Source of the DNA: Geosiphon pyriformis uo1
Lineage: Eukaryota > Fungi > Glomeromycota
NCBI GenBank assembly: GCA_016748015.1
Contig: JAAOMT010000468.1
Location: forward strand, 620,001-684,000
Length of the DNA stretch: 64,000 nt
Reading direction: 5' to 3'
Shown: positions 1 to 64,000 of the stretch, one piece after another
How positions within the stretch are numbered: position 1 is the stretch's first letter
Layout: the number at the start of each line of letters is the position of its first letter
Translations under genes and position numbers: made by a program
Notes under the pieces: model-generated
What the model saw: only the letters and a program-made list of their open reading frames with translations
Databases searched by the model: none
Told to the model about the DNA's origin: nothing

Positions 1-1747
1 CCTTTTTGATTAAGTTACCTCTCGACAGACAAAAGCTTCCAAGGGAAGTGTAGTGAACATATTGAAGCCGAAACAAAACCGAGCAATATTTATTATGAAA
101 TTATTTTCGGGAAAGTTATTTAATATATTTCCTAGAAAAGAGTTTAAAATATTTTAATCAAGATGATGTTCAAAGGAATTTAGATATGTCAAATACAAAG
201 TTACCGGCTGTTTTATCTGTAAATACAAAATATCCGCTTAGTGCCATTAATAGACAAGCAAGCATAGATATACCGGTTGACCAATGTGTGACGGCGGCGA
301 ATCGATTTAATGTTGGTTTCCGTAGAGAATCAAAAATGAGCAGAGAATTATGATGACATACAAAAGCTGGCAGATTTTAAGAATAAGATGAGGAAAAGCA
401 ATATATTAAACATTTGAGGCTTTTTATAATTACCAAAACTTATTACACCGATAGACTAATTAAACAGAGTTAGTGAGTAAATGCGTGGTTTTATATTCGA
501 AAGACTTTGGTAAAAAAAATAAAGGTTAAACTCCATACCTGAAACAATTCAGGATGAGCGAAGTCCCATTTACCTTCATCACTGCCTCTTAGATCCAAAT
601 TTACTTGTGGTCCCTCTAAAATAACGCTGATCACAATAATCACCATCGATACGAGTGCTAGACCACTGACTTTTGCCAATTTAGAGATATCTCTGTACAA
701 GGATAACGGGTATGACACTCCAACTGTACATATTATAATTACAAAATTTCGCTCAACTAATAAACCAAGTACAGGAAATTTGGCAATATCTGGGAATACC
801 GAGGATACGACGTGAGGGATTGTATCACCTAAGAGGTTTATATAAAATTCGATCAAGTTTCTTTTTTTTGGCAGGAGAATCAAAAAGTTTTTTTTCGTAA
901 GATTTATAATCTCTTACCTATGATTACACAGAAGGCGCTCATGCCTTTTGAATAAAACGAAAAGGACCGAAAATTTAGTGATAGTTTCGACCTTGAATTT
1001 CCCCAATAAAGCAAGATATTATTGCTCTTGATATTACCCTAATTCTAAATCAACACAATAGTTGGTGTCACTCCCAAAAAAATATCAAAAATGATCTTTA
1101 CCGCCAAAAGCAAACGCGAATTGAAATACTGATATAGCTATAAGCCCACTCTTCCCAAAACAATGATGCATCATATCCTGATATGAGTTTCTTCCAGATA
1201 ATTTTGAATTGAATACTAAAAGACGAATAGTCCAATCTACAACGATTGTTAAACCAATTAAAAGAATGATTCCCATCCATATTCCCGCTTCACGAAATGA
1301 AAAAGGTAGACCTTAAAGAGATGAAAAATAATTCCTTGAATATTCTTGGATCATTAAAAAGAAATTGAGTTTATTTGAAAAGTAAGATTTACTTACCAAT
1401 GATACCTTGATTTCCAGATAGCAAATTAAAAAGTTTTAGAATTCGAAAATAATGTCTGAATCAAAAAAAAACAAAAAACAATTGAATATTGGTGACATAC
1501 CCGCTCCAATAATGCTGTTTGCCATTAAAAGGCAACTTTCAAAAAGGGTTCCACCGTCTTTTGGTAATTTCATTTCTTCTATTTCTATAGTTTCAAACAA
1601 CATCCCTGTGTCTTCTCCATAAGAAGAAACGTCTTCCTCAAGGATACTGAGACTCAAATTGGAATTATTTATATTTTTTATGGAAACATGATTGTCTTCG
1701 ATGATAAGAGGCTCAATTAACTCTTCACTATGGGAACTTATAGACAT
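1..1747 (-). CDS. Amino acid transporter, AVT2/SLC38A11-like (Aa_trans family); multi-exon, 3' end runs off the window
   Basis: Exons give MANSIIGAG-IIGLPFSFREAG, GKSGLIAISVFQFAFAFGG, YPLSLYRDISKLAKVSGLAL, FVCHHNSLLIF, FCFGFNMFTTLPLEAFVCRE; GT-AG introns. Confidence 0.9.
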
Positions 1748-4700
1748 TGTATCAAAATTAATCAGGTTACAGTTAATAGGAATGATAAATAGTAAGTGTT
1801 ATTCTTGAGGATAGCAGATCAGCATTCTAAGATAAGCGCTAAGGAGTTTGAAAGTGGAAAAAATAAAAAATATAAGACTAATACTCGAAATCCGATATTG
1901 AGTTGTGGTATTTATCAATTTCTTGAAGAAAATTTGCGTAAATTGAGTGAAATAACAATTTTGGCTGCTCTTTGAAAAGTGTTTACTCTAATATCTAAAA
2001 TCAAATACATTTTGCAGCTTCTAATTCGTACAAATATATATAGGCTGCACGACTGCCACAAAAGTGGGGCTTGGCTAAGAAATTTTAAACTAAAAAAGTA
2101 TGGCCACTTTGTTGAAAAATCTAAAGATTTAAAGCTATTTAAGTGATCACATCCTCTCATCTTATGATATTGGACGTATAGATTAGATCGACAAGGAAAA
2201 ATAGAATAATTTTCAATCTTAGAAAACTAAAATATTATAACATTATACTCAATATAATTTATTCCAAAATAATACGCAGCCAACAAAAGATTTTTGTTTA
2301 AACAAATTGAATTTTAAATAAAATCAAAATTTATAAATTTATTAAATTCAGTGAATATATATGTAAAAAAGCAATAATTAAAAGGTTTCTTAATAGTAAA
2401 AGCAGTTAGATAAAATGTTGTAAAAACATTTTCATTAAGTAAAACAAATTCAAAACGCTTTTTAATTATTATTCAAACACCTTTTTTTGTTATTGCTTTT
2501 CTTGTAAGAGTGTTATTAAATTAATGATATAATTAATTAAGTTAATAATTATTTTTATTTTTATTGTTATTTGAAATATCTAATGGTAACTTTCAAAGCC
2601 CAAAAATCTTTTAATATTACAGTTTTTAAAAGTGATACTTTAAAGTTTCAAATTACTTCGTTTTAAATTGTAAAAGCATTTTTTTGGGCTTTAAACATGT
2701 ATTTAATAAAGTTTCGATGCCTAGATATGATTAGTGGCTTGAATATATGACAATAAACAATTGGGTTAATACTAAACTTTGTGGAAAAATCAATATGGAA
2801 ATCGGCGGAGTATCTCAACCGAAATCTTTCAATTTAGAAACGTTTGACCTCAAAATAGATTATTATTATATAAAATGCCTTGAAAAAATCGTTAACTCTG
2901 ACCATAATAGCAGGCAGAAAAGTGCAAAAAGCAAAGTAAAATTGTTTATTGGGATAAAGTGTCGTGACGGAGACTTACTAGGTCGCCGATCATTCAAAAC
3001 TATTAGCTGACGAAACCGGTGTTGGCGCACAGATGACTTACTCGGTTTTCTGATGTTTAAAGGCTACTAGCTGATCCAACACTGGACCCAGTAGAGCACA
3101 GGTGGCCCTACCAGGGTTGCTGGTGGGATGGGAAATTAGATAGTAAATTGGGTGTGTCAGTTGAAAATCCTACTCGAATTCTCAACCAGATCACAAAAAA
3201 GCAAAAGAATGGGAAGAAAAGCGTTCATGTAAGCAAATACACATCAATCAGCCAATTAACGGAATTATAGGAAATGCGATTGGGAATGTAAATGGTGATT
3301 TCAATTCTAAAACTTCCGTCTGCATCAAAAAGATATTAAAAAAAAAAGGTATGAATATGTATTTTTTATTTAGAGGTTGAAAATCAACAGAATTGATTTT
3401 CGTATGATATTAAATGAGAAATTAACAGAAAGATTTTTTTTATGTTCACATATAAGCATCTGTTACAGTCAGATTTATGGGGTACTTTTAATCAAGGGAA
3501 AAGCACTTATGAAGATCCAAGAGTAAAAGGCAACAATGGCACACTCGAAGATATCGAGATTGATAGCGATGAGGGAAGTTGCTCTCCATCCGAAGCAGTG
3601 ACGGTTAGAAGAGAAAAAAACCATCTTGAGCAATGGTACAATGCTAATATATGAGGTCCAATCGTGGATCAATATTTTGCTAGTGTGGATGTGAGAGCAG
3701 TTAGAAATTCCTCACTGTTTACAGACGCCTCTAAAATGTTCAGAGAATTTCAAAGATTGAAGTATTATTTGCATATGATTTCTTTCATAAATCTTTACTG
3801 TTTTACATTTCGTTTGCTATCATTGTTTTATTTTTTCTCATGTCTTCTTATGTGAAATAAAATAAAATAATTTTATATCAACCGTCAGAAGGTATACAAT
3901 ATTCTATGTGAGAGAAATATATATAGCAAAGACAAATGTTTGCTTTTTCATAAACAGGGGATTTTCTAGCTCTGGAGGTCATGCTTCCGAGCTAGTGAAC
4001 TGAGGATGAATTGTGGATGAATCTCGCACAGTGTGGGACGGGTGGTTTGATGGGCGTCAGCCATTCTGGTCAGTCCGAGTATGTATGTGTGTGTTTTCGT
4101 TTGAAGCCATGATCTTGATCTTTTTTTTTGATTTCTTACTTTTCCCATCCTTGTTTTTTTATATCATATTCAGTGAAGTCGTGACGTAATTTGTGCTCAA
4201 AACTTAAGGAACATCTTGTTCATGAACCCTTCTGGTGAAAAAGGTATAAATTCAATTTAGCAGCAATTAGGGTTAATGAATAACCCCTTAGTTTATCCAG
4301 GTATAAGACGAGCTATAGTCTCCTAGTCCGGTTTGGGTGTTGATTGGCTGCATTCGTAGAAAAGATTATGGTAACGACTAGATGATATGGGATTAATTGC
4401 ACAATAGTTCAAGGTGTGAATTACCCTTTTCAATTGTGTAATATTTAATTTAACCCAGAAACAATTTCAATGATAAATCCTGGAATTATGAATACTAAGC
4501 CTTTAAAAGTAGCGTAAAGTCACAACATTATGGCTTAGTGGTAATCAAATTGTTTATTTTAGCATTCATAATGCGTTTTGTAAGTGATATGACATGTATT
4601 CATTTTGATTAATTTCAAGATTAAAGGGAGCTTTAGACAGATAGTATCGAGTTATTTCACTATCCTATTTAATAATATTATAATAGGAAAAATTAATTAT

Positions 4701-4844
4701 CTACAGGTATGGATATTAGATGAGTAAAATAATGCATCCAAAGCAATCCTCTGCCAATATAAAATATTAAACTAATTTCTCAATCCATGAGGACCAATGT
4801 AAATTTTCAAATAAAAAACTTTACACTTTTTTTTCCTTAAAAAT

Positions 4845-6388
4845 TTAACGCGGTGCTCCACCGTAGCCACCAGATCCAAACATTCCGGTATTTGATATTC
4901 CAAATTTATCCAAAGAGGTACCGTTATTAATGTGATTCGCGTTTCTTGATCCATCATTATGATTTCCTCCGGTGTACTGTGGGAATATTGGAGGGAACGA
5001 GTTTTGAGCTGCGGACGTAAAAGGAGGATGAGTCGCAAGCCCAACATTACCAGCACCACCGTTGTTTGAGTTACCGTTAGGTTGGGGAGCTGGAAGATAT
5101 CCATAATTGCCATATTGTGCAAAAGACTGCTGCGGAGGGAAGGTAGCACCTAGTGGTGGTTGGGCAGCGAATGCTGCTGCTTGCATGTGATATGGTTGTT
5201 GATTCATACTCATCCCGCTATTATAACCACCTAGGGCTGTGCATCCGGTTTTCAAAAATGAATAATACGAGACTGGATTAAAAAATTTAACAAAAAAATG
5301 AGAGCTATTCGTTGAGAATTATTAATTTACTTAATAGACCCAATGCATCAAACCAAGGATAATGATCAATTAATGTATTAGTACTCCGTTCAGCCTACCA
5401 GAATTAGCATAACTCCCATTAACTGGCCCAAAATTAGGGATTGGATAACCATTTCCGATACCAAAAGTGCTTTTTTAGAAAATTATAGTGACAAGTTAAT
5501 TTTCTCTTTTGCATTTGAAGTCAAGAATCACGAAAATTGTTATTCCAATCAATACCTAGCTACCAAAGGGCGTCGAGGAGCGTTTGGATCTCCTTTAACA
5601 GATCTTCCATTGGGTCCGGATACATGAGCAGCTTGAAGTCCTTTATCACCCCGGATCAAATCGAATTCAACCTTGATATTTGGCAAGCAATTTTGTTACT
5701 TTATGTATAGTATGTTTGAAAATCTGATCGAGATACATACTATTTCACCCTATATATGGTAAGCGTGAGGTTGATCGCAATATAAATCGAGCCGATAAGT
5801 GGAAACCGCAAGTAGGTGGATATGAAAAAAAGAGAGATCAGAAATTGCTAAATCCTTTAGAATTATGGCACTTTGTTGTACTGAAGAAGATTGATTGTAC
5901 TACCTCGGCAAGACTTTTAAAACCACCATCGTTATGGATGGCAGTATGATGGACAAAAACTTATTAAATAAAGCACCAACACAGATTCAAGGAGAAGGGC
6001 GAAATACGAACGGAAAACGTGTCGCACAGACAATAAATATATAGAAAAAGAAAAAATGTTACATAACAACAAATTGAAATTGAAATTGAGAATGTGGATG
6101 CACAGCATAGAATTGGAAGATGAAAATTAAATGCACGTTTCACAATATTTGGATTGTCTATTTTGGTTGGTGTGGGCAAAAAGCTTGCTTTCCAATTTTC
6201 ACAATCCAAATCTATGACCCGTGTAGACGTAGTGAAAATAAAGACCAAAAGTTCGTTTGGAAAAAGATCTTACCTTCCGCTTTATTGTTAATATCATTAG
6301 GGTCTTCGTCTTGAATAATGAAACCATAACCCTTTTGACTATTAAAGAATTTGACGCGTCCTGTTTTACGACTTGGTGCAGAACTCAT
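4845..6388 (-). CDS. Cold-shock domain (Y-box/Lin28-type) RNA-binding protein with Gly/Asn/Gln-rich C-terminal low-complexity region
   Basis: Spliced CSD: KTGRVKFFNSQKGYGFII (RNP1)...VFVHHTAI (RNP2)...GFKSLAE|GEI|VEFDLIRGDKGLQAAHVSGPNG; last exon is ORF 4845-5255. Confidence 0.9.
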
Positions 6389-7845
6389 AATTGATAGATT
6401 GTGTAGAGTGGGTTTTTGTTTTTTGCAATTGAAGATCTTTCTGCTCACAGGTAGATTTTGAAGAAACTCTCGTCTGCCAAAGAAAATAGATAGTAAGTAA
6501 TTAGAAGTTTTAAATCGTCTCTTCAGTTAATGCACAGAAGTCACTATGTGGAAAGTGATCTAGAGATCGAAAGAAAGTTCAAACTCTTGATAAGCCGAAG
6601 TTCTTCAAAGAAAAACGCACCTTTCGGTTGGAGCAAAGGCAAAGTGAGCGCCAAAAGTCGTAGAAAAGAGAAGCGAGAAACTTTTTTTTTACGAAAATTC
6701 AACACCAAAAGGCGAAATTTGAAAAACTCAATAAAGATTACAACTCTTTTAGACTATTAAGTGTAGAGACGTCAACTGCGTCATAAAATATGATATACCG
6801 AGAAGCCTTGAAAAGTTTGATTCGAGGTGAAGGGAAAGGAGGGGCCAAACGGAAAAGTCAAAAAGAAGAGATACAACACTATGTTAATACTTTTGGAAGC
6901 AAAGAAATAGCAGCTTATTAATCAGCACAATTTAGTTGTTTGATATCAGTGGCCAGTTGATTTATCATTGTTGGAGAGGGTATTACGTTTGTTTTACGAG
7001 GAAGGCAAAGTGATTATGGTGGTAATGGCAGACATGATGGCTTGAGTGATTGGAAAATTAGGCTAGGTCCAAGAAAAAATGAGCCTCGACGTGGGAAATC
7101 TTAGGTTTCATATCTTCATTTTCTCATGAGGCTTTGCTAGTCTATGGTTTAGCTAAGAGACTCGGAAGTCACTCGGAATAATAGATCCTAGATAGCCGCT
7201 GTCATTATTTCATTGTTATTTGGGTTTTTCAAAAAACTGAATCAAAAAGGCTTTCCTTCTCACTTTTGGCTAAAAGAGAAACAATGTTATAAACACATGC
7301 CATTTTTCAAGTATTATACCAAAGAATACAATGACATCATTAAAATGACTTTAAGACTCCCTTTTTATCATCGCGAAAAGTTAAAGATTAAATTCTTGAC
7401 GAAATTTTTTACGTTTGTTCCAAAGTGTTTTTGACAATGAGAAAGTTGAAATTTTTTTTTTTGGATTGTTTGGGATCCTCGTCTTTTACAAAAAAGGGAA
7501 ATCTTAATAAAAAATTGAATATCAATCGCTTTTCATCCAAAGCGATCACTCAGATCGTATAAGGTTTAGTTATTATACCTACATGGCCTATTTAAGGCCT
7601 AATTGAGTAAAAGTATTTTTAGGAGTGATACCTAGATGTTCAGAAAGAAAATATTTTTGGCTAACAATGTGCTAATCTGGAAATGATAAATTTTATGTGT
7701 GTGTGTGTGTCAGGAATAGCATATTCACATGATTTTACAGAGCCATCATTGGTGCATCAAATTTTCCAAATCTTTTGGAAATGGAAAATATTTTGTTATA
7801 GCCAACTAGCATCATTTCAATTTAGAAAATCCAAAGCTCTCCACC

Positions 7846-9086
7846 ATGTCTGTTACTTCCTCAGTAACGTTCACTTTGTCCAGAAAACATCCGAAACTTC
7901 GAAAACTTGAAATTAAAAAATTACAAGCATACAAAGTAATAGAAAAAATAGAAAATTTGACTTTAAATCAACTCTTCTCATTTGTACCAACCCAATATCT
8001 TTGCTTGATAAATGTATGTTTTGGTGGTGTAGCGGGTGTCACAAGTGAACAATTAAATTGCATTTTTAATCAACTTGATGGATTTAATCGGATTGAGCTG
8101 ATACCCGGAAAGGCAAGTATTTTTCATTGTTCAATGCTTCTTTAATCAAAAAGAAACTTATCCCACTTCTCTTTTCAGCCATATTCATTTGCCCTGTTTG
8201 ATTCAGTTTCGACTGCCAAAATTGCATATGATACTCTATATGAACAGCCGTGCGAGAATCTCAATGGAAAAATAATCTACCTCGAGTTTGTAAATTCATC
8301 TTGGATTAAGTTTACTCCGCAAGACATCACAGTTCCCGGATTATTAATCTTAAAGGAATTCATTCCAATAGAATTGGAAAGAGATATAATCCAAGAATTA
8401 CATTCAAGAAACGCTTGGACAATAATTCAAGAGCGAAAGGTGGTACGTATTCAGAAGTATTGAAGCTTGAAATTTTCTAATGATTTAACATGCTACTAAT
8501 TTCTCAGCAACACTTCGGATATTTGTTTGAGTATCCAAACAAAGTTGGAGATGCTTGTTCCTTGTCTAGAAGGGCATTTCCAGAATATATGGACTTGCTT
8601 CTTACGAAACTTCACGAATTGCACCCTTTCATTCCGCAAATGGATCAAATGACTCTACAATTATATCCAATTGGTGCTGGTATACCGCCACATGTGGACA
8701 ATCACACTTCTTTTGGGGAATTTATTCTATCCTTTAGCTTACAAAGTCCTGTAATAATGGAATTAAAGAATTTAGAAACAGGAAAAGCTTTTCATCTCGA
8801 TTTACCCCCAAGATCTTTATTAATTTTTGGTGGTGAAGCACGTTATGCTTGGACTCACGGGATCCGGTATGAATAAATTATAAAAACTTCCTTTAAATAT
8901 CATTCAATTTCTCAAATCAAATTTGGTCCCTATATTTAAACTTTTTGTCGTTTCAGCTCAAGGAGAACCGATTCACTTGACAATGGAGAAGTCAGGAAAC
9001 GAGGCGAAAGAATATCTCTAACATTAAGGACGGTGAGCCCTACTGGTGTTTGTAAGTGTAAATGGCCTGAATTTTGTAATCTATGA
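7846..9086 (+). CDS. ALKBH8-like protein (RRM + 2OG-Fe(II) AlkB dioxygenase + C-terminal Cys-rich Zn site), no methyltransferase domain
   Basis: GK|PYSFALF RRM, VPGLLILKEFI, QHFGYLFEY, GIPPHVD (HxD), ARYAWTHGI, RISLTLR, CKCKWPEFC; stop at 9084-9086. Confidence 0.85.
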
Positions 9087-9704
9087 AAATACATTATGGA
9101 TTATTTCTCAAGAGAAAACAAAATTAACAATAGATATTATAGCCTGATTTGCAATTCGAGCTTTAGACATATATGATAGGTTATGTATTAATCACCCCTG
9201 AGCTTTATATAATTGGACAGAAGTTCTTTTAATAAGTAGTCAAATGTCGGCGTCGACATTTTCATTTCGCGGCTCAACTCTAGCGATATTGAGGGGATTG
9301 CCTTAATGGGAAATTTTAAGATATTAATTGAAACCTAGACGGGTATTAATTCATCCACCCACTAAATGATGGGGGATTGTATTATTTAGTTAATGACCAA
9401 GTGCTCGGTCATTAGACGGGCATAGGATAGGAAAAATAATTTCAAAGAGTCTAGTGTTTGGCCAGCTCATGTGATCGTTCTATCGTGACAAATTCAAGGT
9501 GGTTTATGGATCAGGCTATTGGATTCCCACATGATGTAGGTCTTATCCTTATTGAAAAATCTCATTTCAACTAAGCTTTTAATATATAATCAGCAAATTG
9601 TAGATGCGTGATTTAATGATTATTGATTATTCATTTCAAATTACGTATAAGTATTTTATTCCTGATTAAAGTGATCGTTGGGAGTCGAGTTTTTCACTTT
9701 TAAT

Positions 9705-12637
9705 TCAATCAATTTCTTGTTGAGTGAACTCGGGATAGGTGGCAATGACACTTTTCCAAGTGGTATTGTCTTCAACGAGGTCTTTGAGAACTTGGAGTAT
9801 AGTGTCCACCTATTTAAAGAGAATAAAGGATAAATGAAAAGCTTAGTATGGAGTTCTAATATATAGCCAAAATCCCATAAAGAATACCTGTTCCCGGATT
9901 TGTTTGGTAGAGTCCCGTTCTCGCAATGTTACTGTTCCATCGTTTACTGATTGGAAATCAATCGTGACTGCGAAGGGCGTGCCAAGTTCGTCATTGCGTG
10001 AATATCGGCGCCCAATAGAATTTGAGGAATCATCAACTTTGATAGGGATGCTCAATTTACGAAGGCGAGTGCCTGTTTAAAAAAAAACCAACCATTTCAA
10101 CTTTGAAACAATTCATGAATGTCCAAACAAAAAATCAAATCACTTACTTATGTCCTGAATAAGATTTGTAAAGGAGGGATGATGACTTAGCGGCACTAGT
10201 AAACATTTAAATGGAGCAATACGAGCAGGAAACGATAACACCTGTAATTTTCAATTGTACAAGTTAATGATTGCTGCCAATTTTATTCATGGGGACAGAA
10301 AATAATATTATTATTATTCATACCGCCCGTTGTTCGCTTCCTTCACGAGTCCAGTATACGTGTTCAATAAGAGAATACAAAATGCGTCCAATACCAAATG
10401 ATGGCTCTATCACGTTTGGGACATATTCGCGCACTAGAATCAAATATATTGTCAAAGATCAACTTTTAATGTGCATTCCAAATAGAAATCCCTAATTAAA
10501 AAAGGATTATATTACCATGTTCAGTAAAGGTTTGCCTTTTTACAGTCAAAAATTTTGAAGTAATTTCGTAATTTTGATCCTCTGCAACTGAAATAGTGGT
10601 TATGCTATAGTTGGAATTGAAAGCAAGTGAATAATTGTTCCTCGTATTACAAAATCAAGTTGATAAGTTTTACCCATTGCCGTCTTCCAAAGCTTTTTTT
10701 AAACTTTCTAGTTGGTCCTCGTTTAAATTGGTCAGATACTCCTCCACAATTTTTGCATTTTGTCTTAGTGTTGGACCAAAAACTTTTTGATGAATTTCCA
10801 GGACAGTTTTTTCATATACAATTGGCTCTGGCAAAATTTCGCGGACCACCAATTTCTCTTTAGTTCGATTCGAATGTACTGTTAGATCATAAGCAGAGCG
10901 ATCCGCGCAACCTACACACTCGATCCATCCCTAATTTTAAAATAAAGAACATGTGAGTTAAGTATGTCGAGTGAATTGTATCCATGCTAATTGAGTCAGA
11001 AGCTTATAAGATCACAAACATAGCTACTTTGAATCTCTGCATCCCAACAATCGCATGCATAATGAGCCATTTCATTGGGCATGTGCTGGCGAAACCGAAG
11101 CTTCGATGGTTGAATGCCCAATTTTATTAAGAAAAGATGAATTCGGGCAAGAAAGTAGCCGAGTGTCTGGTTGTCCACAATTTTCTGAGTTGATATTTGA
11201 AAAGGCAAATGAGACAAAGACCATATTAAAGATTGATTGAATTGCGGAACATTTGAATGCTTACTTGATGTACTGCTTCTCCAATTGATAATTCAATGGG
11301 TTCGGTTTTTCCTTGGGATTGAATGGATTGAGGTAACAAACGGAGTTTTACGTCACTTATCTCATTGAAACGAGAATGATCCTTCTTTAAAGGGTCAACG
11401 AAATGCTCGATTTCAGCCATCACAAATTCTCTTGAAAATCGTCAAGATCACATTAATTTAATTTTACGAAAGTTTAAAAAATAACCAAAGAATTACCTGA
11501 CTCTAAGAAGACCCGATCTAGGACTTATTTCATTTCTAAAGGAACGACCAATAGAAGCAGAAGCAAATGGCATTTTATCATTATTAAACTCCAAAAGTTT
11601 TTTGAAGTTAAGAAATTGTCCTTGTGCTGTTTCAGGCCGTAAATATCTATTAGTCATTTAAAACTTTATATTCAGTATTTTAATAGACAAGAATAAGAAG
11701 TTGATGAAAGAAGATTTACCCTTTCAAAGCACCGGTTGGGCCAATACTACTTTCAAACATTAAATTAAATTCGGCTGGAACAGTAAGATCACCACCAGTC
11801 TCGGGATTCTTGATTTTGTGTTTAACCATAATTTCACCAAGTTCAGCACCAGTATAATTATCAATCTATAAAATTTAATTCAAACAATTGTCAAATATTA
11901 GGCTATTGAATGAGTGTAACGATGATAGAGTAGATTTGTGAAACAATAATCTTTGCCTTTGCTAAAATCTCTTCATACTCGGCTTTTGTGGAATTATCTA
12001 GCTTTATGACTTGTACTTTTCCTGCTTTCTTTTTCTTTTTTTTATCTTGTTCAACTTTGGGGGCCTCACTTGTAGGTAGTTCCTTTTCAGATGGACTAGC
12101 TTGTTTATCACCTTCCAATCTTGATTCGAGAACTGTTTCAATCAAGTGGTCAGCACGAAATATCTCACCACTTTTGGGGTCTTTAACCATCCAGTCAGCA
12201 AATTTATCCACATGACCAGACGTTTTCAAGACCTCGGCTGGTGTCATTATGGTGCAATCAACTTCCAGCATGTCTTCCTCGAGCACAAAATGACGACGCC
12301 ATGTTTCAATTATGCTGGCCTGAAGAGCGCAACCAGGTGGCCCATAGTCATAAAGGCCAGCGACACCTTTATACAAGACCAGTTTTAATACGTTAACCAA
12401 CGAAAAAGGGTAAGTTTCTATTCACTTGTTCAAAGAAAGAACTTCACCGCCATATGCCTGAAAAGCTGGAGCGTAGAAAAACCTCTTTTTCAAGACTTCT
12501 TCAAGAGAAGCACGGTTGAAAGTGTTCATTGTGTTGGTAGTGAAGGGGCGTTTGTGAGCATACAGGTAACCCAAAAAATTAGGATATCGGGAATTAAAAG
12601 AGATTATCGGGAAAGTAAAACGACTTAAAATGTGCAT
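9705..12637 (-). CDS. GRS1: Glycyl-tRNA synthetase (eukaryotic alpha2 type), multi-exon
   Basis: [82 protein letters not shown]. Confidence 0.97.
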
Positions 12638-13331
12638 CACTTTGGGGATGATTATCGAGATTAGTCGGGATCGACGTTTTTTGATTAAAATTCACGTTAC
12701 AAATTATATTACCTTAAATTTTTTTTGTAAAATAAGTTACAAGAGAGGGTTTTTAAGCATGCAGTAATACGATTCTTTTGTTTATGCAAACGAAAGAAAA
12801 AAGGATTATAGAGTTTTGTGCATGGTTTGTAATGTTTGAACATGTTTCTTTCGCCTTGATTTGGTGTTTGTTGTTTTAATATTTCTAAATTCAGAATGGG
12901 ATGTTGAATTTCTGAGTTTTGTCAAATAATTATTAGACAATTAGTTGGCTAATTATTTATTTTTATTTTTATTTTTTTATTTTTTCATTTTTTCATTGTT
13001 TTGGATAATAATAATTTATTTACATAAAAAATTTCAATAAATAAAATTTATTAATAAACATTGAAGCATTTATAAATATTGTATATCAAAAAATTAATTT
13101 TGTAAATTTTATATTTAATTTTAAAAATAAGATTAGGTATTTGTGGGATCACACTTTGTTAAATAATAATAATCATTAAAAATACTTGGATATTTTAGTG
13201 AATAGAGTATTATGGCGTGAAAAGTATCCCATTTTCTCACTTGAACAAAATGGCATTTTTTCAAGAGACGAACTTTATTAAACATCTAATCTAATATTAT
13301 TTTGAAAAGAACAATTTATATTTCCGAGTAC

Positions 13332-15587
<2,256 letters not shown>

Positions 15588-16056
15588 GATGAAGAGTTTC
15601 GAAGGTTAGGGTAACGGAGGACGGAAAATGGGTTTGATACTTCATGATCGCCGACATTCTTCTAATATCCAATTGATGAACGAATTCATAGCCCAAGTAA
15701 AACTTTTGCAAGGCACTGTGTATTTAAATTATCGTGGATTCCTAATTGGAGCACATCACGAAGATTGTGAACATAATTTCTCCAAACTATTCACAATAGT
15801 CATTATTATTCAAAGCTTCCCAAAGATAATCGGAAAGACATTTGTTGTACACAAATACAGGTTTTCTGTCATTTTTATATTTATATTTATATATATATAT
15901 TGAAATTGCAGCTTTTCTTTTCTCGGATTAGGCCGCTAAATTTTGCGGTTTATAAACGGAAAAAGCTTCTAAGGAGAGGGGTGAATTTCGATAATGTTTT
16001 GTGTTTCCTTTTTTTAAGTCTTTCCATAGAATAATTAAGGCCACATTTTAAAGAGC

Positions 16057-17029
16057 TTAAGCTGTGAATTGTTAAATAACCTTAATAAGTAAGCATTAAA
16101 AAAAATTAAAAAAAGGGATATTAATTAAAGATTTACACTTACATTTGGGGGCTTCTTTTAAGGAGATAGCAGCCTCCTCGCCCATAGCACTAATGATAGT
16201 GACCAAAAGTTCTTTACCTTAAAAACAAAGAATAGATTAAAGTGTAAAAAAATATCTGTATATTTGATGAGTAAGATTCCTTCTTTTAAATTACCTTCAC
16301 CAAATTCCGATTCAAGCTTGTCGCCCAATTCACCTTCGGGAACACGAACATCGTCTTTAGTAGTCCCATCACTGGTCATCAAACTCAAGAATCCGTCATC
16401 AATATTCAAAAGTGAATATTCAGTACCTAAAAAATTTATTAGTATTAATCCTTAATCCTTAAAAAAAACCACATCAGAATAAACTATTCTTACGCGAGAC
16501 ATTAGGGACATCCATATTATGAGTAGACGGGGAGATATCTGTAAAATAAAAATTTTTAGATTATAAAAAAGCATGGAAATCCTAGAAAAAAGTTTTGGAC
16601 CAATATTGAAATTGATCATGTGTGAGTCGAGCATATTTTCACCTTCGAGTTTCTTCCCAGTGAATATATCAATTCCGACAAGATGAACTTTCTAAAGTAA
16701 TACAAGTTATTAAAAAGGAAAATTAATATCAATAATTTTGTATATTTAGGTTTAAATTGCGTTAATGAAACCTAAGGAGATCTACCGCGTGCCCGTGTTT
16801 ACCAGTTTTACTGGTGCTCATTTCTACTATCTTGCACGGTCTACCCTTAAGAAGCACGTAGCCATTCTAATGACATGGTCATGATTAAAAAAAATTTCAA
16901 AGTAAAACATTATTAATGTGGGTCTTTGTGGAAAAAAAATACCTTTCTAAGAGCAGAGCACTGAACAGGGTAGGTGGCTGAGGCCCCGGACCCACCTTGC
17001 TCGAAATCGTTGTGTTGATCATCCTCCAT
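16057..17029 (-). CDS. TIF51: Translation factor eIF5A, multi-exon (final exon assignment tentative)
   Basis: [13 protein letters not shown], hypusination loop [34 protein letters not shown]. Confidence 0.96.
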
Positions 17030-17112
17030 AATTCGTGAAAAAAAAAGTATTTTACAGGTAAAAGTAAAGGATGAAATAAAAACGTCAAGAGTAGGGAAGA
17101 TGGGACGATTTG

Positions 17113-18840
17113 GGGGCCGATGAAAAGATTTGCATAATAATGCCTATCAATAAAAAAAAAATACTAATCAGTTGCTTAGTAATGCTTATCAGGTTCAAAA
17201 TCACAAGATAAATAACCCACCTTTTTCTCTTCCCTCTTTCCTGAACTAACTTTTCAAAATGCTGAAACCACTACCACTGCCACCTCTGCTACCAAGAAAG
17301 GTTAACTCTATACCCATATCTTTAGGACAAAGCAAAAAGAGGATCTTGAGCGACAAACAACTTCTCGCCCGATCTCTGACGAGCACAAACTCTTCCAGGA
17401 TGTTCTCGCCGCATGCAGGGAAGGAGAGCTGCTCGCTACTGAAGAGAACGCAGGAATAAAAGTACGCAAAGTAAAGGCAACAGCAGCCCGTGGCAAACCC
17501 CAGAAGACGGAAGGCATTCTCAACCGCACGTTACTAGCTAAGACGTATACCAACCACCTTCAAAAGCAGCTATTGAAGCGATGGATGGGGTTGGCGAGAT
17601 TTGCCATTAACACCGTGGTGGGATGGAGCAGAAGACGTCGCATCATTATGAAATAAGAGTATCACAGAAAATGGATGGATGAAACCTAGGACTTTTGAAC
17701 AAAAACATCTTTTTGATGATTCGGCTATTTAGGTGAAAGAAAATTTTGCAGAGCCATTGTCCCTCTTGGCATGCTCTTAAAAGGATGCTCCTGCCAACAT
17801 CATAGATGAAGCGATTGATCAAGCATTAAATCTAATGCACAGCGACAACAAGGTGCATCATCATCTTTCTTTTCAATCTCGTAAGACACTGCATCACACC
17901 ATAACAATTCGTGCTCAGAATTTTGCCGAGTCACCTTGGAGTCGCTTCTATGTATCTTAAATTTACACTTCAGCAATATACATCGACAAAAGGTAAAGAT
18001 AATAAATTTTTAAATTGTTTTATATCATTATTTATGTCGTCTTTATGTCATTTTTTATTCTTTATCTTATTCTTTATTTTTAAGGATAAACATATACTAT
18101 CGCCTCTCCGCTTCGTAAAAATAACAAGTGGCCCAATCCACACAAGATCACATGTGATGGAAAACTTATTCTTGACAAACCAACAAGTGAAAGTTTACCT
18201 GGGTCTACGAGATACAAATACAAGTCCGCGAAACCCAAGTGGATGATTCGATTCGTGCAGTCCCCATAGATCTTGGCAATTGCACTCCATTTACATGTTA
18301 TTCCTCAACAAAAGGTATAGGCAAAATAGGCTCTTGTGGCATCTGTCGTATTGCAAATTTATAAATGGGCTTTGCTCAAAGAAAGCTAAAGCCAGAAAAT
18401 TAGAAAGGCGATTGGGTGCATGTGTCAAAAGATTTTACACTTGCAGACAGAAATACACAGAAAGGCAGTCGCATTTTCCACTCACAAATTTGATGCTATT
18501 GTTAATCGAAAAAGAAAACAGTTGGAAAAAGATCCCATGCTGCGGGCACTATCAATTTCGTCAACGTCTGATCGCCAAGGCAGAATTGGGAATCCGAATT
18601 ATTATCCAAAATGAGGTCTATAACTCTAAAACTCGTAGCTGGTGTGGAAATATCCAAAGAATCGGAGGATCTGAGGTGTACAGCCCCCGGAATTGTAAGC
18701 TTGTTATGGATAGAGATGAAAATGGCGCTTGGAGGATCTTTCTCCGGGCATTGCTTGATGGAGCCTTGGTGTTACAGTGATGTGAGAAATAATACCAATA
18801 CTTCGTATTGCCTATCATTGATTTGTTACAATCCATCCGG
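17113..18840 (+). mobile_element. Non-autonomous IS607-like Fanzor2/TnpB element (relic)
   Basis: Carries a TnpB-like pseudogene; left end has 21-bp-phased direct repeats after a GGGGG run; right end has the same motif and terminates in CCGG; no TnpA serine recombinase seen. Boundaries inferred. Confidence 0.7.
17259..18780 (+). pseudogene. Fanzor2 / IS607-type TnpB RNA-guided nuclease, frameshifted
   Basis: HTH_OrfB-like KTYTNHLQKQLLKRWMGLARFAINTVV, LKDAPANIIDEAIDQAL, RuvC-I AVPIDLG, LQTEIHRKAVAF, HYQFRQRLIAKAE, NEVYNSKTRSWCG, IGGSEVY, MDRDENGAWRIFLRAL; several frameshifts/stops. Confidence 0.88.
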
Positions 18841-18868
18841 CTTGTAAACTATTTACGATAGCGTGAAT
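18781..18868 (+). ncRNA. Candidate omegaRNA 3' scaffold plus flanking guide segment
   Basis: Position immediately after the Fanzor stop codon; hairpins CAATAC-TTC-GTATTG, TTACAA..TTGTAA, ATTTACG-ATAG-CGTGAAT; no expression evidence. Confidence 0.35.
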
Positions 18869-19048
18869 TGCAGCATTCATAATCTTATTTAATCAAAAAT
18901 AAAACCAAAAATTCAACAATCTATCGTATGATGGCTGCGGACGAAGATATTTCCAAGTTATAATTTAAATAATAATTTTGCAAATTTTTTATTGAATCGA
19001 GATTACGTTGGGTTTATTAACTTTTTATAAACATTTCAATGATCAATT

Positions 19049-19584
19049 TCAGTTTATAAATTGGCTCTTAGCTTTTTTTCACCTTTTTCTCGTTAGTTTC
19101 CGGGGACTGAATGCCAACAATTTGTTCAATAGTACCCTTTTTAATAAAATAAAAAAACAAAGTATAATAATTAAGATCTTTTTATCATTTTCCCCATTTT
19201 CATTGATAAAAAAATCTTTAAATCTTTACCGTTACAGCTTCAACTACAGAATACATCAAATTAGTAGCATTTTCGATTATAAGGGTACAATCATTATTGG
19301 CTTCAGGAGGATCTTTTTCATCTATTGAGCTATTGTCACTATCCGGTGGTCTAACTGTTTAATTGAACAGATATGACTTCAACTTAATTTATTACGCAAC
19401 TATCAGTCAGATTAACTATTTAAGTATCACCTCATTACTCACCACCAGTAGGATTCGATCCGATTCCCGCTAAAGCTGTTGAACCTTTAGTTGTAATCCA
19501 AGCTTTATTATCTTCGTTATTTTTTAATCGCAAATCATCCTGCTGTGCTTCAGTAATGAGATCTGTAACACTTTTCGAAGACAT
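19049..19584 (-). CDS. Small three-exon hypothetical protein (~117 aa)
   Basis: ATG 19584, GTGAGT and GTAAAG donors, AG acceptors, open spliced frame MSSKSVTDLITEAQQ...VRPPDSD...GTIEQIVG...KSQFIN*. Confidence 0.6.
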
Positions 19585-22500
19585 TTTAAAGTAAAAAGAT
19601 TTTTAATTTGAATTTGATCAAAGGGTTGGAAGCCTTTTTAATTCGATTACTTGTTTCAAATTTCACCTAATATGAAATTTTATTTGGGAATTCTCCTTTT
19701 TATATTCTCCCTTTCTCTTTCTGATCATGCTGGAATCCAAAATTGAATTAACTAAATAAACACTTTTGACCTACATATCATGACGTTATGGTGATGAATG
19801 AGACTCAAATCTAACCTAGATTGATGTCAATTTGTCAATTATTCAATATGATATTGATCAAAAAATTTCATTATGATATCAGCCAAATAAAATAGGAATC
19901 GGGTAGTCACTGTAAAAGTTTCATTCTAGGTTATGTCTATTTCAGGTTTTTTATTAAAAGCTACTCATTATCCTGCTACAATCTCTAATAGTGCCAGGAT
20001 TTAGAACCTATGCCTTTATACATTCAATAATATTATTCTCAAAAAAATATTGAAATACATATAATATTATTTTTACATATTATCTGAAATTTTTATAATA
20101 AATATTATATTCTTAAGTTAATTTTTCATATTATTTCTATTTGAAAAAAATTATTATTCAAAAAAGTATTTTCATATTTTAAATTTTAGCTTGTTTAAAT
20201 ATATAATAAATAATTAAATAATTATTTTTATTAAAAATATATTTTTAAATAGTTTAATTAAAATAATATGTATATTTGTAAATAAATTTTATTGAAAAAT
20301 ATAAATCCATTTTTAAAATATATTTTATTTAATTATTGAATTTATAAAATTAATAAAAACATTATAATTTTAAAATGAATTTTAAAAGCTAAAAATTATA
20401 TATATATATAACTTGTATTAATATAATTATTTTATATATATTAATGCTATTTTAATTAATTAACATATTAATTAGATAATTAATTATATTAAAATTCTTA
20501 GCAATTATTTTTTAAATTTTATAAATAGTTTTAACAAAATAAATCAATAAAAAAGTGAGAATTAACAATAATAAATAATAATAATAATAAGTTTTATATT
20601 TGTTTTTTTAATAAATCTATACTATTCAAGTTTTTAAAATAAATATTAATTAAAAAATTGTAAAAAATTTTTTTTAGGTATTTTTATGATCATAATTAGA
20701 GCAAAAATAAAAAAATTGTAAATTCTTTATTTTTTAAAACAACTAATAGTACTTTTATTAATAATATATTTACAACTATAACAATACTATAAAAAATATT
20801 CTTTTTAAATAAAATAGTAATTAACCAGTCTTTTTTTAATTTAAAAACTTTTTTTATTTTTGATTAAAAGTTTTTTTTAAAGTTCTATTAAAAAAAACTT
20901 ATTAAAAGTAGTTTTAATATAATTTTTGTCTTTTTTAAAAGCTTTAAAGTATTTAATTAAAAACCAATAATTAAGTTGTTTTTTTTTTTGTTTTTTTTTT
21001 ACTGTTGTTTAAATAACCAAAAAAACCAAAACAACCAAAAAACAATCTTTTTAAATTTTTATTATATTTAATAACAACTTTTTTAAAGTATTAAAAATTA
21101 TTTTTTTTGGTATTTTTTAAAAAAAATCAATTTTTTTAATAATTTTAAATATGCTTGTTTTTTTAGTTTTTAATAAAATTAAATTTAATAAAAGTATTAA
21201 TAATTAATTAAAATTTACCAACTTTTAAATAAGCTGCTTTAAAAAAAAATACTAATATTTTTAAAAAAATTGTTAATATAAAATTAAGATTTAAATACTA
21301 ATATCTTTTTTATTGTTATATTAAGCTTTATTTATATAATTTATTATTGTTTTTTTATAAAGTTTTTTAATTAATCTAAAATTTATTATTATATTTAAAT
21401 TTAATATAATACTTTTATAATAATTATAAATTATTAAATACAAATAAAATTAAATAATAACATTATTTTTATTTTGTTTATTTATATTATTACAAGTAAT
21501 TTTTAAATATTTTTTATTTTTATTTAATTTTTTTATTCAATTAAATATTATGTTTAATATATTATTAAGTTTTTTTTTAATTTGATTTTATTAAGAACAT
21601 AATTAATTTGTTTACATATTATTTTATTTTAAATACCAAATAAATATATTTTAAATGAAAATAATTAATTTTACTTATTAATTAAAATATAAAAAATATT
21701 TTTTTATTTTTTTAAAATTATTTAATATTTTTTTAAATTTTTAATTTAGATAATAATTAAACTTTGCTTATAAATTAAATAAATTATTTAAAACTTGTAT
21801 TAATAATAATATACAATATTTAAATAAGTTTCGATTTTTTTATACCAAAATAATAATACTGAAAATTTATTATTATTATATTATCAATAATTATAAAACT
21901 TGATTAATTTTTTAGTTTAAAATTTTAATATTGTTAATAATAATAAGTTTAAAACTTTTTTATAATATTATTAAATAATAAAAATATTATATACAAATAT
22001 TATTAAAACAACTAAAAAATAAAAAACAAGAAAATTGAATAATTTTATTAATAAATACAAATATTAAATAATTATTTTAAGTAAAAAAAACTTTTTTTTT
22101 ATGTTTAAAATTTTTTAAAATACCAATTTAATATAAAAATTTTTCATTTTTCATTTTTTTTGGTTATTTTTTTTTCACTATTTTATAAAACACAAATCCT
22201 TTTATTATTACTTTAACAGCCACTATTAGTAACATAATATTTAAAAAAAAATCAGTTAAAAATATTGTTTTGAATTTAATAAGTAAAAATTTGATACAAA
22301 AACCCAAAATTTCAATTAACAAAATAAAATACTTAAATAATAAAGCAGATTTAAAGTTTAAATTACCTTTGTATAATATTAGTCAGCTTGAAAATATGAA
22401 TATTTTTTTGAATAATGTGATAAAAAACTTAGTTGTACATAATATTAGCTATAATATTAAGAATAAAAGTAATAAATCTTTAGATTTTTATACTAATACT

Positions 22501-23086
22501 CTAAAAACAAAAAAGTTCAAATCTGAAAAAGTGGTAGATTCTTTTTTTGGCTTTTGTAATTTTAGCTTTATTGATAATAATAATAATATCTTTAATGTAT
22601 TATTATTTTTGTTAATTAATTTTACTTTATATTTAAGTGTTCAAATCAAAGAAAAAAGAAGTTTTAACTTAGTTAAGTTATTTATACTAAATATTAATTT
22701 CTTAATTATATTTAACAAAATTTTTAATAATAAGCTTAAGTTTATAAAAAAAATTTTCTATAATGTTAATAATTTTAGAGAAGTGTTAATTTTTTTAAAA
22801 TTTTCAAAATATTATTAAAATATAATTTATGTTTGAATCTAGTTTTAAAACTACTAAGTAGTTAATTATAAAAAAAAATTTTTTAATTAATATTAATCTA
22901 AAAAAATTAACATTTAATTGGATTAAAAAATTATAGTTAAAAAAATTTCAGTAGATTTTTTCAAATTAGCAATTAAATTAATACTGTTTAAATTTGACAA
23001 TATTATTTTTATTAAAATACAGCTTATTAATTTTTGGCAGAAAGTTTTAATTAAATTTGAAAGTTTTAAAGTTGTTAACTTGATTA

Positions 23087-23367
23087 CTGATTTGGCTTCA
23101 AGGTTCTCTGCAGAGGTGGTTAGGTTACTTGACATCACTAATGCTTTAGGTGTTCATTTTGGTTTTCGCAAGTCTTGCATGTTCTTTTCAGGTATAGATG
23201 AATCGGTATTAGTTCATATAGCTGCGTAGTGTTGTTCTGATCGGCCTGAGTGGCTGGTCACGTGTAGAAAGTGCATGATTCACGCCTAGTTTAGATCAAT
23301 TCCTTGATGTATAGTACTAGGTAGTGTTTGGACCTCATTCGTTAAGCAATAAAAAAAAAAAAAAAAA
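23087..23367 (+). mobile_element. 5'-truncated LINE 3' end with poly(A) tail and 10-bp TSD
   Basis: TSD AACTTGATTA at 23077-23086 and 23368-23377; encodes LASRFSAEVVRLLDITNALGVHFGFRKSCMFFSGIDESVLVHIAA*; AATAAA/poly(A). Confidence 0.85.
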
Positions 23368-26300
23368 AACTTGATTATAGTTAAATAGTTAATTTTGTTA
23401 AGAAAAAATTTGATGTAAATTATCAAAGCTAATATTAATAAACATATATAGGATTTAAAAAACTACTATTATATTTTTTTATATATTTTACTAATAGACA
23501 CAACTATTCATAATTTTTTTAATTTAGTCTAATCTTATAATAGAAAAATATGTTTAATTTTTTGTAACTCTGTCTTTTACATATAAATATACTGTACTGT
23601 TATATGTTTTGTTATGGTTAAAAATATTATTATTTATTCAATTTTTGTCTTTAAAAATATTAATTTGGTTTAAACTGGTTTATTTTTTTCTAAATATGTC
23701 AAATATAAGAAATCTGGTTATGTTTTAGCGATTTATAATAATAATTCTCAACTATTTGGTTAAAATTCAATTTTTTTTAAAGTCAGATAAAAAGTATTTT
23801 GTTTTTATTTATACTAAAAAGCAGACTTTTATGTTTTATTAATAGAATAACATGAGTTTTTATAATAAGTGATAATTTAAAACATCTTTTTTTTAAATTA
23901 TCTTTTTGGTAAATATATTAATTAACAATTCCAAAGAAATTTTTATTAATTTGACTTTGGCTTCTTAATTAAATACTTTTAAGTACTTTTTGAAACTTTT
24001 ATTTGATTATATTATTAAAATATCTTACAAACTAAATGGTTTTTTTCTTTGCTATTATTAAATTGTATTGTAAAAACATCTGTTTTGGATGTTAATCTAG
24101 TATTAAATATGGCTATTAATAAGCTATTGTCTATTTTTTCTGTTTTATGTATTAATTTTGGTATCTTTCAAAACATATTTTTTAGTGAATCCAAAGTTTT
24201 AACTGCCAAAATTAGTGGTTTAAAAACTAATATAATGGTTTTAAAAAGTTTAATTACATCTATTATAGATAAATTAAAGTTTTTTAGTTTGAATAATAGC
24301 ATAGTATTCTTTTTTTTTCTAATAAATAGCTTAATTTATATATAATATTAAAAGAATAAATGTTTTTGTCAAACAAAATAATATTATTAAATAATATAAT
24401 AAGTTAAAAAATAATATTTTAATTGTTATTAAAACTAAGCGTTATTTTAGTATTAAATCTTAAATTGTAAATAAGTTTTTAGATATAAAAGTATTTATTT
24501 TTGGTTTGAATTTTGAGTATTTAAATGTTGATATTATTTTAATTGTAAATAAATATTTAGCCAAACATATTTCAAAAATTTTTAAAATTTTTAATAGGCT
24601 TTTGATATTCTATTTATTGTTTAAAACAAATAATCAGTTTTTGTGTTAAGATTATATACAAACATATTTTAGAAAAATGGTTAAACCAAACAGTTATTAT
24701 TAATTTTCTTATAATTTATATATATAATAAGAGTATTTTTGTTATTTTAGAAGATAATTTCAATAAAAATAGTATTAAATATAGTATTAAATTTAAAAAA
24801 TATATGGATTTAAGTTTAGTTAATTCTTTAATTAGTAGTTTATTTGTTAAATTTTCTACATAAAAAATTTAAAAAAAGTTAAAAAAACAATTAATTATAT
24901 TTTTATATTACTAAATTTGGTTAAAGTTTTTACTGACAGAAAAATTTCGAATATAAGTGATTTTTTTAACCCTAATTATCTTGCAGTTTCTGTTTTGATT
25001 AAATTAAATAATATTTTAAATGTATATTTAAGTATTTTTTACAAACAAATTAATAAAAACTAATAAAAATACAACTTTAAAAAAACTAATACATTTAAAT
25101 AGACTTTTTTTACAAATATTACATTGGCAAATATTACTGTATTTAGTAAATAATTTGAATATGTAAAAAAAAATTTAGATTTAGATATTATATAAAATAT
25201 TATTAAAAAAATTGTTAGTTTTTTGGCCAATAAACTCTTTTTTAAATTTTAGAACAAAAATTTTAATAGTATTTTCACTAAGATTTTATTTTGCTTTTAT
25301 AAATTAAATATTTAAGATTGTTTAAACTTTCTATTTAAGTATTAACAGTGAGTTAAATAACTTAATTATTTGTTGGTTGTTACTTAATAATTTATGAACA
25401 TATAATATTTAAGATTTTTTAGTATTAAGTATCAATCTTAATATAATCAAATATAAATTAACTAAAGTTAAAAAAATATATTGTGTGCTCAAATTAGTTA
25501 AATTTTAATAAGCTAAAGTTATAAAAATTTGTATTATTATTGATAAGAGAATAAAAAGTTTTAAAATTAATAAAAACCACACTATTAGGAATGTTTTAAA
25601 GCAATTTTTTTATAAAGTAGTTTTAAATTATTTAATAAATAGTAAAAATTTGGTGCTAAAGTCTAAAAAAATTAAGTTTTAAATGAATTCAATCATAGAG
25701 AAATAAATAAAAAAACACAAGATATTAAAAAATGTTTTAAGTATTTGGTATTAATAATATTTGTTTTTGGCTTATATAACTAATAATACTTTTTTTAAAG
25801 TTATAAATAAGATTAATCTTGATAAAATATTGGATATTGTTTTAGAGTTACTGAATAAAAAAGCTTTTGGTTTGTCTAAGATATCTAATAAACTTTAAAA
25901 ACATTGTAATTTTTCAGTTTTGGGTTTTTTACTGAATTTTTTTAATAGTTGTTTAACAAATAAGTTAGTTTTTTAGTCTTAAAAAGAAGTTTAAAAGTTA
26001 ATAATTCTTAAACTATATAAATAAAAAGATTCTAATTAATACAAAACTTATTGTATTAATTAAGACTACTTAAAAAATTTTTTTTAAAATCTTATCAAAC
26101 AAAATTTTTTTAATTTGCAATAAACATAATATTTTTTTTATAGAAACAACTTTTCAGTTTTAAAAAAAATAACTATGTAATCTTTAATTTTTGCTATTAG
26201 TTTAATAATAAAAAATATTCTTAAAAAAAATTATAAACTTTAATTGGTATTATAAAATATATATAAAACATATAATTTAGTAAACTAGATGTATTTAAAG

Positions 26301-28079
26301 AACAGTTTAATTTGTATTAAATATATAATAAATTTGTTAAGTTTTTTGGTAGTATTTACAATAGTTAAGTTAATCAAGTTATAACTGACTTTGACTTAAC
26401 AGATAGTTATTATGTACATAATAAATTGGATTATAATAAAGTGTTTTTTCTTTTTTTTAATATATTTTTTATGACTTTTTTCTGTGTAAAATTAAAAAAC
26501 AGAAAAATATGTACAAATATAAGATTAATTTTAAATTTGTGACTAAAGTAAGATATGTAAAGAATCAAGTTAATTTAACATCTTTTTTGGCTACTAATGT
26601 ATTTGTTGATAATACTATTTGAATTGGCAATAATTAAATTACAACTCACTATATTTTAAATATTAAAAATAAGTTTTTTCAAGTTAATAATATTTTAATT
26701 AATAATAATAAAACAATAATCATTCTGATTAATTATAAAATTACAAGTTTTTTTTGTTAATTAGTAGTTTGCTAATTTCAGTAACAAAAAAAAATTTATT
26801 AAAGCTTAGTTTGGTAAAAATTTATTTAAACATTAAATTTTTTGTTGACAAAGTTTTAAAAAAAACTATTTTTAATAAACAGTTTTTGTATTTAGTCTTA
26901 GCAATACTTCATTTTATTATTAGTTATAAAATTTAGTTTAATTTTATTTCTATTGGTATGTATAATAAATAAAACATCATAATTTGTAAGAGTTTAAATT
27001 TTGTTTATTTTTAAACTTTCTAAACAATATAATTTATTATTTTTTCTTATATGGCCTAAAAACTTTTAAGTAAGTACAAGCTAAAAACAAATTAATTTTT
27101 GTGTTAAGTTTTTTAAATATATGTAATATTCTGGATTATTTGTTTATTTATGGATTTTTTAATTTACAAGTTTTAAACTAATCTTTTTACTATCTTTTAT
27201 GCTATTTGGTCTGTTTCAAAGTTAGTTCTTTAAACAACTTTCTGGCTTGTGGTTTAAATTTTTTATAATTATAATTTATCTTTGGTTAATTTTTTATGTT
27301 TAGTTTTTTGCTTTTAAAATAAAACTCTAATGTTATTAGTTTTAAATAAATTTGTTTTTTTTAAGATGTTTTATTTACTTAAATAATTTGGTATTATTTT
27401 TGTTAAACAGTTGCATGATAAAAAAAGTGGTGTTTTTACTTAAAAAATTTTTAAATATTAAAAAAAACTAGATTTCTATGGTCTTGTTTCTGATTGGTTT
27501 AAATCTGCTATTAAGTTTTTGAATGGTTTGACTTTTTATTTTGTTATTTTATTTTTTGCTATTAGTTTTTAGTTTTTAAATATTTTTGGTTTGTATAAAT
27601 TTGATTTGATTTGTAACCAGCTATTAAATACTAATATAATCTGTTTTTTTGTTTATATTAATAGTTTTCTAAATAATTTAAGTATTATTAATATAAAAAT
27701 TAGTATTATAGTTTTTTTTAAGAATATAAATTTAAGTTTAGATGTTAAGATTTTAGGATTAGTTTTCTTTATTATGACTAAATTATAAACTATTGTACTT
27801 ATCTTGAAATGTGTTCTTTTTTTATATATAATAGATTTGTTTTTTGACAGCCAAGTAATACTGAATATATATTATTCAAAATTGGTTTTAGTTTCTCCAA
27901 ATTTTTATAATTATTGTTAAATTAAGCATCAATATATTGTAAATATTATTAGGAATAAAAATTTAAGCATTAATTAATATAAGATTAAAGACTATTTAAG
28001 TATTCTGGATAATAAAAAAGCTAATATTTTGATTAGTACTACTTTGTTTTTAAATGTAGTATTTTCAGTTTATATATAA

Positions 28080-29072
28080 TATTATTAGAAATGTTTTTTT
28101 TCTTGATATTATTAATGTTATTTTGTTGCTAATTATATTATTAATAAAAGTTAGTAAATTTTTAATAAACCAATTTTTTTTTTAAAGTATCTTTTTATAT
28201 TTTGAATTGTATTATATTGTTGAACTTATAATAAAATGGCCAATTTTGTGCCAATTACTTATATAGTTATTTTGTAGTAAAAATTAATTTTTTTACAAGA
28301 AAATTTTGTCAGTAAGTTTTTTAAAAATATGTGTAGTTATTTTGCTATAAAAATCAACTTTTCTATAAAAAATTATAATTGTAAACTATTCTATGATATA
28401 AAAAAAAATAAACCAAAAAAAAAAAAAAAACATGTTTTTAAGAGAGTTGTTTTAGATTTAAGTCTGAAAATTACTAATAATTACTAAAATTAGTAGCTAA
28501 TTAATTTTAATTATTAGTATAAAATAGTTAATTTCAAACAAAAATAAATAAAAATTTTTATGTTTTTTAAAGTGAGTTTTATTGAAATTAATTTGTAAAA
28601 GAATAATTTTAACTAAGCTATTGAATAAAAAGTACTAATTTAAATTAATATAAGACTAAAAAATATATTTTCTCAAAAAAAGAAGCTTTTTTTTATACAA
28701 TTTATTATAGTACTATTTTATAATCTATTATTTTTTTTTTAATTTTTTAATAAACTAAAAATACATTTTATTAAACTACAAATTATTTGTATAAATTATA
28801 GATTATTTTATTGAACTGTTAACTATTTTAGTAAATTATTAAATATTTTAGTGAATTTTTAATATTATATAGTTTAATGTATTACATAATTTTATTATTA
28901 CAATTTGATTATATTTGTGATTTATATAAATTAGGTTATTAATTAAATAATAATTCAAATAATTTAATAAAATAATAAGTAATAAATTAAAATAATAATA
29001 TATACTAATTAAGAATAAAAATTAAAAGACTAATTTTATGCCAAATAATATTTCAAATTTTGGCTAATAACA
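28080..29072 (-). mobile_element. Eroded solo LTR nested in the LINE relic
   Basis: Homologous to LTR 62830-63809 (e.g. ATGGCCAATT.TGTGCCA and AGAAGCTTTT blocks); eroded termini TATTATTAG...CTAATAACA. Confidence 0.7.
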
Positions 29073-30971
29073 ATAAAAATATTTTATTAAAATTGTTTTA
29101 AAAAATATAAGATGATTTGTTTATGAAGTTTTTTAAATAATTTATCATGTTTATTAAAAAATTAGATCTGAAATTCATGTTTTAGAAAACAGTTTGCTTA
29201 AAAATATAAACTGGATTAAATTATTGCTTATATAACACTATAATTTTTATATATTAACTGAATTTATGAGCAAATTTATTGCTGAATTGTATTTTTATTT
29301 TATAAAAATTTTATATTACAAACTACTAATGGCTATTTATAAGCATCTGTATAATAAATATTACTATAGTATTTTATGTTTGTTTTATAAAGATGTTAAA
29401 TTTTTGGATTATGTTTTTTCTTGCAGATTAAATAATAAAGCTTACAAAAAACTATTAAATAGTTATATAACTGTTTAGAAAATGTTTTTTAACTTGTTTA
29501 AAATCTATTTATGTATTTTACAGCTGTTTTTTTGTGCTTATTTGATATTGTAATATACTTAATTTTGTGTAAAAGATTTGTTTTTAAGAATTAATTTCAG
29601 AAATTTTTCTTGGTTTTTAAAAATGCTAAAGTTGTTGGCTATAAAATATAGATTTTATACATAGTTTTGAATTAATTTATAAGAATAATATTTGGCTTGT
29701 TTATTCTAAGTATTAGATTTTATTAGAAAAAAATAGTTTAATTTTATATAATAGAACTCTTTCTATAAATATTACTGGTTTGTTATCTGTTTTGTTTTGT
29801 GATATAATTAAGCTGCTTAGAATTACTAAAGCTTTTAGTATTAGTTTTGGTATATATAAATTGTGTTTTTTTTTCAAGTATTAAAAACATGGTTTTTGTA
29901 TATGTAAATATATAATATTGTTCTAATTGGTCTAAGTAGCTGATTATATGTAGTTAAATACATAATTTATACTTAGTTTAAATTACTTAGTTTAATGTAT
30001 TATACTAAACAGTATTTGAATTTTACTTATTAAACATAAAAAAAAATTATTATAATTAATATCTATAATTTATTTAAAAACAAGTTATTATTAATAAAAT
30101 ATTATATTATTAATATTATACAATATTTTGAAAATACATAAGTATATATTAAATAAATAAATTTTAGCATTATTAAAAAGTGTATTTAGATTTTTAAATT
30201 CTTAAACTTTTACAAAAATTATATAAAAAAGTTTTATTAATAATTATATAACATTTTAAGTTTAATAAGATATTATTTATAAAATAATTATAGTTATTCT
30301 TTTTAATACATTTTATAAGAAATAATTTTTTTATTTAAATATTTTTTAAAATTTTTAAAATTATTTGTTTTAAAAATATAAGAAACAATTTTTTCTTTTT
30401 AAGCTTTCTTTAAAATGCTTTTAATAATGTTGTAATTTCTTGGTTTCATAATAAATTTGATGTAAATTAGTTTTATATTTATATATTTTTATATTTATAT
30501 AATCTTATATTAATTATAATTAAATTTAATATTAGTTATATTTTAACATAATATTAATTTAAACTGTAATTTACATTAATTTATATACAATAGTTGTAAA
30601 TAATCAAAAATGTTTTAGTTAAATGAATCATATCAGCCTTTTATTTATGTTATATAATAAAATGTTGTTTTGTTATAACATATACCAAATTTAAATATAT
30701 AAAATATTATTTGTTTGTTTGAATTATTTTTATTGTTTAATTGAACATATAAATTTCTTAATTCAATAATTTATTATTTTATATTAAAACATATGATATT
30801 TGTTAAAATAATTAAAAATATTAAGTTTTATTCTAATAACATTCCTCTTTGACGCGTCAAATTAGTTACCTATAACTATATTGTACGACAATCCGATGAT
30901 CGTAATCCTCAAATAAAAAGGTATTGAAAAAAACTTTTAAGTCATTTTTGGTATTATCAAATATCTTCAAA

Positions 30972-32362
30972 ATGGACGAAATTGGCCTCGAAGAACCTGT
31001 TTCAGCACTGACTGTAACTAGCGAAATCCTGGAAGAACTTAGCGATGAGGATCTATATACAAAACTCAAAAAACTCCAAAGGCATCTTGAATTTCTTGAA
31101 TTGCAAGAGGAATACATAAAAGACGAACAGAAAAACCTAAAACGAGAATTGATCAGAGCTCAAGAAGAAGTTAAGCGTATTCAGTCCGTTCCGCTGGTAA
31201 TTGGCCAGTTTTTGGAACCAATTGATCAGCATACCGGGATTGTTGGTTCAACGACTGGATCGAACTATGTTGTCCGCATTCTCAGCACAATTGATCGTGA
31301 ACTTCTCAAGCCTTCTTCTTCCGTCGCTTTGCATCGGCATTCCAATTCACTTGTCGATGTATTGCCACCAGAAGCTGATAGTAGCATAGCTATGCTGGGT
31401 GCTGACGAGAAGCCCGACGTTGCATACGCTGATGTAGGAGGTCTTGATATACAAAAGCAGGAAATTCGAGAAGCTGTGGAACTACCCTTAACACATTTTG
31501 ATCTTTACAAGCAAATTGGCATTGATCCCCCGCGTGGGGTCTTACTGTATGGTCCACCAGGTACTGGAAAGACTATGCTTGTTAAAGCAGTTGCTCACCA
31601 TACCACTGCCTCTTTTATTCGGGTGGTTGGCTCAGAATTTGTGCAAAAGTATTTGGGAGAGGGTCCTCGAATGGTGCGCGATGTTTTTCGATTGGCAAGA
31701 GAAAATTCTCCTGCTATAATCTTCATTGATGAGATTGATGCGATCGCAACAAAACGATTTGATGCCCAAACTGGTGCAGATCGGGAAGTTCAACGAATAT
31801 TGTTAGAATTACTAAATCAAATGGATGGGTTTGATCAGACATCTAATGTTAAGGTAATCATATACTTCTCATAAATTTATTGGAAAATAACATTTTTTTA
31901 ATGTTATTTCAAACATATGCTTGTTCAGGTTATAATGGCAACAAATAGGGCTGATACTTTGGATCCTGCTTTGCTTAGACCTGGACGCCTTGACCGTAAA
32001 ATTGAATTTCCTATTCCTGATCGCCGCCAAAAACGATTAATTTTCACTACCATTACTTCATCAATGAATTTATCTGAAGAAGTGGATTTAGAAGATTGTA
32101 AAATATCACCTATATTTTTTCTCAATTGCGTACATTTTTTTCCTTTGAAATTTAATATTAACATAATAAATTTTACTATTTAATAATCTTAGTCGTATCT
32201 AGGCCTGATAAACTCAGTGGCGCTGAAATTCATGCGATATGTCAAGAAGCTGGAATGCAAGCTGTCCGCAAGAATCGTTATGTGATTCTCAGCAAGGATA
32301 TCGAAAAGGGTTATAAGGCCAACGTGAAGAAAGCGGATACGGACTTTGAATTTTATAAATAA
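30972..32362 (+). CDS. RPT3: 26S proteasome regulatory AAA-ATPase Rpt3 (subunit 6B), three exons
   Basis: [49 protein letters not shown]-terminal FEFYK. Confidence 0.98.
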
Positions 32363-34021
32363 AAAAAGTTATTAGAAGATTATCCTTTATTTATAATGCT
32401 GTTATAATTATAAGTCCATACAGCAAAATATCAAATTAAAAACTAAGATAACACTCAAAAATAGAAGGAAATCAATCTGATTCCTTTATTATTAATTACT
32501 TATTTATCAAGAGACACCATCCTTTAGACTATTAGGTATCATGTAAGGCGTGCTGCAACAAAGTAGACATTTAAGATGATGCTGCCTTCGGTGATGTTGG
32601 CCTAATATGTTTTTTTCTTAGCACCCAGAATATCCTTTTTGTTATTCTTGCTGTCGTCAAGATTGCTAGAATTAATCAAATAAGAGATATTCGGTTATAT
32701 TACTTTTTCTAGTTGTTGCTTAGTTTGTTCTAATTCAGTTTTAGTTTTTCCAACTCTCCATAGTCTCGGAATCGTTTAATTTGAAAGTAATTTTTTTTCA
32801 TTTTCCATGGTGCTTGAAAATTTGTTATCAGTCATCATTTTTGCGATTTATATCTGGAAAATAACAATTTTGGAGCAGAAAAAAGCTTTGAATTTTTCAT
32901 TTCAATAAAATTTTAACAGTAAAATCATAACAACCATTTTTGTCTTTTATTTTTTTCAGGTTTTAAGATCAATTAAATTTAATATTATTAAATAACAATT
33001 ACTCTATTATCTGAACAATATTATAAATATAGTTTTTTTATTAATTGTAAATACACCAAAATATTTATTATTTTGTATAAAAAAAAATAATTTTCTAATT
33101 TATAATTTTGAAAGATTAGTTTTTGAACAATAAATTGTATAAAGTTAAATTTTTTTATAATTTATAATTTATAATTTAATATTCAATTATATATTAATAT
33201 TTAATTATTTACTTTTAAATTAATTGTTATTATTAATTAATTATATTAATTAATATTTTTATTAACAATTAATAAATTATAATATCAATTTAAAATCTTG
33301 ATTTTTTGTTATATAAATAAAAAATGTAATTTAAGATAATTGACTAAAAAGATAATTGACTAAAAAAAATAAATAAATAAATAAATAATTAATTAATTAG
33401 AAAATCACTATTTAATTAAAAAGATGACAAACTAGAAAATGATATTGATTAATTAATTGATTAATTGAGAAAATATTATTAATTATATTAAAATAAAATG
33501 ACTAAAACTTAATAATTGGTAACATATATAAAAATCAATTATTTATTTATTGCTTTAGGGTTGTTGTTGTTACGCACAGAAAACATTTTCTTTAAAATCT
33601 CTTCGCCTATTTTTAATGCTATCTGTGTGGTCATCATAAAAAAAATGCAAGTTATGTTTGTATTGTTGAAATATTTGTCAGGTAGAAAAGAGTGGTATGA
33701 GTTCAAACTCTATATACTCGTAATGTCCTAAGTGATAGCAAAGTCTCTGCGGCAACAGGTTGTGAAGAAAGCTGTGGATCTTCAGTTTCCTCGTGATCAC
33801 CTGATTCCACTTTACAAGCAACAAATAATTAAATGGAATGCTTGACACACTTTTCTAGCCATTTATAAATTTTCGACTCGATGTTGTGTTGCCTTATCAA
33901 AGAGATCGTAAGCTTTCGACAATTTGGATTGCATGTTCAACTATATGTTGAACTCCTATCATTTTTGTCCATGTCAAAAAACCGAAGTTAAGTAATGCCA
34001 CTAAATCTAGGAAAAGACACA

Positions 34022-34145
34022 CTCACCCTTTGCCAAGACGCACTTGACAAAAGGTGCAAACTGCTCACCCTTTGCCAAGACGCACTTGACAAAAGGTGCA
34101 AACTGCTCACCCTTTGTCAAGATCCACTTGACAAAGGGTGCAAAC
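34022..34145. repeat. Three tandem 42-bp units, each internally palindromic
   Basis: Units start at 34022, 34064, 34106; third unit has the perfect stem CACCCTTTGTCAAG-ATCCA-CTTGACAAAGGGTG. Confidence 0.92.
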
Positions 34146-34580
34146 CGATCCTCCATTGCACTTGAATTAGAAATACAAACCTTTCTCCTACTCAAAACAC
34201 GACATACATGCTTGAGTTGTTCTTGCATTGATGTTTCTTGTAAGATCACAGAATTCATAAACTTGTAAAAAAGCATGGTGTATTATTTTGGGTTCAGAGC
34301 TGGGTAAGTTTGTGAAAGCCCATGCATCAAAGTTCATGAGGGACCAATGCTTTGGATGCGGTTGAAATTCTATAAAATATTTTTCACTCATTTTACTGGG
34401 CTACTGAGCAATAAGACGACCAGCATTCTTGATTTCTTCGCAATTCGATGTATCCCTTGCAAGAATAATATTCAAATATTTGTAAAAGGCATGATTTGTT
34501 GTCTTAATTTCGGAGTTTGCAATGTTGGTGTCAAAGTCTACAAGAGACCAAAGCTGCGGACAACAACAATAACGTGCTTT
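34146..34580 (-). pseudogene. Fragmentary gene with an internally duplicated unknown domain
   Basis: WSLVDFD..NIANSEIKTTNHAFYKYLNIIL and WSLMNFDAWAFTNLPSSEPKIIHHAF/YKFMNSVIL in tandem, broken by a stop and a frameshift. Confidence 0.45.
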
Positions 34581-35890
34581 ATTGATCGCGAAGCCACATG
34601 TGACGTTGAAAGTTCACATTGTCTGGTGTCTCGAATGCACAGAAATTAAATTTTGGCTGATTATTATGAAAGTGAGATTGTTGAATTTTCGAGAGAACCG
34701 ACTAAAAAAACGGGAGCAAAAAGGCTTATCCAATATAAATTGCATGTGCATATGACTATATTATAAGCGATAATATTCAAAAAATTATATATTCAGCGGG
34801 AGAATCAAATACTTAACAAAAGAATAATTTTTAAAAATTTTTAAGGGAGGAAATTTGCGAAACATCCCATGATTCCAATAACCTAATTATAATTAATGAA
34901 AAATTGGTTTAAACAATAGGAGACTACTGAATATGGTTAAAGGGGATGCAAAGAGCTTTGATCGGTAATGAAAGTCTATGAACAATAATTTATCGCTTTT
35001 TTTTCTTTCATTTATCATGAGTTTTTAAAGTTAAAAACGCCAAGTTCATAAAAGCCAAATTGCATTAAGATGCTTCGTGACATGGTAACATTAAAGCATC
35101 ATATGCAATTTTCATAATAGTTTAAAACAATAGTGTGATGATTTTACAAAATTCTCTTCAGGGGACAATCCAATCCTTGATTCAGACTGTATCATTTAGT
35201 TTTTATAATTTTCACAACCTAAGTTCTCATTGGCAAGTCTTTGTCAAAAAAACTTGATTTTGTGAAACTAATAATATTTTACCTCCAACTTAATATGTGT
35301 TCAATCGCGAACGATCACAGTCATTAGACAATCATTTCCCAAAAAACTGCGGAGACTGAAGCGTCAGAGAAAATTTATTAACCTTTATGAGCCCTCTACG
35401 TCGCACCGAACGTCTTATTCAGTTTGAGTGTCTGTTCTCTGTCTTGAACACTACCCTCTTCACCTGGGACTTGGTAGGAACCTCGAAGACCTTTTCCATC
35501 CTTCAAAGTGAAAAAAACTCAAAAAAATTATTTAATTGTTCTTTAATTTAAAAATATATTCTCTATTTAAACCATATCTTTATAAAAAGTAAAGTTAAAC
35601 TCTACTTTCATCAAATTTTACGCTTGATTTAAACATTCTAAGATTTTTTTAAGTATAAATAATACCGCGCGGGATTCTTCCCAACGGTATACCTTCATCT
35701 CGTATTATAACTTTAAGGACAATTTTATTTGGAAACTTTTACCCTTTCTTAAAAACTCGGGTCCTTGTTTCTCATCCAGTTTTCTTGATACATCACGTCT
35801 TTCTGGAATATCGGTCATCTCTCTTTTCATTTGATTTTAAAATTCCAAAATAAACATATAGAAAAACATACTTTTTAAAAAAACCATACC

Positions 35891-38800
35891 ATGGGTGATC
35901 AAAACAGAAACAACATTAGAGTTGTGTGTCGTTTCCGGCCACAAAATAAACGTGAAAATGCTGAAGGGGGTGTGCATATCATAAAGTTTGAGGATGATTC
36001 TATGGATACAGTGCGAATGGATGTGAGTATTACGAATAAAAATTGATTTCATGACCCAATTTCATAAATGTTTATCGATTTCAACAATACAATGGCTTTG
36101 ATAATTCTCACTGGTTGAAAAGTATAGAGATTAGAATAATCTCAAAAATCTTAACTAAAATCTTGATTTTACCATATCGATTCTGCTTCATCTTTGCCTT
36201 TCCCATTCGAAGGGATAATCCAATTCTCACATCTGAAAAATATCAGATCTTCCATCTTTCTTGCTACCTTACTCATTTGATTTCTTTGGATTGTGTTATA
36301 GATTGGAGCCAATTTAGAGAATGCATAAAGATAATTCAAATAAATTATTAATTTATTTGCTATTTTGTTTTTTTTAAAGGGCAAAGAATACCAGGGAAAT
36401 TTCACGTTCGATGCAATTTTTCCTACGAATACCGCTCAGAAGTCGGTCTTCGAGCATTCTATTAAACCTATTGTCGATGGTATGATTAATTTAAATTAAG
36501 GATTTTATTTTGTAAATCTGACTGATAGATTTTCCATAAAATTGTTTTAGATGTCATCGGGGGTTACAATGGAACCGTGTTTGCGTATGGTCAAACGGGG
36601 TCGGGTAAAACATTTACAATGATGGTATGATTCAAGTTTCAAACATATTTGTAATCAAAGTTAATATATTCATTAAGTGATCAACTCTAAGGGTGAAGAT
36701 TTCCTTAAACCTTTTATTGCGAAAATCTAGGGTGCTGATATTGACAACGAGGAATTAAAAGGTCTTATCCCACGTATTGTGGAACAAATTTTTCACGACA
36801 TTATTGAATCTCCATCAACGATGGAGTATACGGTCAAAGTTTCATATATGGAAATCTATATGGAGAAAATTCGTGATTTGTTAAATCGTGAGCTTTATTT
36901 TTTATTTATAATATATTATCATTGAAAAATTTTTCATATCACATGGAATATCCTTACTAATAGCCTCTCTCTCCATTTACAGCTCAAAATGATAACCTTC
37001 CGATTCATGAAGAGAAGAATCGAGGGGTATATGTAAAAGGTTTATTGGAGGTATACGTCAGTTCAGTACAAGAAGTTTACGAAGTCATGAAACGCGGTGG
37101 CAATGCTCGTGTAGTCGCTTATACAGGTAATTATCCATTTAATTATGCTTCTTCTTGATTAATTGCCTCAGATCATTAAATTGTACATGTTCATAAAGAT
37201 ATGAATGCTGAATCGTCGCGTTCGCATTCCATCTTTGTGATTACCGTCAGTCAAAAGAATCTCGTTGATGGCAGTGTGAAGAGTGGTCGACTTTCGCTGG
37301 TCGATTTGGCCGGTTCAGAAAAGGTATTGGATTAAATTTTCGCTTATTATGTATTCAATTTTTATTGGAAAAATTGAATACTCATTTTTCTAAAAATTAA
37401 ATCAGGTCGGCAAAACTGGTGCTTCGGGCCAGACTTTGGAAGAAGCAAAAAAAATCAACAAGTCTTTATCAGCGCTTGGTATGGTGATTAATGCCTTGAC
37501 CGACGGAAAGGTAATCCCTAATCGTAACATTTGAATCTTTAATATCCAAAACGTTGATATATTAAAACTATTTTTTCTCCGACTTAATCTTGAACAGTCA
37601 ACTCACATTCCCTACCGAGACAGTAAACTGACTCGTATTTTACAAGAATCTTTGGGTGGTAATTCTCGGACAACGTTAATCATTAATTGTTCCCCATCTT
37701 CATTTAACGAAGCCGAAACTTTGAGTACCTTGAGATTCGGTATGAGGTGAGTCTGAGGGATTACTTTTTACTCTGCAATAACATTTCTTACCACTGAACT
37801 TCCTAATTATACCGTTTACAGAGCAAAGAGTATTAAGAACAAGGCCCGAGTTAATGCTGAGCTCAGTCCGGCTGAACTAAAGGCACTACTCAAAAAAGCT
37901 AAAAACGAACAGGTTTCATTCCAACAATATATATCCGCATTGGAGGGCGAAATTGGTGTTTGGCGTTCTGGCGGTTCAGTCGCGAAAGAAAATTGGGTAT
38001 CAATGGAAAAAGCCACAGGTGGTGCTGTCGCGCCACCGACTCCCACCACTCCTGCTGTTACTGGACCTGTTAATCCGGCTGTTGAAGCAGCCAAACAAAA
38101 AGAACTTGAATCTCGACCTGGAACGCCTGCACCAGTATTAGAAAAGGATGAACGAGACGAATTCTTGAAACGTGAAAATGAACTCACTGATCAAATTGCT
38201 GAAAAGGAATCTGTTTTGGCTAAACAAGAGAAATTGCTGGTAGAAATGAAAGAGGAGCTCGGATACTTCAAAGAACAAGAAATGACGGCCACAAAGGTAC
38301 AGTGACCTAAAGTATTAACCAAAAATTTTTGAGCAGCTTCCAATCAAAGAAAACATTGCATCTCACTTTATTTATTTATTTATTTTTTTACTCAGGAAAA
38401 TAAAGAGATGGCTAGTGAGCTTAGCGAACTTAAATTACAACTCGAGAAGGTTACCTATGATAATAAAGAAAGTGCCATTACTGTAGACAGTTTGCGTGAA
38501 GCCAATATAGAGCTCACCCTTGAGCTTGAGCAGCTCAAGGTAAACCTCCTAATTCTTTACTGCTGGTGCATATTTTCGAACCTTCATCTCATTTATAATA
38601 ATTAACTCATGGTTACTCCTCAAAGAAATCTTTACTTGAGCTCAAGATTTCTCAAAAAGAAGGGGATAAAGAGCATAAGAAGCAAGAAAAGATGGCCCAA
38701 ATGTTGGCCGAGCTCGACCCATCAGGTGTCATATCAGCCAAAGAGAAACAGATCAGAGATACGCTTCTTAAACTCGAATCGATTGATGGACACGGATCAC

Positions 38801-40755
38801 CGGCCCTTACACAGGAAGAGCTCGTGTCTCTTCGACGAGAATTGGCAGATTCTACGAGTTTGGTTTCTCAACATGAACAAACAATTAGCGAACTACATTA
38901 CGAAAACGAGCATCTCACGAGGAAGCGGGATGAACTTGAGATTCGCTTGACAACCTTAGAGATAGAATATGAAGAACTATTAGGTGAGTATTTAATGGAT
39001 GCTCTCATCATTGAGTAAATTGAAATCTTTTTTAATTTATTCTTTCTACCAACAGATAAAACAATTGCTGATGAAGAAGCTAATAGTAAGATCGACATTA
39101 CAGAAACACTACAAGAGCTAAGGGTAAGTTTGTAAATGGTTTGTTCATTTTCAAAAAATTTATTCTCAACCCATTTTATTCGTACACTTTGGTAGGCTAA
39201 ACTCGAAGGTCAATATTCGGCTAAGAAAGAAGTCCAACAAAAGGAGATTGAAGAATTGAAATTTGAACTCGAAAAGAAAAACGAGGAGTTACATAAACTT
39301 AACAGGTAATTTAAAGTTTTTATTTATTGTTTGCCTTGTTTTTTATTCTCTCAATAATATTCTAAAATGAAACAATCCCATGAACACTCGCCAAATTCTA
39401 ACGATCCTAGTGCCCTTGGAGAATTAAAGAGAGCAAACCAAGAGTTACAGGTAATACTCTTTTTGAAAAGTGATGACACGGTGAGAATTGCAATATACAT
39501 GACATTATGTTTGAACTCTTAAATCTTTAATCTCATTCACATTGTAATACAGAACGCAATATCCGACAAAGAACCTCGGGGTGAAGGTCGCAAGGATAGC
39601 GCAGAGAAAGAGAAAGACATGGAAAGAATTCGAAAGACCATGGCTCAACAGTTGGCCGATTTTGATGTCATGAAAAAGGCACTGATGCGAGATCTCCAGA
39701 ATCGTTGCGAGAAAGTTGTCGAATTAGAAATCTCCTTGGATGAGACACGAGAACAATATAATAATGTTTTACGTAATAGCAATAACAAGGCTCAACAAAA
39801 GAAAATGGCCTTTTTGGAGCGAAACTTGGAACAACTCACAAACGTTCAAAAACAAGTAAATGTTTCTCTTCTATTTTACTCGACTTTTGAATTTCATTGA
39901 ATTCAATTTCACTGACCCTGTTTCATATTAATATATTTAGCTCGTTGAACAAAACTCATCACTGAAAAAAGAAGTAGCTATTGCAGAGCGAAAACTTCTC
40001 GCAAGAAACGAACGCATTCAGGCGCTGGAAGCCTTACTTCAAGATGCACAAGAAAAATTGACTACACAAAATCAAAAGTAAGGGTTTAGTATTTCCCTAG
40101 TGTGGAAACAGATTCTGATTTTTTGAAATAGCCAAATCTCTTTAACCTTCTACCAATCATAGGTTCGAGGCCCAATTACAAGCAGTTCGAGAACGATTAG
40201 AGCAAGCACGATGTATGTCACCGGAATATTTTTTGTTTATTTGATTTTTGACCGTTCCTTTACTGAACGGATTTTTTCAATTTTCAGCACAAAAATCTGC
40301 CAATTCAATGAACTTTAATTTTGGCCGCATCGCAGTACCTGTCAGAGGTAGAGGCCTCCCCCAATCGGAGGCCAATGGGTATGAGTTTGTGCCTAGTAGA
40401 AAACCCTAGTAGTCCGAACAATATTTTATTGACTTGTTTCACCACCTGTCCAGTGTCGATTTTGTTGGTGGTTCACCAACATCGACTATATTCGGTAAGC
40501 CTAGTAAATCTTGGGTCAGGATTTCTATACTCGGATCTCATTACGTCACTGGACAGGGAAATCTCAAACCTTGATTCTGCTAGTAACGTAATGAGATCCG
40601 AGTAGGAATAACTGCTTCAAAGAAAATTTTTACAAAGTCAAAATGCATCCGTGTTGCATAAATATTATTCTAACCGAACTTCTCTATTTAAATTAGCCTC
40701 AATAAAGGGCAGGAACGAACGACGAACATCATGGCTTTCCGGTTTCCGGTCATGA
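35891..40755 (+). CDS. KHC: Kinesin-1 heavy chain (conventional fungal kinesin), multi-exon
   Basis: [83 protein letters not shown]. Confidence 0.97.
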
Positions 40756-42363
40756 GACATGCATACTCCGTTCATTTCCTTTCTTTTTCTTATACTCCTT
40801 TTCTCCCTTTCCTTGGTGTCATCAAACACCATCATGTATTTATTTGTAGTTTTTTAGTATTTGCCTTTCTCTAGATTATTAACATATTAAGGATTTATGA
40901 GTGTCAATTTTTTTCAAATTTTTTAAACTAAGGAAAAGCCATCTGATCGTAGTTGTAATCAACTATTAAACTAGGAAGTTAAAGATTTTGGACTAGGGGC
41001 TTTCTTGAGTTGTTTAAGGGTCTCTGTTTAACCAAAATACCAAACAAATTAGTGAATTCTGAATGAAAATAATTCAGTTTCAAAAAAATTATCATGGAAA
41101 AACTTTACAATTTGAAATTTTTTTTTAATCGAAATTGTAACCTGATTTCTACTTTATCAAAATTCTTATAACCAATATAATAAATAATTTGATTGAAAAA
41201 GTGGTTCACATATTAATATATTATTTGAAGTTTTTTAAGTTAAATCTAATATTAATTTTAATTGTGTATTTATATATATTAAATATTATTTAAAAATCAA
41301 ATAAATAAATTATTAAGGTTTTATTTAAAATAATTATATTAAGATTGTATTTTAATTGTTGCATGGCTTTTATTAATTTAAAATTGGTTATTAAGAAAAA
41401 TATTAAACTGTTTTATATAAAATATTTATTTTAAGAATTTTTAAATGCTTTTATTAAAGATTGTAATAACATATCATTGTTTATTTGAAAAACTTAGTAT
41501 TTGTTAATTTTATTTTTTATTTTTAAATACATAATAAATGTAATAGGTAGTGATTGGGCCACACTTGTTAAATTAATATATATATATATATATGTAATAA
41601 TAAACCTAATCTAATATAATAATAAAGGCGTGTATGTGTGGCTAGTCACGTGTTGAAACCGTCTATAGTACCTAGATTAGGATTACACTTTGTTATAGCA
41701 AAAAATATATATATTCAAAAAATATTATTAATTGTTAAGATAATCGTTTTTGTGATATAATATATATGTAAAACAAGCAAAGCAATATAATTAAAAATAG
41801 CAAAAAACCCTGCTAAAAATGAAACGTAAAATAGGTTTAAAATCAGTTTGAATGGCTAGTCATGTGTAAAAAATGCATAATTTATATTTATTATAAACAT
41901 GTATATGTTAAATAGTATAAATAGTGAAAAAAAATTTAAATATAATACAATAAATTAAAGTGATTTTTAAAATCTATATATTTTAAATTGTAGGTATTAA
42001 AATAGATTAGACATTCGATTAACGCCTCATTTACATAAAAAATTCAATTATTTTATTCCTTGCACTATTATTTGAATAATTTAAATTCTCAAGGATGATA
42101 CCATGAGCGAATTTCCCTTCAATAGAGGATTTCTATCTAATCGATCATTACGAGAAAGTGTTCACAATAAATTGTTTGAGCTGAATCTGACCTCAAAGGA
42201 GGGACAGCCTGATTCTCGATCCAAAGAATCAACTTTGAAACTAGGAAAAATTTTCTGTTACAGCTGCAGTTCATTCGAATCACGTATAAGTACGAATGCA
42301 ACGATCGGGCCCAGCTAAAGTTCCCCATTTAGCATCTCAATATCGGAAAAATATTCATATTAT

Positions 42364-44660
42364 TTAAGTGTGATCGAGTCTGTCTTCCATTGGTCCATCC
42401 ATACTAATATGGGATGACATGGCTAAAACATCCAGCTCATCGTATACAAGTTGATCAGGATGAGTACTGAAGGGACCGATATCCAACATTCCTTCTAAAT
42501 TCGTAGTTGCAGATGAATTTCCCATGACTAAGTTTTGCTGAATTACGTATGGAGAGAGCTCCAGGTGATTTAATTGTAAACCGCTAGGCAACTGTTGCAA
42601 AGGTTGTACAAGATTTTCTGGAAGCTGAACCATATTTTTGATACCACCTTCTGGGAGTTGAACCATATTGTTGATTCCATCTTCCGAGAGTTGAACCATA
42701 TTGCTGATTCCATCTTCCGAGAGTTGAACCAAATTGTTGATTACATCATCGCTTTCTTCAGGAACATTATTCAACTCCACTACGCGCAAGGGATTCCGGG
42801 GCCGAATAACAAGATTGAAATTTTTTTCCATAGTTTTCTGTAAATTTTCTATTTCCTATTTTATTGAAGAAAAGATAATGTATTTGGATCATGTAATTCT
42901 CCCTTTGGGTTTAAAGAATCTCTGCAAAAAATTGTGACTAACTTCTATATTTGAACAATTCTTGATATCGTTAACACTTCTAAACATGGCAGCCGATCTT
43001 TCTTTGAAATTGTTGATTTTTTCAGCATGCAGATTGGTCGTTGTTTCGATTGCCGCTTTATTTTCAGCCTATTATAAAGTTTGATGATCAATTTTTTGAA
43101 AGATAATAAGCCAGAATTTTTAGTTGATCATTTTACTTGCCACTTTTTGTTTTAATTCATCAATATTTAAGGTTTCATATGGCGACGGCTCAAGTTTAAT
43201 CGAGCCTACGTATAATAGAATCCAATAAAGTTGTTTAAAAAAGAATTTAAAAGAATTTAACATCTTTAAACCAAAAACTTACTAGTACTATGAGGCGAGA
43301 AGATTTCTTCTATGAAATCATGGTTCATTTTATATCTTGCAAGAGCGACATCACGGGGTTTTATGTTGTCAAATTCATCTAATTCAAAAACCTGATTATC
43401 AAATTTTAATTCTAGATTAAAATAAAAAAAAAGGAGATTCACCTCCAGATGGATCATCTGCTTCTTCCGCTGCGGCTGCCGCTGCTGCTGCCTTATTCTA
43501 ACAAACAAAATAAAGGATGTTGAATGCTAAGGATTTATTTTCCAAAAATCAAAATTAGATTAAAACGAATGCCCAACTTTTGCGGATTTGCCGCGTCGAC
43601 CAGTAGATTTTGAATTTGAAGTATTAACGCCTTTCAGAATTGCGCTAGATGTTGATGCACGAGATTGAAATTGAACATAAGAGGCGGAAGGGGTTGGTGT
43701 GGGCGGCGCTGTTGAATTCACAAGATGAACAACCTGAGGGTTTGGTACATGTCCTTGCATAGGAGATTGCTGTGGTAATCTGGCGTAAGGACTCATGTTG
43801 GGTTGCATTTGTGGGGTAGGATATTTCCGCGTAGGAGTTCTAGAGATCACACCAGGATTCAAAATTTGCCGATCTATGGTAATTTGATTATGATCTTCAA
43901 ATTTACCACTTTTTGTGATCGAGTCAAAGATTTTACGACCAAAAAATTTCATTTTGTTTATACATACGGTTTTCCTCAAGTTTCACGTAATGAAGTAATT
44001 GTAGATTATCATTTCCCATGCTCAATCTATAACGCCTTCTTATTTTGGAGGTGAATTGATCGTTCGGAGCAAATCCACCTTTTCTTTCCGCACAAAGTAA
44101 TTCCTTTGATGATAACAATTATTAAAGGGCTGCTAATTACTTAAATTAGATCATTGAAAAATATCTAAAATAAATTTTCACCCTGCCATCTGGCAAAGTC
44201 GTTTTATAACACATTTCATTATCCAAATAGTGAAATCTAGTAATCCGAGAGTTTCCGATGAAATGTCATAAATTAAAATATTCCTCTAATTATAAAGCGT
44301 AATAGAAATGTGGCCTACCCGTCAGGAGGTAATTCTTCCACAGTAGGAGGTAAGCTGATCAAATAAACTTGACCGTCTGTCCCAATGAAAAAGTTAATAC
44401 AAAGTTTAAATTAGAAATTAAACCTTCTAATTTAAGCTATTGAGCAACTAACCAGCCGGTCTGTCAATATATAAAAAACTGAATGTAATCTGATTTATTA
44501 AATTCATGGCCTTTGTTAGCATTTCTGCCGCCATGTCAGGTGTAAGATTAGAATATCTTGGATAGTCTATGTTAGCCATGTAAAAACATTCTTTGGCGCG
44601 AGTGGGATCAATTGTAGGTGTAAGAGTAGGCCCAAGTGTCGTAGGAATTGTGGTTGCCAT
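42364..44660 (-). CDS. SSR4: SWI/SNF and RSC subunit Ssr4-like protein
   Basis: N-domain FLYIDRPA-DGQVYL..LPPDG..FHYLDNE..E.KGGFAP..RRRYRL..LQLLHY; C-domain DEFDNIKPRDVALARYKMNHDFIEEIFSP. Confidence 0.82.
42616..42750 (-). repeat. 33-bp coding tandem repeat (4 copies, NMVQLSEDGIN-like) in the Ssr4 tail
   Basis: TTC.G.GAGTTGAACCATATTG.TGATTCCATC repeated. Confidence 0.9.
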
Positions 44661-44833
44661 TTTGAAAATATGAAGGAACGCGTCTTTTTGCGTTTTCGTG
44701 TGTGGTAGACGTTGAAGAAGTCAATGTTGATCTACTGAATCCGAGCTTCGGAACAAATTCAGGGTATCAAGATCAACGATTAACTGATATGCTCATATGC
44801 CTTAAAAATTTGTAAGTTGTCACGCTGTTAACC

Positions 44834-46877
44834 ATGTCGACTTTTGGTGGAGGTGCGTAGCCTTCAACTTTTTTTCTTTTTGCTCAAAATTAACTAAGAA
44901 GTTTGCTGGTTAATAGACGAAGTTACCGCACTAGTGCTTGATGTTGGCTCTTGTTGGACGCGTGCCGGTTATGCTGGCGAAGACACTCCCAAAGCTGTGT
45001 TCCCAACCTCGTTTGGATATCTTCCAGGTCGACGAGCCGCCAATAATATAACTACTCTAGAAGCTGATACAATAATGACAGATTTGGCAGGATCAACGGT
45101 TCTTGCTGACTCCGAGATTTCTACAGACAGGCGTCTGGGAAAAAAACCTGCCAAAGAACAATATATAATAGGGGATGGGGAAATTTCAGTTTGGCGAGAG
45201 AATATGGAAATCAAGAACCCACTACATGATGGAATGGGTATAAAATTGAATGATTTTAACATTTTTTGAAAACGCGTGCTTCTTTTCACAGTCCATTATC
45301 TGCCCTTTGTAAAGTTTCAATATTTCTTAAATGATCTTTTTTTTAGTTCGTGATTGGGACGCATTGGAACATATATGGGATTACGCATTAAACAATCGAT
45401 TAAGAGTTGATCCTACTGAGCATCCGTTGTTGGTAACAGAGGCTGCTTGGAATACACGTGAGAATCGAGAACGGTTGACTGAACTCGCATTCGAAAAGTA
45501 CAACTGCCTGGCGTTCTATGTCGTTAAAAATCCAGTTCTCACTGCGTATCCTGTTTCATCAGATCCCGCATTGTTACCAGTTTAAAACTGAACGTTTATT
45601 TTCTTGACTTCTTTTCTAAAATTTTGAGATAGATTTGCTTCTGGACGTCCTTCCGCCATCATATTAGACTGTGGAGCTGCAACAACAAGTGTAGTTCCAG
45701 TTTTCGATGGTTATGTGCTGAAGAAAGGCACACGGTTTTTTTATAATACATTGTTTTTCTTTAAGTTAAGAATTTTTTCATTATTTTTTTTCCCTTTATA
45801 GCAATACAAAAACAATCAGTTGCTGGGAATTTTTTATCGGAACAAATTCTGCTTCAGTTAGATCAATTAGGGATCAACGTAACCCCACAATATCTAATCG
45901 CAAAAAAGTCATTTGTCGACCCCGATCAACGTCCTCTGTTCACCCTACGGAATCGACCAAACACAACACCCAGTTTTCACAAGTTTCAGCAAATGGTATT
46001 ATGTTTGCCCAAAACAGGAATTTCACTCTTCGCTCAAATATCTTTGATTAACTAGTGATCCAAATAATTCTTAGAGAGTAATCCACGAATACAAAGAAAC
46101 AGTCTGCCAAGTTTCTGACACAGCGTACAATGAAACGTTAGTAGGGTTACTCGACAAAAGTATATGAATTCACCAGTAGCATCTCATTGAATAACTATTG
46201 CAAACCAAATCTCCAGACTTATTGCAGCAAGGCCCATGAAACCTTTCGAATTTCCTAATGGGTTTAACACCTCCTTTGGCCCAGAGAGATACAAAGCCCC
46301 TGAGATTCTTTTTCAACCTTCCGAATACACTCTGCAGGTTTGATTTAAAGAGAATAAGTGAAGTGCATTTACAAACTAAACCACTTCTTACTCATCACGC
46401 TCTATTTTTTCCCCATAAATATAAAATCCAACAATAAATTTATAATCGAGCCTCAAGAAGCTGTTGTGGAAGCTTCATCATGTCTCGGCGTTCATGCGAT
46501 GATTTACAATTGTGTCGCCAGTTGTGATATCGACTTAAGGGCAAATTTCTTATCTAATCTTGTGTTCACGGGTGGCAGCAGCCTGTTTCCTGGCTTTAGT
46601 GATCGTGTTTACCAAGAATTAAGCCCAATGGTCCCGGGGGTAAGAAAATAGGGTTTTTAAAATTTTCGCCGACTTATTTTAACCAATTGTATTTTCACTT
46701 TACATTTCTCAGCATAAAATCAAAATACACGCGCCGAACAACGCCGTTGAAAGAAAGTGTAGTGCATGGTTGGGTGGATCGATCCTTGCATCTCTTGGCA
46801 CTTTTCATCAATTGTGGATGTCAAGAAAGGAGTATGACGATCACGGTAAAGTCATTGTAGAAAAGAAATGCGAATGA
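44834..46877 (+). CDS. ARP4: Nuclear actin-related protein Arp4/BAF53
   Basis: MSTFGG|[68 protein letters not shown]. Confidence 0.93.
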
Positions 46878-47365
46878 TTCTCTTCTACTTGTCTAAATGT
46901 AAGTATAACTTGAATGATTGATTTCTGATAAACGGGAATAACTGCTGGCATCTTGGTTCAATTTCAAAAATTCAAGATACCTGAACAGCTCATTTTATTA
47001 ATGATTCAATAAGTCTGAGCGCGACAAAATGCTTTGCTTACAAAGAGGGCAATTTTTCACGTTTGGAAATCTTTTGTGAAAAATTAACATGGTAACAGAA
47101 TTGTTACAATAGACCCATGTAAATATTTACGGCTATGCTCAAGTTAGAATAGATAATTCATCAACATACCCTACTTTCCTTTGTGAAATCAGATGGTAAA
47201 AATTTATGAGTCGAGCAAGTTATTGATCGGTTCTGAATTCAGAAAGCTTGTTAATCACCGACAAGATTATGCTTCACAAGTTATCTATCTAGTTATGATC
47301 AAAATATCAATAGAAAATGTGAATAGGACACTTAAAGTATTAACACTTATAAAAGAATTTTTGGC

Positions 47366-48532
47366 ATGGAACGGATCATGAAAGAGAGCGCTCCCCGAAT
47401 CATACGTTCCTTCCCAGAGCTATTTCGCAAGTCGCGCTTAGCAACCTTTGACCCACTGCTTCCACAAGTCTATAAAACCTATGGGCCTTTCAAAAAACGT
47501 GGTGATTGGGGTTTAAAACGTACCCTTCCAGGCGTATTACGCACGGACGTGGTAACAGTTCAAGCGCTTGACACCCTAGAACATCAGACACCATTTGAAA
47601 GTGCCCAAGGTCATGTGAGATTCACCAGAAAATGGAAAGAACTCTTTCGATTTTCAAAGCCTCCACCTCCGCGGAGTGGTAAGACGGAGCTGAATATATC
47701 CCAAATGTCTGACGAAGAATTCCATAAGTTCTTGGCGAAGGTAAAGAAACTAAAGTTAGAATCGCAGAAAGAAGATCCAAAAGATTTATCAAAAACAGAT
47801 GATTCCAAAGATTTGTCAAAAACAGATGATTCCAAAGATTTATCAGAAATAGACGACTCCAAAGATTTATCAGAAACAGACGATTCCAAAGATTTATCAG
47901 AAACAGACAATTCCAAAGATTTATCAGAAACAGACGATTCCAAAGATTTGCAGAATATAAGGAGTTCAAAAAATATCAGAGATTTAACAGACCTCCTCGG
48001 TCTGCTTAATGCTACAGCTAAATCGCAACCCTCGGACATACAAGGCTTGACTTATTCATATGATAAACCTACTAACAATACCACTGTCGAGGGACGTATT
48101 TTGAATAAGGAAGCTCAGGGGGCCTATGCTGTGGGGGTAGCTGGTATTGTCGCTCTGTTGCCATTCCGAAGGGCGAACCGTATAAACGTTATCAACCGAG
48201 AAAAATTGATGACCTTCTATGTTGAAAAAGCTGAATTTGATCAGCAAGGGAGACCAGTTGTTATCTTATCCCAATCACCAATTCTCGCTAAGTATGATAG
48301 GCTAGATTTCTTAAACCCTACCCCAAGACATTCCTTCTTAGACTCGTCAACCGATCGTTTGAACCACTCCAATAAGGATGTGAATCAAAGGCTGCTTGAG
48401 CGCATTGACGGTTTAATCACAATTGATGATATATTTCCCGAGACTTCAAATAACGCCCCAGCACCCAAAGAAGGAAAACCAGAAGATGATTTTTTATCAA
48501 TACTGAGCAAAACTGCCAGAAGAAACAGTTAG
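47366..48532 (+). CDS. MRP51: Mitochondrial small ribosomal subunit protein Mrp51/bS1m
   Basis: LFRKSRLA, RGDWGLKRTLP, LDTLEHQTPFES, GLTYSY, VEGRIL, AVGVAGIVA; single exon; start may be 47378. Confidence 0.85.
   Translation: MERIMKESAPRIIRSFPELFRKSRLATFDPLLPQVYKTYGPFKKRGDWGLKRTLPGVLRTDVVTVQALDTLEHQTPFESAQGHVRFTRKWKELFRFSKPPPPRSGKTELNISQMSDEEFHKFLAKVKKLKLESQKEDPKDLSKTDDSKDLSKTDDSKDLSEIDDSKDLSETDDSKDLSETDNSKDLSETDDSKDLQNIRSSKNIRDLTDLLGLLNATAKSQPSDIQGLTYSYDKPTNNTTVEGRILNKEAQGAYAVGVAGIVALLPFRRANRINVINREKLMTFYVEKAEFDQQGRPVVILSQSPILAKYDRLDFLNPTPRHSFLDSSTDRLNHSNKDVNQRLLERIDGLITIDDIFPETSNNAPAPKEGKPEDDFLSILSKTARRNS
47773..47950 (+). repeat. 27-bp coding tandem repeat (~6.5 copies, SKDLSETDD)
   Basis: TCCAAAGATTTATCAGAAACAGACGAT repeated in frame. 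Confidence 0.93.
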
Positions 48533-48766
48533 TTTCAAATGGAAGATAAGGCACTAATCAAACCTATGAATAAAAAAGTCTAAATTTCATTACATATTTA
48601 GCTTATTTAAATATTATATGATATTTGATGTCAAGCTCAAAGAAGCTAGCATGAAGATGTGATTGAATTATATGAATACAATCATCAAATTTGTTTGAAT
48701 TCACTACTTAAATATATACAAATCAGGGAAGATAGAAATACAGTTTCCTAGTTGGATATCCTTTGC

Positions 48767-49967
48767 TTATCTGTTAGACGCTATTTCATCGTAACTGGGG
48801 GGTAAATCATCGGTCGTTTCGGACGTTGCGGCTCTTGATGTTGAGGAAGCTACCGCGTTATTGGCTTGTGATGGTGGCCTTGGTGAAGGTGAACGAGAGA
48901 TAGGAGTATTAGCCCCTGAATTGGGGTGGGAAAGATTATAGGGTTCTACTAGATTGCCCACAGTGAGTAATGAAGCTGGTAAAATTGTTGATGTATTAGC
49001 CACCGCATCTAGGTTAGAAGCAGACGAAGATACAAGATGATCCTCGCGTGGGGTGTATTGGGGCAATTGTTCCAGAGTTTCCGGAGGCGTGCTACCCTCA
49101 AGTTCTGAATGAGAAACAAGTTAAGACATTTACAAGTGAAAAGATGTGCTAGAAAAAAGACATTCCGCTTACCGGCTAACCGGTTTATTAATTGACTGTA
49201 AACACTGGTAAACTCAAATCCGCCTGGCATAGTAGAATTGGAAAAGATTATGAAGATTGACAACCTTTCAACAATTACGTAAAATGAAAGAAAATACCTC
49301 CTTCTTTGAAAATGAACTTCAATTCTCCAGGTGAGCTCATTCCTCCGTCAGGAACCTAAATTTATATTATCTTTAAAGATTACTTTTTTTTAGGCTAGGT
49401 TGATGAAAACTAATACACCTACTGGGATTACAATGCACTTATAATAATTCGCGCCAAACCAAGGTTGCTGAAAGCTGCCTTCTCTAATGTTCATCAGTGG
49501 GATGCTTAAAGATTTGAAATGATCGAGGGAAGGTCGCGATATGAATATTACCTGATCAAATAAAAAAATTGATTTAAAATTGATTCCGTTTTCAGTTGGA
49601 AGAACAAGATAAGGATGAGAGGGTTTACACGGTGATTTGTGATAAATATGTTTCCATCAGCCTTATAAACTGCTCCATCCCCGGGATATCCCCTGTACAA
49701 GAAGAAAGTCTACAGTGTGGGCTTTTAAAACACGGAAAAGAAAACAATTCATAGTCTTGGATCCGAAACTTACGCTCCCATAACAAGATTGAGCGAAACC
49801 TTTTTTATACTAAAATTTCGTAACAAATTTGAAGAAGTGAGACCCGTTTAGAGGAATTCAAAAAAACGTGCATATTACATTGAACCTTACGAGGTAAAGA
49901 TCTGTTCACCAGGAAGAGGAACCGGGTTTTTCCCGTCCTCAGTGATCATCGTCCAGTTCAAAGCCAT
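48767..49967 (-). CDS. WBP2-like (GRAM/PH-like N-terminus, C-terminal PPxY) protein
   Basis: MALNWTMITEDGKNPVPLPGE, IFITNHR, QPWFGANYY, LKFIFKEGG, LPPSYDE. Confidence 0.85.
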
Positions 49968-50299
49968 TGATATATTTAGTCTTTTCTGAAATAGGTGTCA
50001 GGTTAAACTTGGGAATTCTATTTCTTTGTGTCTAAAGTGAAACTTAAAACTCGGAATAGAAACTCATTTAATAAGAAACTGTTAAATGATAAGTCTAACT
50101 TCAGATTGTGCAAGTCTTGTGGTTTGAGAATCAACGAATGATATTCAATCAAATCTAGGTAGCTCTTGAAATCATCAAACCCATCCATTATAACCCTTAT
50201 CAGATCAAAAAGATCAAGCGACGGATTGATCGTGTTATGCGTTCTACTTAATTAGAAATAGTTTTGTTACATATATCATCTACTGCTTTCGAATACGAA

Positions 50300-52166
50300 A
50301 TGGATGACAGTGAAGAAATACCCGAACTTGTCGATTTCGTATCTCCTACCCATAATATAGTTTCTGAGTAAAATTTCCGCTTTATTTTGATGAAACTTGT
50401 TTAACGGGCAACAATTATGAACTTTCTGTTTGTTTCAACATAGATCGGAAAATGTTGACTTAAGCGTCAATAAAGTCCCTATTACAATTCTAACAGGTCC
50501 AGCTTCACGCAAAATTTAACGGTTTACTATTGCTAAATAATAACGCATTTTTTTAATCCATCCAATAGGATTTTTGGGCTCGGGAAAGACAACTTTACTC
50601 AATTACATCCTTGCTGAACAGCATGGAAAAAGAATAGCCGTGATCTTGAATGAGTTTGGTGAAAGTTAGGATCAACACTCATCTTAGTCAAATTTGCAAA
50701 ATGATTTGTTCCAATCATCACTGATTTCCCTCGAAAGGTAGTGGAATCGAGAAAGCACTCTCGATCGGTCTTAATGGGGAATTAGTTGAAGAATGGTTGG
50801 AATTGGGAAATGGATGTCTGTGCTGTTCAATTAAGTATATGAATATTCAGTTAGATTTATATCAGTTTTTTTTATTCTTCAAATTTAACTGATTGAAGAA
50901 AACCAATAGAGATAATGGGGTGAAAGCCATTGAGAATTTAATGGAGAAGAAGGGAAAGTTTGACTATATTTTATTGGAAACAACGGGACTCGCAGATCCT
51001 GGTATAAAATTTCTTATTTGAGAATGCTTTCAAAAAGATGCTTAATTTTTAATCTTTAAAAACAGTTCCTATAATCTCAATGTTTTGGCTTGACGATGAT
51101 CTTGGGAGTTATATATATTTAGACGGGATTGTTACCTTGGTTGACGCAAAATATATTTTACAGGTAAGGGGGAGAGGGCATTTGAAGCTATTCTATTTAT
51201 CTTTATTGTTAGCTTACTCAATTTTCTTCAAGTATATATTGGAAAAAAAAGCCGATGGATCAATCAATGAAGCCGTCAGGTAGCCACACTGCTTTTCTAA
51301 TATTAAGCATATTAGTTGCCTTATTTTTGATTCCCTCTTTCTTGTAGACAAATAGCTATCGCTGATCGAATAATTATCAACAAAACCGATTTAGTATCGT
51401 TTGGGGAGCTTGAGGTAATTGAAAATCAAATAAGGTAAGATAAAGAAAGACCATACCCGTGATTCGAACTTTCTGTTTCGCTTCCTATCTAATTGATCTG
51501 AATAGGTCAATAAATGCTGTAGCCCAGATCATCCGTGCAGAACGATCTAGGTATGTAATATGTATAGCATTAGAGATGATTAAAATTAGATTTTTACAGG
51601 AGTATCAACAATGAATTAAAGTAAATTTTTATTTTAGGGTCTCTTTGGATTTTATTTTAGATATTCATGCATACGACTCTAATCAGGATCCTAAAATTAG
51701 TGAACTATTATCTGTCCCAGCTGCTATAAAAGAATTAGAACCTCAGCATCAAATTGAGGTACTTTTCACGTATTTTGCATTGGGCCTATATATAAAGTTC
51801 TTTGCTTTTAACACTAAACAATTTATTCAGAGCGTAAGAACAGTTTGTTTAGATATCCCATCCTCAACTCTCGATATTTCACAAATAGAGGGTTGGGTGC
51901 AAAAATTGTTATGGGATAAAGTCTTACCATCATCTATAATGTCAAAACCCTATCCGATAACCATTCTTCGATTAAAAGGCATCTTTACACCGAATGATCA
52001 AGCGTTGGGGCGCGTAATCATACAAGGAGTTCAAGAATTATACGATTTCCATTACATTGGACAAACCGTTAATAATATCCAAGTGAAAGACAAGCTAGTT
52101 ATAATTGGAAAAAACCTTAACGAACAAGAAATGAAAAACTCCTTATGGCACTGGATGGGTTGGTGA
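50300..52166 (+). CDS. ZNG1: COBW/G3E GTPase zinc metallochaperone (ZNG1/CBWD)
   Basis: N-terminal EIPELV motif, [54 protein letters not shown]. Confidence 0.93.
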
Positions 52167-53556
52167 TAGAAACAAACCTTTATATAGAAATCCCGTTTGA
52201 ATTTGAAATTATTTATATGTGAGTGATCTAATGTCATATTTATTTTATTTTTTTGACCACCTTTTACTATTTCGCCAGTTTATAAATATTATTTCATCGC
52301 TTTTTTTCTTGTACAGTTTGATATTTTATCTTTACTAATGTTTTATTGTGTCCAAACCCAATCTCAATTGTGTATATTACAATTTTCATTATTAATTTTC
52401 ACTATCGAGTTTGGCGCCTTTAAGATTTTCATGACTTATTAAACAGTGAAATATATTGAGATTAGGTCTGTTATATCTCAATTGTATTAACAAAATTTAC
52501 TACTTTTCATATATAGAAATTTATATTCTTAAGAAAGTAGATAAAACAAAACTTTAGTTATTTATAAAATATTAAATTGCTCAATTAATTAAATTTTAAA
52601 ACTGCAATTATATATTAATTTAATTGTAATTAAAAATAGCATTCTAACTTTTAATTAATTATAGTTTGTTTAATTTATAAATTATTTTATTATTTTAATA
52701 TCAAATTTTTATTATTTTTTAAGAAATATTTATTTATAATTTTAAATCAATTTTTAAATCATTATATTGTTTAATTATATTGAATTAATTTTTAATTATA
52801 TTATTATTGTTAATTAAAATGTTAAATTAAAATAAAATTTAAAAATAATAATAAAAATATATTTCAAATTTGATAAATTTTGTTTATAATATAATTACAA
52901 ATTGTTTTAATTTAAAATAATGTTAACCTTTTTAAAAAAACTATGATTATTTGTTTAAAATCATTATAATACAAATTGCAATTAATTATATTTAAATATT
53001 AAATTAAAAATGTTTTTTAAACATGATAATAAATATTTAAATTTTGAATCATATTAATATATGTATAATAAAACTTAAAAATCTTATATAAATTTCTAAA
53101 AAAATTATTTTATATTTTGTTTTATTTAATTTATAAAAATATTAATTAAAACTAAAATCATTGTTGTTGTTGTTGTTGTTTGTTTTTAATTTCAAAAAAA
53201 ATCATTAATAATTGTATTTCTTAATTAGGCTTTTTTAAATTTATGATCATATTTTATATAAATCAATTATTTAATAAATTTTAATTAAAACACATTATTC
53301 TTTTAGATATTTTAAATTACCGGCTACCAATCATATTTAAGAGACAAAAATCATGCACATTTGATATTGCCATGGTACTATACACCTTTAGATGACAAAT
53401 TTCCAACAATGTCCGACTTCTTTATATCATATTCAAGTTTTTGCTTGGCTGCTTTAGTAGCGAATTTTATGATTCTCGCTTTTATTTAACTTTCAAACTT
53501 TCGGTTCTCTTGAGAGTCATAAAATTTGATAAGATAAATATATAAGATTCAAGAAA

Positions 53557-54717
53557 ATGAAGCCAATAATAGGGTTAACGTTTCTTTGTTTTACAATGCT
53601 AATCGGTTCTTTTCTCGTGGGAACTATTCCTCTCGTTTTTCAAATGTCACAAGGAAATTTCCTTGTTGCCTCTGCTTTCGGTGTTGGATTATTGGTTGGA
53701 ACATCATTAATCGTGATAATACCTGAGGGAATCGAAACTTTATACAACGTCCCTCAAACCTCGTTAGTTTTTCCACATGTTCATCAATCAATTAAGAATT
53801 CTATAGATAATGTAGGTGTTCCTCTTGAACAGCGAGTAATTTCTATAGAGGGTGGCATTCAAGACCTCAGTAATAAAAAACAGCAAGCAAATCTTCCTGA
53901 GGGAAACGAAACACAGAGAAAAAGCCCGGAGAGTGAACCGTTTGTCGAGCAGCCAGAGTCTAGAGAAAAAAATGTACTGGGATTATCGACTTCAATCCCT
54001 GAAAATGAGGATGATCACTCCCATTCTGACGATACACATCATTATATTGGTCTAGCTCTAATTTCTGGATTTGCACTAATGTTTTTAATAGATCAACTTG
54101 ACATGCCTCACCAACATCCTAATACCGAATTGAACTCAGATCACACTGAATTACATCCTCTTACGAATGATATTGACCTCGAAGAGGATCAAGTGCATAA
54201 CACCTCCGAAATTTTCAATCAAAATGTGAAGACCAAAATAAAATCTCGTTCAATGACCATTGGTCTCGTAATCCATGCAGCGGCTGATGGAATTGCTCTG
54301 GGAGCGTCAGCCAATCAACCTAGCTTAGAATTCTTGGTATTCCTCGCGATCATGTTGCATAAGGCACCATCTGCCTTCGGACTTTGCACCGTTCTACTTC
54401 GTGAGGGTTATAACCACAAACAAATCTGTTTAAATGTAGCCATTTTTTCACTTTCAGCTCCTCTGACAGCTATGTTGACATATCTCATGCTTCAGGGCGA
54501 TGCACAATTGAATTCGAACAGTATGCAATGGTGGACCGCTATTTTATTAATTTTTTCCGGAGGTACTTTTCTCTATGTATCCATGCATGTGATGCAAAAT
54601 GTGAATAATGGAAATGGTTCTCATCCCGGAAGATTATCAATTCGTCATCTTATCCCATTACTCTTGGGGATGTTCTTCCCAATTTTGTTAGAGTTTGGCC
54701 ATGAGCATGATCACTAA
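53557..54717 (+). CDS. ZIP family metal transporter, ZIP9/Atx2-like, intronless
   Basis: GLLVGTSLIVIIPEG, His-rich loops, GLVIHAAADGIALG, LAIMLHKAP, FSGGTFLYV. Confidence 0.92.
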   Translation: MKPIIGLTFLCFTMLIGSFLVGTIPLVFQMSQGNFLVASAFGVGLLVGTSLIVIIPEGIETLYNVPQTSLVFPHVHQSIKNSIDNVGVPLEQRVISIEGGIQDLSNKKQQANLPEGNETQRKSPESEPFVEQPESREKNVLGLSTSIPENEDDHSHSDDTHHYIGLALISGFALMFLIDQLDMPHQHPNTELNSDHTELHPLTNDIDLEEDQVHNTSEIFNQNVKTKIKSRSMTIGLVIHAAADGIALGASANQPSLEFLVFLAIMLHKAPSAFGLCTVLLREGYNHKQICLNVAIFSLSAPLTAMLTYLMLQGDAQLNSNSMQWWTAILLIFSGGTFLYVSMHVMQNVNNGNGSHPGRLSIRHLIPLLLGMFFPILLEFGHEHDH

Positions 54718-55082
54718 TAATCCCAGAATTGTTTCTAATCCTAGGATTTCTAATTTATTCTCATAATACTAACAAAATAATGCGTATAGTAACATTCCAA
54801 AACATTTTTAAAAGATATAAAGGGATAAGGCAAAATACTTGAATAAACAATTTATGATACTATCCAAAACTTTTTTACCTTTATAAACCTTTAAATCATG
54901 CTATTAAGCCATTATATTTTTAGAAGATCAATTTCAAGAGCTGAATTCAATATTTTAGATATTTCGTAATAACTTTTCAAATTGGAACTCCTCATTGTGG
55001 TTATAAAACTTATTTTACCAAATTTGTGTGTGATTAAGTGACGCACAGCAGACTGGGTCGGCTTTTTTACACTAATGAGAAC

Positions 55083-55507
55083 ATGTCCCTATTCTATACA
55101 GCACGTCCTTCCAGACTGCGTTTGGCTAAATTAGCCAAACTCACTGCAGGCATCTTTAATCGAGTTTATAACCCAACAAACGCTCGTACTGGTAATAAAA
55201 TTTTAAAGAAACACTTACTGGGGCCTACCTTATTAAAATGGTATCCGCAACAGTTAATTCCTTTTCAAAAGCTTCGTGAGGCCATTCCCGAGGTCAATTT
55301 GGTGGATCGGGCTGAACAACAACGTTTGGCTGATAATGCCGCACGAAGAAAACGTGGAAAGGGTCCTCCTAAGAAAGGTATTCGAATTGAGAAAATAACT
55401 CTAATATTCACCATTAAAAACTACATGAATAATTTGAAACTCAATTTACCTGCTTTACAGGTCAAGGCAAACGTGCCAGAATGGCAGCAGCCCGCAAAAA
55501 AAAATAG
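55083..55507 (+). CDS. RSM27: Mitochondrial ribosomal protein Rsm27/mS33, two exons
   Basis: IFNRVYNPTNARTGNKILKK.L.GP..LKWYP, RRKRGKGPPKK|GQGKRA. Confidence 0.9.
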
Positions 55508-56794
55508 CCCAATACCTCGGATTCTAATAGGGCTAAAAAAATCTTATGAACCTGTTTATTATGGGGAACATATATAACTGGTTACCAAGGCTTTTCTAAA
55601 ACCTAACAGATGAGATTGTATTCAAATCAATTCTGCCATTACAATTATGTTATTTTTTTAAATGGTTTTATTTGGACTATAAAAATATTTTAAATAAATC
55701 TATTAAAGTGTGATTCAATTATTATTAATTTTAAAATGTAATTTATGTGTTAAAAATATACAGCATGCATATGTTTTAAATTACACATTAGTTTAAATTT
55801 AACATCTTAAAACTTATATTTAACACAAACTGGTTTTAGCAAAGCCAAAGCATATTAATCACTCTTCATTAATACTTAGATTATATAAATTTTTTTTAAC
55901 ATATTTTTTGAAAACATCTTTAATATTAACCAACATGTATTTATTAAAAATTATCAAATTAAATAGTTATATGCATAATTTGTAATTGTTTAAAGCCAAT
56001 TAAATCAAATTTACAATATTATCTTAATATTCTTACCAAAACTTAATGTTTCTTTAATTTAAATTTTAAATATAAATTTTTTAACAAATATATAAAAATT
56101 AAAGTTTTTATATATTTAAAAAAAATCTTAAAAAATACCAAATAACTTTTTTTAAAGTTTATATAATTAAACCAATTATATTTTATTTTACAAAATTTTT
56201 TTATATATAAAAACATAATTAAAATCTTTTTTTATCTTATAATAAATACAAAAAATATTTGAATACTTAAAATTATAAAGTTGTTTCTTAATTATTATAG
56301 ACAATTTTTTATGTAATGTTTTTATATTAATAAATTTAAAAATTATATAACTATTAAAATGCTAAATTATAATAATATTAACTTAATTTATATTGTTTAA
56401 AATAGTTTTATTTACATATTTAATAATACATAATATTTTTTAATTAACATAATTAATAAATTTGAAGTATTATTTAAAATAATATTATAAATATTATTAT
56501 TAATACTTAAATATACTATATTAAAAAAACAATAATTTTTTATTTAATACTTAATATTTAAATTTAAAAAAAACCATTTATAAAATCTGAATTTTATTAA
56601 ATATAAAACTTAAACAAATTTTTGTTAACTATTTTTTTAAGTACATAAAAATAGATATATTTAAAATAGTTTTTATTAATTTAATTAAAATATTTTTTAA
56701 CAAATTTTATATATAATTTAAATTATATTTAAAACAAAACCCAAAATATTATTATAATATTAATATTATTTATAAAAACTTCTTTTTCTCCTTT

Positions 56795-59745
56795 TATTAC
56801 AAGTAAACTTAGTGGATAATAGAACTGGTAATGTTTGATGTCCTCAATTATTGGGGATGCATCTTCCACATAATTCTGTTGGCTTAGTCTTGGTTATCAG
56901 TCTCTGAAGATCTATTCTTGAATGTGAATTTACCCATTAAGTTCTTTGGTTATAAGGCATAGAGTTTGTTTTTCGTCGATTGCAATGTTTTCCATAAATG
57001 TGAGCTTTCTTTTCTGAGCTAATGAGTGCAATTGTTAGGGTCTGGTGTTGTCTTTTTGCCCTTTTAGTAAGCTATTAAGATAATATTAATATCTAAAACC
57101 TAGGGGGAGCCTTCCTCTTTTATTAGGCTATCACAAAGTCTATTTTCAGACAGTCAATTTTTCTATGTTGCTGCTTCACAAGAGAAAAAAATAAAAAAAA
57201 TAAAAAAAAATAAAAAAAAATAAAAAAAATAAAAATAAGAAATAAGTGTTCTGTTAATAGTCATAATCAAGAGTTATTGTGCTAGCAGGTTAAGTAGTGA
57301 ATAATAACATGAATTTGAAGAATTAAAGGAATATTTTATTGATATAATTCCATTTTGGTTAATAGCAACTATTTTTGAAAGGAGGAGTATTTAATAATTA
57401 TAACCTGCAAGTCTAATTAACTCTGAGAGTTTAATTGACTTCTAAAAGTCTAATTTTCTCTCTGGATGTCTTTCTAACTTCTATAGCTACTCATTTTATA
57501 CATTTTTTTTGTTCTACAAAATTACTTTTGATTGTTCTGTTATTGCTAACTATTGCTTTGCTATTTCTGTAATTGCTTTATTTTTCTATGTTATTACTAG
57601 TTATTCTATGTTATAATATGTTATCTGGTGTTATTACATATTATTCTGTATTATTCTACATTATAATGCATTATCCTGCATTATTCTAAGTTATAACGTA
57701 TTATCCAATGTTATTGTGTGCTATTTTGTGTTATGTCATGTTTTGATCACATTTCTTCATAACTTTGGATTAGTTTTTCTACTTGGATAACATTATCCCT
57801 TTCTTTTAGAATTGAGCTCCTGCGAAATTTTCTAAATTTCTTTTTTGTCTCAATGTTGTTGTCATAATTTCTATTGCTATTATTAAATCTATTTTGGTAT
57901 GTAAATAGTGTTTTTTTTTTTTTAAACTATAGGGGTCTGTTCAAGATATCTAATTTCAAATTCTGCATTCGTATTATGTGCACGTTCAACCATAATGCTC
58001 TTATTATTATTACTGAATTGAGTTAATTTTTGCTCTATTGTAAGATCTAGAAGTGTAATATATTGTTTAGTGTTTGAAGTGGAGTTTGAATTGTTGTTGT
58101 TATTATTGGTAGAGTTTGAATCATTGTTGTCATCATTAGTGGAGTTTAAATCAGAATTAAGTTCTGATTCTGATTCTTGCTAATTGGCTCATCTTTCTTG
58201 GAGTTCAAATATATGATGCATGGAAGTGAATTGTGATTCGGAGCCATCAGGTAAGTTTGATGATTTGTTAATTGATTTTGGTACTGTTGATTCTCAAATT
58301 TCTTTTTCTTTTCTAAGTCTTTTTTGTATTGATACTTTTCCAATGCTGACTTTTGGCATGGAAGAAGACAGTCTTTGTACAGGTAAGTATGAATCTGGGT
58401 AGTTTTTTTTCTGGAATTTTTCTAACAGGTCTTTAAATAATTGGAGTTTTGAATTTCTAGAGGTTTGACAGATTTTATCTGAGGTAAGTTTCCTTGTACA
58501 ATAGTGGGGTTAGACTTATCAGGTTTCGAATGTTTGAATTTTGAATGATCAGGTTGGAGTTTTAACTTTAACGAGTTTTACTAAAGGTAAGTTTCTTTCT
58601 ACACTAGTGGTTGGAATTTATCAGGTTTCAAATGTTCGGGTTTTGAACTATCGGGTCTTGAAGAATTGGAGTTTTAATGAGTTTTATCAAAGGTAAGTTT
58701 CTTTATACAATAGTGGGGTTAAAATTATTGGGTTTCAAATAATTTTCGGAGTTTTTAATTTAACAAGTTTATCAAAGATAAGTTCTTTATACAATAGCAG
58801 AGTTGAAATTATCAGGTTTCAAATAATTTTCGGAGTTTTAATTTTAACAAGTTTTATGAGTTTATCAAAGGTAAGTTTCAAATGTTTGGGGTTTTAATAA
58901 TCGGGTCTTGAATAATCAGAGTTTTAATTTTAACAATTTTTTTTTAATGAATTTATCAAAGGTAAGTTGCGAATGTTTGGGGTTTTAATGATTGGGTTTT
59001 GAATAATTGGAGTTTTAATTTGACAAGTTTTAACAAGTTTATCAACAGTAGTTTTCAAATGTTTGGGGTTTTAATGATTGGGTTTTAAATAATTGGAGTT
59101 TTTTAATTTTAACAATTTTTTTTTAACAAATTTATCAAAGGTAAGTTGTGAATGTTCAGGGTTTTAATGATTGGGTTTTGAATAATTGGAGTTTTAATTT
59201 AACAAGTTTTTCAAAAGAAATGCTAAAATAAGAATTTCACAAATTCTAAGTAATTTTTCTGTTGTTTTCTCTTGGTCTTTCACTTTTGTGAATTTCTGAG
59301 GTGCTTTGTTTCTGTGGATTTTATAACCTCACAGAAAGCACCAAATGTTATGGGTAAACTTGGTGGATAATAGAACTGGTAACATTTGGTGCTCTCAATT
59401 ATTTGAGATGCATCTTCCACATAATTCTGTTGGCTTAGTCTTGGTTATCAGTCTCTGAAGATCTATTCCTGGATGTGAATTTACTCATTGAGTTCTTTGG
59501 TTATAAGACACAGAGTTTGTTTTTCATTAATTGCAATGTTTTCCATAAATGTGAGCTTTCTTCTCTGAGCTAATAAACACAGTCATTAGGATCTGGCATT
59601 GTCTTTTCACCTTTCTGGTAAGCTATCAAGATAATGTTAATATTCAAAACCTAGGAGGAGCCTTCCTCTTTTACCAGGCTATCACGAAATTTATTCTCAG
59701 ACAGTCAATTTTCCTATGTTGTCACTCCACAAGAGAAAAAAAGAA

Positions 59746-59776
<31 letters not shown>

Positions 59777-60353
59777 GAAAATAAAAAAAATAAAAATAAG
59801 AAATAAGTGTTTTGTTAATAGTCATGATCAAGAGCTATTGTGCCAGCAGGTTAAATAGTAGATAATAACATGAATTTAAAGAATTAAAGGGATATTTTAT
59901 TGATATAATTCTATTTCAGTTGATAACAACTATTTTTGAAAGGAGGAGTATTTAATAATTATGACCTGCGAGTCTAATTAACTTTGAGAGTTTAATTAAC
60001 TTCTAAAAGTCTAATTTTCTCTCTGGATGTTTTTTTAACTTCTACAGCTACTTATTTTATACATTTTTTTTGTTCTACAGAATTACTTCTAATTGTTCTA
60101 TTATTGCTAACTATTGCTTTGCTATTTCTGTAATTGCTTTATTTTTTTATGTTATTACTAATTATCTTATGTTATAATATGTTATCTGGTGTTATTACAT
60201 GTTATTCTGTGTTATCTTATATTATAACGTGTTATCTTGTGTTATTCTAAGTTATAATGTGTTATCCAATGTTATTGCACACTATTCTGTGTTATGTCAC
60301 ATTTTGGTCACGTTTTTTTATAACTTTGGATCAGTTTTTCTACTTGGGTAACA
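56795..60353 (-). mobile_element. Non-autonomous LTR retrotransposon with two ~1-kb LTRs
   Basis: LTRs 56795-57792 and 59346-60353; 4-bp TSD CTTT; minus-strand PBS TGGTGCTTTCTGTGAGG next to 59345; PPT AAAAGAAGGGATAA next to 57793; no pol. Confidence 0.9.
58430..59215. repeat. Degenerate ~90-100-bp tandem array in the LTR element's internal leader
   Basis: Recurrent TTATCAAAGGTAAGTT and GGAGTTTTAAT blocks, ~8 units. Confidence 0.8.
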
Positions 60354-62829
60354 CTTTGTTCAAAATTTCCAAAAAAAGTCAAAAGTTTTTTTTCTGAAAG
60401 AAGTTTTTTACAATTCAGTATGATAAATTCAAACCTTTTTTGCTTGATTACAAGACCACTATTGGCTATAGTATTGCTGTAATAAAAAAATCTATTAAAG
60501 GCTTTGGTCCTGTTAATAAAGAGATGAATGTTAAAAAACATATTGTTTCTAGAAAGAAAAAAAAGAGTGGTGTTTTAAAGAATGGTGCTTTTAGTGAACT
60601 GGTCTTGTCTAAAAGAGCTGTTAATAGTTCTTGGGGGTTTGAAGCTGGTAATACTATTGAATTTGATAGTGTGAATATAGAAAAGAAGTTCTTGATTGAG
60701 GAAACAAATATGAATTATGGTGAAAGAGATCTTCTAGAGAGTAAAGATATTAACTAAACACCAAAGGGTCTTAGATTGGTTACTAAGCAAGCTTTGGGTA
60801 AGCCCTTGGGCAAAATTAACTTCATGGACAATAATAATGATAATAACATTCTATTGGATAGTTCTGTGGTGCTCTCTCACCTTTTGAAGAACTTGGTCAA
60901 TGTTTCTGTTAAGAAATCTTTCACTCTGAATATCAGTTTGAATAATGTTGTTGGGAAATCTGCTTAGGAAAAGCTTGTGGTGGTCAGAAAGTTATTTTCA
61001 AGAATCAATAGTTTTAAGTGGATTTTTACTCCCTCAAAATTTGCTGGAATCATTAGAGGGATGTTTATTTTTGAATCAAGTTTGGTGCAGGCTTCTAAAA
61101 AGGCTGAAGAAGTGAAGATTTTGGTAAACTCCGATCTCAAAAAATCATCTGGGCATTCAGATCAGGCTGTAGTGTTAAAAAAAATTCCAATTGGTACATC
61201 AACTAAGGCTGTGCATGCTGCGCTATCTGAATTTAGAATAATTAAGTCAATTAAGATGCAATTGGTAGGGCTGTAGCAGAAAGCTGTGGTTGAATTTGAA
61301 CAGGTTGATCATGTTGACTTGGTCACAGCAAAATGGTCTATCTTAATTGAGAAAGATACAGTGCATGTTGCCAAATCTGATGTGGACAAAGAAACTTGAG
61401 ACACAAAAGATATTTACAAGACTCTTTTGTACACTCTGCCAATGAAGACCAATGTGCATGATATTTGGGATTACATCAATTCAGTGAGTGGAAAAACATG
61501 TGCAATCAATTGTTATTCTGTTACTTATGCCCAGGCCAGATGTGCTGTTGTTTGTTTCAAATCAGCTGAATTCTTGGATGCTGTTATAAACACTACTCCA
61601 GTTTTGAGGGGTGTAAACCTGCATTGGTCTCATTTGAGTTTTTCTAAATGTGTTGAGTGTGAGAAAACAGGTTATACATCATTAAGCTGTTTTGTGGGTG
61701 GGAATTTTTTCTCTGGAAAATCTTCTTATAAAGCACTTTTAGATGTAGATAAAAACAGATTGGCTATCATTTATGCTAAGCATTTGGCTTCTGTTGCTTG
61801 TCCTGTTGCTTTTGGTGGAGTTTCATGAACAAAGATTGCTGGTAGATCTTTATTTCCTCCTCTCTCTGTGCATAATGTTTTGGTCAATTCTGGTTCTTCT
61901 TTAGAGATGAAGCCTATTCTATCTGTTGCAGTTGATATTGAAAAAAAGTTTGCTGTTTTAGAGAGCAGTCTTACTAGCCTCACAGGACAAATTAATAAAT
62001 TGGCTAAAAGATTGAATTCACTTATGCTGGCAGTTTCCCAGTCTAGCCCTGAATGTCAGCTGCTGGTGACCTCCCATTACAGAATTAGGTGGATAATGTA
62101 GTGATGGGAGAGAATTTGGGTGGAACCATAGGTAGTAAGGCTGCTGCGAATTTTGACTTTTCTGTTTTTCCTAAGATGAAAAGACTGGAAAGCATGTTGG
62201 AAGAACTTTCTGCTTCAGTACTGAGTCTAACAGCAAAATTCAATGGTTTAATTCTGACTGGTAGTGCAATTTTTAAAATCTTTTCTCAATGACCAGTCTA
62301 GTTTGGAAGTTTGCCACATGCAATGTTAGAGGTATGAACAATCCTGCAAAGCAAGAAGATGTCATTTGTTGGCACAAAGACATAACCAATTTAGTTTCTA
62401 TTTTTATGGAATTCAAGCTGAAAGGGAGGGCTCATTTCTGGTTGGCCAATAGATTTAATGAGGTTTGCATGTTTACTTCTAGTTTAGATATTGAGTATCT
62501 GAATACTAGTGTGGTTATTATTATGAACTCTTCTTTGGCAAAGCATGTGTGCAAGATTTCTGAGGTGTCTGGCCAGCTCCTGTCTATTAAGCTGCTTTTC
62601 AAAAATAAGCTATCTGTGTCAATTTTAGGGCTTTATGCTGGTGCTTTTTCAGTGGTCCAATTTTTCCAAGCTGATGAAATTAACTCTCTGGTGGCTAAAG
62701 CTGTAAATGAATTCTCCTTTGTTATTTTTGGTAGTGATTTCAATAAAGACAGCTTTTGTAAACATGCCAGTTTTAGAGAATGCTTTGACTTGGGTCTGAC
62801 AGACTCTCTGTGTGGGTGCTTCTTTGCAA
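60354..62829 (+). mobile_element. LINE 5' portion: broken ORF1 (zinc knuckle relic) and ORF2 APE endonuclease, interrupted by an LTR
   Basis: CVECEKTGYTSLSC knuckle relic; ORF2 WKFATCNVRGMN...SILGLYAG...GSDFN; in-frame stops; CpG depleted. Confidence 0.88.
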
Positions 62830-64000
62830 TGTTACCAAAGGTTTTTGGTCTCTTTTCTTAAATGTTGTCAATGCTTGTTTGCTGTGAATTCACGTTTTCT
62901 GGATGTGGTTGAACCTTCAGTAACTGAATTTATCTTCAAATTATCTCCTATAATTTGAACTGCTGGGCTTATAAGTGGAATGGCCAATTCTGTGCCAGTT
63001 GCTTTATGTAGTTATGTTGTAGTAAACGTCAACTCTTTCCCAAGAAATGCTTGTCTGGAAGCTTACTAAAAAATGTGTAGTTACTTTGCTGTGAAAGTCA
63101 ACTCTTCTACAGGAATTTCATCTGTAGGCTACCCTAATGATTGTAATAAGAAAAGAAAAGAAAAATAAAAGAAATGTAAAAGAAATAGGATTTTATCAAG
63201 GGAAACATTTTCTATCCAGGCCTGAAGTCACTAACAGTTTACTAAAATTGGTAGCTAATCAATTTTAAAACATTAGTTGGGTTTTGGGGATTTTCTAAGT
63301 GCAATAATTAAAAAATTTGGTTTTTCAAATTATTTGATATTTATTTTTTTGTGTGTGTGTAGGAATGGTTCTAAGTAATAAATCTAAAGTAAGATACATT
63401 TTCTCGAAGAGAGAAGCTTTTCTTTTATACAACTTGTTGTAACACTATTCTATGAACTTGAACTTTGCTATTTTCTACAATTTTGCTGAACTAAAGATAC
63501 ATTTCGGCAAACTACAAGTTATTTCTGCAAACTATTAGATATTTCGGTAAACTATCAATTATTTTGGCGAATTTCTACAAATTTCAGTAAACTTTTGAAT
63601 GTTACATAGTTCGGGGTATTGCATAATTGATTATCACAATTAGGTTATATTTGTGTTGTGTACAATTTGGGTTATTAATTAAATGATAATTTCGGACATT
63701 TTTGCTAATGTAATAAGTGATAATTTGAAATGATAATATATGCTAATTAATGATAGAAATTATAAGATAATTTTATGCTAAATAATATCTCTAATTTTGT
63801 CTGGTAACATAACCTCCTCCTCAAAACTGAGCTCCATTAAAGTCCAAGTACTGTTTGTTATTTCCAGATAATAATCCAAAATTATTGAAGAAATTTGGTC
63901 TGAAAATTGTTGAAATTTCAGTTCTGTAAGCTTTTCAATGTATTAAATCTTCAAAGGTTGAAAAATTGGGTTTTGTAGTATGTTTTCACAGGTGTAGAAT
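62830..64000 (-). mobile_element. 3' LTR (62830-63809) and adjacent internal region of an LTR retrotransposon running off the window
   Basis: 8-bp inverted termini TGTTACCA...TGGTAACA; minus-strand PPT GAGGAGGAGGTTA immediately before the LTR. Confidence 0.85.

Follow-up and report, generated by a model that had tools for sequence, protein, structure and literature searches.

A decayed IS607-type element with TnpA and Fanzor2 relics in a fungal genome: terminal repeats, CCG junctions, and a predicted CCG target-adjacent motif

Transposons that combine a bacterial-style serine recombinase with Fanzor2, the eukaryotic form of TnpB, are an already known type of mobile element. In IS1535 and IS607, the gene for the transposase TnpA is followed by that for TnpB, and neither terminal inverted repeats (TIRs) nor target-site duplications (TSDs) are found (Chen et al. 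2018, PMC6188088). The left end of IS1535 carries four 9-bp helically phased direct repeats located 20-60 bp from the left terminus, with fewer at the right end, and a paired-end complex on these subterminal sites has been shown biochemically (PMC6188088). The subterminal repeats of other IS607-family members are not always in phase (PMC6188088). Crossover in IS607 takes place at a dinucleotide which is present at both ends and in the target (PMC10711439); the canonical dinucleotide is GG and the preferred target is (G)GG (PMC10711439, PMC6188088). Because the crossover uses this shared dinucleotide, the first right-flanking nucleotide of IS607 is fixed, and it belongs to the guide-RNA scaffold (PMC10711439). 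For ISXfa1, an IS607 element, the target-adjacent motif (TAM) of TnpB was measured as GGG, a sequence overlapping that of the crossover (Yoon et al. 2023, PMC10711439).

Two other comparable systems belong to Fanzor2 itself. NlovFz2 from Naegleria lovaniensis carries a disordered N-terminal extension and has a measured 5′-CCG TAM (Saito et al. 2023, PMC10432273). The mimivirus ISvMimi is an IS607-type TnpA plus Fanzor2 unit whose nuclease is L79 (ApmFz2; structure 9b0l; PMC10530073, PMC3627910), and the viral tnpA and Fanzor gene have been described as two ORFs.

The window considered here is a stretch of 64,000 nucleotides of a fungal genome. The segment from about 17117 to 18839, on the + strand, represents a decayed copy of a DNA transposon of the IS607 type, which once multiplied in this genome. 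The copy is old and long dead, with stops, frameshifts, and a private deletion of about 230 bp in tnpA. The features of the locus are the following.

17112-17116, + strand: G-run (GGGGG) in the left flank, host DNA private to this insertion and outside the element
17117-17119, + strand: left junction trinucleotide CCG, putative crossover/target motif and predicted Fanzor2 TAM
17120-17215, + strand: left end (LE), with five 9-bp repeats at 17131-17139, 17141-17149, 17162-17170, 17173-17181, and 17183-17191
17121-17440, + strand: relic of tnpA (IS607 serine recombinase), matched by the TnpA HMM, with an uncertain ORF start
17259-17261, + strand: conserved ATG in the Fanzor2 frame (+1 relative to tnpA), where the nuclease ORF, N-terminal extension included, probably starts
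17259-18780, + strand: pseudogene of Fanzor2 (eukaryotic TnpB), interrupted by many stops and frameshifts
18781-18839, + strand: right end (RE), non-coding, with one repeat at 18799-18807 (family form TGCTTAGTA, form in this copy TACTTCGTA) and another at 18809-18817, and with the terminus ...ACAATCCATCCG 22 bp further on
18837-18839, + strand: right junction trinucleotide CCG, last bases of the element
18840-18840, + strand: first right-flanking base, here G

The locus resembles IS1535 and IS607 in the order of its two genes, in the lack of TIRs and TSDs, in its several 9-bp subterminal repeats, which are roughly helically phased, lie in the first 20-75 bp, and are fewer at the right end, and in the identical short sequence standing at both junctions. 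It differs from them in its eukaryotic host, in a nuclease of the Fanzor2 type that is N-terminally extended and interrupted by a spliceosomal intron, in a junction that reads CCG instead of GG, and in a tnpA start which seems to lie at the boundary or very near it. With NlovFz2 it shares the Fanzor2 clade, the disordered N-terminal extension, and the trinucleotide CCG, which is the measured TAM there and the junction here; unlike NlovFz2, the window copy is dead and no activity is expected from it. The mimivirus unit is the closest relative of solved structure by sequence, and it differs in its two separately described ORFs, whereas in the clade studied here the Fanzor frame is open across tnpA. 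ISXfa1 is the source of the model applied below, that is, a shared crossover dinucleotide, a fixed right-flanking base, and an overlapping TAM, although its TAM is GGG and that of this family would be CCG.

The reading which we hold to be highly probable as a whole is a decayed IS607-type element made of TnpA and Fanzor2, with the 9-bp repeats as TnpA sites, CCG junctions, and a CCG TAM. When active, the element encoded the serine-recombinase transposase TnpA and then, on the same strand, the Fanzor2/TnpB RNA-guided nuclease. The element type is known and the copy ordinary; taken alone, the locus is a dead representative of that type, and its value is descriptive. More than 30 aligned ends give a base-level picture of fungal IS607/Fanzor2 ends, comprising the repeat unit, the spacing, the CCG junction, and the purine as first flanking base.

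The genome is a 128-Mb, AT-rich eukaryotic assembly of 792 contigs. In this assembly, at least 99 pieces match the stretch 16900-19000, with identities of 65-85% (40 of 237 candidates scored). At least 40 scored copies exist, all of them with stops, and every copy looked at was broken; the copies are pseudogenes in neutral decay. The family is an IS607-type unit in which tnpA precedes Fanzor2 on one strand.

The shared architecture bears on a first alternative, namely that Fanzor2 was captured by a cut-and-paste transposon with TIRs and TSDs and that the tnpA-like pieces are unrelated neighbours. Such captures have been reported for mollusc and Chloropicon Fanzor2 elements (PMC10711439), and the termini of the present element show a weak inverted match of 5/6 (CCGATG / CATCCG). 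However, the repeat search found no longer inverted repeat pairing the two ends, and no target-site duplication was seen in the flanks of the 7 copies with both ends, compared by eye, which have nothing in common beyond CCG. Moreover, in most copies the shared boundaries enclose the tnpA relic, which invariably separates the left end from Fanzor2. The capture is consequently the most improbable of all the explanations weighed here. Paralogues with TIR or TSD boundaries, which the earlier note had named as the outcome that would speak against an IS607-like end, were thus not seen, and its repeat motif is present in other copies.

The limits of the IS607-type element were read from pairwise and multiple alignments covering 19-30 left ends and 33 right ends. 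Homology among the paralogues starts at 17117-17120 (...CCG|ATGAAAAGATTTGC...) and ends at 18839/18840 (...GTTACAATCCATCCG); in individual paralogue matches, the limits fall at window positions 17116-17135 and 18839/18840. In 19 left ends, the column conservation is 0.3-0.45 in the flank and rises to 0.6-0.9 from G-A-T-G on. The span first proposed, 17113-18840, was therefore right within a few bases; its left limit moves to the start of homology, and its last base lies at the point where homology stops.

At the left boundary, ATGAAAAG is preceded by CCG in 6 copies and, in 6 more, by CTG, TCG, CCA, or CCT, which are one step from CCG. At the right boundary, the terminal G is kept in 23 of 29 alignable ends, and 4 of the 6 ends without it read CA, which is what CpG decay would give. 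The base following the right CCG is G in 9 copies, A in 9, T in 3, and C in 2, hence a purine in 18 of 23. In the window it is G, so that CCGG is read directly at 18837-18840.

A second alternative places the left terminus at about 17113, with recombination at the G-run and a (T)GGG TAM as in the bacterial IS607 element ISXfa1; this was the proposal of the earlier note. It draws on the GGG measured for the TnpB of ISXfa1, on the (G)GG preference of IS607 targets, and on the presence in the window of GGGGG just upstream of the boundary and of G after the right end. However, the other left flanks (19-30 ends) are mutually unrelated and none of them is G-rich or contains a G-run; among 12 copies, the boundary motif is preceded by A in 8 and by G in 2; and conservation per column does not rise before C-G-A-T-G. 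The window copy alone has the G-run, and CCG stands at both junctions across the family; the TAM predicted from the alignments is for this reason CCG and not (T)GGG, for which we see very little chance.

The preferred CCG reading has mechanistic consequences which can be stated conditionally. Recombination would occur at a dinucleotide within the CCG standing at both junctions, either CC or CG; against this, the canonical IS607 dinucleotide is GG, and here CCG lies on the coding strand. A crossover within CCG at both junctions would leave a single CCG upon excision. The Fanzor2 of the element would then read CCG as its TAM and cut the emptied sites. The prediction of a CCG target and TAM for the family is testable, and it coincides with the only Fanzor2 TAM of this kind that has been measured to date. 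The emptied site is predicted to read ...TTTGGGGG-CCG-GCTTGTAAAC..., in place of the form ...GATTTGGG|CTTGTAAAC... that had been anticipated from the G-run. A search of the left flank (16880-17116) and of the right flank (18841-19080) against the genome gave no paralogous empty site; both flanks are single-copy, so there was none to find. As regards an empty allele, no joint skipping the element occurs in the contigs of three public runs of the same organism, contigs being a weak test of absence.

The second line of evidence for an IS607-type element is the arrangement of repeats inside the two ends. Three 11-mers, AATGCCTATCA, AATACTAATCA, and AATGCTTATCA, start at 17139, 17160, and 17181, that is, 21 bp apart, and TGCCTATCA occurs again at 18809-18817 on the same strand as the left-end repeats. 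These statements of the earlier note, like those on GGGGG at 17112-17116 and CCGG at 18837-18840, are all confirmed by direct reading. A repeat search independently recovered TAATGCCTATCA, TAATGCTTATCA, and TATTGCCTATCA as a family of 12-mers at 17138, 17180, and 18806.

The true repeat unit is a 9-bp direct repeat, TGCYTAnYA, found five times at the left end (starts at 17131, 17141, 17162, 17173, and 17183) and twice at the right end (starts at 18799 and 18809). The three 11-mers correspond to the second, third, and fifth of the left-end units. The family left-end consensus across copies is GATTTGCTTAATAATGCCTATCAATAAAAATACTAATCAGTTGCTTAGTAATGCTTATCAGG, and the starts of its five 9-mers are spaced 10/16/11/10 bp. 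In the window copy, AT, ten A's, and TAC are read where other copies have ATAAAAATAC. The interval from 17141 to 17162 measures 21 bp here and 16 bp in the family because five extra A's are private to this copy, and the exact 21-bp phasing earlier regarded as a design feature is thus an effect of the private A-run. In addition, the first unit (17131-17139) is mutated to TGCATAATA in the window. The right-end units are 10 bp apart, have the family form TGCTTAGTA-T-TGCCTATTA, lie 22 bp from the terminus, and are non-coding.

The number of motifs is not in itself unusual, as TGCYTAKYA occurs 7 times in the 64-kb window and 5.0 occurrences are expected. Four of the 7 are placed in the two ends of the 1.7-kb element, all on the + strand, and three of these fall within 51 bp. 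The left-end repeats occupy bp 15-75 of the element and the right-end repeats lie 23-41 bp from its right end, and diverged paralogues, of which about 19 independent left ends and 33 right ends were compared, have the motifs at the same positions. This positional conservation, read from aligned sequences, is the best argument against chance repeats. The left end is conserved at 0.7-0.9 per column (19 copies), and the right end is the best-conserved stretch of the 3′ region (11-33 copies). Motifs and spacers of the left end show no clear difference in conservation among the 19 copies; the whole of the first 100 bp is about equally conserved. The proposal of an IS607-like left end whose subterminal direct repeats recur at the right end therefore holds, and the arrangement is kept in diverged paralogues.

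From their anatomy, which matches the IS1535 architecture, and from their conservation, the 9-bp repeats can be regarded as putative TnpA binding sites, on which TnpA dimers would assemble the paired-end complex. The ends described here indicate the DNA for TnpA binding assays, and the TAM and guide boundary for nuclease assays, if intact relatives are studied.

The recombinase itself survives in the window only as a relic. It matches model positions 55-100 of the TnpA HMM built here (11.3 bits, i-E 4.6e-4), and around the catalytic serine the decayed motif reads KKG*LYTHIFRTKQKEDLERQ (17294-17356). At 17370/17371 the catalytic domain has lost about 230 bp, and 22 bp more are missing downstream; what remains is the decayed catalytic-serine motif and the C-terminal helix region. 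In other copies, 190-280 bp are found where the window has 34 bp, and the region is retained in more than 20 of them. Only one other copy (L003) has a comparable tnpA deletion, and its breakpoints differ from those of the window, for which reason a shared deletion marking a non-autonomous subfamily was considered and rejected. The breakpoints being private to the window copy, the deletion most simply arose after insertion, and it lends no support to the earlier suggestion that the element was mobilised in trans.

The search of the genome for an IS607 TnpA, which had been recommended, yielded relics that follow the same left end immediately in other copies: 37 genome matches were obtained with the IS607 transposase model NF033518, all with stops or fragmentary and many of them directly 3′ of this left end, and PF00239 (Pfam Resolvase) exceeds its cut-off in three of these loci. 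On the family copies, which are decayed, NF033518 scores up to 80.9 bits, below its cut-off of 110. With the TnpA HMM, 15 copies out of 19 gave matches, from about nt 120-250 of the element, and the score on the copy L048 is 111 bits. The tnpA frames of the relatives L067, L068, and L061 score 168, 144, and 135 bits, respectively, and thus pass the IS607 transposase cut-off of 110. The family can accordingly be credited with a serine-recombinase TnpA, the type of protein whose catalytic domain bears the YxRVSS motif; the window keeps a relic of it only. The N-terminal MerR-like helix-turn-helix (HTH) of TnpA is present in L067, L068, L061 (partially), and a subfamily copy, L064.

The position of this HTH underlies a third alternative, according to which the repeats are a by-product of coding: the left end would encode the TnpA N-terminal HTH from an ATG at 17121, and an internal duplication (LLNNAYQ / LLSNAYQ in one frame) would account for the repetition. 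Some 190 nt separate the boundary from the catalytic serine codon, which fits an HTH plus linker, the relatives having about 65 residues before the serine, and an ATG follows directly after the left CCG. Furthermore, L012, which is without 23 nt between repeats, gives a gapless alignment to HMM positions 12-87 from the boundary, and the frame running through the third repeat (MLIRFKIAKINTPPFS) is similar to the relatives' recognition helix and wing. However, within the window's subfamily L012 is the only copy in which the HTH aligns, and its HTH-only score is weak, 5.5 bits compared with a best of 6.3 among 1710 shuffled controls; all other copies are near zero, and nearly all copies have TAATAA in that frame. 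In addition, coding cannot explain why the two-repeat unit is found again, in direct orientation, 20-40 bp past the Fanzor2 stop, in the right end, which is non-coding. As a full account of the repeats, the coding explanation is unlikely, though it deserves more credit than the two preceding alternatives. It is compatible with the reading as binding sites, because the right-end repeats are non-coding and the left-end sites may sit in the 5′ coding region of tnpA; if the repeats do overlap this region, coding constraint could add to their conservation.

The last open piece of the Fanzor2 relic (18280-18780) contains the final RuvC motif together with the zinc ribbon; PF07282, the TnpB zinc-ribbon domain, is detected there with E 9.7e-12, and the best solved structure for it is 9b0l, the mimivirus L79 TnpB-like protein (E 2.6e-8 over the zinc ribbon and the last RuvC motif). 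An exhaustive HMMER search retrieved 1587 relatives. One of them, P0009, is intact, has 647 aa, and is 62% identical to the C-terminal stretch of the relic; it passes NF040570 (guided_TnpB) and also matches NF038280 (IS607_TnpB) below the cut-off. With a TnpB core and its closest kin among Fanzor2 and IS607 TnpB proteins, the nuclease is assigned to Fanzor2 by sequence similarity. The translated N-terminal extension of other copies matches residues 19-219 of P0009, and the motif AAAATGC at the 17259 ATG is invariant in 7 of 7 aligned copies, the mean column identity there being 56%.

The relation between the two reading frames was examined in intact relatives, namely L061 (a 2-kb Logan contig), L067 (a virus-like ENA contig), and L068/L069. 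The Fanzor2 frame, +1, is open across all of tnpA in all three. It is stop-free over 251, 231, and 216 tnpA codons, for which synonymous-codon shuffles give p = 0.0047, 0.00025, and 0.050, respectively. An ATG in the Fanzor frame follows the tnpA ATG by 10 nt in L067 and by 7 nt in L068. The virus-like L067 and L068 are single copies whose ends have no informative repeats, so that boundaries and junction motifs cannot be read from them.

It may tentatively be suggested that the nuclease gene of this Fanzor2 clade begins within the tnpA start or next to it, instead of after tnpA, and that its reading frame, +1, traverses the entire recombinase gene, a proposal we consider possible and somewhat less likely than its negation. 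It draws on the open Fanzor frames, the close ATGs, the invariant ATG at 17259, and contigs beginning at 17213 or 17248 (described below). The left-end repeats would then have three functions together, binding TnpA, encoding the 5′ part of tnpA, and acting as promoter region for the Fanzor2 mRNA, and TnpA bound to its own end could decide between recombinase and nuclease. Dual coding in the intact relatives is the more interesting lead, as it bears on the expression of a two-gene bacterial element in eukaryotes and giant viruses.

As for the guide RNA, that of Fanzor2 would be transcribed from the right end into the flank, and the right end is expected to form the 3′ part of the predicted omega-RNA scaffold. 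The fold of 18640-18840 is no better than that of shuffles (z = -1.1), and Rfam gave only chance-level matches and no family on 16900-19100.

Transcription of the locus can be approached through two sets of contigs, X2 and X3, which the run table labels 'RNA? (probably DNA)' and 'DNA?', respectively. They are treated as RNA-derived only because both carry two other GT..AG joints, in neighbouring minus-strand genes. Within the element they define one further feature.

17993-18084, + strand: spliceosomal intron in the Fanzor2 relic, 92 nt, GT..AG, where X2/X3 contigs join 17989 to 18082

The contig coverage and the removed intron indicate that the dead copy is still transcribed and spliced. The contigs carry neither strand nor true ends. 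In X2/X3, coverage of the relic begins at 17213 or 17248, downstream of the left-end repeats, and continues to 18482 with the intron removed. A further contig of X3, 18687-18873, spans the right boundary.

The decayed IS607-type element, in which a tnpA relic is followed by a Fanzor2 pseudogene, is a dead copy that is transcribed, at least from 17213 to 18482, when the contigs assembled from two public sequencing runs of the same organism, X2 and X3, are taken as RNA-derived. The runs are labelled "RNA? (probably DNA)" (X2) and "DNA?" (X3), and both were treated as RNA-derived because their contigs carry spliced joints. The contigs of both runs define the following features of the window:

17993-18084, spliceosomal intron of the Fanzor2 relic, 92 nt, GT..AG, removed in X2 and X3
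16786-17054, minus strand, transcript left of the element, at very high coverage (word depth above 1000)
16867-16942, intron of this left-hand transcript, 76 nt, CT..AC on the plus strand
18991-19300, minus strand, another neighbouring gene that is spliced; its intron of 93 nt spans about 19136-19228

The end of the left-hand transcript lies about 60 bp from the left boundary of the element, which is therefore located directly upstream of a gene that is apparently strongly expressed. Beyond the right-hand neighbour, the stretch 20001-30000 is extremely low in G+C (9-18% per 2-kb window), the adjoining sequence having 33-37%.

In three intact relatives carrying both genes, the whole of tnpA is without stops in the Fanzor2 frame (+1):

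L061 (2-kb Logan contig), 1-705, tnpA with open Fanzor2 frame
L067 (virus-like ENA contig), 2991-3758, the same
L068, 2994-3698, the same

Against synonymous shuffles, the stop-free frame gave p = 0.0047, 0.00025, and 0.050, respectively. In L067 and L068, the ATG codons of tnpA and Fanzor2 are 7-10 nt apart.

A further close relative is L062, a 1160-bp contig of JGI metagenome 3300066541 with open Fanzor2 pieces, which shares 67-82% DNA identity with the element over the aligned pieces only and whose protein (P0003) shows 68% identity at the amino-acid level. A gap between two called genes falls near the position of the 92-nt intron. Other Glomeromycota-like organisms may harbour intact members of the family.

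Within the Geosiphon assembly (G000), three other loci are of note:

L047, C783:1002-4161, family copy
L048, C649:448571-450857, family copy
L063, C667:97862-98338, minus strand, IS607-like relic matching positions 3-165 of the IS607 transposase profile NF033518

L047 and L048 are identical over the stretches compared (a left-end segment and a stretch through tnpA), and one of them is at the start of a contig; the pair is more suggestive of a duplication in the assembly than of recent transposition. The TnpA of L063 retains a recognisable MerR-type HTH and its DNA is unrelated to the window's element, which suggests that this genome carries another IS607 lineage as well.
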